Shown here: positions 1 to 64,000 of the stretch, piece after piece
Numbering within the stretch: position 1 is the first letter of the stretch
Layout of the letters: each line of letters begins with the position of its first letter
Program-made: the position numbers and the translations under genes
Source: Catajapyx aquilonaris
Taxonomy: Eukaryota
Assembly: GCA_000934665.2 (NCBI GenBank)
Contig: KZ538072.1
Span: 1-64,000 of the forward strand
Length of the DNA stretch: 64,000 bases
Direction of reading: 5' to 3'
Notes under the pieces: generated by a model
What the model was told of the DNA's origin: nothing
The model's input: only the letters and a program-made list of their open reading frames with translations
The model's database searches: none

Positions 1-158
1 TACACGTACACTACAATTAAAATGGAACACACTCTCCCAGGACCACATCATATAGGGCTGTAACACTGATGTTCATTACAGCAAGCACTACAAACATAGG
101 ATTTTCTCAGTCTTCGGGTTTCGCCTGTGACAATGGGACGTTGTCTTGAGTCATTTAA

Positions 159-443
159 CCCTGGAACCGTGCCTCAGGTGCCTGAGAGTATTACGGCAAC
201 CGTTCCGTGGGGTCTTTTCGGACCCCACCATGTTTTAATTTTTATTAATTATTATATAATACTTTTCAATGTATTAACTATATACAATCATTCTTTGAAC
301 AATGCCTAAAATGATCGCTAATTCAAAAGAAACCTGCATATCCTGTTATATACTGTAAAAATGGCAAAAGGTCAATGTAATTATTATTTTATTGCATTTT
401 ATTCCTTGGGGTCCAAAAAGACCCCCACGGCACGGTTCCAGGG
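159..443. mobile_element. piggyBac-like MITE, copy 1
   Basis: TTAA at 155-158 and 444-447; terminal inverted repeats CCCTGGAACCGTGCC...GGCACGGTTCCAGGG; near-identical copy at 42021-42301. Confidence 0.85.
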
Positions 444-1022
444 TTAAAATGGCAACACGAACCACTACCGCCGGCCGTGTTCGAGTTTTTCTCTCCGATA
501 TTGAAGTTAGATGTTAAGTAGGATTATCGGGGGTCACTCTCGGCCAAACCAACCCAATATAACATTTGCTAATATACACTGATGACCAATCTGAACTGAC
601 CTTATCGCAGGTTTTATTTTAAATGGAGAGAGTTACTCGAAGACTGAAATAATTAATGAACTGCAATATCCTAGGAGGTTAATTTAAATATGCAGCTTTG
701 CAGTTGATAATTACATTATGTCCTTAAATTCATGGTCTCGCATCTTCGAAGGCAGCATCGCATCGTCACCAACACTCATCCCGCACTATTGGAGGGCCAA
801 ATTTTTGTGTGCATCATACTTCTCTATAATAGATTACAGGGTTGGCTGAAAATCCTATATGTTAAAAATAAAATAAGAATAAAATCCACATTGGAGAGAG
901 TGTGTGGGTAAGATTGATTCACTCTGTTTTAAATGTGGCGCAAGAAGGGACGCAGGGTCGGATCCAGAGAGGAATTTTGGGGGAGGAACTAATTCTGTAT
1001 TAATGTTGCCCCCCCCCCCCCC

Positions 1023-1112
1023 NNNNNNNNNNNNNNNNNNNNNNNNNNNNNNNNNNNNNNNNNNNNNNNNNNNNNNNNNNNNNNNNNNNNNNNNNNNNNN
1101 NNNNNNNNNNNN
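1023..1112. other. assembly gap (90 N) between poly-C and poly-G runs
   Basis: Run of N flanked by C and G homopolymers. Confidence 0.95.
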
Positions 1113-2629
1113 GGGGGGGGGGGCTTGATATTCATTTGCATCGAGAAGGGAATAAACATACACATATCATCCATCCGCATAGTCTATCCCGCCATCCCCC
1201 CATTCCATCCTGCCCCGCCAAAAAGTGACCTACATAGCCTACGAAAAACGAATACCGGTATGCAGGGAAACTTCTCACTTTGCATAGTGGGAAATGAAAA
1301 CCAGCCACTACACAAAAGTCGCGTTTTGGCCTTTAATTAGAGACGACAAGAAGTCCAGAACACGTTCCTGTTTCCCCCCACTCGATGAGCGTTTCCGATT
1401 GTTTGAGCTTAATATACTGTGTTTCAGATTATTTTTATATAAAAAATTAATAAATATATCGATTTGATGTAATTTGATGGGTAGCGTGACCCCGCAAGTA
1501 ATATTCATTAAAGCTGCTATTCCTTACTAAAAATAACTGCTAGTATCTCAGCCGCTACTTATATTAGCTGGCCACATGGTTCCAAAAAATATGTAGACTA
1601 TAATGACCAATATTTTTTCCTGGCCTTCCCATGTGTCCTTTTGACTGGCCCTTTAGAATTTTATCGCGTATCCAACACTACCTTGACAAGCAGTATTCAG
1701 TGAATAGTTCGATCAAGTGGACGTGCATTTCTGGCGCCTTGAATGGATTGTTGCTGCATGGCTAAACTGTTTTAAAAAGCACAAAGGTATTTTTATTGCG
1801 TTTGTTTATTCTGGGCATTAATTATTACACATCATTTCAGAAATATGGGACCTTGAGCTTGACTTTTTTTTGGGAGACTTGTGTCACAACTGCACCTTGA
1901 TGTTTTGGCAAGTCAAGAAAATGACTTGGGTTGAGCAAGATTGGATTATTGCAGAATTTTTTTCATCAAGTAAGGGTTCCTAATAGTAATCATATTGTTC
2001 TTCATGATTTTAAGTTGCAATATTTAGTAATATTGGGCACCACAAAGCCATTGAGCCCCCACAGCCTGATTTCCCCATATTATACAATATAATATGGAAT
2101 CAGCTGAGGCCTGAATCCTCCATAAGTTCAGTTTTAATTTACCATATAATATGGCAATGGTATGTTGCTGGTCGCCAATTTTTGTGTCACATGTTGTTTT
2201 CTGATAATTTTAATATAATTATTATGTGGGTATGCATGATTCATCATTGTAATAAAATCATTCGAGGTATTTCCACATCGAGCAATCACCATGAATTCGA
2301 TTAACTATTAGATTTAGCGAACAATGTGCTGCTCAAATATTTGGCTGTCATTTACCATTATCATGAAAGTTGAAGAAAAAAATTCCGACGGGTTTCTCAA
2401 GATCTCACCGAGACCCAACACTGCTAAAACACTACTACAAAAGATAATATGCCAAAGTCACTGCATGGCAATGCATATTCAAGTGTCGTAAAGAGGCAAT
2501 GAGCACCCTCAACGAGGCCACAGAGAGTGACAAGTCACGTCTGTGGCGTATCCCAACCTTCACTTTCGTAGGTTTGTCAATTTTTATGTCACTTTTTATA
2601 TTAGAGTAGGTGAAAGGAATAGCCTATTG

Positions 2630-3048
2630 AAGGTAAAGGCTAGTGCATTCTTTGTCCTGAAGTTCCAAATTGCATCGATTTTATTGCAGGGGATACAAAA
2701 TGATGCGCATGCAGGTGGTCAGCCTTCTCCTGGGACAGTTTGAAGAAGGAGAACAATTTTTGACGCCCGTAGTGACCACTGATGAAGCCTGGGTTCACTA
2801 CTTCATTCCCGAGCAGTTTCCAAGTCTCAGCAGTCATCGAGAGTGGCACCATAGCAGTTCTCCAAGACCCAAAAAGCCGTTTGTTCCAGAGTGGATGCAC
2901 CCACAACCGATTTTTTTTCCTCTTTTTTTTCTTTTGAAGGGAATAAAACAGCTGCCAGAACGCTGAAACGGGTGACATGTAAAAGAAGTCAATGTGAAAT
3001 AAGGTTTGTTCTATAAAATTCAGTCCCCTTCATATTTGAGCCACCTTG
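2630..3048 (+). mobile_element. mariner-type transposon remnant (partial transposase plus one TIR)
   Basis: Translation FLTPVVTTDEAWVHYFIPE...REWHHSSSPRPKK resembles the mariner first-Asp motif (IVTGDETWVH...EWHH.SSPRPKK); right terminus reads CAAGGTGGCTCAAATATGA on the minus strand and is followed by TA. Confidence 0.75.
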
Positions 3049-3554
3049 TATATATGTTAGGCTCAAATCCCGAAAACGGCCATTGCGCGAAAAAACCGTC
3101 CATACTGCAGAATGATCTGTGCCAAACCATCCATTCTGCAGAATGGATGGCGCATTCCGCAGAATGCTCCATGTCAAACCGTCCATTCTGCAGAATGCTC
3201 ATTGTCCAACCATCCATTCTGCAGAATGGACGGTTTGACATGGAGCATTCTGCAGAATGGATGTTTTAAACAGTTTTAAACCGTCCATTCTGCAGAATGC
3301 TCCTTTCTCAAACCATCCATTCTGTAGAATGGACGGTTTAATGAAACGGCCAGAGCCCGAAATGCTCTTTTTAAGGCCAGAACGCTTTCCTGGGCGAAAC
3401 TTACACGTCAGGACTCCAATTTCGTGTCGGGATGGCTGGTTTAGAAGACGCCCATAACTAGTTGTGGCAGTTTCCTGTTTCCCACTGTGCCATGTAGAAG
3501 CTGGAAATAAATCACCCTATTGTTGTTTGGCAAATGGTTGAAATACAAGATTCA

Positions 3555-4002
3555 ATCAGAAAAAACAAGCTGAGGAAATGATTTCTCTGTCCAACTCAAG
3601 GCTTTCCCCTGTCGACATAGGGTGAAACGTCGTGGTTGGGGTACCTGAAAGCGATCGAGGACGTTTGGCTCCTAGGAATGTGTTAGCGGTTGTTGTCGAC
3701 GTTAATGAATCTGGGCTCTACCAATTGGGCACGAAAGAAGGCATTTTAGAGAGGCTGTATGCTCGCAATGAGTTCACACCTGCTGATTCCAATTTTATAG
3801 ATCTGGACGAAGTTCCTTATTCCACCAGTTCTGTATCTCTTCGATCGGCTTCAGCTAGTTCAGCTTCAGTTCAGGTAGTAAGCAGGGATTCATAAGTTGC
3901 AGTTGCAAAAAGTACTGCACTGATAAGAAAAGTAAATGTCGATCAAGCAATATTAAGTGCAATTCTAAGTGTCATCCGAACAGTGCCTGCAAAAGCAAAT
4001 AG
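3555..4002 (+). pseudogene. C-terminal fragment of KRBA2/SCAND3-like (Ginger-type integrase) transposase
   Basis: VPESDRGRLAPRNVLAVVVDVNESGLYQLGTKEGILERLYARNEF...SLRSAS, then after a frameshift a Cys-rich tail GFISCSCKKYCTDKKSKCRSSNIKCNSKCH; in-frame stop upstream. Confidence 0.75.
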
Positions 4003-4118
4003 ACTAATAATTGAAGGATAGGAGTTCCTGGAAGATGTACTTGTAATAATGGTTATAAATATTTGGAGGTAGGACTAACACAGTGCTTGGAAATGATGTA
4101 CTAGTAATAATGGTATCA

Positions 4119-4122
<4 letters not shown>

Positions 4123-4179
<57 letters not shown>

Positions 4180-4422
4180 GATAGGCCCCTTGGGCCTCTT
4201 AGGGGATCATCTTTTGAATATCCGACTTTAATCATTTGCCTGTAATGTGATGGATTTTGATAGTGGGAGGAAACGGGAGAACCCCGAGAAAACCCACGCG
4301 AACACGGAGAGAACCCATCGAAACTCTATCCACATAAGTATCCTCCGTCCGACCCGGGGATCGAACTCGGAACCTTAGAGGTGGAAGCCTGCGGCGCTAA
4401 CCACTCGGCCACCGTGTCGCCC
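4123..4422 (-). mobile_element. tRNA-derived SINE with V-domain-like body and (ATT)n tail, copy 1
   Basis: Minus strand has A box TGGCCGAGTGG and B box GAGTTCGATCC; body GTTCTCTCCGTGTTCGCGTGGGTTTTCTCGGGGTTCTCCCGTTTCCTCCCAC; 12-bp TSD TGGTATCAAATA (4111-4122, 4423-4434). Confidence 0.85.
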
Positions 4423-5415
4423 TGGTATCAAATATTTGGAGGTAACACCGTTCTTGGAAATGATGTACTAGTAAAAATGGTAATAAATATTTGGAGGTAA
4501 TAGTTCCTGGAAAGTAAACAGCAGCATCAAATGTTAAGTATTTCAACCATTTGCCAAACAACAATAGGGTGACTTATTTCCAGCTTCTACATGGCACAGT
4601 GGGAAACAGGAAACTGCCACAACGAGTTATGGGCGTCTTCTAAACCAGCCATCCCGACACGAAATTGGAGTCCTGACGTGTAAGCCGTTTCGCCCAGGAA
4701 AGCGTTCTGGCCTTAAAAAGAGCATTTCGGGCTCTGGCCGTTTCATTAAACCGTCCATTCTGCAGAATGGATGGTTTGAGAAAGGAGCATTCTGCAGAAT
4801 GGACGGTTTGACATGGAGCATTCTGCAGAATGGACGGTTTTTTCGCGCAATGGCCGTTTTCGGGGTTTGAGCCTAACATATACATTTGATTTTGTGACTA
4901 AAAACAGCAAGTAACTCATGCCACAGGCATTTTGCAGTATAGCAAGGGGAAAGAGAAATTAAAGCTTCAATTCATTATTTCCAAGAATCTACAGTATGCC
5001 TGCTCATTTTGCAATTGGGTCATTCCACGTCAGTTCGGCACGATATTAGCCCTTGGTATCTCGAATTTCGTTCATACTTTTTTAAATGGAAGTACTCCAC
5101 CCCAAACAAATGTGGCCCAGGCCATTCATCCGAAAAACCTTTAGCAACGGAACAACGGGCGACGAAAGATTATCGATTTTATCGTTTTTGGCGCTGTGCG
5201 GTATCCGAAAAGTGACGATATCTCCCTTGATATCGATCGTAGAGAGATGTACATAGGGACTTAAATTAATTGGAGATGTGCACGGAATAGACGTAGGCCA
5301 CCAAATATATTTTATGTAATATCTTTAAGAATTTACGCTAAATTTTGAACTTTAAATTTACTTTTCCAAAAACGCTGTTTTTATTTATTTTTACTTTTTC
5401 CCTTACATAAATATA

Positions 5416-6237
5416 TAGTCCTTTGTGTTAATTATCCCGTAAAAATGTCGATGGGCAATTCATAATGGGTCGAGATAAAAATTATCGAAACTGAAGGTAC
5501 ACCACTCCTGCATATCTCGCTAGTGTCTTGAACGAACATTCATTGGGGGGTTTTTTTTTGGCCCAGTAAACAGGCTTAACTCATGATGTAAGTCTGGTGA
5601 CTAATTTTCTTTAAACTTTACCAATTCTGAACCGATTAATATTTTAGTCATTCAATAATTTTCCAATGATTTTGTCAATGTTATTATGATTATCATTAAA
5701 TCATAATAATTGACAAAATGATGTAAGTCTGGTGACTAATTTTCTTTAAACTTTACCAATTCTGAACCAATTAATACTTTAGTCATTCAATAATTTTCCA
5801 ATGATTTTGTCAATGTTATTATGATTATCATTAAATCATAATAATTGATAAAATGATGTAAGTCTGGTGACTAATTTTCTTTAAACATTACAAATTCTGA
5901 ACCAATTAATACTTTAATAATTCAATAAATTACCAGTGATTTTGTCAATTATTATGATTACTATTACTTAATGGTAATTATATTTGACAAAATCATTGGA
6001 AAATTATTGAATGCCAAATACATTCATTGGTTCAGAATTTGTAATAAGAAAATTAGTCACCAGACTTACATCATGAGTTAATCCTGTATACTGGGCCAAA
6101 AAATACCCAAGGAACGTTCGTTCAAGACACTAGCGAGATATGCATGAGCGGTGTATCATCAATTTCGATAATTTTTATCTCGAACAATTATGAATTGCCC
6201 ATCGACATTTTAACGGGATAATTAACACAAAGGACTA
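5416..6237. mobile_element. palindromic MITE nested in the 5017-7347 element
   Basis: TAGTCCTTTGTGTTAATTATCCCGT...ACGGGATAATTAACACAAAGGACTA termini in a (TA)n site. Confidence 0.75.
5583..5960 (+). repeat. three tandem ~135-bp repeats inside the MITE
   Basis: ATGATGTAAGTCTGGTGACTAATTTTC... recurs at ~5583, ~5718 and ~5853; one inverted copy at ~5985-6074. Confidence 0.8.
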
Positions 6238-6616
6238 TATATATTTATGTAGCATTTACATTGTATCACTTTCTTTTTGAGTGCCTATTTTTTAATTCAA
6301 CAAGATCAGTCTGCCTTGATGAAGTCGCACCTCCGCCAAAGGGATCCCCACACTTATTATTTGTAATCCCCCATGATCAATTGATGTCACGACTGTTTGA
6401 TTATTTTAGGGAGGCGACAAAATATCTCCGTTTCGTGGATATAATACTGGACTGAGCAGGTGAATGACGGGTTGTGTTGCCCATTGTGAGAGTATACTGA
6501 TGTACAAAGTTATTATTACTGGTGATTGTAATTCTGTGTGTTGTTTGTATAAAGTGTAAAGGGAGGTCTTCCTGAGGGGTGCGAACCCGAGGAATAAATG
6601 GAATTGAATTGAATAT

Positions 6617-6968
6617 ATATATATATTTTTTTACGTTACCCCGTGCTAGGGCCATGGGCCCTTATAGGGGGGGTGGATTACCACCATTTTCCTTCAATTT
6701 TCTTATTATTTTCTTCTAACACCGGTGCAAGGATGAAAGGACAAGAGGTAAGGATAGGGATTTTCGGGGAGGGAACATGAGTGCAAGTGCACGTCTGGAA
6801 AGGGGTCATGTGCTGTTCCCCAGGAGGTTAGGTTGCCAGACACCTCCTTGGTGCAGGTCAGAGACCCTCCTGACGCAGGTGAAAGGAAAGTTCCCCAGGC
6901 GGGGATCGAACCTGGGGCCTTTCACACAGCAAGTCAAGACGTTACCATCACGGCCACCACACCTCCCC
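6617..6968 (-). mobile_element. tRNA-derived SINE (second family)
   Basis: Minus-strand head GGGGAGGTGTGGTGGCCGTGATGG...GGTTCGATCCCC; 14-bp TSD ATTGAATTGAATAT (6603-6616, 6969-6982). Confidence 0.8.
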
Positions 6969-7527
6969 ATTGAATTGAATATTTATGCAAGGGAAAAAGT
7001 GAAAATAAATAAAAATAGCGTTTTTGAAAAAGTAAATTTAAAGTTTAAAATTTAGCGTAAATTCTTAAAGATATTACATAAAAATATATTTGGTGGCCTA
7101 TGTCTATTCCGTGCACATCTCTCTACGATTGATATCAAGGGAGATATCGTCACTTTTCGGATACCGCACAGAGACAAAAACGATAAAATCGATAATATTT
7201 CGTCGCCCGTTGTTCCGTTGCTAAATTTTTTTCGGATGAATGGCCGGGCCACATTTGTTTGGGGTGGAGTACTTCCATTTAAAAAAGTATGAACGAAATT
7301 CGAGATACCAAGGGCTAATATCGTGCCGAACTGACGTGGAATGACCCAATTGGTCTTGTGGTATTGGCCCATCAGTAATAGTACAAAGGGAGGATAATTT
7401 TTATGCAGTGATCAGCATTACATAAAATAAATATCTTGATGTTCGATTATTTCCCCCCTCCAAAAAGCTTTTTTTTTGGGGGGGGGGGGGCAGGAAACTT
7501 GGGTCACAGCTGAAAATCAATTTGCTA

Positions 7528-7679
7528 CACTGTAAACTGCAAAGCACTAAAATAGCATCACTACTGAGTCTCCAATGGAGCATTAAGTGAGGGCTGTATG
7601 GAACATTATCATTAAGCATTTCAAAAGACCTCACTTAATGCTCCATGTTGACAGTGATAATGTTGCACATGGTCCTCAC

Positions 7680-7754
<75 letters not shown>

Positions 7755-8105
7755 GACACCCCGTGATAAACCTCCTTGGGCATTTTAGGGGATCATCTTT
7801 TTAATTGACCGACTTTAATCATTGCCTTTGCTGTGATGGATTTTGATTGTGGGAGGAAACGGGGAGAACCCTGAGAAAACCCATGCGAACATGGAGAGAA
7901 CCCATCGAAACTCTATCCACATGGGATCGAACTCGGGACCTTAGAGGTGGAAGGCTTTGGCACTAACCACTACGCCACCTTGCTCCTCACTTAGTGCTCC
8001 TGGGAGACTCGGTAGTGATGCTCTTTTGAGTGATGGTTTTTTTTGGCACAAGAGCGGCAATGGCTATACTGCGGATGCTCTTTTAATGCTTTGCGGTTTA
8101 CAGTG
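7528..8105. mobile_element. CACTG-terminated MITE (CMC/EnSpm-like) hosting a SINE
   Basis: CACTGTAAACTGCAAAGCA...TGCTTTGCGGTTTACAGTG inverted ends, TA on both sides. Confidence 0.6.
7683..7983 (-). mobile_element. V-domain-like tRNA SINE, copy 2
   Basis: Same body and (AAT)n tail as 4123-4422; 10-bp TSD TCCTCACTTA (7673-7682, 7984-7993). Confidence 0.85.
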
Positions 8106-9356
8106 TAGCTGTAGGCATGAAAGACAAAGTGTCCTTGTGTTGGGTAAGGGCAATATGACTGGGATACCTGCAGGGGCCATGCCAAAGGCTATTAAGCAAT
8201 ACCCCACTGACAGTCTCTGGCAAGCCTCATTCAGTTACTTTCTGGGTGAGAAGTGACATTGTTGAGGTTTGAGGCACGGTCGTTTGGGGGAAGCCCTCCA
8301 TGCTGAAATTGGAAGATGACAGTCAATGATCTTTTCCCCCTCAGACTTAGGTTTTGTGACTTATTCCAAGACAAAATGACATTAGTTGATTAATGCATAT
8401 TATCAAACAAGACAATGGAGCTTTGTCCCATACATGAAAAATAGGGGTCCTCTTGAGGGCAATTTGTCTCCCTAAACACCCATGCCATACGGGTTGTCTT
8501 ACTCATCTAACAAAAATATTCTCTGCCACAGCCTTTTGTGGCATAATAAAAATTAACATTTAATTATCTCGCTAATAAAGACAAAATTGCCTAAGTTTAT
8601 TTATTTATTTTACCCCCTGATAGGGCTGAGTCTTTATAGGGGGACAAAACAAAACTGCCAAAATCAACTAGGATAATTTCATCTTGGAATACTGCAGGAC
8701 ACACTGAATCTGAGTGGAAGTGTGTACTGTACCATTTGGATCATCCTGCATGTTATTGAATAAAATAAACTTCAGTCCCCACAAGTTAAGTAGTATTAAT
8801 TTTGTGGCACTAATGCATTTATTACCATTTAATTTCACAAAACCATGGCTGGCATTAGCCAAAAAAATGACCTATTATACCTTCTCTTATAAATGGTGGT
8901 CAGATCATGCACTACCATATTCCACCTAATTTCATGTAATACCCTTGCTGGTGATGAATGTCTCCATGTCATGGTGGTCTTAGTCATATATAAGACCATT
9001 TTTGGATGCTACCTGATGCTACTTATGTAATGATCTACCAAGTCTTGCACAACTAATATTTGCTCATATTTGCCAAGTTTGTTGGGTTATAACTTCATAA
9101 TGAAGTTGATTATTGGTGGATTCTGAAAGTAACATCTCCTATTTTTTCTTGTAAGAAATATGCACAGTTGAATGGTGTGACATGACAGATTAAGTCCACT
9201 TCCAATATCCAGAAAGTTTCGTCACAGCAAATATGGTGGCAGGGTGGGTCATATCAGTAACAAAAAAGTTCAGGGCAGGTGCCTATTTAACATTCAACAC
9301 TCGCCCAAAGTGAAGTCGATGGTTATAGAGAGCCAGAATATATCGGACTGACAATT

Positions 9357-9602
9357 GAGCGGCTGAGAAGCAAAGTGGTTCATGTCAAAATTCGGCCATT
9401 TTGAGTTGTCGCTTGCATGTCATTCCCCATGCCCAACTCTGTTTTGTAACTTGGCCTAAAGACATTTGTAATATTTGCTGATCAAATTATTAAGTTAATG
9501 TGACTTACTTTTACCGTGGCTGCAAGGCAAGCATAGAACTTTGAATGCATTTTTCTCAAAACTAACTTTTTCGATATGAACCACTCTGCTTCTCAGCCAC
9601 TC
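9357..9602. mobile_element. MITE with GAG...CTC termini and AATT duplication (Sola-like)
   Basis: GAGCGGCTGAGAAGCAAAGTGG...CCACTCTGCTTCTCAGCCACTC, AATT on both sides. Confidence 0.7.
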
Positions 9603-10070
9603 AATTGATTTTGACAGATCATATTTCAAAATAAAGTTTGACATGGATGTCTGTCAGAATTGGTAGTTCTTGATTAATGAGATCACGATGACCATTTTTG
9701 GAGACACAATAGAAGTGTACACTACATTGTCCGGAAGTGGGTGATGTGTGTTACTGATGCTGGTAGTGGTTTGCAAGGCATGCAAAGGGCTGGCTATCTT
9801 TGCAAAAGACTGCATGTTGTGCTCCTTCTGATCAAGAGAAAGCTATTATACCCCTCTGGTGCACCACTGTCTAGATACTCTAGACCTTGCGGTCTATCCA
9901 ATACTGTTAAATGTATTGAACTAAATAATCTCTGCACTGGCACCATTCACAGGTTGTAACGAATAAGCTCATCAACTCGCCCATTTTGTGCTGTGCATCA
10001 TTAGAGGAAGGATGGGCAGACTGGAGATACCTTCAAACAATTACCAGTACCTCAATGTGCCTAATCAATT

Positions 10071-10614
10071 GAAGGGGTCGGTGCAATACCGCCCTAACCC
10101 ACCAAATGATGCAAATTGAGTTAAGTAGACTTCCATATACTACACTCATGTATCTAATAAAATCCATTGAAATTGTGCAGTTTCTGCCATTGGTCACTGA
10201 CAAATCAAATGAAATAAGTCACATGGTATATGGGATGTATATGGCCTCTCAAACTTTCAACTACTGTTCAGTGGGGCTTAACGTCGGCCTATTTCTGCCG
10301 CTAAGGCTCAACACCGACGCCAGGGGGTGGTCCTCCTGGAAATTTGGCCACTCTGGGGATCTTTAACGTGCACTCGCGCAATGTCACAAGCACACGGGAC
10401 CGACGGCTTTACTTCCCCTCCAAAGGAAGGCGCACTCTCCCTTTTCTACCACCCGGAGAAAAGTCACAGACCTCGGCCGGGTTCGAACCCACAACTTTGG
10501 GACCAGAGGCGAGCGCGCTAACCACTAGTCCACCGGCGCCGGCTTCAAACTTTCAACTGCAGTTTTCTCAAAATCAGGTTTGGAGGGTTATGGCAGTATT
10601 GCACCGACCCTTTC
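10071..10614. mobile_element. MITE with AATT duplication hosting a SINE
   Basis: GAAGGGGTCGGTGCAATAC...GTATTGCACCGACCCTTTC inverted ends, AATT on both sides. Confidence 0.65.
10263..10544 (-). mobile_element. tRNA-derived SINE with Nin/Deu-domain-like body (third family)
   Basis: Head GCCGGCGCCGGTGGACTAGTGG...GGTTCGAACCC; body GGGGAAGTAAAGCCGTCGGTCCCG...GCACGTTAAAGATCCC; 14-bp TSD TCAAACTTTCAACT (10249-10262, 10545-10558). Confidence 0.8.
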
Positions 10615-11144
10615 AATTGCTTGATGATGCTCACAGCTACTGCCCCTGTCCTTGTAAAATGGTTATGTTCCAGTAAATACTGAAAACGTATTACACCTAC
10701 TAGATTAGAGATGCAACTATTGTAGCAGTTAAAACTAATTCATCACCGAGATTGAGAAGGCAATTTCTGGTGTGGCTACACTTGTCTACAAAATGACCTA
10801 CAAGGCATATTTGGGCAGAATATTGAGGATTGCAAACCAATATGATGTCATGGAATTAATGATCTACCTCTGGGCAATTTCCCACAGTTTTAATCTGCAG
10901 GCGTAACAAGTCTTTAGACAATGACCATTTTAAATGTTTCTTCTGTAAATAATTGAATGTGACTTTACTCATCAAGCAAGCTCTATTGCATTTTTATTTG
11001 CTTGTTTCAATAACATGAGATGTCATTTAGCAATGGCTTAATTGAATTATTCAGATACTGAGAGATGTTACATGTCTCAGGGGTGAAAAATCTGTGGCCA
11101 ACAATGCAAGGCTGTGAAATGCCTAGATACTGAATTTCCTACTA

Positions 11145-11698
11145 CCGTATTACCTCACATAAAGCGGCATGCAAATGTAGCCGAGGTCGACCAGTTTTTC
11201 GAAATGCGAGATCTGGTGCCTATATCGGCATGCCGGTATAAGGCGAGGTTTTCAGATTATCCTTTCCGAACTTGACATTTATCTGAAAATCGAAATTCAC
11301 GTAAAGGCTATCTAAACGGCACATTTTCCGAATAGGGTACCTGTACATCATTTATTGTTTTCAATTGCAGTGTCTGGCAATAATCTCTATTTAAACAGTA
11401 CTGGTATGTTGGAGCAGGGGGTTCCCCTGTCAAAGCAGGCTGACAATGGGATTGGTCACACACTCTACATTTTTTATATGCACTGTGAAATAGAACTTGC
11501 ATATTTTCACAGCCTGCACACTTGTCATTGTAACATTATTTTAGTATGGTACCAGAAACATTCCAAAAAATTTGGCAAGGATCAAAATTACGGAAATCTA
11601 CCTCGGTTATTGCCGCATGCCGGCCACCCCCTGGTTATACCGGCATGCTGGTCGACCTCGTTTTATACCGGCATGCCACTTTATGTGAGGTAATACAG
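11145..11698. mobile_element. pogo/Tigger-like MITE
   Basis: CCGTATTACCTCACATAAAG...CTTTATGTGAGGTAATACAG termini with TA on both sides. Confidence 0.7.
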
Positions 11699-12068
11699 TA
11701 AGAAAAAACAGGAGGAATTACTTCCAGAGCAACCTAGTGTATGCAAAAACAGACCACTACTTTTAGTGATAAGAGGTAATGCAGGGTCACCCAGGGCAAG
11801 CCTGTTAAGATACAATCCACATGTTGGCCTGTAAATCACAAATAATAGAAGTGATTGGATCAAATCCCATTTAAAATTAAAGAGAATTGAATGGCAAATT
11901 GTTCCACATACTGTATCATATGCATCATCCACATGAAGTAACAGGCTCACCTTCAGTAGTGTACCTACGGGTGACCTTCAGTAGTGTACCATTGTTTCAT
12001 TACATGAAATATGAGCTGTGAGATCATGTTATTTTGTATGTACTCATTATCATTACTGACTCATTCTA

Positions 12069-12969
12069 CAGGGTGGGCCAGACTCAATTAGGCAGTCTTT
12101 GATCATTAATTAATCAATAACCAATTCATCCAAAGGTACAGGGTGAAGTGCCCTTTGTTGTCGATAGACGGCTCTGTCATATGCCATGACGGAGCTCAAT
12201 GCTATGCGCATGCACAGGAGAGAAAACATGGCCAGACTCAATTAGGCAGTTTTTGATTACATGTTATTTTTATTGATGTGTTAACAATATTGAAAAGGGT
12301 ACAAAAAGCGAATAACCCACACAAAAGTCATCGATTTTCAAGGTAGTGGTCGACCTGGGCACCCTCTGAGTCAACATAGGCTTGCAGATGCAAAGCCACA
12401 TTTTCACACGCCTTCCTGCACATGTCAACCGGGACATTGTTGAATTCCTGAACAATCACCTGACGCAAATGTTGTTCACTGTCAATGGGTTTAGCGTACA
12501 CCTTATCCTTCAGGTAACCCAAAGGATAAGGTGTACGCTAACCCCATTGACAGACGACAGTGAACAACATTTGCGTCATGTAATTGTTCAGGAATTCAAC
12601 AATGTCCCGGTTGACATGTGCAGGAAGGCGTGTGAAATTGTTGCTTTGCGTCTGCAAGCCTGTGTTGACACAGAGGGTGCCCAGGTCGACCACTACCTTG
12701 AAAATCGATGACTTGGTGTGGGTTATTCGCTTTTTGTACCCTTTTCAATATTGTTAACACATCAATAAAAATAACATGTAATCAAAAACTGCCTAATTGA
12801 GTCTGGCCATGTTTTCTCTCCTGCGCATGCGCATAGCATTGAGCTCCTTCATGGCGTATGACAGAGCCGTCTTTCGACAACAAAGGGCACTTCGCCCTGT
12901 ACCTTTGGATGAATTGGTTATTGATTAATTAATGATCAAAGATTGCCTAATTGAGTCTGGCCCACCCTG
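12069..12969. mobile_element. fold-back Tc1/mariner-superfamily element built from two transposon 3' ends
   Basis: CAGGGTGGGCCAGACTC termini, TA on both sides; arms 12069-12510 and 12522-12969 with an 11-nt loop; each arm encodes the transposase C-terminus (WGYLKDKVY...LRLQACVDTEGAQVDHYL). Confidence 0.85.
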
Positions 12970-13070
12970 TATAGGCAAACCAAATTCAAAGTCTCATCTC
13001 ATAGCCCTACAGCAGTGGTTCCCACACTTTTTTGTCACGTACCCCTTTTAAAATGTCAAGATAGTTTGTA

Positions 13071-13221
13071 CAGTGTTGGACATTAATCGAGTCATACTGC
13101 TAGCGACATTTTACGAAGCGGCAGAAAAATTAATCGAAGATATGGATAGTGCAAGCCATACGTTCTTCTGCTGCTTCAAAAAATGTCGCTAGCAGTATGA
13201 CTCGATTAATGTCCAACACTG
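13071..13221. mobile_element. palindromic Tc1-like MITE, copy 1
   Basis: CAGTGTTGGACATTAATCGAGTCATACTGCTAG...CTAGCAGTATGACTCGATTAATGTCCAACACTG, TA on both sides. Confidence 0.8.
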
Positions 13222-13295
13222 TACCATTTTTATTGGCACATTATCCTGTGTGAAACAAGTTTTATGCATCCAGAGAAGAACAATTTCACATTGGT

Positions 13296-13591
13296 AACCG
13301 AAGCAGTTTGGAGGAGGGAATATGGTGTCCGACTGCTAATCGGAAGGTCCTGGGATCAAATCCCAGGGCCGGCAACTCTGACCATGGTTTTCTGTGGTTT
13401 TGCACGGTCCTTCCAGGAAAATTCCGGAGTTGTTTCCGTAATCAATAGGCCACAGCCGCTACCTTCCGTCCCTATCCTATCCCAAAGAGCACAGTAAAAT
13501 GAAAGCAAAAGAGCTCCAGGCAAAGAAACTTCCCCCCTAAAGAGCCGATGGCTGATAACAGGGTATGAATTATTTATACAATTTTAAAAAA
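13296..13591 (+). mobile_element. tRNA-derived SINE (fourth family)
   Basis: Degenerate tRNA head (GGGATCAAATCCC), body GGTTTTCTGTGGTTTT...AGGCCACAGCCGCTACCTTCC; 10-bp TSD TCACATTGGT (13286-13295, 13592-13601); 3' part recurs at 27771-27901. Confidence 0.75.
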
Positions 13592-13632
13592 TCACATTGG
13601 TCTCCAACAAGTCTGACTCAAGTGCAACTCAC

Positions 13633-14034
13633 TGCATTTCCCAGAGAAAGTCCTCATATGTTGCATATTCATCATTAAGGATACATTCAGTGACAGCTTT
13701 GCTAAGGTAAATCTTCTCTAACACAGTTTTCATCTTGGAGGCATACTCCTCACTCGGCTTCAGTAGCTCATAGTGTGCCTGATCTGATGTAAATGTCACC
13801 TTGGGATCATCAAGGTCATACTCTGAAATCCACCACTGATGTATGGGTACAGTGTTGGACATTAATCGAGTCATACTGCTAGTGACATTTTCCGAAGCGG
13901 CAGAAGAACAAATCGAAGATATGGATAGTGCAAGCCGTGCAAGCAAGATTCGTTCTTCTGCCGCTTCGGAAAATGTCGCTAGCAGTATGACTCGATTAAT
14001 GCCCAACACTGTACCCCCACTCCAATCCTGTTAC
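13633..14034 (-). pseudogene. DNMT1 RFTS-domain-like exon disrupted by a MITE
   Basis: PIHQWWISEYD...FTSDQAHYELLKPSEEYASKMKTVLEKIYLSKAVTECILNDEYATYEDFL matches the DNMT1 RFTS pattern PI.EWWI..FD...A.Y.L..PS.EYA.......EKIY.SK.V.E........TYED; GTGAGT donor at 13632; candidate AG acceptor at 14035; MITE inserted at 13850-14011. Confidence 0.7.
13850..14011. mobile_element. palindromic Tc1-like MITE, copy 2
   Basis: Same family as 13071-13221, TA on both sides; inserted in the DNMT1-like exon. Confidence 0.8.
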
Positions 14035-15304
14035 CTGATAATAGAAATTGTGGCCACATACCACTTACTTGTTAGTGTGCTTGCTATCTTTCACACATAT
14101 GGTCAATTTGGGACAAGTAGTGTCAATTTAAGCCTGTTTTTCTCGACATAAGAGTCAATGATGGTACTTTGTTTTCATGGACGTTAATGCCAAATTACTA
14201 GCTTCACGTAATTAGGTAGTAGCAAATGGTATTAAGTACTTGAGAGCCCAGGTTGCCAGGCTCAGAGAGTCTTCCATTTTTCAGAAGTGTTTTTTGCAGC
14301 CAGAGTTTATTTTCAAAACCTGCACAGTATCGCAGAGCCTGATGGTAGAACTGATTTTAGAGTTATGGTAACATTGCCAAGTCGCTTCTTGAGTTTCAAC
14401 GCCTGTGCTGAATGAAAATGGCATTAGTCAAAAATTGCCTCTGCATGTGATAAATCTTCCCTAAAATAGTAACAGCAAAAGGAAAGACGGGAATGAGTAG
14501 GACAAATTTGTGCATTTTTCTCAGAAGTTGCTTCATGGCAGCCTTTTTCATAACAAATGCTTCAATTACTTTCCTAGCAGCCCCATAACTTATGAATTGA
14601 GAACTTTCACTACTGCTACGAACAGCTACTCAGGCCACAACATAGCAAGGTTCCAACAAGGTTTCTTCTGCAGCCTACATCTATACCATATCCATGTGTG
14701 TCATCTGCAGTTCAGCAGAAAATTTTGAGCATCATCTGGCTCCACTGCAAGTCTCATGTCAGCCAAATTTGGACCATGGGTTGAGGAGACTTCTTGGAAT
14801 GCTTATTATTTTTATTCCTGAAGTTATTCATAACCATATCCACATATGGTTCAATGGCTTATTTTCAATCTTGTGTTACTTTACCGCCTACATTACATAT
14901 TCAATATCATCCCCCCAGTTCTCTGAATACAATAAAACTTAAATATGGTTCATTACACCCATGGCCTATTCATATTGCCTAAAACTACCTGGCACATCCC
15001 AATCATATATCATGACAACTAAACACACTCTGTACTGCTAGCCCAACTAATCTGTGCACCTGATCAATAGTCCTGTGGAGCTAAACATGTTCTTTAAATA
15101 CAAGTTGGCTTGCTCAAAGCTCAAAACCATGTTGTCTTATATTAGGAGTACGGTACAGTTTAGTTGTACAGGCAGGATATTAAGCATGATTGTCTGACCA
15201 CCACGTATCATCCAAACATTAAAAAATCACTTAAAAATGGAACATGTAATTGCTAAATAGACTATGTAAACTCACAGAAAATGTCTATTGATCAGCTACA
15301 ACTT

Positions 15305-15890
15305 TTACAGATGAGAAGGCAATGGCACACAACACTCAGTGCCAGGGTAGGATGGCAAACTCAAGTCATACTTTTTTTCTAGCTGCGGAGGAACAAATCG
15401 GCCACCCAAGTAGTGGAATCTGCCTCTAAATTTTGCAGCGCACTGCTTGGGGGCTGTTAGTGAAATAAGCATTTCTGGCTTCAAACCACCACCTTCCGGA
15501 CAACCTTTTTCAACATCCCATCCACTTGGGATGTCAATGCTGCACAGTGGTACGGTCACTGCCATCAAAGTTTCAATGACCTTCTCAAACTCAGGGCGAA
15601 CTGGCGGCTTGAAACTAAACCCAAATAGAGCATCAACAATCAGTCCAAAAGAACTCTGAATGTCACTGAGGCTTGGTAATGGTGAAACAATTGGGATTTC
15701 CATCAATTCACACTGCTTGGTCAGATTGTGAAAAAGAGGCTTATTTGGTTGCTTGGGGTAGAAAATGGTCGGTTGGTACCCAAAAAGCTTCAAATGCCGC
15801 GCACACACCAGACCATCGCCACCATTATTTCCTGGCCCACAGCATATCAAAACACCAGAGCGTCCTTCCAACTGCTTCACAGGATAGCAC
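15305..15890 (-). CDS. NAXE: NAD(P)H-hydrate epimerase (YjeF N-terminal family), last coding exon
   Basis: [56 protein letters not shown] and HYLGGRFVP motifs; acceptor ttgcctttcag at 15891; TAA at 15305. Confidence 0.95.
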
Positions 15891-16170
15891 CTGAAAGGCA
15901 AGTTGCCAGTAATTAATCTGTAACAAAGACTACGGCCCGTATCTTCGACGTCTTGCGCAAATATGCGGGAGGAGCCATAATCTTCCATAACTTTCCAATG
16001 GCGTTAATCCCTGACGCGGAATGAACCCCAGGAGTAGTTAATTTTGTTACTTAAAAATGTGATGATTTTTACTCTCGCTGGCAGAACCCTCTTAACGCCT
16101 CTCTGCGAACGCCTCCCACAGGTTTGCACGAGACGTCAAAGATTCGGGCCTAACACCGCAATAAACGCAC

Positions 16171-16295
16171 TTTGCTATTGCTGAAGCACAACTGAGACCT
16201 GCCAGTTCCATCAACTGATCCACACTGAATTGATACTCATTGAAAAGATCCTGATCTATCTGCACAGCTTCTTCTTGGCACAAAAACTTCACCAT
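16171..16295 (-). CDS. NAXE: NAD(P)H-hydrate epimerase, first conserved coding exon (may extend 5')
   Basis: [42 protein letters not shown]; phase-2 GT donor at 16170 joins 15890 in frame (AA+G = Lys); another in-frame ATG at 16310. Confidence 0.9.
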
Positions 16296-18607
16296 GGCTG
16301 CCTGTTTCATATGAAATCGAACCTGCGCCCTGTGGAAAATCAGTGAACGTCGGATGTACTGGCAGCTGTGGAATACACATACACATAAGACACAGTTGGG
16401 CAATGACAAGCATCTACAAAAAATTCAAGCAGTTTCTCTTTACCTACTCCACAATAAGACCATTCACGGCACGGCACTAATTCTGGTGGCAGGTTAGGCT
16501 TGATCTGTAATAAAACGTGAATTAAAAATTGTCTGGCGTACGTATACTCAAGATGAAGGTCAGGAAAAACAGTCCATGGTCCTCACAGCAGGTTGAACGA
16601 AGAAACATCACCGGTACAGGTCTTCACCGGTTTTCACACACCAGGCAGGCCACCATCTAAAGCTAAACCAGACTGTCCATCACCTGATAGCTAGTTGGCC
16701 AAATATCACCTAGCAGTGAACTTATAATAACTGAAATAGCGTCACAAGAAGCAGAAACAATTAAATTTTGTCCGAAATGTGGATATCTTGGGGAAATAGT
16801 ACTGTCGGTAAAGAGAGAAAAAAATGCTGGTTTCTTAATCATAATTACAACTCTTAATTACTGTATTTTATACATCTAAAAGAGTGGTGATAGCTAAGTA
16901 ACGGCTATTTATAGCTAGTTTTTGTGATCTGGAATATGAACTATCTTATTGAAAATTTAAAACCATTTAAATATTTGACGTAAAAATAAAATATCCACAT
17001 CCAAAAAACGATTCCTTAATGCAGACAAATTAATTGAGGATGCCGGGACTTAAGAAATGCAAAACTTTCTGCATAATATATTTATGACTTTCTAAATGTA
17101 TCTGAATCTGTCACTTGGCAAACGCGATCAGAATGATTTAGTTGAAAGTTTAATAGTCCACAATAAGTCAGAGGTCAGAGCCTTTGTTGAGGTGAAGAAG
17201 CCATGCCCTAATATTGTTAGACAAGGACGATACAGGCCTAAATGGTGATGATGATGAATATAATTATTGTATACGGTATTTTCAAACCATAATAAATGAC
17301 CTCACTACTACTCATTGATGGTATGCTACAGTAGGCATAAATGTCATTTACGTCCATATTTCATGTATGATAACAGCATGTAGCCTACAGTACAGTCCCT
17401 CGAAAAATAAGGTACAACCACACAGTGCCATGATTTGACAGAGGCTGCTAGTTTACAGATGACCAGGAAGATTCTGATTATTGACGTAATTGTAATGTTT
17501 AGGTTCATTTTTTTGCATGATTATTAAATTAACATAAAATTTCCATTTCCACCTAGAGCAAGATGTTTCGCATTCAAATGATACACAAAAAAACAGCATT
17601 GAATTTTTAAAATCAATATTATTAGAAGACATCCAGAGGAAATTATTGTGTCACAGCTAAACCGCTTCTTAGGATTAATGTTTTTTTGGACTCAAGGAAT
17701 TGCCGATGTGGGATCCTCAGCTTATTATGATTCCCATTTATTAGTTTTGTGCACCGTTTTAAAAATTATTATTTGGTTGCTTTCTAAGCTTCTGTAGAGT
17801 GTTGCTAAAAGAACTGAGCACATACAATAATATTTCTTTTTATTTTGCTAATGGTCTCTCAAAGCTGCTGGTTTGTGAGATTATCTGACTTTCAAACTCG
17901 TCAAGAACTAGTATAGATGAAAATGTTAGAATTTGCTTATAGCAAGCAAGTGGTTGTTAAATCAAATCGTTGAGTTGGCTAGACAGTGGCTAAACACCTA
18001 CAACAGCAAATAAGCTTAATGATATTAATATAATTTATTACCATATAAATTAGATAACAAATAGTCGAGTCAGATTCTTCAGAGTTACTACGAACACGTG
18101 GCAAGCTCTGGTTTTAAAGCCATCGTAAACTCTATAATTAATTATTACTAATCTTGCGGAACACAGTTAACCATTTCTCACTGTGATATTTTCAATAGTC
18201 ACAATGATTCTCAACTAACCTTCAGTTACTGTTATTTAGGCCTACCATAATGTTTGTTTTACAGCTCATACTATACGTACAACGAAATGCTCGACTCCAA
18301 GTCGCCACTGCATAAGCGGAAATAGTCTACCATTAACAATATTAGCCTATACTTGATAATAATTTAGTCAATAACAAATTCGAATCCTCTGTAATATAGG
18401 CCTACACTACTGTTAAGTCGCACTTGTTAGCTACTTACGCATATTTCCTTTTTTACACGTTGCCGTACATTAACGATCATGAGTCAGGTTGAGCGACAGT
18501 AATCATCATCGGAAGAGGTTCGTTTTGTCACGTTCATCGCAAGAGTTGCATCATATGTATATCAATGCAGCAATATTGTGAAGCCATAAACCACGGTACA
18601 AGTATCG

Positions 18608-18640
18608 TATATATATCGGGGGTGCTGCCAAACTCAGCTA
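18608..18640 (+). promoter_or_regulatory. candidate TATA box and Inr of the small peptide gene
   Basis: TATATATA at ~18608 with TCAGC ~25 nt downstream, then CAACATG start context. Confidence 0.4.
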
Positions 18641-18649
18641 CACTTCAAC

Positions 18650-18960
18650 ATGAACTTCTTTACACTGCTTCTTGTTGTTCTTGCCATCCTTGCCGTTGTG
18701 ATGGTATGTCCTTCATATTTTTTCATATGGTATCAGAGATAACACTTTGGCTTTTTAATTCTTTCAGGCCGAAGTCATCCCGGGTAAGTAGAGCACCTAT
18801 TATATAATCTATAATAAGTACTGAATGTTAACTAGTGTATATTTCAATACACTTTGTAGTTCCTGGACATGGTGACCATGGGCATGGACATGGACATGGA
18901 CATGGACATGGCGGTCATGGCGGTCGTGGAAGGCACGATGACGATGATGGACCTTGGTAA
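18650..18960 (+). CDS. secreted Gly/His-rich peptide, 56 aa; exons 18650-18703, 18768-18783, 18860-18960
   Basis: Canonical GT-AG introns with matching phases give MNFFTLLLVVLAILAVVM-AEVIP-VPGHGDHGHGHGHGHGHGGHGGRGRHDDDDGPW*; hydrophobic signal peptide; additional 3'UTR intron 18969-19025. Confidence 0.8.
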
Positions 18961-20282
18961 AATTACAGGTAACCTCTGAGCCAGTGTTATTTGGGTTGTC
19001 TTACTAATTGCTTCATTATTTTCAGATGCCGTGAGCAGAACAATTTGGTGGAACTATGCAGGACATGATTTTAAATTGTATTAACTATGCTATGAAGAAA
19101 TATATTTAAATAGAGAAATATACATCATTATATTTATCTGGCAGCAGTGTTTATAATTACAATTCGATTCTTTTTCTGACTCATGAGGCATGACTCTATT
19201 GCTTCATACACAATTTCATTTTTAATGGGACACAGGGCTAATGTGGGTTATAATGCACCTCCCTATAACATTATACACTGACCTTCAAAGTATTGCCACA
19301 GATTGACATATATCATTGAAACCCATCCGATAGAGCTTAATTGAATTTATCCATGAGGAGCATACGCCTCCAGCCCCATTCATCAAACTTTCACGGGGTG
19401 TGAGGCATATTTCATGCATTTTGTCAGATAAAGCCCATGCCTTTCCTGTAGCAATTTCAAGTCGTATTACGCAGCGGCTCCAGAATAGAAATTCACTTTC
19501 TGGAAGCGATCGTTACTCAAGTAGAAGTTGAGTTTTTCAGTTGTGAATGGCCACATAGTTTTCTCAAACTGAATTATATTGCATCCGGTATTTTTCATCA
19601 TGTGCGTCGCTTCTATGTTGGTAATATAGTATTTGTGAGAATATATTTAGTACAACCAGCCGTTTGCAAATGACTAGCGAATTACGATTTTGTCTCATTA
19701 ATCGGGGAATTAACAAGATACCACAGGGGGATACCGGTACAATAATTTATTTCAGTTGACACGATTGTCGCAATTTAAGGATTGAAAATTAGTGTCCTCA
19801 TTAGTGTTCTCAGCATGGAAACAATAATAAAATCATGGCAAAAAATTATGGGTGATGTTATTTTTTGGAGTTCAGTGTTATGAACTTTAATGCTGCTTTC
19901 GGTAGAATATTATCGTCAAGTGTCATATTCGCATGCAGTAGACCTTTATTTCATGACTGCCCTCCAGTTATATCTTGCCGTAACTGCGCATCGGCTACTT
20001 GAAGCTTGATTGATACACCGAAAGGGATATATCATATAGGTTCTTTGTGACATAGCATTCCCTACAGATCTGATTCAGCAACTAATGAATGGGGGCGTCT
20101 TTAAGGAATACCTTTGCCCTTATGCATAAATAACAGCACCTTCTTAGCTGCGGAGATAACGTACACATCCTATACATCTTCACATAAATCAGGATGTATT
20201 GATAATTGAGTTTCTATAATATATGTTCCGGTTGCAATGGGTATTCCCGTTCGCACATCTTCAGCGTCAGTGTTATTCCAAC

Positions 20283-22274
20283 ATGGCACGTTTTACACTG
20301 GTTGTCCTTCTGTCTATTATTTTGGCTGTGTCAGGATGGATCGCAGTTTTAGAGGACAATCAGACTGACTCGCCACCTTTTGCTCTGATTCAGCTCATAT
20401 CAGACGTTGTCGCAGCCTCTCCAGGTTGCGACGTCATTCTAGCCCACGATTACGAGTCTCTTCCTCCAATGATTCAATCCCATCTGAATCAATTGAACAA
20501 CGAATTTCAAACGGTTATTTCCATCAAGTTTGCACCTGCTCTTGAAAGTGCTGACAAGGAGGTGGCAAATGTCACGATCATCGAGTACTGGTTCAGTTGG
20601 TTACATCGTTCCACAGCCGTAAAGTTAGGAACATGTGGCCTCCACATATTCTACTTTGAAGAAGCCAACTTTAAACTGCTGATGGAGCAGGTAGCGGCCA
20701 CATCGGTAGTGGACACATACAACGATCGGTTTATTTTGTGGAAACGTGATCAGACGGAGGAAGTCAACGAAATTTTGCTTCATCCTCATGCCAGTGTGCT
20801 CAAGTATAAGATGATGGCAGTTCCTAAAGGCGAAGATCTGACAATATTTTCGGTGTGCTTCTACTGCAATGGTGGTGAGCCGGAGGTGGTGAATGTTGGG
20901 GAGTACAGTGTGTACTACAATGCGTCTGAAAATGTGCTGGATTTATTTCCTGACTTGGCAGGAGACTTGAACGGAAAGTACCTTCTTGGAACTTTCATCG
21001 AACCTTTTGAACAGAGTGACACTTGGGAAAGGAAGAGAAACAGGCAGCCACTCTGGATTCCAGACCAATACATTATGGATTTGGGAATGAAATTAAACTT
21101 CAACTGGGATGTGAAAATGTTGGAGCTAGGGGATGCAGGTGTGGTAGAAACTCAGTTGGACGACGGTACGTGGTCTGGAATGATTGGGGAGGTTTTATAT
21201 GGCAGATACGATTTTGCAGCAGCCACCATCATGTCCGGAAAGGGAATGGATGTGGTCGACTACCCTGAAATTTACTATTACGATTATCTAACATTGCTGA
21301 CAAGGCGTCCTCATCCTCTGTACTCGTGGAAAGTCGTCCTTCAGCCTTACACAGCGTCCATGTGGCTCCTTGTGTTCCTTTCTTGTGTCCTCGGAGGACT
21401 TGCGTTTTGGATCATCCTGCATGCATCTCAACGGTCCTTGGGCAATTCCTTCGAGAAGAAGCCATCTGTTCCTCCTCTAATGTATAGTGTCGGGTACCTC
21501 TTCCTCACACTGATCGAGGAAAATCCCGAGGCGGTTCCTACTCCGCACAATGCCCGAGTTTTCCTGGCACTCTGGTGGACTTTCGCACTGGTCATCTCCT
21601 GTGGGTACACCAGCAAACTCATAGGTTTTTTAGCGATGCCGCCGAGAGAAGAACTTCCTACTGACTTCAGGGAAATGGTCTCGTGGAAGAACTGGGAATG
21701 GGGAGGCCTGTATACGCATGTTGTGTTTTATCAGATGCTGGTAGAAGACACGGACATAAGCCACCTACTAGCAGTTCAGCCGAAGTTTCAGTCTGTGGAA
21801 ACCATAAAAGAATGCGTGGGCAGGTGCATCAAAGAAGACTGGTCTTGTATTTCGATTCGTATCTACCTAATGGTGGCTGCATACCTATTCGTCGACATAG
21901 ATGGAAACATTCCAATGATAGAGGGGAGTGAAAACACGATTAAGATCTACTGCAGTATGATGCTACACAGGCACCACGTTTCCACTCCCAACATTGGAAA
22001 GGTTTCTCGCTATCTGTGGGACTCTGGGATCACCGGAACGTACGAAAGGTATTGCTACGATTCATACCTCCAAAGTGAGCTACTTGGTGCACGACTGGAA
22101 AACCGAAGAACTGAGGAGTCTCTGGCTCTTCGCTACCAGCAACTTCAAGGAACATTCTTCGGGCTTGGGATCGGACTGGCAGGGGGGCTAATCATATTGT
22201 TGTGGGAAATTTTCCACTACAGAGGAAAGAACAAGTTGAAAATGCGGAAGCAGGTTCCTCAAGTCGAAGTGTAA
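20283..22274 (+). CDS. divergent ionotropic receptor (IR), intronless, paralog 1
   Basis: Signal peptide MARFTLVVLL; S1 DGTWSGMIGEVLYG...VVDYP; M1 QPYTASMW; M3 FLALWWTFALVISCGYTSKLIGFL; pre-M4 LALRYQQLQGTF; upstream in-frame ATG at 20223 also possible. Confidence 0.9.
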   Translation: MARFTLVVLLSIILAVSGWIAVLEDNQTDSPPFALIQLISDVVAASPGCDVILAHDYESLPPMIQSHLNQLNNEFQTVISIKFAPALESADKEVANVTIIEYWFSWLHRSTAVKLGTCGLHIFYFEEANFKLLMEQVAATSVVDTYNDRFILWKRDQTEEVNEILLHPHASVLKYKMMAVPKGEDLTIFSVCFYCNGGEPEVVNVGEYSVYYNASENVLDLFPDLAGDLNGKYLLGTFIEPFEQSDTWERKRNRQPLWIPDQYIMDLGMKLNFNWDVKMLELGDAGVVETQLDDGTWSGMIGEVLYGRYDFAAATIMSGKGMDVVDYPEIYYYDYLTLLTRRPHPLYSWKVVLQPYTASMWLLVFLSCVLGGLAFWIILHASQRSLGNSFEKKPSVPPLMYSVGYLFLTLIEENPEAVPTPHNARVFLALWWTFALVISCGYTSKLIGFLAMPPREELPTDFREMVSWKNWEWGGLYTHVVFYQMLVEDTDISHLLAVQPKFQSVETIKECVGRCIKEDWSCISIRIYLMVAAYLFVDIDGNIPMIEGSENTIKIYCSMMLHRHHVSTPNIGKVSRYLWDSGITGTYERYCYDSYLQSELLGARLENRRTEESLALRYQQLQGTFFGLGIGLAGGLIILLWEIFHYRGKNKLKMRKQVPQVEV

Positions 22275-22291
22275 CAATGTATGCTATAGTG

Positions 22292-22486
22292 CAGGGGTTC
22301 TTAACTTTTTGGGCCTCCGCACCCCTTTGAAGACAGTTGGTCCTTGTCGCATCCCCTATACCTGGGGTGATTGATTAAGTTCATACGTAGTTAGACTAAG
22401 TCCATAGGTGCACCATGCTCGCATCCCCAGGAGAGCCACCTCGCAACCACTGGGGGTGCGGGCACCCCAGGTTATAAGAACCGCTG
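22292..22486. mobile_element. hAT-like MITE just after the IR paralog 1 stop codon
   Basis: CAGGGGTTCTTAAC...GTTATAAGAACCGCTG termini; TATAGTG duplicated on both sides. Confidence 0.65.
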
Positions 22487-24183
22487 TATAGTGTTAAGAA
22501 TGTGTTCGCGCACCCAATTACAAAAATATACTAGGTATTTCCTTATGACATGTTATGGATATCACCTTTGTGTTATGTAAATAATGATGGAATATTGCTT
22601 CATCATTATGTAGTGCCCCATGATCCCACGTCAGGAACACCACGATGAGTGATAGGCACCGGACAGCTTTAAGATGTATATTCTTCACATATGTACAGAT
22701 AAACGTCTGATCTCTCGAACAGTCACTCAACGACTCTCCGTTCCAAACAGTCCCACATATCTCAACACTGCTCCCTTAACAACGTTTTCCAGAACAATCC
22801 TCCTGACAACAATGCAGTACTGTTGCCAGGACTCGAACCACTACAATAATGAATTTTTCCAGATTACACACAACTAGAGATAATTAAAGTTACTGCATTG
22901 TATCAGTCAGTAAGCATGTGATGTAAGCCATAAAATAAAGTATTATCACTGATCCACATATAGGCCTAATTCGGTGATAGCACCATAATGTCATTAATGT
23001 GTAATTATTATTATTATATGATTGGGAAAAACTAGTACTCAGGAGCTTTTAAAGCGGAGACTATTACGAAATCATAGTTACATCGTAGAATATTTTGCTT
23101 TTAAACCAACCTGCTAAATATTTACCAAAGCGATCAATTCACATTCCCTAGTACCATAATAATACTGAATAGCCTACGGAACTTTCTTACAAGTAAATGA
23201 CTTCCTGCTTTAATACAGTATGTAGCCAGCCTAAAGTATTAATATTGTTGTGCAAAAATATACCTAGTAGCGTTGTGTACAAAAAATAGGCTACTCCTCA
23301 AATCTCAGAAATTACCCCTAATTTATTAAATTAGTTTCACATATTTGTGTCTCAATTGAAGTGTAAAACTGACTATACTACCAGCAGTTACCCTGCATTA
23401 CCACAACTTGAGTGTGAATTAAAACTCCCCCAAAAATGTAGTACAACTTAGTGTAATGGAAATGAGTAATAATAAAAAGTTAAGGCAGATCCCAGACACC
23501 CCCTTATGTGAATTCCCACATTCCGGACAACCCACTGCGATAACTAAGAGCGGTATGACTCTCGGCAAGATTAGGAGTTGTTATACAGTAGCCTATGTCT
23601 TAATTTGGCACAAAGTACCTCGAAAATATTACACGCAAGGCATTACGTGTAGAACTCGTCTGACCGAACTTATTATCGCCCAATCATCGCGTTGGGTTGT
23701 CCGGTGTGGGTGGCATTCTGATAAGTTGGTGGATGGGGCATGTTTTTAACAAATAAAGCACAATAAATACTTATTATCTCTCCTTCCCTCACTACTTTTC
23801 TTCCCTCCCTCCCTCCCCTGGCTGACAGCAGTCAGCATGTATTAACTATTGCGTATTATCCAGAATAATCAAGCATTTTTTGTGGGTTGTAGGGCATATC
23901 TAGGGGAATGTCAGTATTTTTCAGACGACCTTCAAAACTTGTCAACATAGGCTCCAGTACAATAACCAGCGACAGTATGCTATGATTGCTGCTCGAAGTG
24001 TTTGCTATGTCGTGTTGCTATTAAGGTAGAGAAAAATATTTATATTGTGACGGGAACGTGATTGAGACATTTTTGAGGGATAAGCGGTCACCTGCTGCAA
24101 CATACGTTTTTGATATCACATATGAAAATTAATATAAGCTTACATTTAACCTCATATGAAGCTAGGAAAAGCCTCATTTCAAG

Positions 24184-25480
24184 ATGTTTCTGGTCCGGTG
24201 TTACATCTTCCTGCATGTAATACTTGCAGAAAAGACGACCACTGCTGTCGACATTTTAAATGTACCATTATAAGTGACCAGGCAGATATTATCGACTCCT
24301 TGTTGTGCAACAATTCAATCTTGGAGAAGCAAGACTATATCCAGTTTTTCTTGGCCACGACTACCGCTCTCTTCTCTACGAATTGCAATGGTATCTGCAA
24401 AAACAGAGTGGTTACTATGTACCGGTCCTCACTCTTCAAATGTCAGAGAAGGGGGCTTTAGAGAAGAGTGTACACAACATGAGGACGTCAGTGAAAATTA
24501 TCGGTTCTCCTGGTTGCATCCTCACCAAGGTAACTGCATGGTGCATCCATTACATCCTCCTGTTTGAAGAAGGCAGCAATTTCCAAAATCTAATGGAGCA
24601 AGTGGCTGAAAAGGTGTACCACTCGAGATAAGTTCCAACTGTGGCCTAAAAATATGTCGGAAGATGCATATATCTTCGCTTATGCTTCATCCCCACGCCC
24701 ATGTGATCAAGTACAAGTTGATGGTGTCGCAGAAGACATCAGATGAGCAGTGGTTGTTCCAGTCCATATGTTTCTTTTGTGACAATGGTAATCCTAAGTT
24801 GGAGACCCTCGGAATGTACGACGTTAATTCGCAGCCGGTTGCTTCTCACTTCGGCCAGTATGTACCCTGACTATCAGGAACTTGTATGGTAAGTTCTTGC
24901 AAGGCAATGTTTCTCGCCTTCTGGTGGATCTTCGCCATGGTCATAGCATGTGGTTATGACAGCAAACTCATCGGATTCTTCATTGGCCATACCTGAGAAG
25001 GAGCAGATACCGTCGAACACACAGGAAATGACAGAATGGCCTGGGTGATCATGGGGAGGACAATACTCCCATGCCGTGTTCTACAACATGCTGGTTGAAG
25101 ACTCAAACATACCCTACCTGATTAAGAGCTTGGACAATATTCTGCACTGGGACACAATGGAAGAATGCCTGCAGGCTTGTCACTCCGGATTTAAGTTACT
25201 TGCTCGTCGCCTCTTATGACTTGGTCGGTGTGAATGGATACAATCCTTTGATGGAAAGTGAGAAAGACACCATTAAGATTCAGGCCAGCATGGTCTTACC
25301 GAAGCACTTTGTGGTCACTCCATCTATCAGTCAGGTGTCTGGTTATGTTTGGGCTGCGGGGATCATGGGTTATTATGAGAAGTACGTTTACTATTCTTTT
25401 CTGAGAAAAGGCCCGCTGCTGGACGCTAGGAACAAAAATCGAGAAATCATTGAGTCCCTTGCACTGCGACTTAAGCAACA
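24184..25480 (+). pseudogene. ionotropic receptor pseudogene with frameshifts, stops and a large internal deletion
   Basis: Collinear fragments HDY, FSWLH, NFQNLMEQVA, LHPHAHVIKYKLMV, CFFCDNGNP, GKFLQG, then directly FLAFWWIFAMVIACGYDSKLIG, HAVFYNMLVED and ESLALRLKQ. Confidence 0.9.
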
Positions 25481-27523
25481 TTGCAAGCATAATATATTTC
25501 CACTTGCTTCATTGACGCATGTTATCATTTGTCTCTCATCGGGGAAATCAGCAGGTTTTTCAAATGTCTCCAGCATTATAGTAAGTTATATAATATGTTA
25601 TCCTACAATGCCATGACCAGACAGAAGGAATTGGCGTATGCCGCAATATTTTGGATTCGGAGCAGAAGCAGTTAAAATAAAGTTAACATTTGGTTCCACC
25701 TTCAAACGATGGGTATTTAATCCAGCAAAAGTACAACGAGAAAGTGTTACATCCACAGCACCATCCGTTTGTTGATGCTGAATATAGAATCCCTTTTAGA
25801 CTATATTCAGTAAGTTATGTGTTTCGAGTGAACAAAATGTTAGCAACTCTTGCACTTTCAGCCGAAAGACAATATCATACATAAGTGCTGGTTGAGTGGC
25901 ACCAACATTTATGTAACATGTAATTTACTCAAGTCAGCAGCATCCTCAGAAGGTCACAATGGAAGTGAATGTCTGCAACTAAAATATAACAGACTCGCAA
26001 AGCAACAGTGCTATAGGAGATACACTGCTTCTGAATATTTATGGTGGTCGTAAATGGAATAGTGCTGAAGACGATTTTTGCTACGTGTGACAGGGATTTT
26101 AGTTCAAATCATAATATATTATGTATATTTCATGCCTAAGTCGTGACACTATTGTAGCTACACTTGTAGGTAAATTAGAAAATATAAACATCATGTAATT
26201 ATTAGCCTCGGCACTACCGTACCAACTGAATCCTTGCTTCACATAATTAGGCAACATAATTTGTTAATTCCACCATTACTTTCGAAGAATCTTACAAAAG
26301 TTCAACAGAAAGTTCTCACAACCCGCCGCGTCGTACGAGAAGGTAAGTGTGCTTCTTTGTGCGAGAGTATGTAGGCTATAATAGCTAATGGTGTGATCTG
26401 AGACGTGTTAATGAAATATTATATTATAAGTAATTAACATTGCAAAATACAGATGCCTGCAACACGGAAGGTTTTTGTGCGTCTTCCAAATGGATTGTTA
26501 TTTTTATTAGGACAATAAAAGGTCTTCCATACAATACGCCACGCTGACCTTAATCGCTTTTCTCCCCCCTTCCATTATGTATCACTACTTGTCACGCTGG
26601 GCCATAACCCTGTCCAATAGACACATACTTGTACAGATTTGTTGCCCCACAATATTAATTAACAAGGGTTAAATTTCATGACAACTGTTCTATCCCATAC
26701 CATCTGTCTGAAGGTGAGGTAGCACCGGTGCCTATAGCGGGCACTGATGTGCTTAAATATTATATTATATTATATAAATATATTATTAGCTAATAATGTT
26801 GAGCAATGTTGAGTTTAGAGATTTCATTGGCATATCGCCGTGGTATCGGTATCAAAATTAATATCAAATCAGTAGGGTACGTCTTTAGTACAGGTCCGAG
26901 AGGGGCAGTTACGTTAGAGAACAATTATTGCAGTTAGAACAATGATTGGTAAAGATATTTAATCCCATCGCTAATTTATACCTATACCATAGAGGCTGTC
27001 ATAGACGTCTATCAACCTGCGTAAGTTGGCTCAACGCCGCGCCGGTAGAGCAGGCTCTGGCCAATAAGAGCCGCCACAACCCCCACGCCAGCCGCCAGGT
27101 CAATTACATGACCTGGCGTCCTGGCCCACAAAAGCGGGAAAATGATTATTATTGTCTTTTGATTTAGTTTAAAATGTTTGGTTCTTGTAATATCCCAGAT
27201 TACGACAGATTATGGGATTATGAGATTGATGGCGAAACCATCACTACAGATCTACCCGACAGAGTCCATGCTCAGGGTTCTGACTGTCACACTCGGCAGG
27301 TCAACACAATTTAATTCACGCGTTTTCTGTAAAAAGCGGATTTGTATCCATATGTGTGATGCTCAAGTGACAATTTGTACATAATTCAGATTGAATTGTG
27401 TAATTCATTGCCTTTATTTTATTGTGCACGGACGAATCGACGCATGTTTCCGCTTCTCTCCGCAGTGGCGCTGCCTCATCAGGGCCTCAGGGCCCATTGT
27501 GGGCTCAGCTGCAGCTACCACAG

Positions 27524-27524
<1 letters not shown>

Positions 27525-27607
<83 letters not shown>
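27525..27607. repeat. (TTA)n microsatellite
   Basis: Perfect trinucleotide run; source of the poly-L/Y/I/N ORFs. Confidence 0.95.
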
Positions 27608-27608
<1 letters not shown>

Positions 27609-27770
27609 CAAAGTTGAGGGTATGCAAGAAACAAAAAAATACCACGGATCCTTAGGGACCTTGACCTCATTTTTGATCCAGGTACTGTACTGTATACCTT
27701 GTTAATATATAAAACCCCCCTCCCCACCTCAAAATTTCAATTAGGGAGGAGGGGGGAGGGGTGATGTACT

Positions 27771-27901
27771 GGTAATAGGCCGTAGCCGCTTCCTTCCGTC
27801 CCTATCCTGTACCAAAAAGCGCAGTAAAATGAAAGCAAAGAGTTCCAGGCAAAACAAAAACTTCCCCCCTAAAGAGCCGAAAGGCCGATAACGGGGTATG
27901 A
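27771..27901 (+). mobile_element. 5'-truncated copy of the fourth SINE family
   Basis: Matches 13444-13568. Confidence 0.7.
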
Positions 27902-27909
27902 TATATATA

Positions 27910-28449
27910 CAGGGTGATCCAACTCTGTGGCACCAACAGTTATTGGAAAAATCAACAAGCTGCTTGTTTATAAGCAGGTCGTTGCTAAGAGATCAATAAG
28001 AGTTACTTTCTGGAGAATCGGGAATAGCACCTGCTGATATTAGGTCCAATGCCCATGTAACAATATTAATGAGGGAAAAAAGGATCATCCGTGGGAAACA
28101 GGCTGTTCTGGTGTTCGCTGGAGGGTTTCACATGAGGTCACTAGCTGCCAAACCAAAGGTCTAATCCGTCGGAACTGGACAGACCCGGGTGTGTCAATAA
28201 ATAGGCCTTCTGGTCTGTTCATTGTTGGCCGCTGTTGGCAAAACTGAGACAGGTCAACAGGCGGCGTTGTTTAGTTACCAGCAAATAAAATATTATTGTT
28301 ACATGGCCATTGGACCTAATATCAGCAGGTGCTATTCCCGATTCTCCAGAAAGAGCCAGAAAGCATCTCTTAGCAACGACTTGCTTATAAACAAGCAGCT
28401 TGCGCGATTTTTTCAATAACTACTGGTGCCATAGAGTTGGATCACCCTG
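27910..28449. mobile_element. Tc1/mariner-type MITE in (TA)n
   Basis: CAGGGTGATCCAACTCT...AGAGTTGGATCACCCTG, long internal inverted arms, TA flanks. Confidence 0.8.
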
Positions 28450-28463
28450 TATATATATATATA

Positions 28464-29116
28464 CAGGGTGTAACAAGACCCAATGCATAAATTTTAAAGG
28501 TGGGTAGGGGACCCCAAAACAAACATTTTTGACCAATGAACCCACCCTCTAAAAAAATCACCCACCCTCTAAAAAATCATCTAATTTACTGAAATCGATA
28601 ACTTGTTAGTACCTGTGGTACGGTAACAGTTATGTGGTTTGCTGCTACTCTATGGTAGCGTTGTCATGGTAGTGTCGACAAGTAATTGTCTGGTACAACA
28701 CAACAAGTAAAAGTCTGGAAAATAAACAATTCAGTGTTGTTCCAATCAACTCGGGAATCTCTTGTGCGTCGTTGTAGGCTGTGTGTCCAAGTGGCTGGAG
28801 GACACTTTTAGCAGCTCCTTTGATTACAGTTTTGTGTTGGGTGCAATAAAGGTGGTGGTGAGTTTCATGTCAGCTTTCATTGATTTGTGGTGGTGATGAC
28901 TTTTTACAGTACTGTACTAAATTGTCAACACTATACCATGACAACGCTCCTGTTGAGTAGCAGCAACCCCATAACTGTTACTACAGGTACTAACCAGTTA
29001 GCAATTTCAGTAAATTTGCTGATTTTTTTAGAGGGTGGGTTCATTGGTCAAAAATGTTTGTTTTGGGGTCCCCTACCCACCTTTAAAATTTATGCATTGG
29101 GTCTTGTTACACCCTG
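28464..29116. mobile_element. Tc1/mariner-type deletion derivative in (TA)n
   Basis: CAGGGTGTAACAAGACCC...GGGTCTTGTTACACCCTG; internal remnant ESLVRRCRLCVQVAGGHF resembles a transposase C-terminus. Confidence 0.8.
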
Positions 29117-29239
29117 TATATATATACTGTACAATGTGTAAGATTTATGTTTGAAAATGAAACCAACAACAGGCTAAATTCAGTCCTACGCAAAGACTGC
29201 AGTTATACTTATTTTCTCTGAATTCCGTGTAAACAGGAA

Positions 29240-29651
29240 AGTTACTCCATCTTGAATCTCCCACTTTGAATTGAATTTTTAATATCAGATTCTTATTCAG
29301 AACCTATTGAAACCCCCGGGTATGAATTTGCGCGAACTTCCGACAATGTCGTACAAAAATCGTCGCCATCTTGAATCCGCCATTTTGAATTGATTTTTAA
29401 ATGTCATATTCTTGTTCAAGACCTGCTTAAACCCCCGGGTACCTATTTTCGCGAACTTCCGACAAAGTTGTTGAAAAATTGTCGCCATCTTGGATACTCT
29501 ATTTTTAAATATGTATTTTTGGCATCGAATTCGGACTCGGCGACTTTGGAAACCCCCTCGGTCCGATTTTCATGCTGATACACACACAAATTCATCATTT
29601 TCTAATAATTATGTCCGGACTTTCTGAGATTCTGGAGTCTGGAGCACTGTG
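29240..29651. mobile_element. Transib-like single end with GCCATCTTGAAT subrepeats
   Basis: Ends in CACTGTG (CACAGTG on the minus strand) after ~120-bp subrepeats; partner end not found. Confidence 0.45.
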
Positions 29652-30999
29652 CAGCGCCACTGCGGAGAGAAGCGGAAACATGCGTCGATTCGTCCGTGCA
29701 CAATAAAATAAAGGCAATGAATTACACAATTCAATCTGAATTATGTACAAATTGTCACTTGAGCATCACACATATGGATACAAATCCGCTTTTTACAGAA
29801 AACGCGTGAATTAAATTGTGTTGACCTGCCGAGTGTGACAGTCAGAACCCTGAGCATGGACTCTGTCGGATAGATCTGTAGAGATGGTTTCGCCAGCTAA
29901 CTAATCAGTCGTCATCTGACATAGAAGAAGAACCAAACATTTTAAACTAAATCAAAAGACAATAATAATCATAATCCCGCTTTTGTGGGCCAGGTCATGT
30001 AATTGACCTGGCGACTGGCGTGGGGTTGTGGCGGCTCTTAGCCTACGGGCGTTGACCCTACTTGGGCAGGTTGATAGACGCCTCTGACAGCCTCTATGGT
30101 AGGTATAAATTAGCGATGGGATTAAATATCTTTACCGATCATTGTTCTAACTGCAATTAGGGGGCACGGCAGTGCCCCCGCCAAGTTCTCGCCGCCCTGC
30201 CGGACCACCTTTACCCGACACAACTCACGTCATTTTGACCCCCTCGAATCTTCGCACTGGTGAACATAGGTGGCTTCAAAATTATTATTTGGGTAGATAA
30301 AAATCGGTTAAAAATAATACCCCCTTACTTCCATGTTTATATCTCTTTTGATTTCCGACTTTAAAAATCCTAAAAACTCCCAAAACGGCCAAAATAAGAC
30401 ACTGACTGACTGATCATCAAAATTATACGGCACTTCCAGTGGTCCTAGGATACTGAAATTTGGTATGCTGGTAGAGCTTGTCAAACAAACATCAGAATAA
30501 ATCTGAAAACGGCACTTTTTTGAGTCTAAATGCAAAAAAAAAAAAATCACGAAGTCTGCTTCTGCTTACCAGATGCGGCATTTTTACCATGGATTACTTT
30601 TTACTTTGAATTTCCAGTTATGCTGGTGCTCCTCCTGCCTTCCACACGTTCTCATCTCCTCACCCCCNCCCCCCCCCCCCCCCGAAATCTTGTGGATTAA
30701 AAAAATCATGTCAAGGAAATTACTAATTCATGATTTTTTGGGGGGAAAGTGCTACCAATTTCATCTAATACACACCCATTCAAATCTCCCATATTCACCG
30801 AAGGTCGTGTGACCTTCAACCCGATAAAATTTCGCCTGCGGCGGGCCTCCCCGCCCCCCGAACTGGATTCCTGGCTACGTCACTGCCGCTAGCTATCTGA
30901 CTGAAGCTGCGATTGCATTTCATACAAATACAAATATTTCATTCAAATACAACTACAAATACCTAAATACCTAAAATATAAAATTCGAGGTCATCAACA

Positions 31000-31250
31000 G
31001 CCTATGTGTACAGGAACAATTCCCAATTTGTGTGGCATATGCCATTACCATACAGAGGACAGAGCCAAGGCCTGAGTCTCACTAATGCACTCATCGATAT
31101 GGGTTCCTCTGTCTTCTCGTGCGGTCAAGCCTACGTGGCTCTTTCCAGAGTTAAAAGTGCATCTCATCAATGCCTCCTTTACAGACATCAAGGCTCAAGA
31201 GTCAGCTATTCTGGGGTACGATAGATTGAGATATATTTACCGACCAGACT
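31000..31250 (+). pseudogene. PIF1-family helicase C-terminal fragment (Helitron RepHel)
   Basis: Frameshifted EQFPICVAYAIT / SQGLSLTNALIDMGSSVFSCGQAYVALSRVKS / IKAQESAILGYDRLR, the PIF1 helicase motifs V-VI. Confidence 0.8.
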
Positions 31251-31583
31251 GATCCATACTCAAAAGGGCTAATAAGGCATCTGCAGAAGTGGTTGAGGAT
31301 CGCGAATGGGCTATGCGATCAGGTGTAGCAGATGTCCAATTCGCACAACCAGAACAGAAAAAAGGAAGCGAAATATGAGAAAGCTGACGAAAATCATACC
31401 TATTCAGAGGAAAATATAGAGTTTTACATATACTTTCGTATATAACCTACACATTTTGCTGTAAGTTATTCATTACCTTATTTGGAATATTTAACGGACC
31501 ATTGCTTCCACGCCCAACCGTAGGGGGCTCCCCGAGCTTTCTTATAATTATCCTACACTCCTGCCTACAAAAAGAGGTGAGAT

Positions 31584-32066
31584 CCCACGAAAAACCTTTC
31601 TGTAAAAAAAGGCCAAGTTCTCCTGACTGCTTGGCCGTCAAAAGTGGTGAGATCTGAAATACGGCCAAGTTCAACGTCGTTGTCAATTACTGGCATTCTC
31701 AACTTCTTCAACCTAAACCACTAACTTTGTTTTTCCAGGTCGACCTTAAGGTTAATCATCAAAAAAATTTAATGTAATTTCTCTTGCTGTAACTTGGCCA
31801 TTGCTCATGTCCGAGGTAGTGTTGAATTCTACAACTCTTTCAATGTTTTAAGAGCAATGGCCAAGTTACAGCAAGAGAAATTCCATTAAAAATTTTTGAT
31901 GATCGACGGCCTGGAAAAACAAAGTTAGTGGTTTAGGTTGAAGAAGTTGAGAATGCCAGTAATTGACAACGACGTTGAACTTGGCCGTATTTCAGATCTC
32001 ACCACTTTTGACGGCCAAGCAGTCAGGAGAACTTGGCCTTTTTTTTACAGAAAGGTTTTTGGTGGG
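31584..32066. repeat. ~480-bp near-perfect hairpin
   Basis: Arm 31584-31806 is the reverse complement of 31852-32066, loop ~45 nt. Confidence 0.9.
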
Positions 32067-32531
32067 ATTGCTCTTTAACGTAACTGCCCCTCTCGGAAGA
32101 GACGTACCCTACTGACTTGATAATTGATATTAATTTTGATACCGATACGCCAATGAAATCTCTAAACTCAACATTATTAGCTAATTATATATTTATATAA
32201 TATAACATTTAAGCACATGCCCGCTTACAAAACAAGCGACGCTCATTGAATAGTTTTTGCAAATGACAATTTGCCTCTATCAGTTCCATATTTCTATTTG
32301 CTATATTTGCACTCTGGGCCAATAATAACTTTATTGCCCACGACATGCAATTCCTTAGATGCAGCCGTGCAACAGAATTATACATCGTTATTTTCCCCCC
32401 ACATAACAACGTATAATTGCATATTGCTACTGAAATATTTGCAAGCACAAGAGGTTTACCCGTACTGGTGACGTGCGTCTCATTTTTGATATCCAAACTT
32501 GCCTGTCCACGTCGACTCCTCCAGTCGCAAA

Positions 32532-34520
32532 ATGATCTGCACAAGCTACTTCTTGTCTTTGCTGCCTCTGGTTGCATCTCTGCAAATGTCTAACTCGAGT
32601 CTGGACAAATCATGGCCACAAGAATCGAGCAGTACTTACCAGAGCGAGTTAGTGACCAGCCTTTTGGCCACCTTGTTGGACCTAGAGGAACCGGAAGTGG
32701 TCTTCATCTTGGCCCACGACTACCAGGTTCTTCCCCACCATTTCCTGGACCTCTTGTATCATCTGCATCGACCATACATTCCGGTCGAATTGCCAGCACC
32801 GGACACACCCACTCCAGAGCCAGAGGTCAACGCCACTCGCATCATCTACTCCTTCTCATGGCTACAGGATCCAAATGCAAGAAGACCAGGCCAGTTGTTC
32901 TTCTTCGCTTTTATTTGTCACGTAGACAACTTGGGCCAGCTTTTCGAGACGGTAGCTTCCAAGATACAGATGAAACCTCCTCAAGATCGGGTTTTCTTGT
33001 GGAGTCGAGACCAACAAGTGGACGAGATGACGGTATTTATGCACGACCACGTGTACCTCTTCAGGTACAAGATGTTGGCTTGCCCCGGTGGTGAACAGGA
33101 TACGGCAGTGATTAAAATGTTGTGCGTGTACTGTGACAAAGGGAATCCGTTGGTGGTAGAACTTGATAGGTACATGATGGGAATGAATGCGACAGAGTTG
33201 GCACCTAATCTTTTTCCAGATACCACTGGTAATTTCCACGGACGTTTCATGTCTGGAGTGTTTATCGAGCCCTTCTCGCCAGCATCCCTCAAAGAGAAAA
33301 GAGAGTACGACTTGCCAGTCTTTGCACAAGAAGCCATTCATGAAGCTGTGGCTGAATCACTTAATTTCAATTGGGAAGTGCTGGCTTTAGACATGGGTGA
33401 GGAAGGAGTGGTAGAAACCCAGCTGGAAGATGGTACTTGGATGGGGATGGTAGGCGAGATTCTGTACCAACGAGCTGATTTTGGTCCAGCTACAATCTAC
33501 TCCGAGAAGGCTCTCCATGTGGTGGACTACCCTGTAGCTTATTACCAAGACTATGTCACGTACCTCACACGTATTCCGGATAAGCTATATTCGGCGAAAG
33601 TGATAGTCCAGCCGTACACTTATGATATGTGGATCTTGCTGTTCCTAGCGACTCTGGTGGTCGGAGTTGTGTACTTTATATTTCTGTGGACTCTACACCG
33701 CATCCATAACCCTTTCTCGAATCGTCAACCCAAAAACAATTTCTTGTACGCCATGGAACTGATTGTCCTAGCCTTGATTGAAGAAGGTCCTGAATACTTT
33801 CCTGACTCCTTGACAGCCCGCTTGTTTGCTGGCTTCTGGTGGCTAGTAGCTCTAGTAATCTCCTGCGGTTACAACAGCAAGATGGTGGCGCTTCTGTCTA
33901 TGCCAGAAATGGAGAAGCTGCCTGCCAACATCAAGGAACTAACGTCTAAAGATGAATGGCGATGGGGTGCTATGCATCTTCACGCTCTTTTTTATGATAT
34001 GCTGGTAGAGAACTCTCAGGATCAGTACTTGAAGAAAGTGGGTCCGAAATTGGAAACATTTCCCACATTGGAAGACTGCGTGAAGGAGTCGCTTCTTGAC
34101 GATTTTGCCTGCTTCTCTCTCAGGATTTTTCTGACATTGGTGTCCTTCCATTTCATTGATAAGAATGGCCAATTGCCCTTCCGACATGCGGAGGAGAAAG
34201 CTCTCGATGTCACTGCAGGATTTGTGCTGCCTAAGTACCACATCTCGACTTCAGCGTTTTCTAAGAAGGTGCGTGGGCTGCTCAATGGTGGACTTATCAT
34301 ACACTATGAGGATGAGATGAATTTCTTTGCCTTCATGCTTGGTCTGAGCTCGGCTAGGAATGTCAACTACGTGAAGCATCACAGCTTGGCTCTCAATTGG
34401 AAGCAAATGCAGGGACCTTGGTTCATACTGTGTGGAGGGTTGGGTGTCAGTTTGGTGATGCTCATAGCAGAAGTGGTGTCAAAAAAAGCAAGGAAGAAGA
34501 ACAAAAACTCATTTGCATAA
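32532..34520 (+). CDS. divergent ionotropic receptor (IR), intronless, paralog 2
   Basis: MICTSYFLSLL signal; DGTWMGMVGEILY, VVDYP, QPYTYDMW, FAGFWWLVALVISCGYNSKMVALL, LALNWKQMQGPW. Confidence 0.9.
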   Translation: MICTSYFLSLLPLVASLQMSNSSLDKSWPQESSSTYQSELVTSLLATLLDLEEPEVVFILAHDYQVLPHHFLDLLYHLHRPYIPVELPAPDTPTPEPEVNATRIIYSFSWLQDPNARRPGQLFFFAFICHVDNLGQLFETVASKIQMKPPQDRVFLWSRDQQVDEMTVFMHDHVYLFRYKMLACPGGEQDTAVIKMLCVYCDKGNPLVVELDRYMMGMNATELAPNLFPDTTGNFHGRFMSGVFIEPFSPASLKEKREYDLPVFAQEAIHEAVAESLNFNWEVLALDMGEEGVVETQLEDGTWMGMVGEILYQRADFGPATIYSEKALHVVDYPVAYYQDYVTYLTRIPDKLYSAKVIVQPYTYDMWILLFLATLVVGVVYFIFLWTLHRIHNPFSNRQPKNNFLYAMELIVLALIEEGPEYFPDSLTARLFAGFWWLVALVISCGYNSKMVALLSMPEMEKLPANIKELTSKDEWRWGAMHLHALFYDMLVENSQDQYLKKVGPKLETFPTLEDCVKESLLDDFACFSLRIFLTLVSFHFIDKNGQLPFRHAEEKALDVTAGFVLPKYHISTSAFSKKVRGLLNGGLIIHYEDEMNFFAFMLGLSSARNVNYVKHHSLALNWKQMQGPWFILCGGLGVSLVMLIAEVVSKKARKKNKNSFA

Positions 34521-36879
34521 TATTGCAGTTGTACGGGCCTCTAATTATTGTGTTATGCATATGATTGTGTCACATGACAAATTGTAATGGTGCTAGGTGG
34601 CCTCGGTATTCAGGTACTCGTTTGTAAGTGCCAACTATTTCGACACCACTAAATTTTCTTCTGTGCACAAGAGGCATCACTGCAGGTTCCGTGTTCCCAA
34701 ACAGCTTCATAGCTTTCATTATCACTTGTCTAGGGCGGTGTTTACTGGGAGCGCGTGTTGTGGGCCAGATATTTCTTTGACAGGTTACTTATGCACAGTG
34801 GGATCCCTTGATCGTGAGCTGAAAGGTAATCACTAAAGCAGCCACAGTTTCTATTTCACGCCCGTGAGAGAGTCAGCTCTCGAATAAGCACCGACTAATT
34901 ATTTGCTCCACTGCATGGACAGATTGGCCAGGTGAATATCAACCAAATACCTGCTGGGATACGGGTGGGCTCAAATGTAATATAATCTTAAATGGTGAGA
35001 AGGTAAAGTGGCCCAGATTTTTTTCTGTCATTGACAGCATAATTATAGTCATGTAGTAGAAGTAGGCTACAGTATGTGGATTTTAAATAGAGTAGTTTCT
35101 AGATAAGCCACTATAGATTTTTTTAAATAATGTGAGTGGTCTCAAACATAACGAAAATGACGCCCAAATGCAAGATTACTGTAACGTTCAGTCGTAATAC
35201 TGTAGTACTGGGTAAGTGTAAACAAAAACCAAATCCGTTAGCATTCGGAGAAACGAATGGATTTGGCGTGCTGAGTCAGTTATGACATATAATTATCTAA
35301 TGAGCTAATACGTAACTTGCACATCAGCAGAGTATCATAGTGACATATTCTAAGCACATAATCTTATCATAAACCTGTCCCTTGGTAATTAAAAATAGTT
35401 GCCAATTTCACAAAATCAAAGCTGTGTGTGCTGTTGTCTTGCCACTGGCATATGCTTTACAAATTACTTTTGTTCTTACGGAATGGGAGCAAAATTTCAA
35501 TCAATTAACATATAATTAGTGCCAGCAGGACAGTGACGAGAGTATATGCGCTTGTATTCTTGTTACTGGTATGATGACACAAACTGTTTTGATTACCTAT
35601 AGTCCTATATACCTTTCAGCCTAAAGTACAGTATGCTCCAGTATTAACAAGAAATACTCTCTCGATTCGGCTGCATTCATTGATGCCAGCATCAGAAAGC
35701 AAAACGTCATTGTAAGAGTCTCCGTTTTACACACTTCATACGTATAATGCTCTTTAGAATTAATGTTAATTGTGCCTAACTTCACAAACAATGAAGTTTT
35801 GCCAGAGAGGTAAAAATGCAGCATAAAATACCACAGAGTACACAAATAATGTGGCACTACTGCTACTGATCATTACTGAAACTCTCACTGTTTCTTTGCC
35901 ATATATTATTGTCATTCGCTATTGCATCTATACTACATCTATACTACAGTTATTTCAAGTTTCTGAGAATATCTGACACCGAGTCGAATATTCAGGTAGT
36001 GTATATGGATTGGAAATGACTGTGACACTTGCAGGTGATAGAAAAGGGGCAAGCAAAGTTTATATGCCCACAAAATAAATTTTATACCGAGTGGTCCACC
36101 CAGAGCATAGTGTTAGTCATATTTGCATGAACACTAGCAAAGAATAGTGTCCGCTACACTGCCACCTAAAGTGTTATTTTTACGAGGTTATGGCAGAGTG
36201 CTTATTTTGTTCACTCGTAATGAAACTTAATCTGTGTCGATAAATAAATATACAGTATATTGATGACGCCTATAAAGAATTGCAAACATATTCTTTACTG
36301 TGCACACTATTTTCCCTTGAACTATTTGTCCGTGCCAGAGTAGCCTACATGGCATGACGATACTAATTATGGGATGGGATAATCGAAAATGAAGCTGAAG
36401 AGTGCATAGGACCTAAATAGGGTATGTATCAGAAGGGTTGGAGAATTCCTGTGCACGTAAAGGAAGGCTGGCTGAAGCATTAAACACAAAATCAAGGCCT
36501 GCCAAGCTCTGCTTGCACCACCAACCATGTAATTTGCCGCCGACATGCATCGACTCGTCGCCTTTGTTATTTACCATAGCGCTACTTTCCATATTCAGGC
36601 TCCTCTTCCGCTCCTATACCTACACGATGGAGAGCTTTGTGCGTGCTGCTATCCAGCCCATAATCATACCCAGTATTCACAAGTCGTTGGTCCATCACAT
36701 TTGGCATGAACTTGACATCGAGCAGAAATCACTATGATTCGCTATAATATCAGGTTATGTCATTTTCTTGAGATTTTGCTCAATATCTGCGCAATACTGA
36801 CAAATTATTATCGTTATCATATGTGCAATGGTATATAAATTCTTGTGCTTTCTGTTCAGGAGAGTCAGTAAGATCAACA

Positions 36880-38856
36880 ATGCTGTTCTTAGTGTTGATT
36901 GGTTTTGTTCTGAGTGTGCCAGGTGCGGCGTCTACTTTCGGTACTTTAAAACGAGCAGAAGAGTCCTTAGAGGCAACCCAACTTCTGGCTGATTTCATAG
37001 GGGATTTGGAAATATTTTATCCGGATTGCGTCGTAACAATAGCTCACGACTATGGAGTTTTGCCTGTGCCTCTGCAGCAAATTATTGCGAACAGATCAAG
37101 CAACAATGGGGGTATATCGATAACCGGATATGTCCATCAGGATGAGGTTGTTACGGAGGCTTCAGTGAATGCATCTTATGTCATAGAATATTGGTTTTCG
37201 TGGTTACATCGGGAGTCGACTGTGCATATGTCGAACTGTGCTCTTCATTTCATCCTGTTTCATGGCTCCAACTTTGCTGATCTCATGCTACAATTGGCGG
37301 CTCAAGTGTTGCTGAACACTCATCGAAACCATTTCATCCTGTGGAGCCCTGATGCAGATATGGAAGCAGTGCTTTTGAGTCCTCAAGCCCGCATTATTCG
37401 CCTGAAGTTGGGTGTAACCCCAGATGATTCTCTAAATCGCTTTAAATTGCAAACAATATGCTTCTTTTGCGCATCCGGATATCCTCAGCTTCTACACTTG
37501 GGACAGTACAGCGAAGATGGTCTGGAGGTGCAGGGTGGCTCCTTGTTTCCGGACACTACCAAGGACTTACACGGACAGATGCAAAAAAATGTGTATATTG
37601 AAGAATTCACCAAGGAATACCTCAAGGAGAAACATCGTGATGCCAAGCCTGTATTTGTGACAGAAGCAGTATTGGAGATGTTAGGTGAGTTTATGAATTT
37701 TGACTGGTACGTGGCTACATTGCCATCTGGTGACCAAGCAGCAGTGGAGACCCAGCGTGATGACGGAACATGGGCTGGCTACGTTGGTGAGCTTCTGTAC
37801 GAACGTGCTGACATGGGCGCCGGTACTCTCTTATTCTCCGAAGTGACCGCAATAGCAGATTATCCTCCACCATATTACCATGATCACTTGACCTTTTTTA
37901 CCCGAAATCCCCGTCCGGCTTACTCCTGGAAGGTCCTCTTCCAACCATACACAATGTTAATGTGGGGTCTTGTCTTCTCAGCCTGTTTCATATGCAGTGT
38001 CTTCTTTTGGATCTTGCTCAATCGTATACGACGTTTCAAAAATCCATTCCGTCTTAAACAACCTCGGCACCTATATGTATACTCCTTGGTTTACATGCTG
38101 TTGCCACTGATTGAGGAAAATCCACCTACAGTACCATCAGCCCATGCAGCACGAATCTTCTTAGCGTTATGGTGGCTCTTCGCAATGGTCATTTGCTGCG
38201 GATACACCAGCAAGCTCATAGGGTTCTTGGCGTATCCGGAGCTAGAGAAGTTGCCGCAAACTATTGATGATATTGTCACCAACGGCTGGACATGGGGTGC
38301 TCTCAACATTCATGCGGTGTTCTTTTTAACTCTCGTTGAACATGAGGAGAATCCCAACTACCACAAATTCGCTAATGAAATGGGGATGACCAGCACTATA
38401 GAAGAATGCATGGAGTACGCGCTGGTGGAAAACTATGGTTGCATATCCCTCCGAATCTTTCTGGTCCTCTGGTCCTATCAGTACGTGGGCAAAGACGGTT
38501 CGAATCCATTCATGAAAGCTGAGGAAAAGTCAATTACAGTGCAAGCAGGAATTGCCATGCCTAAGCACAATGTTCTTTCGGAAAGGGTCGCCTGGTTCTC
38601 GGAACAGATATGGGATTCTGGACTGCTCAGAAAGTTTGAACACGACTTGATCTATTACTCACGGTTCCAGGGTGTCATAAATGCGCGAAAGAATAACGTC
38701 GATAGGTCATTGTCCATAGCTCTCAATGTCAGACAGCTTCAAGGGGCTTTATATTTGCTTGCATTCGGTTGTCTTATTTCAGGTGTCGTGTTGTTTGTTG
38801 AGGGGTTCATGAAACAGAAGAATAATATCTTGCAGCGAAAACGGAAATTTAAATGA
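36880..38856 (+). CDS. divergent ionotropic receptor (IR), intronless CDS, paralog 3
   Basis: MLFLVLIGFVLSV signal; DGTWAGYVGELLY, QPYTMLMW, FLALWWLFAMVICCGYTSKLIGFL, IALNVRQLQGAL; polypyrimidine-AG at 36841-36859 suggests a 5'UTR intron. Confidence 0.9.
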   Translation: MLFLVLIGFVLSVPGAASTFGTLKRAEESLEATQLLADFIGDLEIFYPDCVVTIAHDYGVLPVPLQQIIANRSSNNGGISITGYVHQDEVVTEASVNASYVIEYWFSWLHRESTVHMSNCALHFILFHGSNFADLMLQLAAQVLLNTHRNHFILWSPDADMEAVLLSPQARIIRLKLGVTPDDSLNRFKLQTICFFCASGYPQLLHLGQYSEDGLEVQGGSLFPDTTKDLHGQMQKNVYIEEFTKEYLKEKHRDAKPVFVTEAVLEMLGEFMNFDWYVATLPSGDQAAVETQRDDGTWAGYVGELLYERADMGAGTLLFSEVTAIADYPPPYYHDHLTFFTRNPRPAYSWKVLFQPYTMLMWGLVFSACFICSVFFWILLNRIRRFKNPFRLKQPRHLYVYSLVYMLLPLIEENPPTVPSAHAARIFLALWWLFAMVICCGYTSKLIGFLAYPELEKLPQTIDDIVTNGWTWGALNIHAVFFLTLVEHEENPNYHKFANEMGMTSTIEECMEYALVENYGCISLRIFLVLWSYQYVGKDGSNPFMKAEEKSITVQAGIAMPKHNVLSERVAWFSEQIWDSGLLRKFEHDLIYYSRFQGVINARKNNVDRSLSIALNVRQLQGALYLLAFGCLISGVVLFVEGFMKQKNNILQRKRKFK

Positions 38857-41800
38857 TATGGAGTGCTAATGCTCTTTCACTTCATTGCTTGTGGATTGTT
38901 ATTACGCAAAAAAGAAATGTAACGGGGTCCGGGGTTTTCTCCAGAAAAAAATTAAGTACATTTTGCGCACTATTGTAATGAAAGGAAAATCAGTTTGATG
39001 TTTATCATAACAAGGATAGGATAGAACTTTCCTGATAATTTATAAATTAAAATGGACATGCGCCTGGTGCCAGTTGCTATCTAGAAAGTGGACATATTAA
39101 GCCTTATTCTTCTTTCATGTATACCGGTACCTAAAGTTCATATGAGCATTTTGACCACTGTTAGTATTATACGTACTCAGCCTAGCACGTTTATTTGGTG
39201 ACCTTTCTTTGCAGTCTATACCTGATAAAGTTTTCTTATACCCATATTTTAATGCATCCTTACTATACTGTATGCTTATGTATTGTAATGAAGTTAACTA
39301 AACTTCTAGTCAGTGTGAACTTCTGGGAACCAGACGATGACCTTATACGATTGTAGAGATGCCATATGACCGCCGAAGCCTCATTATCGAGATAATATGC
39401 TTCAGAACCACAAGGTTGGCCTAGAATGTATTTTGACAGACCTACGCGTCTTTCCATGCTACCTCGCCTTTTCAATAACTTTATATACCGTATAGGCCTA
39501 CTCTTACTGTTAGATGTCCCCATGCAATTTTCATATAAACTGCGATCTCATTAAATTAAATGCAGAAGTGAATCGCAGGGACAATACTAATGTCGTAGGC
39601 AGCCTCAGTGATAAAGGGCATGCCCTTTCAGCTGAACTGAATTATCTCACTAACGAGGCTCCGTGAATTAAGTGACACTGTCCAGTAGTTCATAGTAGCA
39701 GTTTGCCTGTATCACTAATAAACACCCTGTAGCGTACATGTATGCCTACAATGCCTACTTTATGCCGTAAGTGCAATTTTACCGATGAGTGGATGTTACT
39801 TGTTTCATGATAAATCATAGCGTTCTTATGTACACACTAATGATATTGTACTATCGTAATAAAGAGAGGTTGCTCTGGTTGGGGGCATCTATAGCAAGAG
39901 ATATTTATTATTTTTCTTTCTCTCAAGAATATACTACATACAAGAATTTCCTTATCCATATCGTTTAAGATTACCTTCACCTCTGCCCTAACATCAAAAC
40001 TTATACGTGGTTTGCACTTTACAATACCGGTACTCATAGGATGGCCTGCATGTCGGGGCTTATGTAATTGGACGAGTTGCTTCAGGGGTCATGCGTATTG
40101 ACTGATTGATTGACTGAGTGGATTTTCATGGAGAAAGAGCATGGCAGGCCAGTAATCGTCTACCTTTTTATTATTGCGGAACCGTCTATTTATGACACGT
40201 ACGAGTATTTAACAGGCAGGCTTCCCTTTTGTTTAATTGAAAGGGGGTGACTCGTGTAACTTAAAGCAGCAATTGTCATATTCGCTTAAAACTAAATAGA
40301 ATAACAGCGTGGAATTAGTTCGATAATTGAAACATGCTTGTTTTTGTTTGGTAAAGTTTATCTCCATGGCGCCATTTCGAATAGTCTTATTTTCTTGTTA
40401 AAGAAACTTTCTCCAAAATCTTTCCAAAATATTGACAGTTTGCGGCAGAACTAGAATAAACTCTCGCTTTGGAAATATATAGGCCTCCTTACGACTAATG
40501 AAATCGAATGAAATCATCCACCTCTTTGATATGTGATCTATACGCGCTGCTAAGAGGTGAAAATATTTTAAAACATATCTTTAAAAAACCAAGTGCTTTC
40601 CAAAAATATATGCATGTGAGTCCTCTTAGGTAAGATCATATTTATTTTACTATGCACTTGTTTGTTCCTTGGGAATTTTTTCACCTCTATACGCGCAACA
40701 TTTCTACAGTATTATAAAAACGTAGCACTCGTAGAAAATATGCACTCTATTTGTTGGAACCATCTGTTTCGAGTTATTTTTTTTTCAGAAATTCCGTAAG
40801 TGCAGTACTTGTCCTCAGGTCACGAAAAGCAGAGACTCGATGATACCAAAACATGTTTCCTCCGTCTCTGTAGAAAGTATAGGTTTACTGCTACCACTCC
40901 GCACCTAATCTTCTTCCCTGCAGCAAGCCAGCAACCAACTTTCAAAGCTATATGCATTAAGGCAGGAAAATGTTCTACTACTGTAATATTACTGTAATAC
41001 TACTAACAAGCTGTATATGCTACGTCTGTGCTTCAATAAATTAATGCATATAATTCTGCGTTTCATTTCAGATATTCATGTAATAATATTACTCGTACTT
41101 ATCCCTGCGGAAAAGCTCGTATTAAAAATATCGCATGAATTAATTTTAATATTTGCGTCAGAATCGACATGCAAATAGGGTTGACATTATATTATTTAAC
41201 AATCCTGTGCCAAACATATTTGTAAAATTCTGATGACATCTTCCCTTCCCCCTCTCCATGTTGGCTATCCACTCTATACACTTTCTCCAGGTGCCCTATT
41301 TGAAGGAAGCAGGTGGTAGAGGACATGTAAACAACAGACGTCACGGTAAACCCTCTCAGAGCGAATTAGGACACAAAAAAATCCAACCGTGAGAGAGGGT
41401 GAGAGGACAGAGGGCACTGTCGACACAACCAGGGGCTTGTTTATGCACGGCCTCACCTCAGTGCCAGAGAAAAACAAGAGCGGTAGAGATGGTAGGCATC
41501 AGACTACCTACTACTTCTCTCCTTGCTTCAGCTCACTCAGGGTCATTTTGGACCCAGACTTGCTGTGGGCCACCTACTCCTCCGGCTCTCCGTGGGATAC
41601 CCATTACAGGTAGATATGATGGTACTAGAGTCAATTACAATGTGTAACAGTCAGAATTATTTACTTCAGCTGTAATAGTTTGACATTTTCAGAATTCGCG
41701 CGGTACTTTCTGGAAAGAACCTTCATAAATCGTTGTCATATTAATGAAGTACTTGGGTCAATTTACCTGTAATCTGATGGGGAATGAGACTTGCTATTAC

Positions 41801-42020
41801 CTGGAAATCGATATAGCTTGCATATCCTATTTTGTATTCGAATTACAAACTGTAGTTATTGGTAGCTATTTGTGAAGTTCGAACTTACGTATAATAATTT
41901 CAATGAAAAGGTGATGTCATTCTTAATTTTTAACAAATCGGTGAAGAGATACGTAGTTATTGCCCATATGTAGCGATGATTTGTAAATAGCCGGTACACA
42001 GCTAATGCGAGCCTATTTAA

Positions 42021-42301
42021 CCCTGGAACCGTGCCGTGCCTACGGGTATTACGGCAACCGTGCCGTGGGGTCTTTTTCGAACCCCACCATATTTTATTTT
42101 TATTAATTATTATATAATACTTTTCGATGTATTGACTATATACAATTATTCTTCGAACAATGCCTAAAATGATCGCTAATTCAAAATAAACCTGTACTTC
42201 CTGTTATATACTGTAAAAAATGGCAAAAGTTCATTGTAATTATCATTTTAATGCATTTTTTTCCTTGGGGTCCAAAAAGACCCCACGGCACGGTTCCAGG
42301 G
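42021..42301. mobile_element. piggyBac-like MITE, copy 2
   Basis: TTAA at 42017-42020 and 42302-42305; same TIRs and body as 159-443. Confidence 0.85.
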
Positions 42302-42933
42302 TTAACAAAGTCTAACAAACGTGTGACAAAATATTACCTTCTAATCAAACTGTTCATGTGAAACGCAATACAAATTGCTGTTGGCGAAACATAACGGCCT
42401 TACAACACACCATAAATATTCATATCTAAAATTTCCTGGTTGCCACTATTAGCCACCTCTACTACGCGCAGAGGTCAGCAAATCAGAATTGCAAACACTT
42501 TTTTTAAACCGCATCCAAAATATCCAGCACAATACACAAAAAGCACATTAACGTTTCTTGTATCAATTACCAGCAATTATATGCAGGGTATATGTCACTC
42601 TGTATCGAGTGACACAACTGGGGCGCATCCCCTATTTCGGTTCGTCAATGACAGAGTGAAACATCTGCCATGGAATACTAATCGGGGCTCCTGTCTGTGT
42701 ATAAAAAAGGGTCTATTGTAGATGGACGTAACAATGCGTGTCAGGGACAAAGGATGTATAGCGAATGCGCGTCTGTTTTTATGCTACCCACGTTTATTCC
42801 ATATAACTACAGTTATGACAAGCTCAGAATACAGTAGGCCTTTGTGTACTACTATAACTGACAATGTACTACAGAGTTGACCTACGTCTAAAAAAGGTGG
42901 ACCATAAACCTCTCTCTCCTATCCCTGCACGTC

Positions 42934-43006
42934 TTCCTCGTAGCTTAGTCGGAAGAGCACACTTCTAATACGAAGTGCGGCCCGGGTTCGAACCCCGGCG
43001 AGGATA
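42934..43006 (+). pseudogene. tRNA-like sequence (pseudo-tRNA or SINE head)
   Basis: Acceptor TCCTCG/CGAGGA, D arm with TAGCTTAGTCGG, T arm CCGGG-TTCGAAC-CCCGG; anticodon arm is non-canonical (CACTTC-TAATAC-GAAGTG). Confidence 0.55.
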
Positions 43007-43050
43007 CAATTTCCTATCTGAACCTGCACCTTGTTGATTATATTGCTAGA

Positions 43051-43343
43051 CTAGCTGTGGCACTAGGCGTTGCCCGGGAAGAAATGAATGAAGGGAAAAC
43101 ACCTGCCAGTACCCCCGTCAACTGTCTGTCTTTCTGTGTGTCCGGCCACCAATGCCATCTGTGGTCCTGCTACTCCAACACCTTCAACCTCTCCCGCCTG
43201 CATAACGGCAACCGTCATTTGCCTGCCATCTGTAGTCAACCCCCAACACCTCCATCCTCTCCTGGCCTGGGGGTGGAGCGCAGATGGCAGGCGGACAGAC
43301 AGACAGACAGACTCACAAACGGTTTTATTTATATAGAAGAAGA
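43051..43343 (-). mobile_element. non-autonomous Helitron
   Basis: Minus strand begins TC (TCTTCTTCTATATA), contains (CTGT)n and ends CGGGCAACGCC...CAGCTAG; inserted between A and T. Confidence 0.75.
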
Positions 43344-46300
43344 TTGGGAAGGAGCCGAACCAACTATTTGGCTACGAATGATCAGCCATTAGAATGATGT
43401 GACCAATAGGAAGGAGCCACTGGATCTTTAACCAATCATGGTCCCACATTTCCAAGTTAATCCGGGAAATTCAGCAGGTGTGATATCAGGATATAATTGA
43501 ATCAATATCTCGCGCTAGTTACGACTATACAATTAAACAAGTTCCGTATCCTGCTGATCAGTCTGTTAAAGACATTGTGCAATTCGCATCTGATAGGCTA
43601 ATGGAAGGAACCTATTTCGCAATACGAATCGGGGGTGTGGTTGAGGTGGTGGTGGCAAGTGGGGTAGGGAATAGAGGACACGAGTGACTAGATATTAATT
43701 ATGCATGTAGCCTCGCAGAACAGTATCCTATAAAAAAAACCAGGTTGCAGCGGATGGAAATCGCAACTTGCAAACTACATTAGCGACAAATCTGAATGTC
43801 GAAAAGTGCACAAAAAATTACTTGCGAATGCCATTGTGCCAATATTAAAGCTGTAAACTTCAAAACTGATTCCTATCTGCGATTGTAGACAAATCTGTCA
43901 CGTGAACAGCATGTTGGTGGGTTAAAAATGGGATGCCAATCTGAGTTTAAATCCATTATTAATCCCCTTAGAGACATTTGTGAACCGCATGGGAACTCGG
44001 GACAGAAACACCTGTCAACTAGCCTATCAACAGGAATTAAATTACTGCTGATGCAGGTCAATCCTTTATTTTGTGCCAGGTTCGAATGTTTGGATTGAAT
44101 CGGAGCGATTGTGATGAGCAACATTGTTAAAAAATTATTTTGAACTGTACATGTTGAGATTGTTACAAAATGGGCCAAAATAGTTCGACAACAATACGGT
44201 ATATACTTTCTAATGAGTGATTGAATCAGTTTGCGAGAGGAATGACAGGTATCAACTGATGCCTCCTGGTGATTGACACAATTATTTGCATGCTCACAAA
44301 ATGTTGCGACATCTGTCATGCGTCAGCGATTACAACCATCATATCCTTGCGTCAAAACATCAATAGTGCTGGGTGTTTCCGGGCCTCGATATCTTGAAAT
44401 TAGTTTGGTACATATATTCATAGTATGCTGTAAGCTAGACTTGAGGTATGACGTAACTGCACTGATATTACACACAGTCAATATTGCAATATTAATATAC
44501 GAAAAGTAATCAGGCTATTCAAAATTTTAGGTATATAATTTAATAATAATATTTAATTTTCTTCTTACAAGTTAGTGAAATGCAATGCAATAAAAAGGTG
44601 TAATAAATGCAATAAAAAGGTGTAATAAATTTGATTCTTCTGATGCTGAGGGTTAATAGGCTAATTAATATGTGTATCTGTGAAACTCCTACAGTAATTT
44701 GTGGGGTCTACATATCACTTCATTTCAATTGTGTTATCCAATTCCCACTTCAAGGATTGCCTAGTTTATCTTGGTAATTAATGGGTTGTAGAAAGCCAGG
44801 ATATTGATCGGGCTACACTGACCATTTTTCCCCCTCTTCTGTCGGTGACCAAATGCTGGGTTATGCAGGTTGTATCAATTTGTAACGTGTAAAAAGACTA
44901 TTGAATAGGAGCATAAATGTCAGGAAACATGACACATATCGGGCTAAAAAAAGTCTTTCAAGTACGCTTATGTAGATAAGGGCCTGCTGTATCAACTTTT
45001 TAGGAGAAAATCTCTAATTGTGTATTGTGAATAGCTAGACATAAGAGGAGATTTTCAGTAATTCGTCTTTATATACAATAACTGTCCATTACAACTGCAC
45101 ATGTTGCGAAGTAACCGGGTTCTTCAATAATATAGTTAATACGATAGCAATTATTGCAAATAACCGCTAAGTGTAGGGACCATTTACTGTGACCACATTT
45201 AGAGTTGTGGTATAAATAAGTAGGCTAAATAAATAAATAAATACATAAGCAAATTTTCGTATATGGTATGAGCAGAAAAGGTTTGTGGTACACTTTGCTC
45301 TTGGGCAAAAACGTGAGCTTTTCTCACTACAGTCAACAATGTGATTGTCACACGTTATGTCCTGTTACAAACGTAGCAAGAATTTTTCAGAGAGGAATAA
45401 CTATTTCCTGTGGAGCTTCAATACAAAAAATGGGTCCCAATATGTGGAAAATGCAACGATTCTAAATCACATTCGAAATAAAACCACTCTAAAAGTTCCA
45501 AAGTATAGAGCGGCTAAAATTGTCATAAATGCTGACAAAACAATTCAAATTTTCAAGTCCTCACGTGACGTCATGAACTGAATAGAAGCTCTCCACACTG
45601 AAAGAAAATAAGCTTAAAATCTTGAAATTAGACTTCATAAAACCGGTATAATTGAGATCCAATGCGTGTATAGGGAATATACGAGTACATCACACCATAC
45701 GTGCTAAAATAATCAAATAATCCGTAGCACCCCATAACGACGCCTCCCAGCCAACAATGACGTCGAGTATTTTGATCTTCAGCCAAGGGATCGCCCTACC
45801 TGGAGCGAATCCGGGCATTACCATCCTTCATATTCTAAACAGGTAGTGCATATATGTAACACACAAAAAAAGAACCTGCATGTTTTTAAACCAGCTCGCG
45901 TCCTTCAACTACCGGTATGGTTTTAATTGGAAGCGACACCATAATATGGCATAATGATTACAACGCACGGGTCTAATTAATTATGGAAGCGCAATCCATG
46001 TACAAATTTATTCATTGGTGACGCATGTGGGTTATATCTGCAATGAGGTTTCTGGGAAACCACCAGTGTGACATACGTAGTTTGCTGCATATTCTCGTAC
46101 AGTATTACTCAGAAGACTATTGAGAAATAGCAGGAACTACTTCTTAGTATGGCTTCAGCTTCTCATATGACTGTCTAATGAGTATGGAAAGGCTCATTCA
46201 CGGTGTGCTCAATGCTTACTACAGTAGCCTACATACCACAATAGATGACATACACTTGATTCATGCATGCTCGTATTATTTCGCTTGATTAAATTGTCAA

Positions 46301-46429
46301 CACCGTCGGAGAATGAGAAAATGTCTCAAGTTTAGGCCATTTTAGCACAGCCTGTTTGACTTGCATGTTATTGGTATTTAACATTACCAAATCACATGAA
46401 ATATGTAGTAATTTTTTTTTCCTCCTAAG

Positions 46430-48320
46430 AAGGTCATCGTGCTCGCCTGAAAGAAGAAGACGTCACTCCAGAAGGTCCACGTGGATGCCTATGTACACCT
46501 CGAAGTGCTAGAGAACAGTAAAAAGGCACCTTTTACGACATACATCTTGGTGGACATACCACTGCGAAGAATTACGTCCCAGCGAAAATGACACCAGTCA
46601 ATCGTTGGTATTTGTATGTACACTTAAGAAGATAATGCAATGAGATGCATTGGTGAAGGTTTGCTGTGTATACGCTATGTTCCTTAGCCCAGGATGGCCA
46701 AAAATAACTGGTCATTGGGAATATTAACTCCTTTGACAAAACTGTCCGTTTCTGGCCTATTTACTCAAATGTGATCAAACAGGATATTTTGTGTTAGAAG
46801 AGCAAACAAGGACCTTCGCAGCCTTTGGCAAAAGGTGCGTACATGCGGAATATTTTCTTTGACGGACAGCTTTGCGGAAATTGTAAATGCCTCGGTGTAT
46901 TATATTTAAAAAAAAGCCCTCGAGTGTTCTCATTAAATTGACATACTTGGAACGAGGCAATTACTAAAATCGATATGCTTCGTTATGAAAATGAAACTTT
47001 GCGATTCAGTATGCAGAGCAAAGCAGCAGGCTTTTAAAAGCTTTTCCTATCGCCAAATTTCATGCTCAAAACCCCGTGTAATCAGTTTACTGGCGTCCTG
47101 CATGAGCGGAAATAAAATTCAATTACTGAAAGGTCAGGAAAATCCAGACTGAAACTAATCTGCCAGGATCAGTCAACCCCAAATGGCATTCTCAATAACA
47201 GCATCAATCGGGCAGAGCTCGGATCATAACAAGCCATTGAGATTATTACAATCAAAAGCTGCAGTGTGTTCCGGAATCTCATCTTGTCCAGATTTTTCCG
47301 TGGTCCATCAGCATCCAAACCGAAAAAAATAGCGAGGCTCGAGCTGTCAAGAGAGCTATCCGTTGACAGTGATGACAAAGACTGTCATGGAGTTGCTCTC
47401 TTTATGGACGAGCTGGATTTCAACCTCTGGGGCCAGCTAGCCTTTTGTAAATAAGATTGTCTGTATTTATGTGATAAAAAAATGGGTGGGGGGGGGCGAT
47501 TAAATACTCTCCTGACACTAATCAGCATGATTTTACAGGTCTTTCATGGAGCGAATCGCATTGGGTGATGTCATCCTCATGAGACAAATGCCCATAAGTT
47601 GAATAGCACTCTGGATGCAGAGGTGAAAAAGCTTCAGGGAACACTCTTTTACTGGCTCAATTCCCTTTATGGATCTTCAACATTCATCCCAGAGGGCTTT
47701 CAAACCCTGCACTCCCCACTCTTTTAAATTCCAGTGGATACTGCAAGTGTTGCATGCCAACTCAATGGAGAAGCCCTTTGTGTTCCAAAGGTTGGTGAAA
47801 TTTTAATGTCTGAATTAAAACTGAGTCCCAGTGTTGTTTGATTGTGCACACTAGTCTGAAGTGTAGTTTGACTGGTGGTTATCTTGTAGCTTACATGGAT
47901 TACTACTGACAAAATAATACTTAACATGTTCAAAGCTGTAGCAAGCAGTTCAGAGGCATTCCATGCATTAACCATAGATTATGGTTTTTCACAATACTGT
48001 TCCTGATCCCCACAGCTGAGGAGTGTTTTTTGTATATGATCCCAATAGGGGAAGCCATACGAATTAAATGGAGTTGATTTCAAGTGGGACTGTAGTGAAT
48101 ATAAGGTCAACAACGTGATGTGTCCAGCAAGAACCTGGTCTTCGTGCAAGTCAAATGCTGGCAACTTCTGTTTTCTGTCGTCACCTCCACTCGAGCTTGC
48201 ATGGAGATGAGCAGTAGTTGGACTTAATGTGAATGTTACATTAACCTGCCACATGTTGAAATCTGAAATAGTGATGGGCCCTACTATACTTCCAGGTTGC
48301 CACAGCGTCCCTAGTTGAAA
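46430..48320 (+). pseudogene. possible decayed LRR-Ig gene (LRRNT, LRR, LRRCT and Ig fragments)
   Basis: Collinear, stop-ridden fragments after AG acceptors: PEGPRGCLC, KKLQGTLF...LNSLMDLQ, WWLSCS, GKPYELNGVDFKWDC, VVGLNVNVTLTC. Confidence 0.3.
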
Positions 48321-51300
48321 CAAGCAGCCTATGAGTGATGGCGATGTTACATATGAAGCAGCCTGATGGATCAGGATCCTACGGATGCGACGGTGAATAA
48401 ATAGGATGCTGTTACTACAGACAGGGTTATTACTGAAAAACAGATCAGGGGCAGGGGGTTACCACTCTCCAAGCATTCCTACCAAGTGTAGAGAAGAAAA
48501 AAAAAACAACACAAGGAATACAAATGTGAAAAACATAGACTATGCAAAGTCAACGCATTTCTTTGTATTCCCTGGTACATGTGCCATTAATGGCACAAAA
48601 CAAACATATGAAAAATGAAATACTTTTAAATCTCTTGAAACACCGACCCCTAACAACCGGTAATCCCAAGTGCTTTGGAAGACTAGTGTATGGTGCATGT
48701 ATGTGGAGGAGCAACTCACAATAATTGGCAGTCACCTACTGATAATGTCCTCTCATGAACGATACTACCAAACCCTTAAAGAGGTCAAGAACAACCATAT
48801 CAAACGAAAGCCATGCATTTTTAAAACTCAAAAGATGTAAACACCGACACAAAATCAGTGGAAACCAAAGCATTTATGTACACATTATCGTGTTACATCT
48901 TGATGAGTGTGTATTAGGCCTATATCACATGTGGTAGCCCCTCCAGCACAAGAAAAAACGTGTACAAAAAAATTGGAAAAAAGCAACAGCTAACGTGAGA
49001 CAGGAATTAGTCCAGTTACAGTGTTATTAATTTAGCTCCTTGACGATCCCAACATGAAAAGCAAAAACAACCAATACTATAACCAAGCAAGTAGAAATGA
49101 TTACCTTCAGGCAAAAATCTACTGGAAAACTACTTTATTGACTCGTCTACAAGTGCAAAGATATCGCTACCAAACGGCAGTCGTAATGTTCATCCAGCCC
49201 CACTACATTACTACACACAAACTACTAGACACACCTAGACACTATGAACCATTGTCGGGTTTTCTCCCTTAAACGCTACCTTACATGTGTGACAACCCAG
49301 TGAAACGAGAAGACGCAATGAGAAGTCAGTCGGGCTAATGAGTATAGTGTAAAAGCTAGTTTCGGGAGTACAAACCATTCAGTCACACAAGCTGGTTCTG
49401 GTGAGAGAACCTACACCACCTGTGAACTCTTGCAGAGAAAAATACATTTTTTATTTGCTCTGTGATTCAGTTAGAATTGGTTACAAAAATAGAGTCTTCT
49501 TCGATAGTTATTGCTCTCTTTTATAAATATGAAAGGGGGAACATTCGGAGGAGGAAAAGACAAGCCAGAGCAGGTGGGGTCAAGATGCAACCAAGAAGAG
49601 AAGGTTGCTTGCACAAACCATGTCTGCCGCCATTGGGTGACGAATTTGGCACATTGACAGGGACGACATATGTATACTGCACTGGGATGGAATCAGTGAC
49701 AACTGTCCCAGAAGGGGCAGGCAGGCTAGCAGTGCAAACGGTTACTCAGTCACAAAATGACTTGAGCCCTATCTCTCTTGCTTGCTTGCTCACTTGGTAA
49801 CACCTTGATCTCATCTGTCTGTCTCATCTCTGCCTTCACTCTGCCAAATAAGCTGCTTGCTTTCATGTAGCTTCGTGGTAAGTACTCTTTCTCTAGTGTA
49901 GTGCTGCTTGCCTCAGACCGATCATTTTGGCCCAAGGGTTACCCTGAAGAGATTGGTTAATTAATTAATGCTCTGACACAGCAGAGGTTCAAGCTTATTG
50001 TCTGAATTGGCCAACTGTTCCCATCAACTCATTATTGCAGCCTGCTACACCAGCACACTTTTTTTTCCCTTTGCTTTCAGCTTGAGATTTTCATATTCAC
50101 CTTAGGTTCAAATTAATGATATCATTACTGTTGTTTTCCAAACAAAATTCAAGCAAACAGTCCACATTTCTGAAAAACCAATTTTTCAGACCAAACCTAG
50201 AGCTTATATGCTGGAAATTTTTAAACAAAAAGCAAGAGATAAACAAAACACTTGACAATTTAAAAACACACTAACCTATGCACTCTTCCACATTCTCAAT
50301 GGCAAACATGTCAGAAAAGGAGCAAATCAACGATGATTGATTGAAGACTTAAAAACTAATACCCTTGTTGCGACATCACTACCAGTTAACACAGAAACCA
50401 AACCACTCCTTGAACTATTGGAGTAACTCACTGTACAGGAGCAGATGAAGCCAAGAGCATGTCGCCGATGGAAGCCGAACACACGAAGAAATGATGCAAT
50501 ACTGTTACCATTGCTAAATGCTAGAGAGCTCTTTCTAATTACACGAGAGCAAAGATGGGTGAAACATGTCAGTTAACACACATTGATAATACTGCACGCA
50601 AGTCAATAGTCACTAGCCGCCACACATCCATTCTTACAGACAAACACGTTTGCACATTCACACTTAACGCTTTGAGTAGGTGAGTAAGCTCAAGGCATCC
50701 ACGGTGCCTATCCATTTCGGTTGTGCTGTACACACACGTGCTTCTCGACTTGGGGCCTTTTCTTACACATTACAGATACAGCCTACTCTTTTCTGTCTAA
50801 TAATTATTATAATAATTATTTCGTGCCAATGCTCTTGGTTTCTCTGCAAAGCTACATTCTTGGAACGACTTTTCTCAACTGTCCACTCAAAACTGCAACA
50901 AAAGACTACAAGCCACAACATAGGTGTCAATGTCTTTCAGATACACTAAAGGGACTGTGTCACACCATGTCAACTGAGACTTGATCTGCTGCACATTTCA
51001 TGTCATTCACATAAAATGCCTCAAAGGGAAAAAATGGAGAACAAACCCTGACTAGATGGTTGCTTTAACTACAGACAACCTGTATGGTTCAAAACTTGAT
51101 TGCCAGGATGATTATTTGCCTCAGTCAACAGACTGATAGGGTTGTAGTGGATGGGCAGGATGATATATAGAACGAGTACAATAATACAAATAATAAACAA
51201 TAAACAGATTTTAAAAAATGATTTCCAAAAGCGTGTGATGGAGATGGCATGTGACTTCTGCCAATAAAGTGGCAGCTCTCAAATGACGCCTTTAAGTGAC

Positions 51301-52116
51301 ACGTTATGTAATTGGTTCAACTGCGGGGTCTGTAAGACTCCTCCTCCTCTCTTTTTCCATGTCACAAAGTTGAAATGATGAGGAACACATTACCAGGCTG
51401 TCCCCTGATTGAGATCCAAGAAAATAATACTCGAAAACGTAGCAGCCTTATGGTAAGTCATCACAACCGTCAATTGACTCAAGAGACTTGCAGCACAGTA
51501 TACAAAAAAAATTACTTCTTTCCAGCACCCACAATTAGGATCTTACATTTTGGTGTGCAGTCACTTCTGAATATCCAAGGCTCACATTCCTTATTTCTCG
51601 AGTCACTGTCAATAAAATTACAAGCCACCCTCTTACACCAGCTTCACCTGTGAAGTTACTCATACATAATTATCAAAGAATTACCCTCTCAACTCAACAT
51701 GGTACTTGAAATATCATCACATGATTTGTTACCCTACTTTGTATACCGTACAAAGACTGTTCTTGTACTGGTCCTGGCCCTTTCCAAATACAAAAAACTT
51801 TGGAACCATGTATGGAAGATGATACGATTCTTTAATACTGATTATTGCAAGTTATTGCTTACTCAATGTAGCGTTTCCAAATACACAGCTTCCCTAACAC
51901 ACATCTGTGGAAGAGATTTGGGTGATTTCCCTTGGGGCAAAACTTAACTCCGTATTGTTGAGTTGTATGGACCTTCTGTGGTCCCAAAAATCTTGGACCG
52001 TATAGCATGATAATCACATTTCACATGATTCTGAACAGAGAGCAAAAGGGCAAGTGCTCTTCCATTGGCGCCCACCTACTCTCCACCCACTGCTGCCCCC
52101 CACCCCAGGTTACCCC

Positions 52117-52407
52117 TTACACATACATCCCTACACCATACATGGAGCCCCAATCAACACCTTGGAAGCTTGACATGTCCACATTGGTCAGGCTGTATCC
52201 TTGGTATGGGTTGGTGGGGGCCACTGGAGGAGCCAGAGAAGCAGCAGCGGCAGCTGCGGCTGCTGTGTTGACGGTGCCTGGCATTGGGTAAGGAGTATAA
52301 CGGTATCCAGCCAGAGAAGGATAAGCATTCAGGAACTTTCCATAGCCTGCCACAGCCGTCTGGGCCTGGGCCACTGCAAGTTGGTTGGCTGCAGCTGCAG
52401 CCTGAAC
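52117..52407 (-). CDS. msi: musashi, last coding exon
   Basis: Acceptor tttcccag at 52408; Ala-rich tail ending PYQGYSLTNVDMSSFQGVDWGSMYGVGMYV*, resembling the insect Musashi C-terminus. Confidence 0.85.
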   Translation of the reverse strand, partial: VQAAAAANQLAVAQAQTAVAGYGKFLNAYPSLAGYRYTPYPMPGTVNTAAAAAAAASLAPPVAPTNPYQGYSLTNVDMSSFQGVDWGSMYGVGMYV

Positions 52408-52468
52408 CTGGGAAACCCGGAATGGAAAGTGGACATGTACAGTACAAGAAAAGCTAGTGGTACCTGGT

Positions 52469-52577
52469 GTCCAACAAGAATTGTCGCAGGGGCAGCGCAC
52501 GAACTACAGTCTCTCGTGTCCCGGTGCTTATAGATTGTAGTTCGTGCGCGCTGCCGCTGCGACAATTCTTGTTGGAC
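52469..52577. repeat. 109-bp intronic hairpin (small MITE or structured RNA)
   Basis: GTCCAACAAGAATTGTCGCAG...CTGCGACAATTCTTGTTGGAC with a paired inner stem. Confidence 0.8.
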
Positions 52578-53911
52578 TGATAGTACAAACACATGGAACT
52601 CCAAACCATGATCACTTTGTCATAAAAATTAGAAGTCATTTACCTTATTTGAGAAAAGATTGTTCAATATCAACATTCTGAATCATCTTTAAAAATGGTA
52701 CCAGATTATGGAGATAAAGAGCTTTATACTTGAGGGGGTTAAAATCATAAACCGACAGCTGCAGAAAATAAAAAAATGAGTTAGCGCCGGAAATGCATTC
52801 CTCATGCCATGGACTACATAATACCTGAATATGGTATCAAAAACCCTACATATGTACATGGGAATAGCCGCTACATTCAGGTATCTACGTTGACATATAC
52901 GGCGAAACTGTAGGTTTTTCTCGTTTTTTTCCGTTACGTTTATGACGGAGTTGTCGGTTTTTGATTTTAATCCCCTCACTAATAGCAGTGATTCTAATCA
53001 CAGTCAGTCAAACACATGTAGAAATGGTTGTGAAATATCATAAGGATTCTGAGGCTTCATATGGACCACCACCACCCACCTGCCCACCAAATTTGGTTGG
53101 CATCAGAGAAAAAGTGAAGCCAGTGCTTGTTGGTATTTGCCAGTAGCTGTCAGAATTTTTGACCTCACTATACGTACTAAAAAGCATATCCTCCAAGGAG
53201 ACAAGTAAAACAATGTGTACTTGAGAATCACAATAACTGTGGAAAAGGTTGCTGCTCAATTCAGCACTCTCCAACACCTCCATGTGCAGACTTTTAACAA
53301 TGGAAATCTGTGCACCTGAGATGGATACCATTCTACAGGTGCTACCTTCAGAGATTGAACATATTTCATTCACTTTTGCCTTCACCTGCAGGCTCCAAGT
53401 TAGACTCTAGTTTAAACCTTCAACTCCTTCCTTGCCAATGTGAATGTATCATGTGTTTCATAATTGGGTTACATTCATATCAGTGACCATGTTGTCTACC
53501 ACTTTCTTATCAGTGGCAACTTAGGATGATTGGACTGCATGCCCACATTACAGAAGCAAGTGCTTCAATATGACTCAGCCTTACCTGATGAGGTAGTGTC
53601 ACACAAGTCTAAGACTTATTAAATAATTCACTTCATATAATATGGCTTCACTGACATGGGAAGTAACTAATCAATTGACTAAATTAAAAGGCACAAAATA
53701 TTGTTGTTGTGAATTTCAGGACACTACAATACTCCCATCGGTTGCCAGGCTGTTGAGGAGGTCTGACTACTTAGCTTTGCCATTTTGCAACTCAAGCCTT
53801 CTGATATTGATAAATACTCATTCAAGGCATTACTAATTATCACCCCATAAATTTCAATATAGGTATTGTTGTAAACTGCAAGCCTTGAATAATGATATAA
53901 AGTGCCCTTAC

Positions 53912-54394
53912 CTGTACAGCTTGGGCAGCAGCTAGCTGGGTTGCAGCTGCTGTGGCACCCAATGAACCCAGAACCACACGTTTCCCTAGCAGAGGGTTTG
54001 GCTGCACTGCCTCCTTGGGTTGTGCCTTTTTGCATTCTACTTTCTTGTTCTTGATGGTGTGGAAGTGGATTTCACAAACCCGATCAACGACCTCTTCACT
54101 CTCAAAGGTGACAAAGCCAAATCCTCGGTGGCGCTTTGTCTGCTGGTCCATCAGCATTACTGCTTCCTCCACTTTGCCAAACTGATTAAAGTAAGCCTTC
54201 ACTTCATCAGCAGAGGTCTCTTGACTCACGCCACCCACAAATATCTTCTTGGTCTTGTTGGCCTTGCTGCGGTTCTTTGGTGTAGCATGCTTGGGATCTA
54301 TTTTCTTCCCATCTAGAGTGTGGGTAGGCACCTGCAACACCTTGTCCACACAACTTGGATCAGCAAAAGTAATGAAGCCAAATCCTCGGCTTCG
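53912..54394 (-). CDS. msi: musashi, RRM1 (second half) and RRM2 exon
   Basis: [10 protein letters not shown]...[16 protein letters not shown]...KIFVGGVSQ...[11 protein letters not shown]...[22 protein letters not shown]; phase-0 acceptor at 54395 and GTAAGG donor at 53911. Confidence 0.95.
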
Positions 54395-54896
54395 CTGCAA
54401 AAGAAATTGGATGGTCAACTTTTTGCTCTGTTGCTGCTTTCATGCTGCAAAGATTATTGTGAGACAGTTCTTTCCACCTACAGTTCTTGAATTGTGTGTT
54501 CTAAAAACATTCTATTATTCATTATTGCCACTGACATTCTCCAACAATTTAGAATCACTGAGCTTATTATGAATTGTAGACCCTCTCTTCATAAGAAAAA
54601 TAAAAACCTTCACATAAATTACATTGAATATTGCTTTGAACAAATCACCCTACTATATCACTCCACACTTTTTGCTCAAGTAGGCTACAAAAGATAGATT
54701 GAATGTCATTTTTTTCTGTGGGATATTTTAGAGTAGCCAAACATCATGTACTGTCACCATTGCTCATAACATGACCAGGACTATCTCCAATAGTTGCAAC
54801 ACTTATTCTTCAACTACATTATAATACAACCATTGACTTTTTTGTGCAACAATGAGACACTATGATTTTTTTTGTGAAAACAAGGACTGGGGGAGG

Positions 54897-54898
<2 letters not shown>

Positions 54899-54932
<34 letters not shown>
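54899..54932. repeat. (GA)n microsatellite
   Basis: Perfect dinucleotide run. Confidence 0.9.
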
Positions 54933-54936
<4 letters not shown>

Positions 54937-57900
54937 TTCATCATAACTCAGACATTTGACTTTTGCAACTAACAATGCATAGATGTACGGTATACATGTA
55001 TAATGTTGTCCTTCAACATTACTCAAGTCAATCTTTAAAATTAAGTATTTCAAAGTAGAGATGGTAGGTACAAGATATGGATAGAGAGGAGGTTAATGGC
55101 CAAAATAGCACAGGTTTTGTGTCAGGATGATTTCAGGTGCTGTTTCAAACTACTTTCATGTAAATACCAGACAAGTTGCAAAGGTAAGCAGGCCATGTGA
55201 GATGGGCGGTTACAACTCTCCATGAATAGTTGCTTTAAAACGTCCCACGCCCACTTTACGTCACATGGTTATAATGGTGGGTTCCAAAGCTCACAATGTC
55301 TTGAGTGAATTCATGTTGTGAGAAGATGAATATTCATATATTCCTCACCTCTAGCTACATATGTTCTTGGCACCCCAACAAAAACAGTAACAAGGCTGAA
55401 ATGGTTTGAAATAGATAGGGTGCAAGAATCAATTCTTTTGTAACCCAAATTCACTCACAACTACCAGTTCTTGCTAGCTTGAGAACCCACCTTAAAGCAG
55501 ATATATCATCCTCATATTAATTTGACTACCACGAAATGCACACTGTTAATTGCAACAACTTCCATGCACTAAGTTTATATTATCTCTTCACTTCTTTTGA
55601 CAGCATGCATCAATTTGGCATTGTGAAACATCCTTGCACAAAAAGTAATGTCCTGGTCATATTATAATCTGGTCATGGTAATTGAGTGTATCATATCAAG
55701 TGCTGTTCCAATTGCTCCTGTGTGACTGCAATATCTATGAATGAACCATCTACACACATGAACTGAAACTAAACTACAAGCACCATCACCTTTGGGTAAC
55801 ATATCTAACCTCAGTATCACACTACCTCGCTACAGAGCTCTTGCTTTCCCGAGATCAGTCGTAGATCAAAATATATATGATTGCTTCTCTACAGCACAAC
55901 ACTAGAACAAGTCCCGGGTAACGAGTTATGTAAAAACCAGGCAGCAACCAAGTCTGGGTAGTACCATACTGCAACTTGCATCCACATATATAATCATTTA
56001 CATGCAAAAAATAGTGATGCTTGTGAACACAGAATCTCAGATAAGAGTACACAACCACTATGCAACTGACACCTCACCCATATCCAAAAGTGAGTAGACT
56101 GTCCTACTGCACTTGTAATATACTACAGTAGATACACATACTGATTGCAGCACAGTGATGGAAATATCAAGTCGGGAGTAACCATAGATTCTGCTAGCAG
56201 GTGCCAGCCTATGGCCTCACCTGGGACAAAATGGGGAGCGAACAATGGGGAACCTACTTAAATTAAATGCTTCCAGTTATGGAGCAGATACATCAAAACA
56301 ATGGGTCCTCTGACATATCTTTTGAATACATTTGCACAACCACTTTGTCACCAAGGAGTGGTTATTCCTACAAAATATGTTACCATGTGCAAGAAGCAAT
56401 AAACCAAATTGTGGTGGGGGTATTAGAGCAACATCTGATTGAAAGCAAGTCCCAACACTTATGTCCCGCAGTATCTCCACCATAACTGTGTCTCCTACTT
56501 ATAATTCTCATCAGCACACCTAAACAATAATATTCTACTTGGATCAACTCTACTAAATAATACATCAACTTTACACCTCTTAAAACACACTAGGCTATAT
56601 TATGGTAAGCCTACCAGGGCATTTCAAATAAATGGCAGTGAGCTACTCTACTATCTTATTTTTGGCTACATTTATGAATTAATGATGTAGATAGGTAAAC
56701 TTGTACATGCCAACTATGTTGGAAATTCAAGCTACATTTTTAAATCAACAATGTTACAGGAGTGGGGTTGCTTTACATATATGTATTTATAATGTATATA
56801 CTGTCTGTTTCAGAATTTAGCTCAGATCTGTACTTGTGAATATTTCGTGGACCCTCAGCCACTTCACCTACAAATTTGGCACATATCATTGGAAAGCTAT
56901 TTAATGAGATTTCCAGTGTGCATATAACTAACTGTTCAACTTGCAAGTGAGGTGACAAGAGCATAAATGGAAATGAGTGCTGATGAGATCTTCACTAATA
57001 TGGATATGAGGTAAATTCTGAAACAAACTGTATACAGTCAGGGTGTTATAAACAAATGCTATGACACTCGAGTTTAACACAGTGAAACCTGCCTGTAGCA
57101 GACCATGGACAGACTATAGTGAAAACTTGTTTACTGCAGAATTTTTTTTGCAGCCCTGGCAATGTGATAAAATTTCCCTGTTATTTTTAAAATATGTATA
57201 ATCCAAAAACCATTTTTAGGTCCCACAAGTCAAAACCTGTACATGGTCATAATTGACTCTGTAATAAGGCTGTTTAACATATTTGCTGAATAAGGAGTCG
57301 GGCAAGATATAGGGGCATGAGTGGCATGCAGAAGCTCTGCCAGGTGCGAAGGTAGTGGTGGGTATCATTTTTGGCATTAGAAATGCATATTGGGGGGCAC
57401 AAATTCCGAGTCATGTAAATGTGAACGTCTAAAATTCCTTTTCCTATTTCAGTATTCTTCAATTCTGGTATATACAGGTTTCACTGTAATTAAATGGGCA
57501 GGAAAATGGTTCAATAATTGGGGAATTTGTACTTGTTCTGCACGTGTGAGGCAAAAAGAAATGCACAGATCAACAAAACCCTTGTTCCCCATGAAGTATT
57601 GCAGTATCTTCTTTTTCACTCATGATCTGATTTAACATTTCCTAAATGTGATCTTCCAATTAACTGTTCTGCAAGCTTCTCCAATATAACAAAAATGCAA
57701 TAAGGTGACTTATCCAACCTACTAAACTCCAAATTGAAGGCACCCAACTGCTCAGGGCATCACTAAATTCATACTCACTACTCTTTCTGTCACTATGTAT
57801 AAAGGGGCGTAAAAGGTTGGGGGTAACTCGCAAATCACTATCGACAAGTGCACAAGGTCAACTGACCAAAAAACAGCACAAATGGAGGGCAAGGGGTGAA

Positions 57901-60252
57901 GGTGCAGTTTTCTCCATTCAATAAATGGAGGGGGTTGGGGGGTATGTACTGTATAGGACACACTAGTCACCAAAATTGGTGGTCGAGTCTACCTTCTTGA
58001 AGACCAGGAAGGGAAGTTACATTCCCTTTGCCAACTTCCCCCACATCCAATCATGAATTTACCAGAGAGGTGGTCCATAGGCTTCTGAAACACATAATTA
58101 AGTTTATTAGAACATGCTGATGGATGCAACTGGTTTCTTCCTTCTGGATGCGCCAACTTTTCTCACCGTCATGGTGGATAACAAACAGGACCATACTGAA
58201 AATATTCAAACCATGCAGGATTACTTGCACTAGCTGTTCTAATGCTCTGCATATACACACTGATATGCACACAACAGCTTTTATGCATATGTGCCTGCAT
58301 CCATGCATAAAACATAGCCTACTGTCCAGCTTCTCCCATGCTTAACATTTCTTATCTGGATAACTAACCTGCACTTGGGCAACTTTATTTTTAATATCAC
58401 AAAGGCCAGTCACATATTTACAAGAAATGCTGGGAGCCTAACACAGCCACAACTGTTTTCGCCATGGCAAATACATTCCCCATCAACACATGAAATAATT
58501 ATGTATCTCGGTAGGAAGTTCACAGCATGCATTTTACTATATCTGTTGGCCATATAAGCCAAATGAGCAAAGTCTTGTGGTTGAAGCAAAAAATACTGTT
58601 ACTCAGTATCCTGGGCTGCTCTGGCTCATGCAACCCAACAGAGATGGCATAGTTAAGGGCAAGCTGTGACTATAGTAATGATCCAATATATGTGCATTTC
58701 AAACTGGCAACAAATGTGACAGCATTAATAATGATTTGAATACACACATTTGTGTGCTGTGTGTTCTTTGAACTACTGCAAAAGCAAATCCAAATCTGAC
58801 TCAAGCATGCACGAACTCCAAATGATGAATGAAACCTTTGGAAAGTCGACAACACAAACATATCTACACACAAGACCACATAAATTCTACAATATGCATT
58901 TCAAATTGAGGTCGTTTTCAAAATTTCAGGAATTCCAGCCATTATGAATCCATTGTGTGAATCAAAACTCTTATAACTTATCTAGGAAATTCCTTCTAAT
59001 AGTGACACACACAACCAGTGCCAGTTGTGGGGTCCACATGACCAGCAGGGCATTAAGATCTGCACTACAGATATCAAAACAGCAGCATGAACTAACAAAA
59101 AAGCTTAGGATGCATTTCCCAACCAAGTTCCAAAAGCAATTTTTAACCAATAATATCTCGACTACGTTGAATTAGCACACTTCAGAAGCATCCTGTATAA
59201 CTCCATCTCAAGTGCAGAGTATGTCTCTGGTCATGAAAAAGCAAATATCCCTTCACAAGGGACACTTGCCCTTATGTTTGTGAATGGTCGAATTATGCAC
59301 TGTCATAAGCACAAAGATGGCCAAGGCCTTACAGTTTCACCAAAAAATCATTGTACAATTACTGGATCTTAAACTTCTCATTCCATTTCAATACTAATTA
59401 CAAACATGCATTGCTTATTATAATTGTATTAATTATATGAAATGACATGGTAAAGTTGAAATTGCTGTTAATAATACACAATAGGGGTACAACTCGGCCC
59501 TGCTTAGCAAAAAGCTGTTAACTCCTATGTGCTATAAGGTTGAGAGTTGCTTCTCCAGCTCCATTAATCTACTGCATCTGGAATAGTTGATAAAAATCTG
59601 GATCTGGATGAGCTACACTCAACCAGACACACATTGCAGATATGATTGTTTGCTAAACATGACAGAAGATTCCACACAATACTACTGTACATACTGTATT
59701 AACTACTACAAGCAACCATCGACTCTTTAAAAAACCATTTCACCTAGTAAAAGAAGAATAGTACCACAACTATGTGAGCAGAAGTGAACTGTCACAATGG
59801 AATATTGTACGTGTTAGAAACCATATTCCCATCTAATTGTCTGGCAAGGAATTGTAGTGACACTTGCACTGTTGCAGGAACATCATGTCTCAGTTCATCT
59901 GTAGGCAACATTGGTAGTGGATGAGAATGGTAATTATTTGTACAAAATTTTTACTCAGCATTTCTGTGACTCCAATAGCTCACTTATGCCGAAGGTCAAA
60001 CAAGATTGTTTCACAGGAACCATAGTCAATTTTTATTTCATACTGCTATAATCTTATTTCAAATCACCAATGGTCACTGTGAAGAATATTGGATGAGGGT
60101 GTAATCAGGAATGGCATAATCCAATCTCCTGCCCTTAATAACTTGTGTTCCAATAACAGAAGAAAGAGCCACTACATATAGGCCAATGTCCCTGACATGA
60201 CCAAACACACAATGTAGCAGAAATTAAGCAAGCCCACTGTCATGGCCTGAGG

Positions 60253-60610
60253 TACTACTAAATTCACGGTGGAAGACCGGATAGGCTCCACCCCCTACCA
60301 CTGGTCATGGCCAGCTCTGCTGCCAAATGTGGAAGGTTCGATGGTTTATGGCAGGGGACTCCTTTATTTACCTCTTCTACCCCAATAAACCCTATTGTAC
60401 CTCTCCCCACATCCATCCCTCCCCTTGAGGCGATTGCCACTCTTGGCAACTCAGCAGGAGTGTGCCAAGCCGGGAAAAACGGTTAAGCACTACTCCAATG
60501 GTATTTCTCCATAAGCTTTCCCTAATACTACAAAAATGTCGAACGTATTTCCAAACGTGATTTTTCAGTGGGCAGGGCCTATCCGGTCTTCCACCGTGAA
60601 TTTAGTAGTA
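60253..60610. mobile_element. MITE in musashi intron
   Basis: TACTACTAAATTCACGGTGGAAGACCGGATAGG...CCTATCCGGTCTTCCACCGTGAATTTAGTAGTA inverted ends. Confidence 0.7.
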
Positions 60611-61510
60611 GTGGAGATATAGCATGATCATTTAATGTCAAGTGGAGTAGTGTGACATGCACTGTGGCAGGCACTCTATGCCAACTGTTCATAAACAATC
60701 TACGCCTTCCCTTTCACTCCACATGTGATGTCACATTGTCCCTGAGAGCAGGTTTTGCTGCACTTCTGCCATGGCAACTCATGATGGCCCAAAAATGTGA
60801 AGGGCATGGTTAGTAACATGTAAGAAAATACACACAGGATTGGGACAACAAGATTGAAAGCTCAATAAAACAATCCTTACACCTAAGTGTGTGCAGATTA
60901 AAATACCAACTGGTGTAGCAGTGCTGTATAGTGCAAAAAGAGACAGTCATTCCCAACTACATACTACCCTGGAGAAAGCAATTTCCCTCCCAGTGCCTCA
61001 AATTGTAAACAGAAACATGTGTACAATCTATTGTAGTGGGCCATATACATACTGTAAATAGAACAAGAAGTGATTCGAAACCAAAAGACAAGTGAATTGA
61101 CAGGTTTCACGCACTGGTGTTTCATGCACGCTAGAAATGGTGACGAGGCATCTGATTGTGCAGCCTCATCCGAGATGATTAATCTTAGCCATTCACAGGA
61201 TTCTCCTCACAGGACAACTTTTTCAGTTGGAAAGCCAAAGAGGCCAACTCTCCAAACCTTTTACAGTTCAGCTAGAAGAATGCAGAAAATATGGTTTCAC
61301 TGAAGCAGAAAGGATAACATGTTGCAAGTACACCACCCAGATTAATGAAGCCTGGTTAATTGACACAATATTACTGTTAGCTCTATAGAACTAACCTACT
61401 ACAAAATCTGAGGTGCATGTTACAATAAAATAGCTAATGATATTTTTGGGACTCGAGTGATCGCAATGGCCTGTCTTTATACATAGAGACGGAGGCCAAC
61501 AGTGCACTAC

Positions 61511-61729
61511 CTGAGTCACAGGATCCTTCATAACTAGGACATCAGTGACGGTCCCAAACTGACTGAAGTACTCCCTGAGTTTTTCAGCTGAAGTCTGCCA
61601 ACTGAGACCCCCAACAAATAGTTTGTTGGGGGCTGGATCATTCGGAGTTGACCGACCAGATGATCCTGCCTGGCTCCCATTCACTATCCCGCCGTTGTGC
61701 TCTGAGTTATTCATTCCATTTCCTTCCAT
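61511..61729 (-). CDS. msi: musashi, first coding exon seen (N-terminus and start of RRM1)
   Basis: MEGNG...SGRSTPNDPAPNKLFVGGLSWQTSAEKLREYFSQFGTVTDVLVMKDPVTQ; GT donor at 61510; acceptor ttttctctag at 61737 implies an upstream exon; spliced product is 330 aa. Confidence 0.9.
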
Positions 61730-63652
61730 CTTCAAGCTAGAGAAAACAAAAACCTTTTAGAATCACTATCACATCAAACCACATCATGCCATCACACAAA
61801 TAGGGGAGGCTGCTGCCCTCTTTCAACCTACTAGCTGCTACATTATATGCAGGGAAAGTGAATATCATGACTACAACATTAGCACAACTTACTTAGTATA
61901 CCTATCGTGCAAACTACTGTTCATTGATAAAACTTGTGTTATGCAAAAGGTACAAAATTGAAGCAGCACATTCAGTATACTGTGTCAGCATATCAGATAT
62001 GTGGATATATACCATGTGTTGCTTAATTGATCTCACATCCGCATCAGTGGAAATTTTGTAGACATACATTCCTGTAAACTCACCTTCAGGTTTGATGTGG
62101 AATCACGCATATTAGCCTATTAAATGCCTTTCCAACTGTACACAACTCACTGCCACACTTTCAAATGAGGTAGAGAAGCGAATGGGGAATGAGCATCATT
62201 GATATTTCTATCAATACGGATGTGAGCTCAGTTCGGCACATGTGGTACATTGGTCAACATGCACAGATTAGGGAACAGGTCAACCAGTCATGTAGTCTGA
62301 AGCAACAAACCCTACTACAGTAAGGTTTTAATAATAGACACATGTTTGTATCAATGCTCACAAAGTCTTTACCGTCAAATGATAGTACAAGTAGCTTCAT
62401 ACCAACTGGTAACTTTACCTACCAGATCATGCAGTGTCTATACTTAAATGTTACTGTACTAATCTGGTATTAATAATCGTGAGTGGCATCTTAGCAAGGT
62501 AAAAACAAATGCATCACTATTCACATTGGTCTTCATCACAGTATCAATACTTTGCAACCTACTTACCAATACTTATTTGGTGCTTTAGTTGGCACCATTT
62601 TTATAATAATGTTAATCAGCAAATGACATTATTAGACCACCACCTCATTTGAGATGTGGCATAGGTAGCCTACTTCCCATCAACACGTGTTCAGTGAATG
62701 TTAAGGAATGTTAAGTCAATGTGCTGAATGCCAATGTTCAATACCAATGTCAGTGAATGCTCAGCACTGGACATTAGATTGTTTGTCCTATGCCAAAGTT
62801 CTGGACATGTCAAGGGAATGTGGGAAAAGGCTCTTTCATTATGTCAAAAAAAACTAGGTGTATTCAGTATTGCCTTTGTCTCCTTTAAATTGTGGCTCTC
62901 ACACAATGCCATCTCATCTCACAATAAGAGGAATAACAGTCATACATCACATGCTATCTCAGATCTTATCATACACAGTCCATGTCAACTCCACACCTCT
63001 TGTTGAGCCACCCATTGCCTTCAATTATCATAATGGGGTGGTCATTGTGGGTAGCATTCTGATAAGACAATGGGTGGGAGCTACCTTTTAAAGGATATTT
63101 GACACTATAGGAGTACCTGTAGAAGGTGTTCATTTCAGTTAGCTGGCCCTATCGCCCTAAGATGCTTATTTTAAGCAGATTTTCGTTTGAATAGTTTTGG
63201 TTTTAGTGATTATCAACAGTATTATCTGGTAATATTACACTGAATGGAATCATCTATCCAAGCTATGAATTATTGCATTGAATTTCAGATTGTTACAATT
63301 GGCATCAAACGTATGGCCTGTTAGAACTGGCCCACCCCCTTTGTCCGACTCACCACGAATAAGACCAGTTTCTAAATAACTACTTTAAAATTACACTCAG
63401 TGCACAAGCACACCCAGATACACCCACACATACACCCTTACACAACACTCAACGTACAGTGCTATGGGGTCCATGGGTCCCTGAGACAACCCCTGGAAGA
63501 AGGCCCAACCAACCCACATACCCAAGCTTTTCCAGACCTACCCTCTCACAGCTTAATTCCAAAAATTACCAACTCAAATGACATTAACAGTGAAATTGTC
63601 GAGTGTCAAAAAATGTGACATACACTAAACATCCGAAGAGCAATGGCACATA

Positions 63653-64000
63653 CAGGGGTTAGACGAAATAATAGCGAACACCTGCAAAAAGCGGTTATCT
63701 TCGCGTCTAGCTGTTTTATTCGAAAACTGGAAAAGTTGCAAAGATGTCTTTTATCAGGTTATGAAGTTCCATCGATGTACATTTGTGGGAGTATGCAGAT
63801 AACACAAAAATCATGAGAGGGGGAGAGAAACAAAATACGAACGACACCCCCCCCNCCCCCCCCCCAGACCCCATTTTTACCAGTGTTCCAGGCTTGTCAT
63901 TTGAAAACCAAAATAGTTACGGATATGAACTTTACTGGGTTTGGAAGCTCTATCGATTTCACTTTGTTAGATATAAAGATGGACCAATAATCACGCGAGA
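63653..64000. mobile_element. Tc1-like terminus running out of the window
   Basis: TA followed by CAGGGGTTAGACGAAATAATAG, resembling a Tc1-type TIR start; no partner end in the window. Confidence 0.4.

Follow-up and report, generated by a model that had tools for sequence, protein, structure and literature searches.

A transcribed four-exon gene with a 16-nt micro-exon for a predicted secreted Gly-His peptide in Catajapyx aquilonaris

A four-exon gene on the forward strand of contig KZ538072.1 of Catajapyx aquilonaris (GCA_000934665.2) is separately transcribed and spliced, and the spliced product contains a frame for a 56-residue pre-peptide whose predicted mature part is dominated by Gly and His. 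The gene is located in the first 64,000 nt of the contig, the whole of which was analysed and is called the window below. Zinc- or copper-binding host defence is our best guess for the function of the peptide, on the analogy of other Gly/His-rich peptides. The gene was invisible to ORF-based tracks, could be recovered from the raw sequence and was then confirmed by a public transcript contig, a way of working which could be used in annotating small secreted peptides of poorly studied arthropods.

The gene model was read from the sequence, with coding parts of 54, 16 and 101 nt and introns of 64, 76 and 57 nt. A TATA-like element (TATATATAT, 18608..18616), a candidate promoter element, is present upstream of the start codon; TATATATA starts at 18608, 28 nt upstream of the A in an Inr-like TCAGCT (18634..18639), and this A (18636) would be the transcription start. 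The usual TATA spacing is about -30, and the spacing between the two elements agrees with it. The coding part of exon 1 (18650..18703, 54 nt) begins in the context CAAC-ATG and encodes Met and 17 residues of a hydrophobic, predicted signal peptide. After intron 1 (18704..18767, 64 nt, GTATGT..TTTCAG, phase 0) follows the micro-exon (18768..18783, 16 nt), which supplies the closing Ala of the predicted signal peptide, the predicted cleavage site, mature residues 1 to 4 and one base of the codon after them. It is flanked by a phase 0 and a phase 1 intron, and since 16 nt is not a multiple of three, skipping of the micro-exon would shift the frame.

Intron 2 (18784..18859, 76 nt, GTAAGT..TTGTAG, phase 1) is followed by the 101-nt coding part of exon 3 (18860..18960), which encodes the Gly-His tract, the RGRH patch, DDDD and the GPW end and includes the TAA stop (18958-18960). 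The first 8 nt of the 3'UTR (18961..18968) complete exon 3, which ends at 18968. Intron 3 (18969..19025, 57 nt, GT..AG) is within the 3'UTR, 8 nt past the stop, and thus without a coding phase. The terminal exon (19026..19850) would hold the remaining 3'UTR of about 0.8 kb, with its end placed by prediction; its longest ORF has at most 32 codons. An AATAAA at 19826..19831, read directly, is likely the polyadenylation signal of the gene.

The splicing was revealed by contigs of one public run (X1), which comes from a single study with the library type unrecorded and contains 0.38 of the sampled words. One contig of 934 letters has no mismatch to the locus and bridges all three introns, with the micro-exon included. 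It joins 18673-18704 to 18859-18965, the latter with no other letters, through 14 letters equal to 18769-18782, which is the interior of the micro-exon; the flanking G's are common to the intron ends. Both introns 1 and 2 are missing from the contig. It then skips 57 nt and continues through 19023-19500, and when the cut is shifted by +3 the joint is at 18968|19026 with GT..AG ends. About 303 letters more follow past 19500, which would bring the contig to about 19803 if it is colinear. The locus is covered by X1 from 18646 on, with 18646-18704 covered at exon 1, while 18300-18645 and the three introns are without cover; the lack of cover upstream of 18646 was not taken as evidence of the start site.

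The initial annotation had proposed this structure, and it was confirmed. The TATA-like element and the CAACATG start were found on direct reading where it had placed them, the 54-nt signal-peptide exon, the 16-nt micro-exon and the 101-nt exon agree with both the sequence and the spliced contig, and all three of its junctions (introns of 64, 76 and 57 nt) are carried by that contig without mismatch. The mature string given there is identical to the last 37 residues of the 56-residue spliced translation. Its statement that all intron phases fit holds for introns 1 and 2 (phases 0 and 1) and does not apply to intron 3, which lies outside the coding part.

No ORF in the modelled mRNA is longer than the 56-codon frame, which opens at the first AUG. 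Classical signal-peptide precursors have a hydrophobic core of 10-15 residues and small uncharged residues at -3 and -1, and these features are present here, with a hydrophobic core followed by small residues at -3 and -1 (V-M-A) before the first charged residue. The leader has a mean Kyte-Doolittle hydropathy of 3.17 (residues 3-18), and among the 2765 ATGs on both strands of the 64-kb window it is the only one with 18 open codons and a mean hydropathy of at least 3.0, a threshold chosen post hoc, once the 3.17 of the ORF itself was known. Judged from these features, the predicted signal peptide has 19 residues and would probably be cleaved off as the chain enters the secretory pathway. The start codon stands in a favourable context, CAAC-ATG, which is shared by the first of the ionotropic-receptor (IR) genes downstream; the remaining two carry CAAA-ATG and AACA-ATG.

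The locus might instead produce a spliced non-coding RNA, or an mRNA with an unproductive ORF, in which the Gly-His frame would owe its existence to a (CATGGA)n microsatellite, although we think this unlikely. The ORF, stop included, occupies only 171 of about 1018 nt, and the long 3'UTR of about 0.8 kb behind it could also fit a non-coding RNA with a chance ORF. About one third of the ORF is hexanucleotide repeat, which has no stop whichever of the three frames is read and yields a second, overlapping ORF of 52 codons (Met-Asp frame) in the same mRNA, and protein searches returned no homologue. Because the ORF is short, the repeat is open in every frame and this second ORF exists, the open frame argues little for coding by itself. 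The position and context of the start codon and the uniqueness of the leader speak against a non-coding RNA, as does the micro-exon, by which the cleavage motif of small residues is set precisely where the hydrophobic core ends. The repeat units point in the same direction. Seven consecutive CATGGN units from 18868 vary at the sixth base only (T, G, A, A, A, A, C). Changes at this base are synonymous in the Gly-His frame, where it is the third position of Gly, and would replace a residue in either of the other frames; by our own rough estimate, a synonymous-only pattern has a chance of about 0.01 if the changes are random.

The predicted mature peptide has 37 residues and a mass of 3.8 kDa (average mass 3799.8 Da unmodified), with 13 Gly, 9 His and 5 Asp, so that Gly and His make up 59% (Gly 35%, His 24%). 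It is probably disordered and has a short Pro-rich N-terminus, after which come a His-Gly run closed by two GGH units, a small patch of basic residues and an acidic tail with four Asp. Tandem Repeats Finder reported (CATGGA)x5.8 at 18877-18911 and (CATGGCGGT)x2.6 at 18907-18929, both on the forward strand, and the whole repeat (18877..18929) encodes the (HG)n/GGH tract, in which the HG dipeptide is the main unit and only two GGH units follow. Neuropeptide-type processing features were absent from the sequence, with no Lys, basic residues in R-G-R only and no dibasic (KR/RR) site, and no C-terminal Gly followed by basic residues, the amidation signal, was observed.

We regard it as roughly an even call that this gene encodes a secreted Gly-His peptide that defends the host by metal binding in a body fluid or a secretion. 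The mRNA of about 1 kb would be translated from the first AUG into the 56-residue pre-peptide, and cleavage of the signal peptide would release the 37-residue peptide. Its nine imidazoles, at every second or third residue, could bind Zn(II), Cu(II) or Ni(II) and would be protonated below about pH 6. The computed pI is 6.09, with a charge of about -3.4 at pH 7 and +3.0 at pH 5.5, and thus the peptide, net anionic at about -3 at pH 7, could become cationic on acidification or metal loading. Defence might then consist in depriving microbes of zinc or copper, or in an attack on microbial surfaces triggered by metal or pH. The anionic character at neutral pH counts against this reading, since most antimicrobial peptides are of the classical cationic type. 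The antimicrobial, metal-binding or cuticle-hardening roles named in the initial annotation were drawn from composition and are taken here as candidate roles.

The same chemistry, with nine His among 37 residues, spaced i+2, and an acidic tail, would serve a secreted peptide for metal handling, and composition alone cannot tell this from defence. Outside the cells, in haemolymph or gut fluid, such a peptide would buffer, carry or detoxify Zn, Cu or Ni, a role that would suit the absence of cationic amphipathic character at neutral pH. We nevertheless consider it improbable, and no arthropod metal carrier of this form was found in the literature searched. The upstream region decides little here. 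In the 1 kb upstream (17640-18640), no match to TGCRCNC, the metal-response consensus, was found, nor to three kappaB-type, heat-shock and ARE consensus patterns, all of them insect and vertebrate forms; TGCRCNC occurs at 0.42 per kb in the window and the window rates of these motifs are below 0.5 per kb, so their absence is uninformative. Three GATA sites were observed in the same 1 kb against 1.98 per kb in the window, which is about background.

Within host defence, a more specific and rather doubtful idea is that the gene is a young, lineage-restricted orphan, formed when a (CATGGA)n repeat was captured behind a signal exon and a frame-setting micro-exon, and that its product is a self-contained zinc switch, antimicrobial only at acidic or metal-rich sites. 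The His-Gly tract would load Zn(II) or protons and in this way activate an otherwise anionic, Asp-tailed peptide. If this is true, the principles of histidine-rich peptides and of zinc-dependent anionic peptides would be united in one molecule of 37 residues, and changes in repeat number could tune it quickly.

A structural additive was also considered, in which the peptide would be a His-rich cross-linker for metal-coordinated hardening of cuticle, mouthparts or a secreted matrix. Gly/His-rich proteins take part in metal-mediated hardening elsewhere among invertebrates, as the jaw proteins of polychaetes do, but the known structural examples are much larger proteins. The peptide has no Tyr or DOPA-type cross-linking residues, and no chitin-binding or other domain was found in it by Pfam, and we rate a structural role as quite improbable.

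Three intact intronless IR genes are located downstream, the first of which starts at 20283 on the same strand, 1.3 kb away, so the statement of the initial annotation that the peptide gene lies just upstream of a chemoreceptor cluster was borne out. For the first IR gene, no match at E<=1e-10 was obtained among the 7999 candidates scored. The four exons could hardly be an upstream leader of this IR gene with the small frame as an upstream ORF, in spite of the same strand and the 1.3 kb to its start codon, as the X1 contig is unspliced across at least 475 nt of the terminal exon (about 780 nt by length, ending near the AATAAA at 19826), the IR ORF begins with a CAAC-ATG of its own and has an AT-rich TATA-like sequence upstream of it, and no joint into the IR gene was seen in the X1 contigs over the stretch compared, which extends to 19500. 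Since the AATAAA (19826) comes before the IR start codon (20283), the Gly-His gene and the IR gene are taken as separate units.

Other coding segments of the window include an exon of the DNMT1 replication-foci domain (13629-14030) and a NAXE-like exon, whose best identity was 70% among 5315 matches at E<=1e-20. In a NAXE tree of 34 rows, with 33 named rows picked by hand from the best 120 of the 5315 matches and no crustacean or myriapod rows, the window row was on the insect side (support 92/81) with a long branch of its own (0.69). An Atlas comparison of NAXE did not narrow the taxon. From its sequence the host was judged to be a protostome, probably a pancrustacean arthropod, and Drosophila-like Diptera, which are not known to have DNMT1, were rejected on account of the DNMT1 exon.

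Relatives of the peptide were searched with a 42-codon stop-to-stop frame (18832-18957), in which the first 10 residues are intron-encoded and 32 residues of the peptide are left. There were no matches at E<=10 among proteins of 23-74 residues, where 389 candidates sharing short words were scored, and none at E<=0.001 when 1.84 billion representatives of any length were searched. Pfam gave no family for the Gly-His peptide, and Atlas gave no usable match, with a low recognition value of 1269. A single PDB chain, an NDUFX subunit (E=0.26), was taken as a compositional match and set aside. In metagenome contigs, neither 36 nt from the 3' end of the coding part, searched as an exact string, nor a degenerate pattern for the last 11 residues was matched. 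Within the 64-kb window, blastn of the locus and 3'UTR returned chance matches only (up to 31 nt) and no paralogue, and a six-frame scan for Gly/His runs returned this site only. The protein searches also gave no detectable similarity to holotricin-3, tenecin-3 or shepherins, at low power, because the query is short (32 residues) and of low complexity.

If the peptide is made, it would be a very compact addition to a scattered, convergent class of secreted His-Gly-repeat peptides. No new kind of biology is opened by the gene. With only 37 residues the peptide is within reach of synthesis, so the ideas of zinc chelation and a pH switch could be tested directly for this class.

By its exon structure, the gene could be compared with the micro-exon genes (MEGs) of schistosomes, in which most of the coding sequence is in many symmetric micro-exons of 6-36 nt with combinatorial skipping. 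The predicted secreted product, the signal-peptide first exon and the very small internal exon are alike, whereas the gene here has a single micro-exon, whose 16 nt are not a multiple of three. With only one asymmetric micro-exon, a gene of the schistosome type was ruled out.

A similar architecture is known from dipteran saliva. The GH-repeat family of Simulium and the Gly-His-rich peptides of Anopheles darlingi and Culex are secreted salivary proteins with HG/GH repeats; they are restricted to lineages, 'with no other sequence similarities' from one group to another, and their authors suggest zinc chelation and, with it, an antimicrobial effect (PMC3285218, PMC2644710). From these accounts, secreted Gly-His-repeat peptides are a recurring, uncharacterised class in arthropod secretomes, so the peptide described as new in the initial annotation is new as a member and not as a kind (PMC3285218, PMC2644710). 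The dipteran GH-repeat and 'H-rich, acid' salivary proteins share with it the order of a signal peptide followed by an HG/GH repeat, and an acidic character, a likeness of architecture only which is not proof of descent. As they are described, the Simulium proteins are longer and have extra repeats (HPH, QPE and others), while the 37-residue peptide has no HPH, QPE or PKP; they come from salivary glands of blood feeders with a putative function. They were set beside the peptide by their descriptions, and the general searches showed no sequence relationship.

Shepherins, which are Gly/His-rich and antifungal with a GGH motif and effects of Zn(II) (PMC10004757), are also short, linear and dominated by Gly and His, with 28 and 38 residues against 37 here (PMC10004757, PMC5031766). 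In the same accounts they are largely unstructured and active on fungi and Gram-negative bacteria (PMC10004757, PMC5031766). They differ, as far as these accounts go, in being plant peptides with GGH as the main unit instead of HG and with no acidic tail; their Gly content is about 66-68% against 35%, and a pI of 7.28 is given against 6.09. Holotricin 3 and tenecin 3, antifungal peptides of beetles, are secreted arthropod peptides of low sequence complexity, and any resemblance to them would be limited to composition. Holotricin 3 has 84 residues, about twice as many, with 64% Gly and a pI of 7.41 (PMC5031766), compared with which the peptide here is shorter, less Gly-rich and more acidic.

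Alloferon 1 and 2, immunomodulators of 12-13 residues from the haemolymph of Calliphora vicina after bacterial challenge, also have His-Gly units at two- to four-residue spacing, but their HG units are separated by Val, Ser and Gln in the description of one review, and studies of Cu(II) complexes of alloferon are cited in the reference list of that review (PMC10904621). The surfactant-associated anionic peptides (SAAP) are short Asp homopolymers which kill only with Zn(II), and they share an Asp run and a net anionic charge with the predicted peptide (PMC10004757). As described there, they are mammalian and have seven residues with 5-7 Asp, while here four Asp form the tail of a longer peptide, and so the analogy is one of mechanism only. 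In that sense SAAP offer a possible model for the action of an anionic peptide that carries a zinc-binding tract of its own.

The micro-exon gene model that the initial annotation proposed for a secreted Gly-His peptide (18650..19025) was verified; it is one that ORF-based tracks miss. Upstream of the gene, on the same plus strand, a TATA-like TATATATA element beginning at 18608 and an Inr-like TCAGCT (18634-18639) were read from the sequence, as was the start ATG at 18650 in a CAAC-ATG context. Exon 1 (18650-18703, 54 nt) is followed by donor GTATGT and intron 1 (18704-18767, 64 nt, GTATGT..TTTCAG), and the micro-exon (18768-18783, 16 nt) by donor GTAAGT and intron 2 (18784-18859, 76 nt, GTAAGT..TTGTAG). 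Exon 3 runs from 18860 to a TAA stop at 18958-18960 (101 nt including the stop) and extends 8 bases further before its donor, which places intron 3 (18969-19025, 57 nt, GT..AG) within the 3'UTR. All of the exon and intron sizes first proposed were present in the sequence, and the mature peptide first read is identical in every letter to the last 37 residues of the spliced frame of 56 codons. Tandem Repeats Finder reported (CATGGA)x5.8 at 18877-18911 and (CATGGCGGT)x2.6 at 18907-18929.

Splicing was revealed by X1, the sole sequencing run returned by the public-run index, which held 0.38 of the sampled words and whose library type is unrecorded; no run with words of the locus was recorded as RNA. 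Two X1 contigs match within 18300-19500 with 0 differing letters. One, of 934 letters, covers 18673-18704, then 14 letters of the micro-exon interior, then 18859-18965; after this 57 nt with GT..AG ends are skipped, and it resumes at 19023-19500 and continues for 303 letters past 19500. The three junctions set for testing at the outset were all found together in this assembled contig, and the GT..AG polarity of the skipped introns gives a plus-strand transcript. The second contig (82 letters, fold-back) spans 18646-18702, including the ATG. Expression rank is not derivable from X1 contig depth. Since the library type is unrecorded, DNA without exactly these three introns is kept as a formal alternative, and intron-less DNA of that form would itself be a copy of spliced RNA.

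The peptide is probably made. In the modelled mRNA no ATG precedes the start of the frame and no ORF is longer. The frame's CAACATG start context is shared with the first ionotropic receptor (IR) gene downstream, the other two having CAAAATG and AACAATG. This ATG is the only one among 2765 on both strands of the window with 18 open codons and a mean hydropathy of at least 3.0 over residues 3-18, a threshold set post hoc, once the value of 3.17 for this ORF was known. The micro-exon supplies an Ala that creates V-M-A at -3 to -1, between the hydrophobic core and the first charged residue. In seven consecutive CATGGN units from 18868, variation is confined to the sixth base; such changes are synonymous in the His-Gly frame but alter residues in the other two. 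Against coding, the frame is short, a repeat with no stop in any frame takes up one third of it, and a 52-codon Met-Asp frame overlaps it in the mRNA. An untranslated RNA is an unlikely reading.

The predicted mature peptide (37 residues, 3.8 kDa, computed pI 6.09) contains 13 Gly, 9 His, 5 Asp, 3 Pro, 2 Val, 2 Arg and one each of Glu, Ile and Trp, without Cys, Lys, a dibasic processing site or an amidation signal. The computed charge falls from +4.9 at pH 5 through +3.0 at pH 5.5 and -1.9 at pH 6.5 to -3.4 at pH 7. The product is a small, histidine-titratable peptide with an acidic tail, probably disordered. A Pfam search gave no family. The Gly-His query had 0 matches at E<=10 among proteins of 23-74 residues and 0 at E<=0.001 among 1.84 billion representatives; the Atlas search gave no usable match, and the PDB a single chain at E=0.26, read as a compositional match. 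Metagenome contigs had 0 matches to the exact or degenerate pattern of the C-terminal end, and no paralogue lies within the 64-kb window. Absence of relatives is weak evidence here, since the usable query comprised only 32 low-complexity residues.

The NAD(P)H-hydrate epimerase (NAXE) gene (exons 15305-16424, minus strand; YjeF_N E=7e-34) lies upstream and is transcribed divergently, about 2.2 kb from the peptide gene. No database protein exceeds 70% identity to its product: the protein library contains no close relatives of this organism, and evidently not its own proteome either. A 34-row NAXE tree without crustacean rows placed the window on the insect side (support 92/81). The host is taken to be a protostome and probably belongs to the pancrustacean arthropods. 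A DNMT1 replication-foci-domain exon (13629-14030, minus strand, E=4e-13) is found still further upstream. Inside or beside it, an inverted repeat (13845-14016; 70-nt arms, 96% complementary, 32 nt between) makes the same residues readable on both strands; it may be a duplication that forms a hairpin, or an artefact of assembly.

Downstream, the chemoreceptor cluster described as directly following the peptide gene was indeed found on the plus strand from 20283. Three intact, intronless IR genes (20283-22274; 32691-34505, starting at about 32.5 kb; 36886-38847) form a tandem cluster, each gene having 663-690 codons and 36-38% identity to the others, with Pfam Lig_chan (E=1e-10 to 1e-14) and Lig_chan-Glu_bd. 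A decayed copy (24344-25478, plus strand) is broken up across several frames, with roughly residues 211-425 missing. The first IR gene had no relative at E<=1e-10 in a large protein library, which makes the cluster a very divergent, lineage-specific expansion. Elsewhere, a complete mir-46/mir-47/mir-281 family hairpin, a protostome marker, is present at 47335-47415 (plus strand, 66.2 bits; gathering score 44.7). A tRNA-like element (42934-43007, plus strand, Rfam tRNA 46.2 bits), for which ARAGORN called a four-base anticodon loop with no assignable amino acid, may be a tRNA pseudogene or tRNA-derived repeat. A large exon (53840-54439, minus strand), matched twice by RRM (RRM_1 E=5e-22), resembles an hnRNP/Musashi-type RNA-binding protein. 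N runs at 1023-1112, 30668 and 63855 (92 bases in total) are assembly gaps or masked bases.

His at every second or third position is a usual way of coordinating Zn(II), Cu(II) and Ni(II), and His titrates near pH 6, which accounts for the calculated charge switch. Once secreted, the peptide would take up metal or protons through its His tract and would act in host defence. From this chemistry and the published comparable peptides, a secreted defence peptide that responds to metal or pH is favoured, with an even chance of being right, the step from composition to function being conjectural. The same His spacing would serve a metal buffer, which is improbable. A structural cross-linker is less probable still. 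The upstream kilobase gave no guidance: a scan for metal-response, kappaB-type, heat-shock and ARE patterns found none there, and GATA sites were at background rate. A leader of the receptor gene is very improbable: the 934-letter contig would end at about 19803 if colinear with the genome, AATAAA was read at 19826-19831 (plus strand) and the next start codon is at 20283, so the mRNA is modelled as separate from the receptor gene, about 1018 nt long, of which roughly 0.8 kb is 3'UTR, and with a predicted 3' end.

As to known gene types, a schistosome-type micro-exon gene was ruled out by exon structure, as there is a single 16-nt exon, its length no multiple of three. Detectable similarity, the only membership test able to show descent, was lacking for every family considered. 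Shepherins of plants, described in passages of PMC10004757 as 28 and 38 residues long, with a GGH motif, antifungal and antibacterial activity and Zn(II) effects, are alike in size and chemistry, whereas the present peptide is built on HG, contains far less Gly and has an acidic character. The same passages report mammalian Asp-only SAAP peptides active only with Zn(II), and a part of PMC10904621 describes alloferon (13 residues, His-Gly-spaced), found in blow fly larvae after challenge. The closest match by architecture is the dipteran salivary GH-repeat/H-rich acidic group, for which the authors, in parts of PMC3285218 and PMC2644710, suggested zinc chelation as an antimicrobial principle; the present peptide lacks the other repeat regions of that group, and, being very compact, suits a trial of the zinc-chelation idea for such repeats. 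It is a new addition to an already known, convergent kind of secreted Gly-His-rich peptide.
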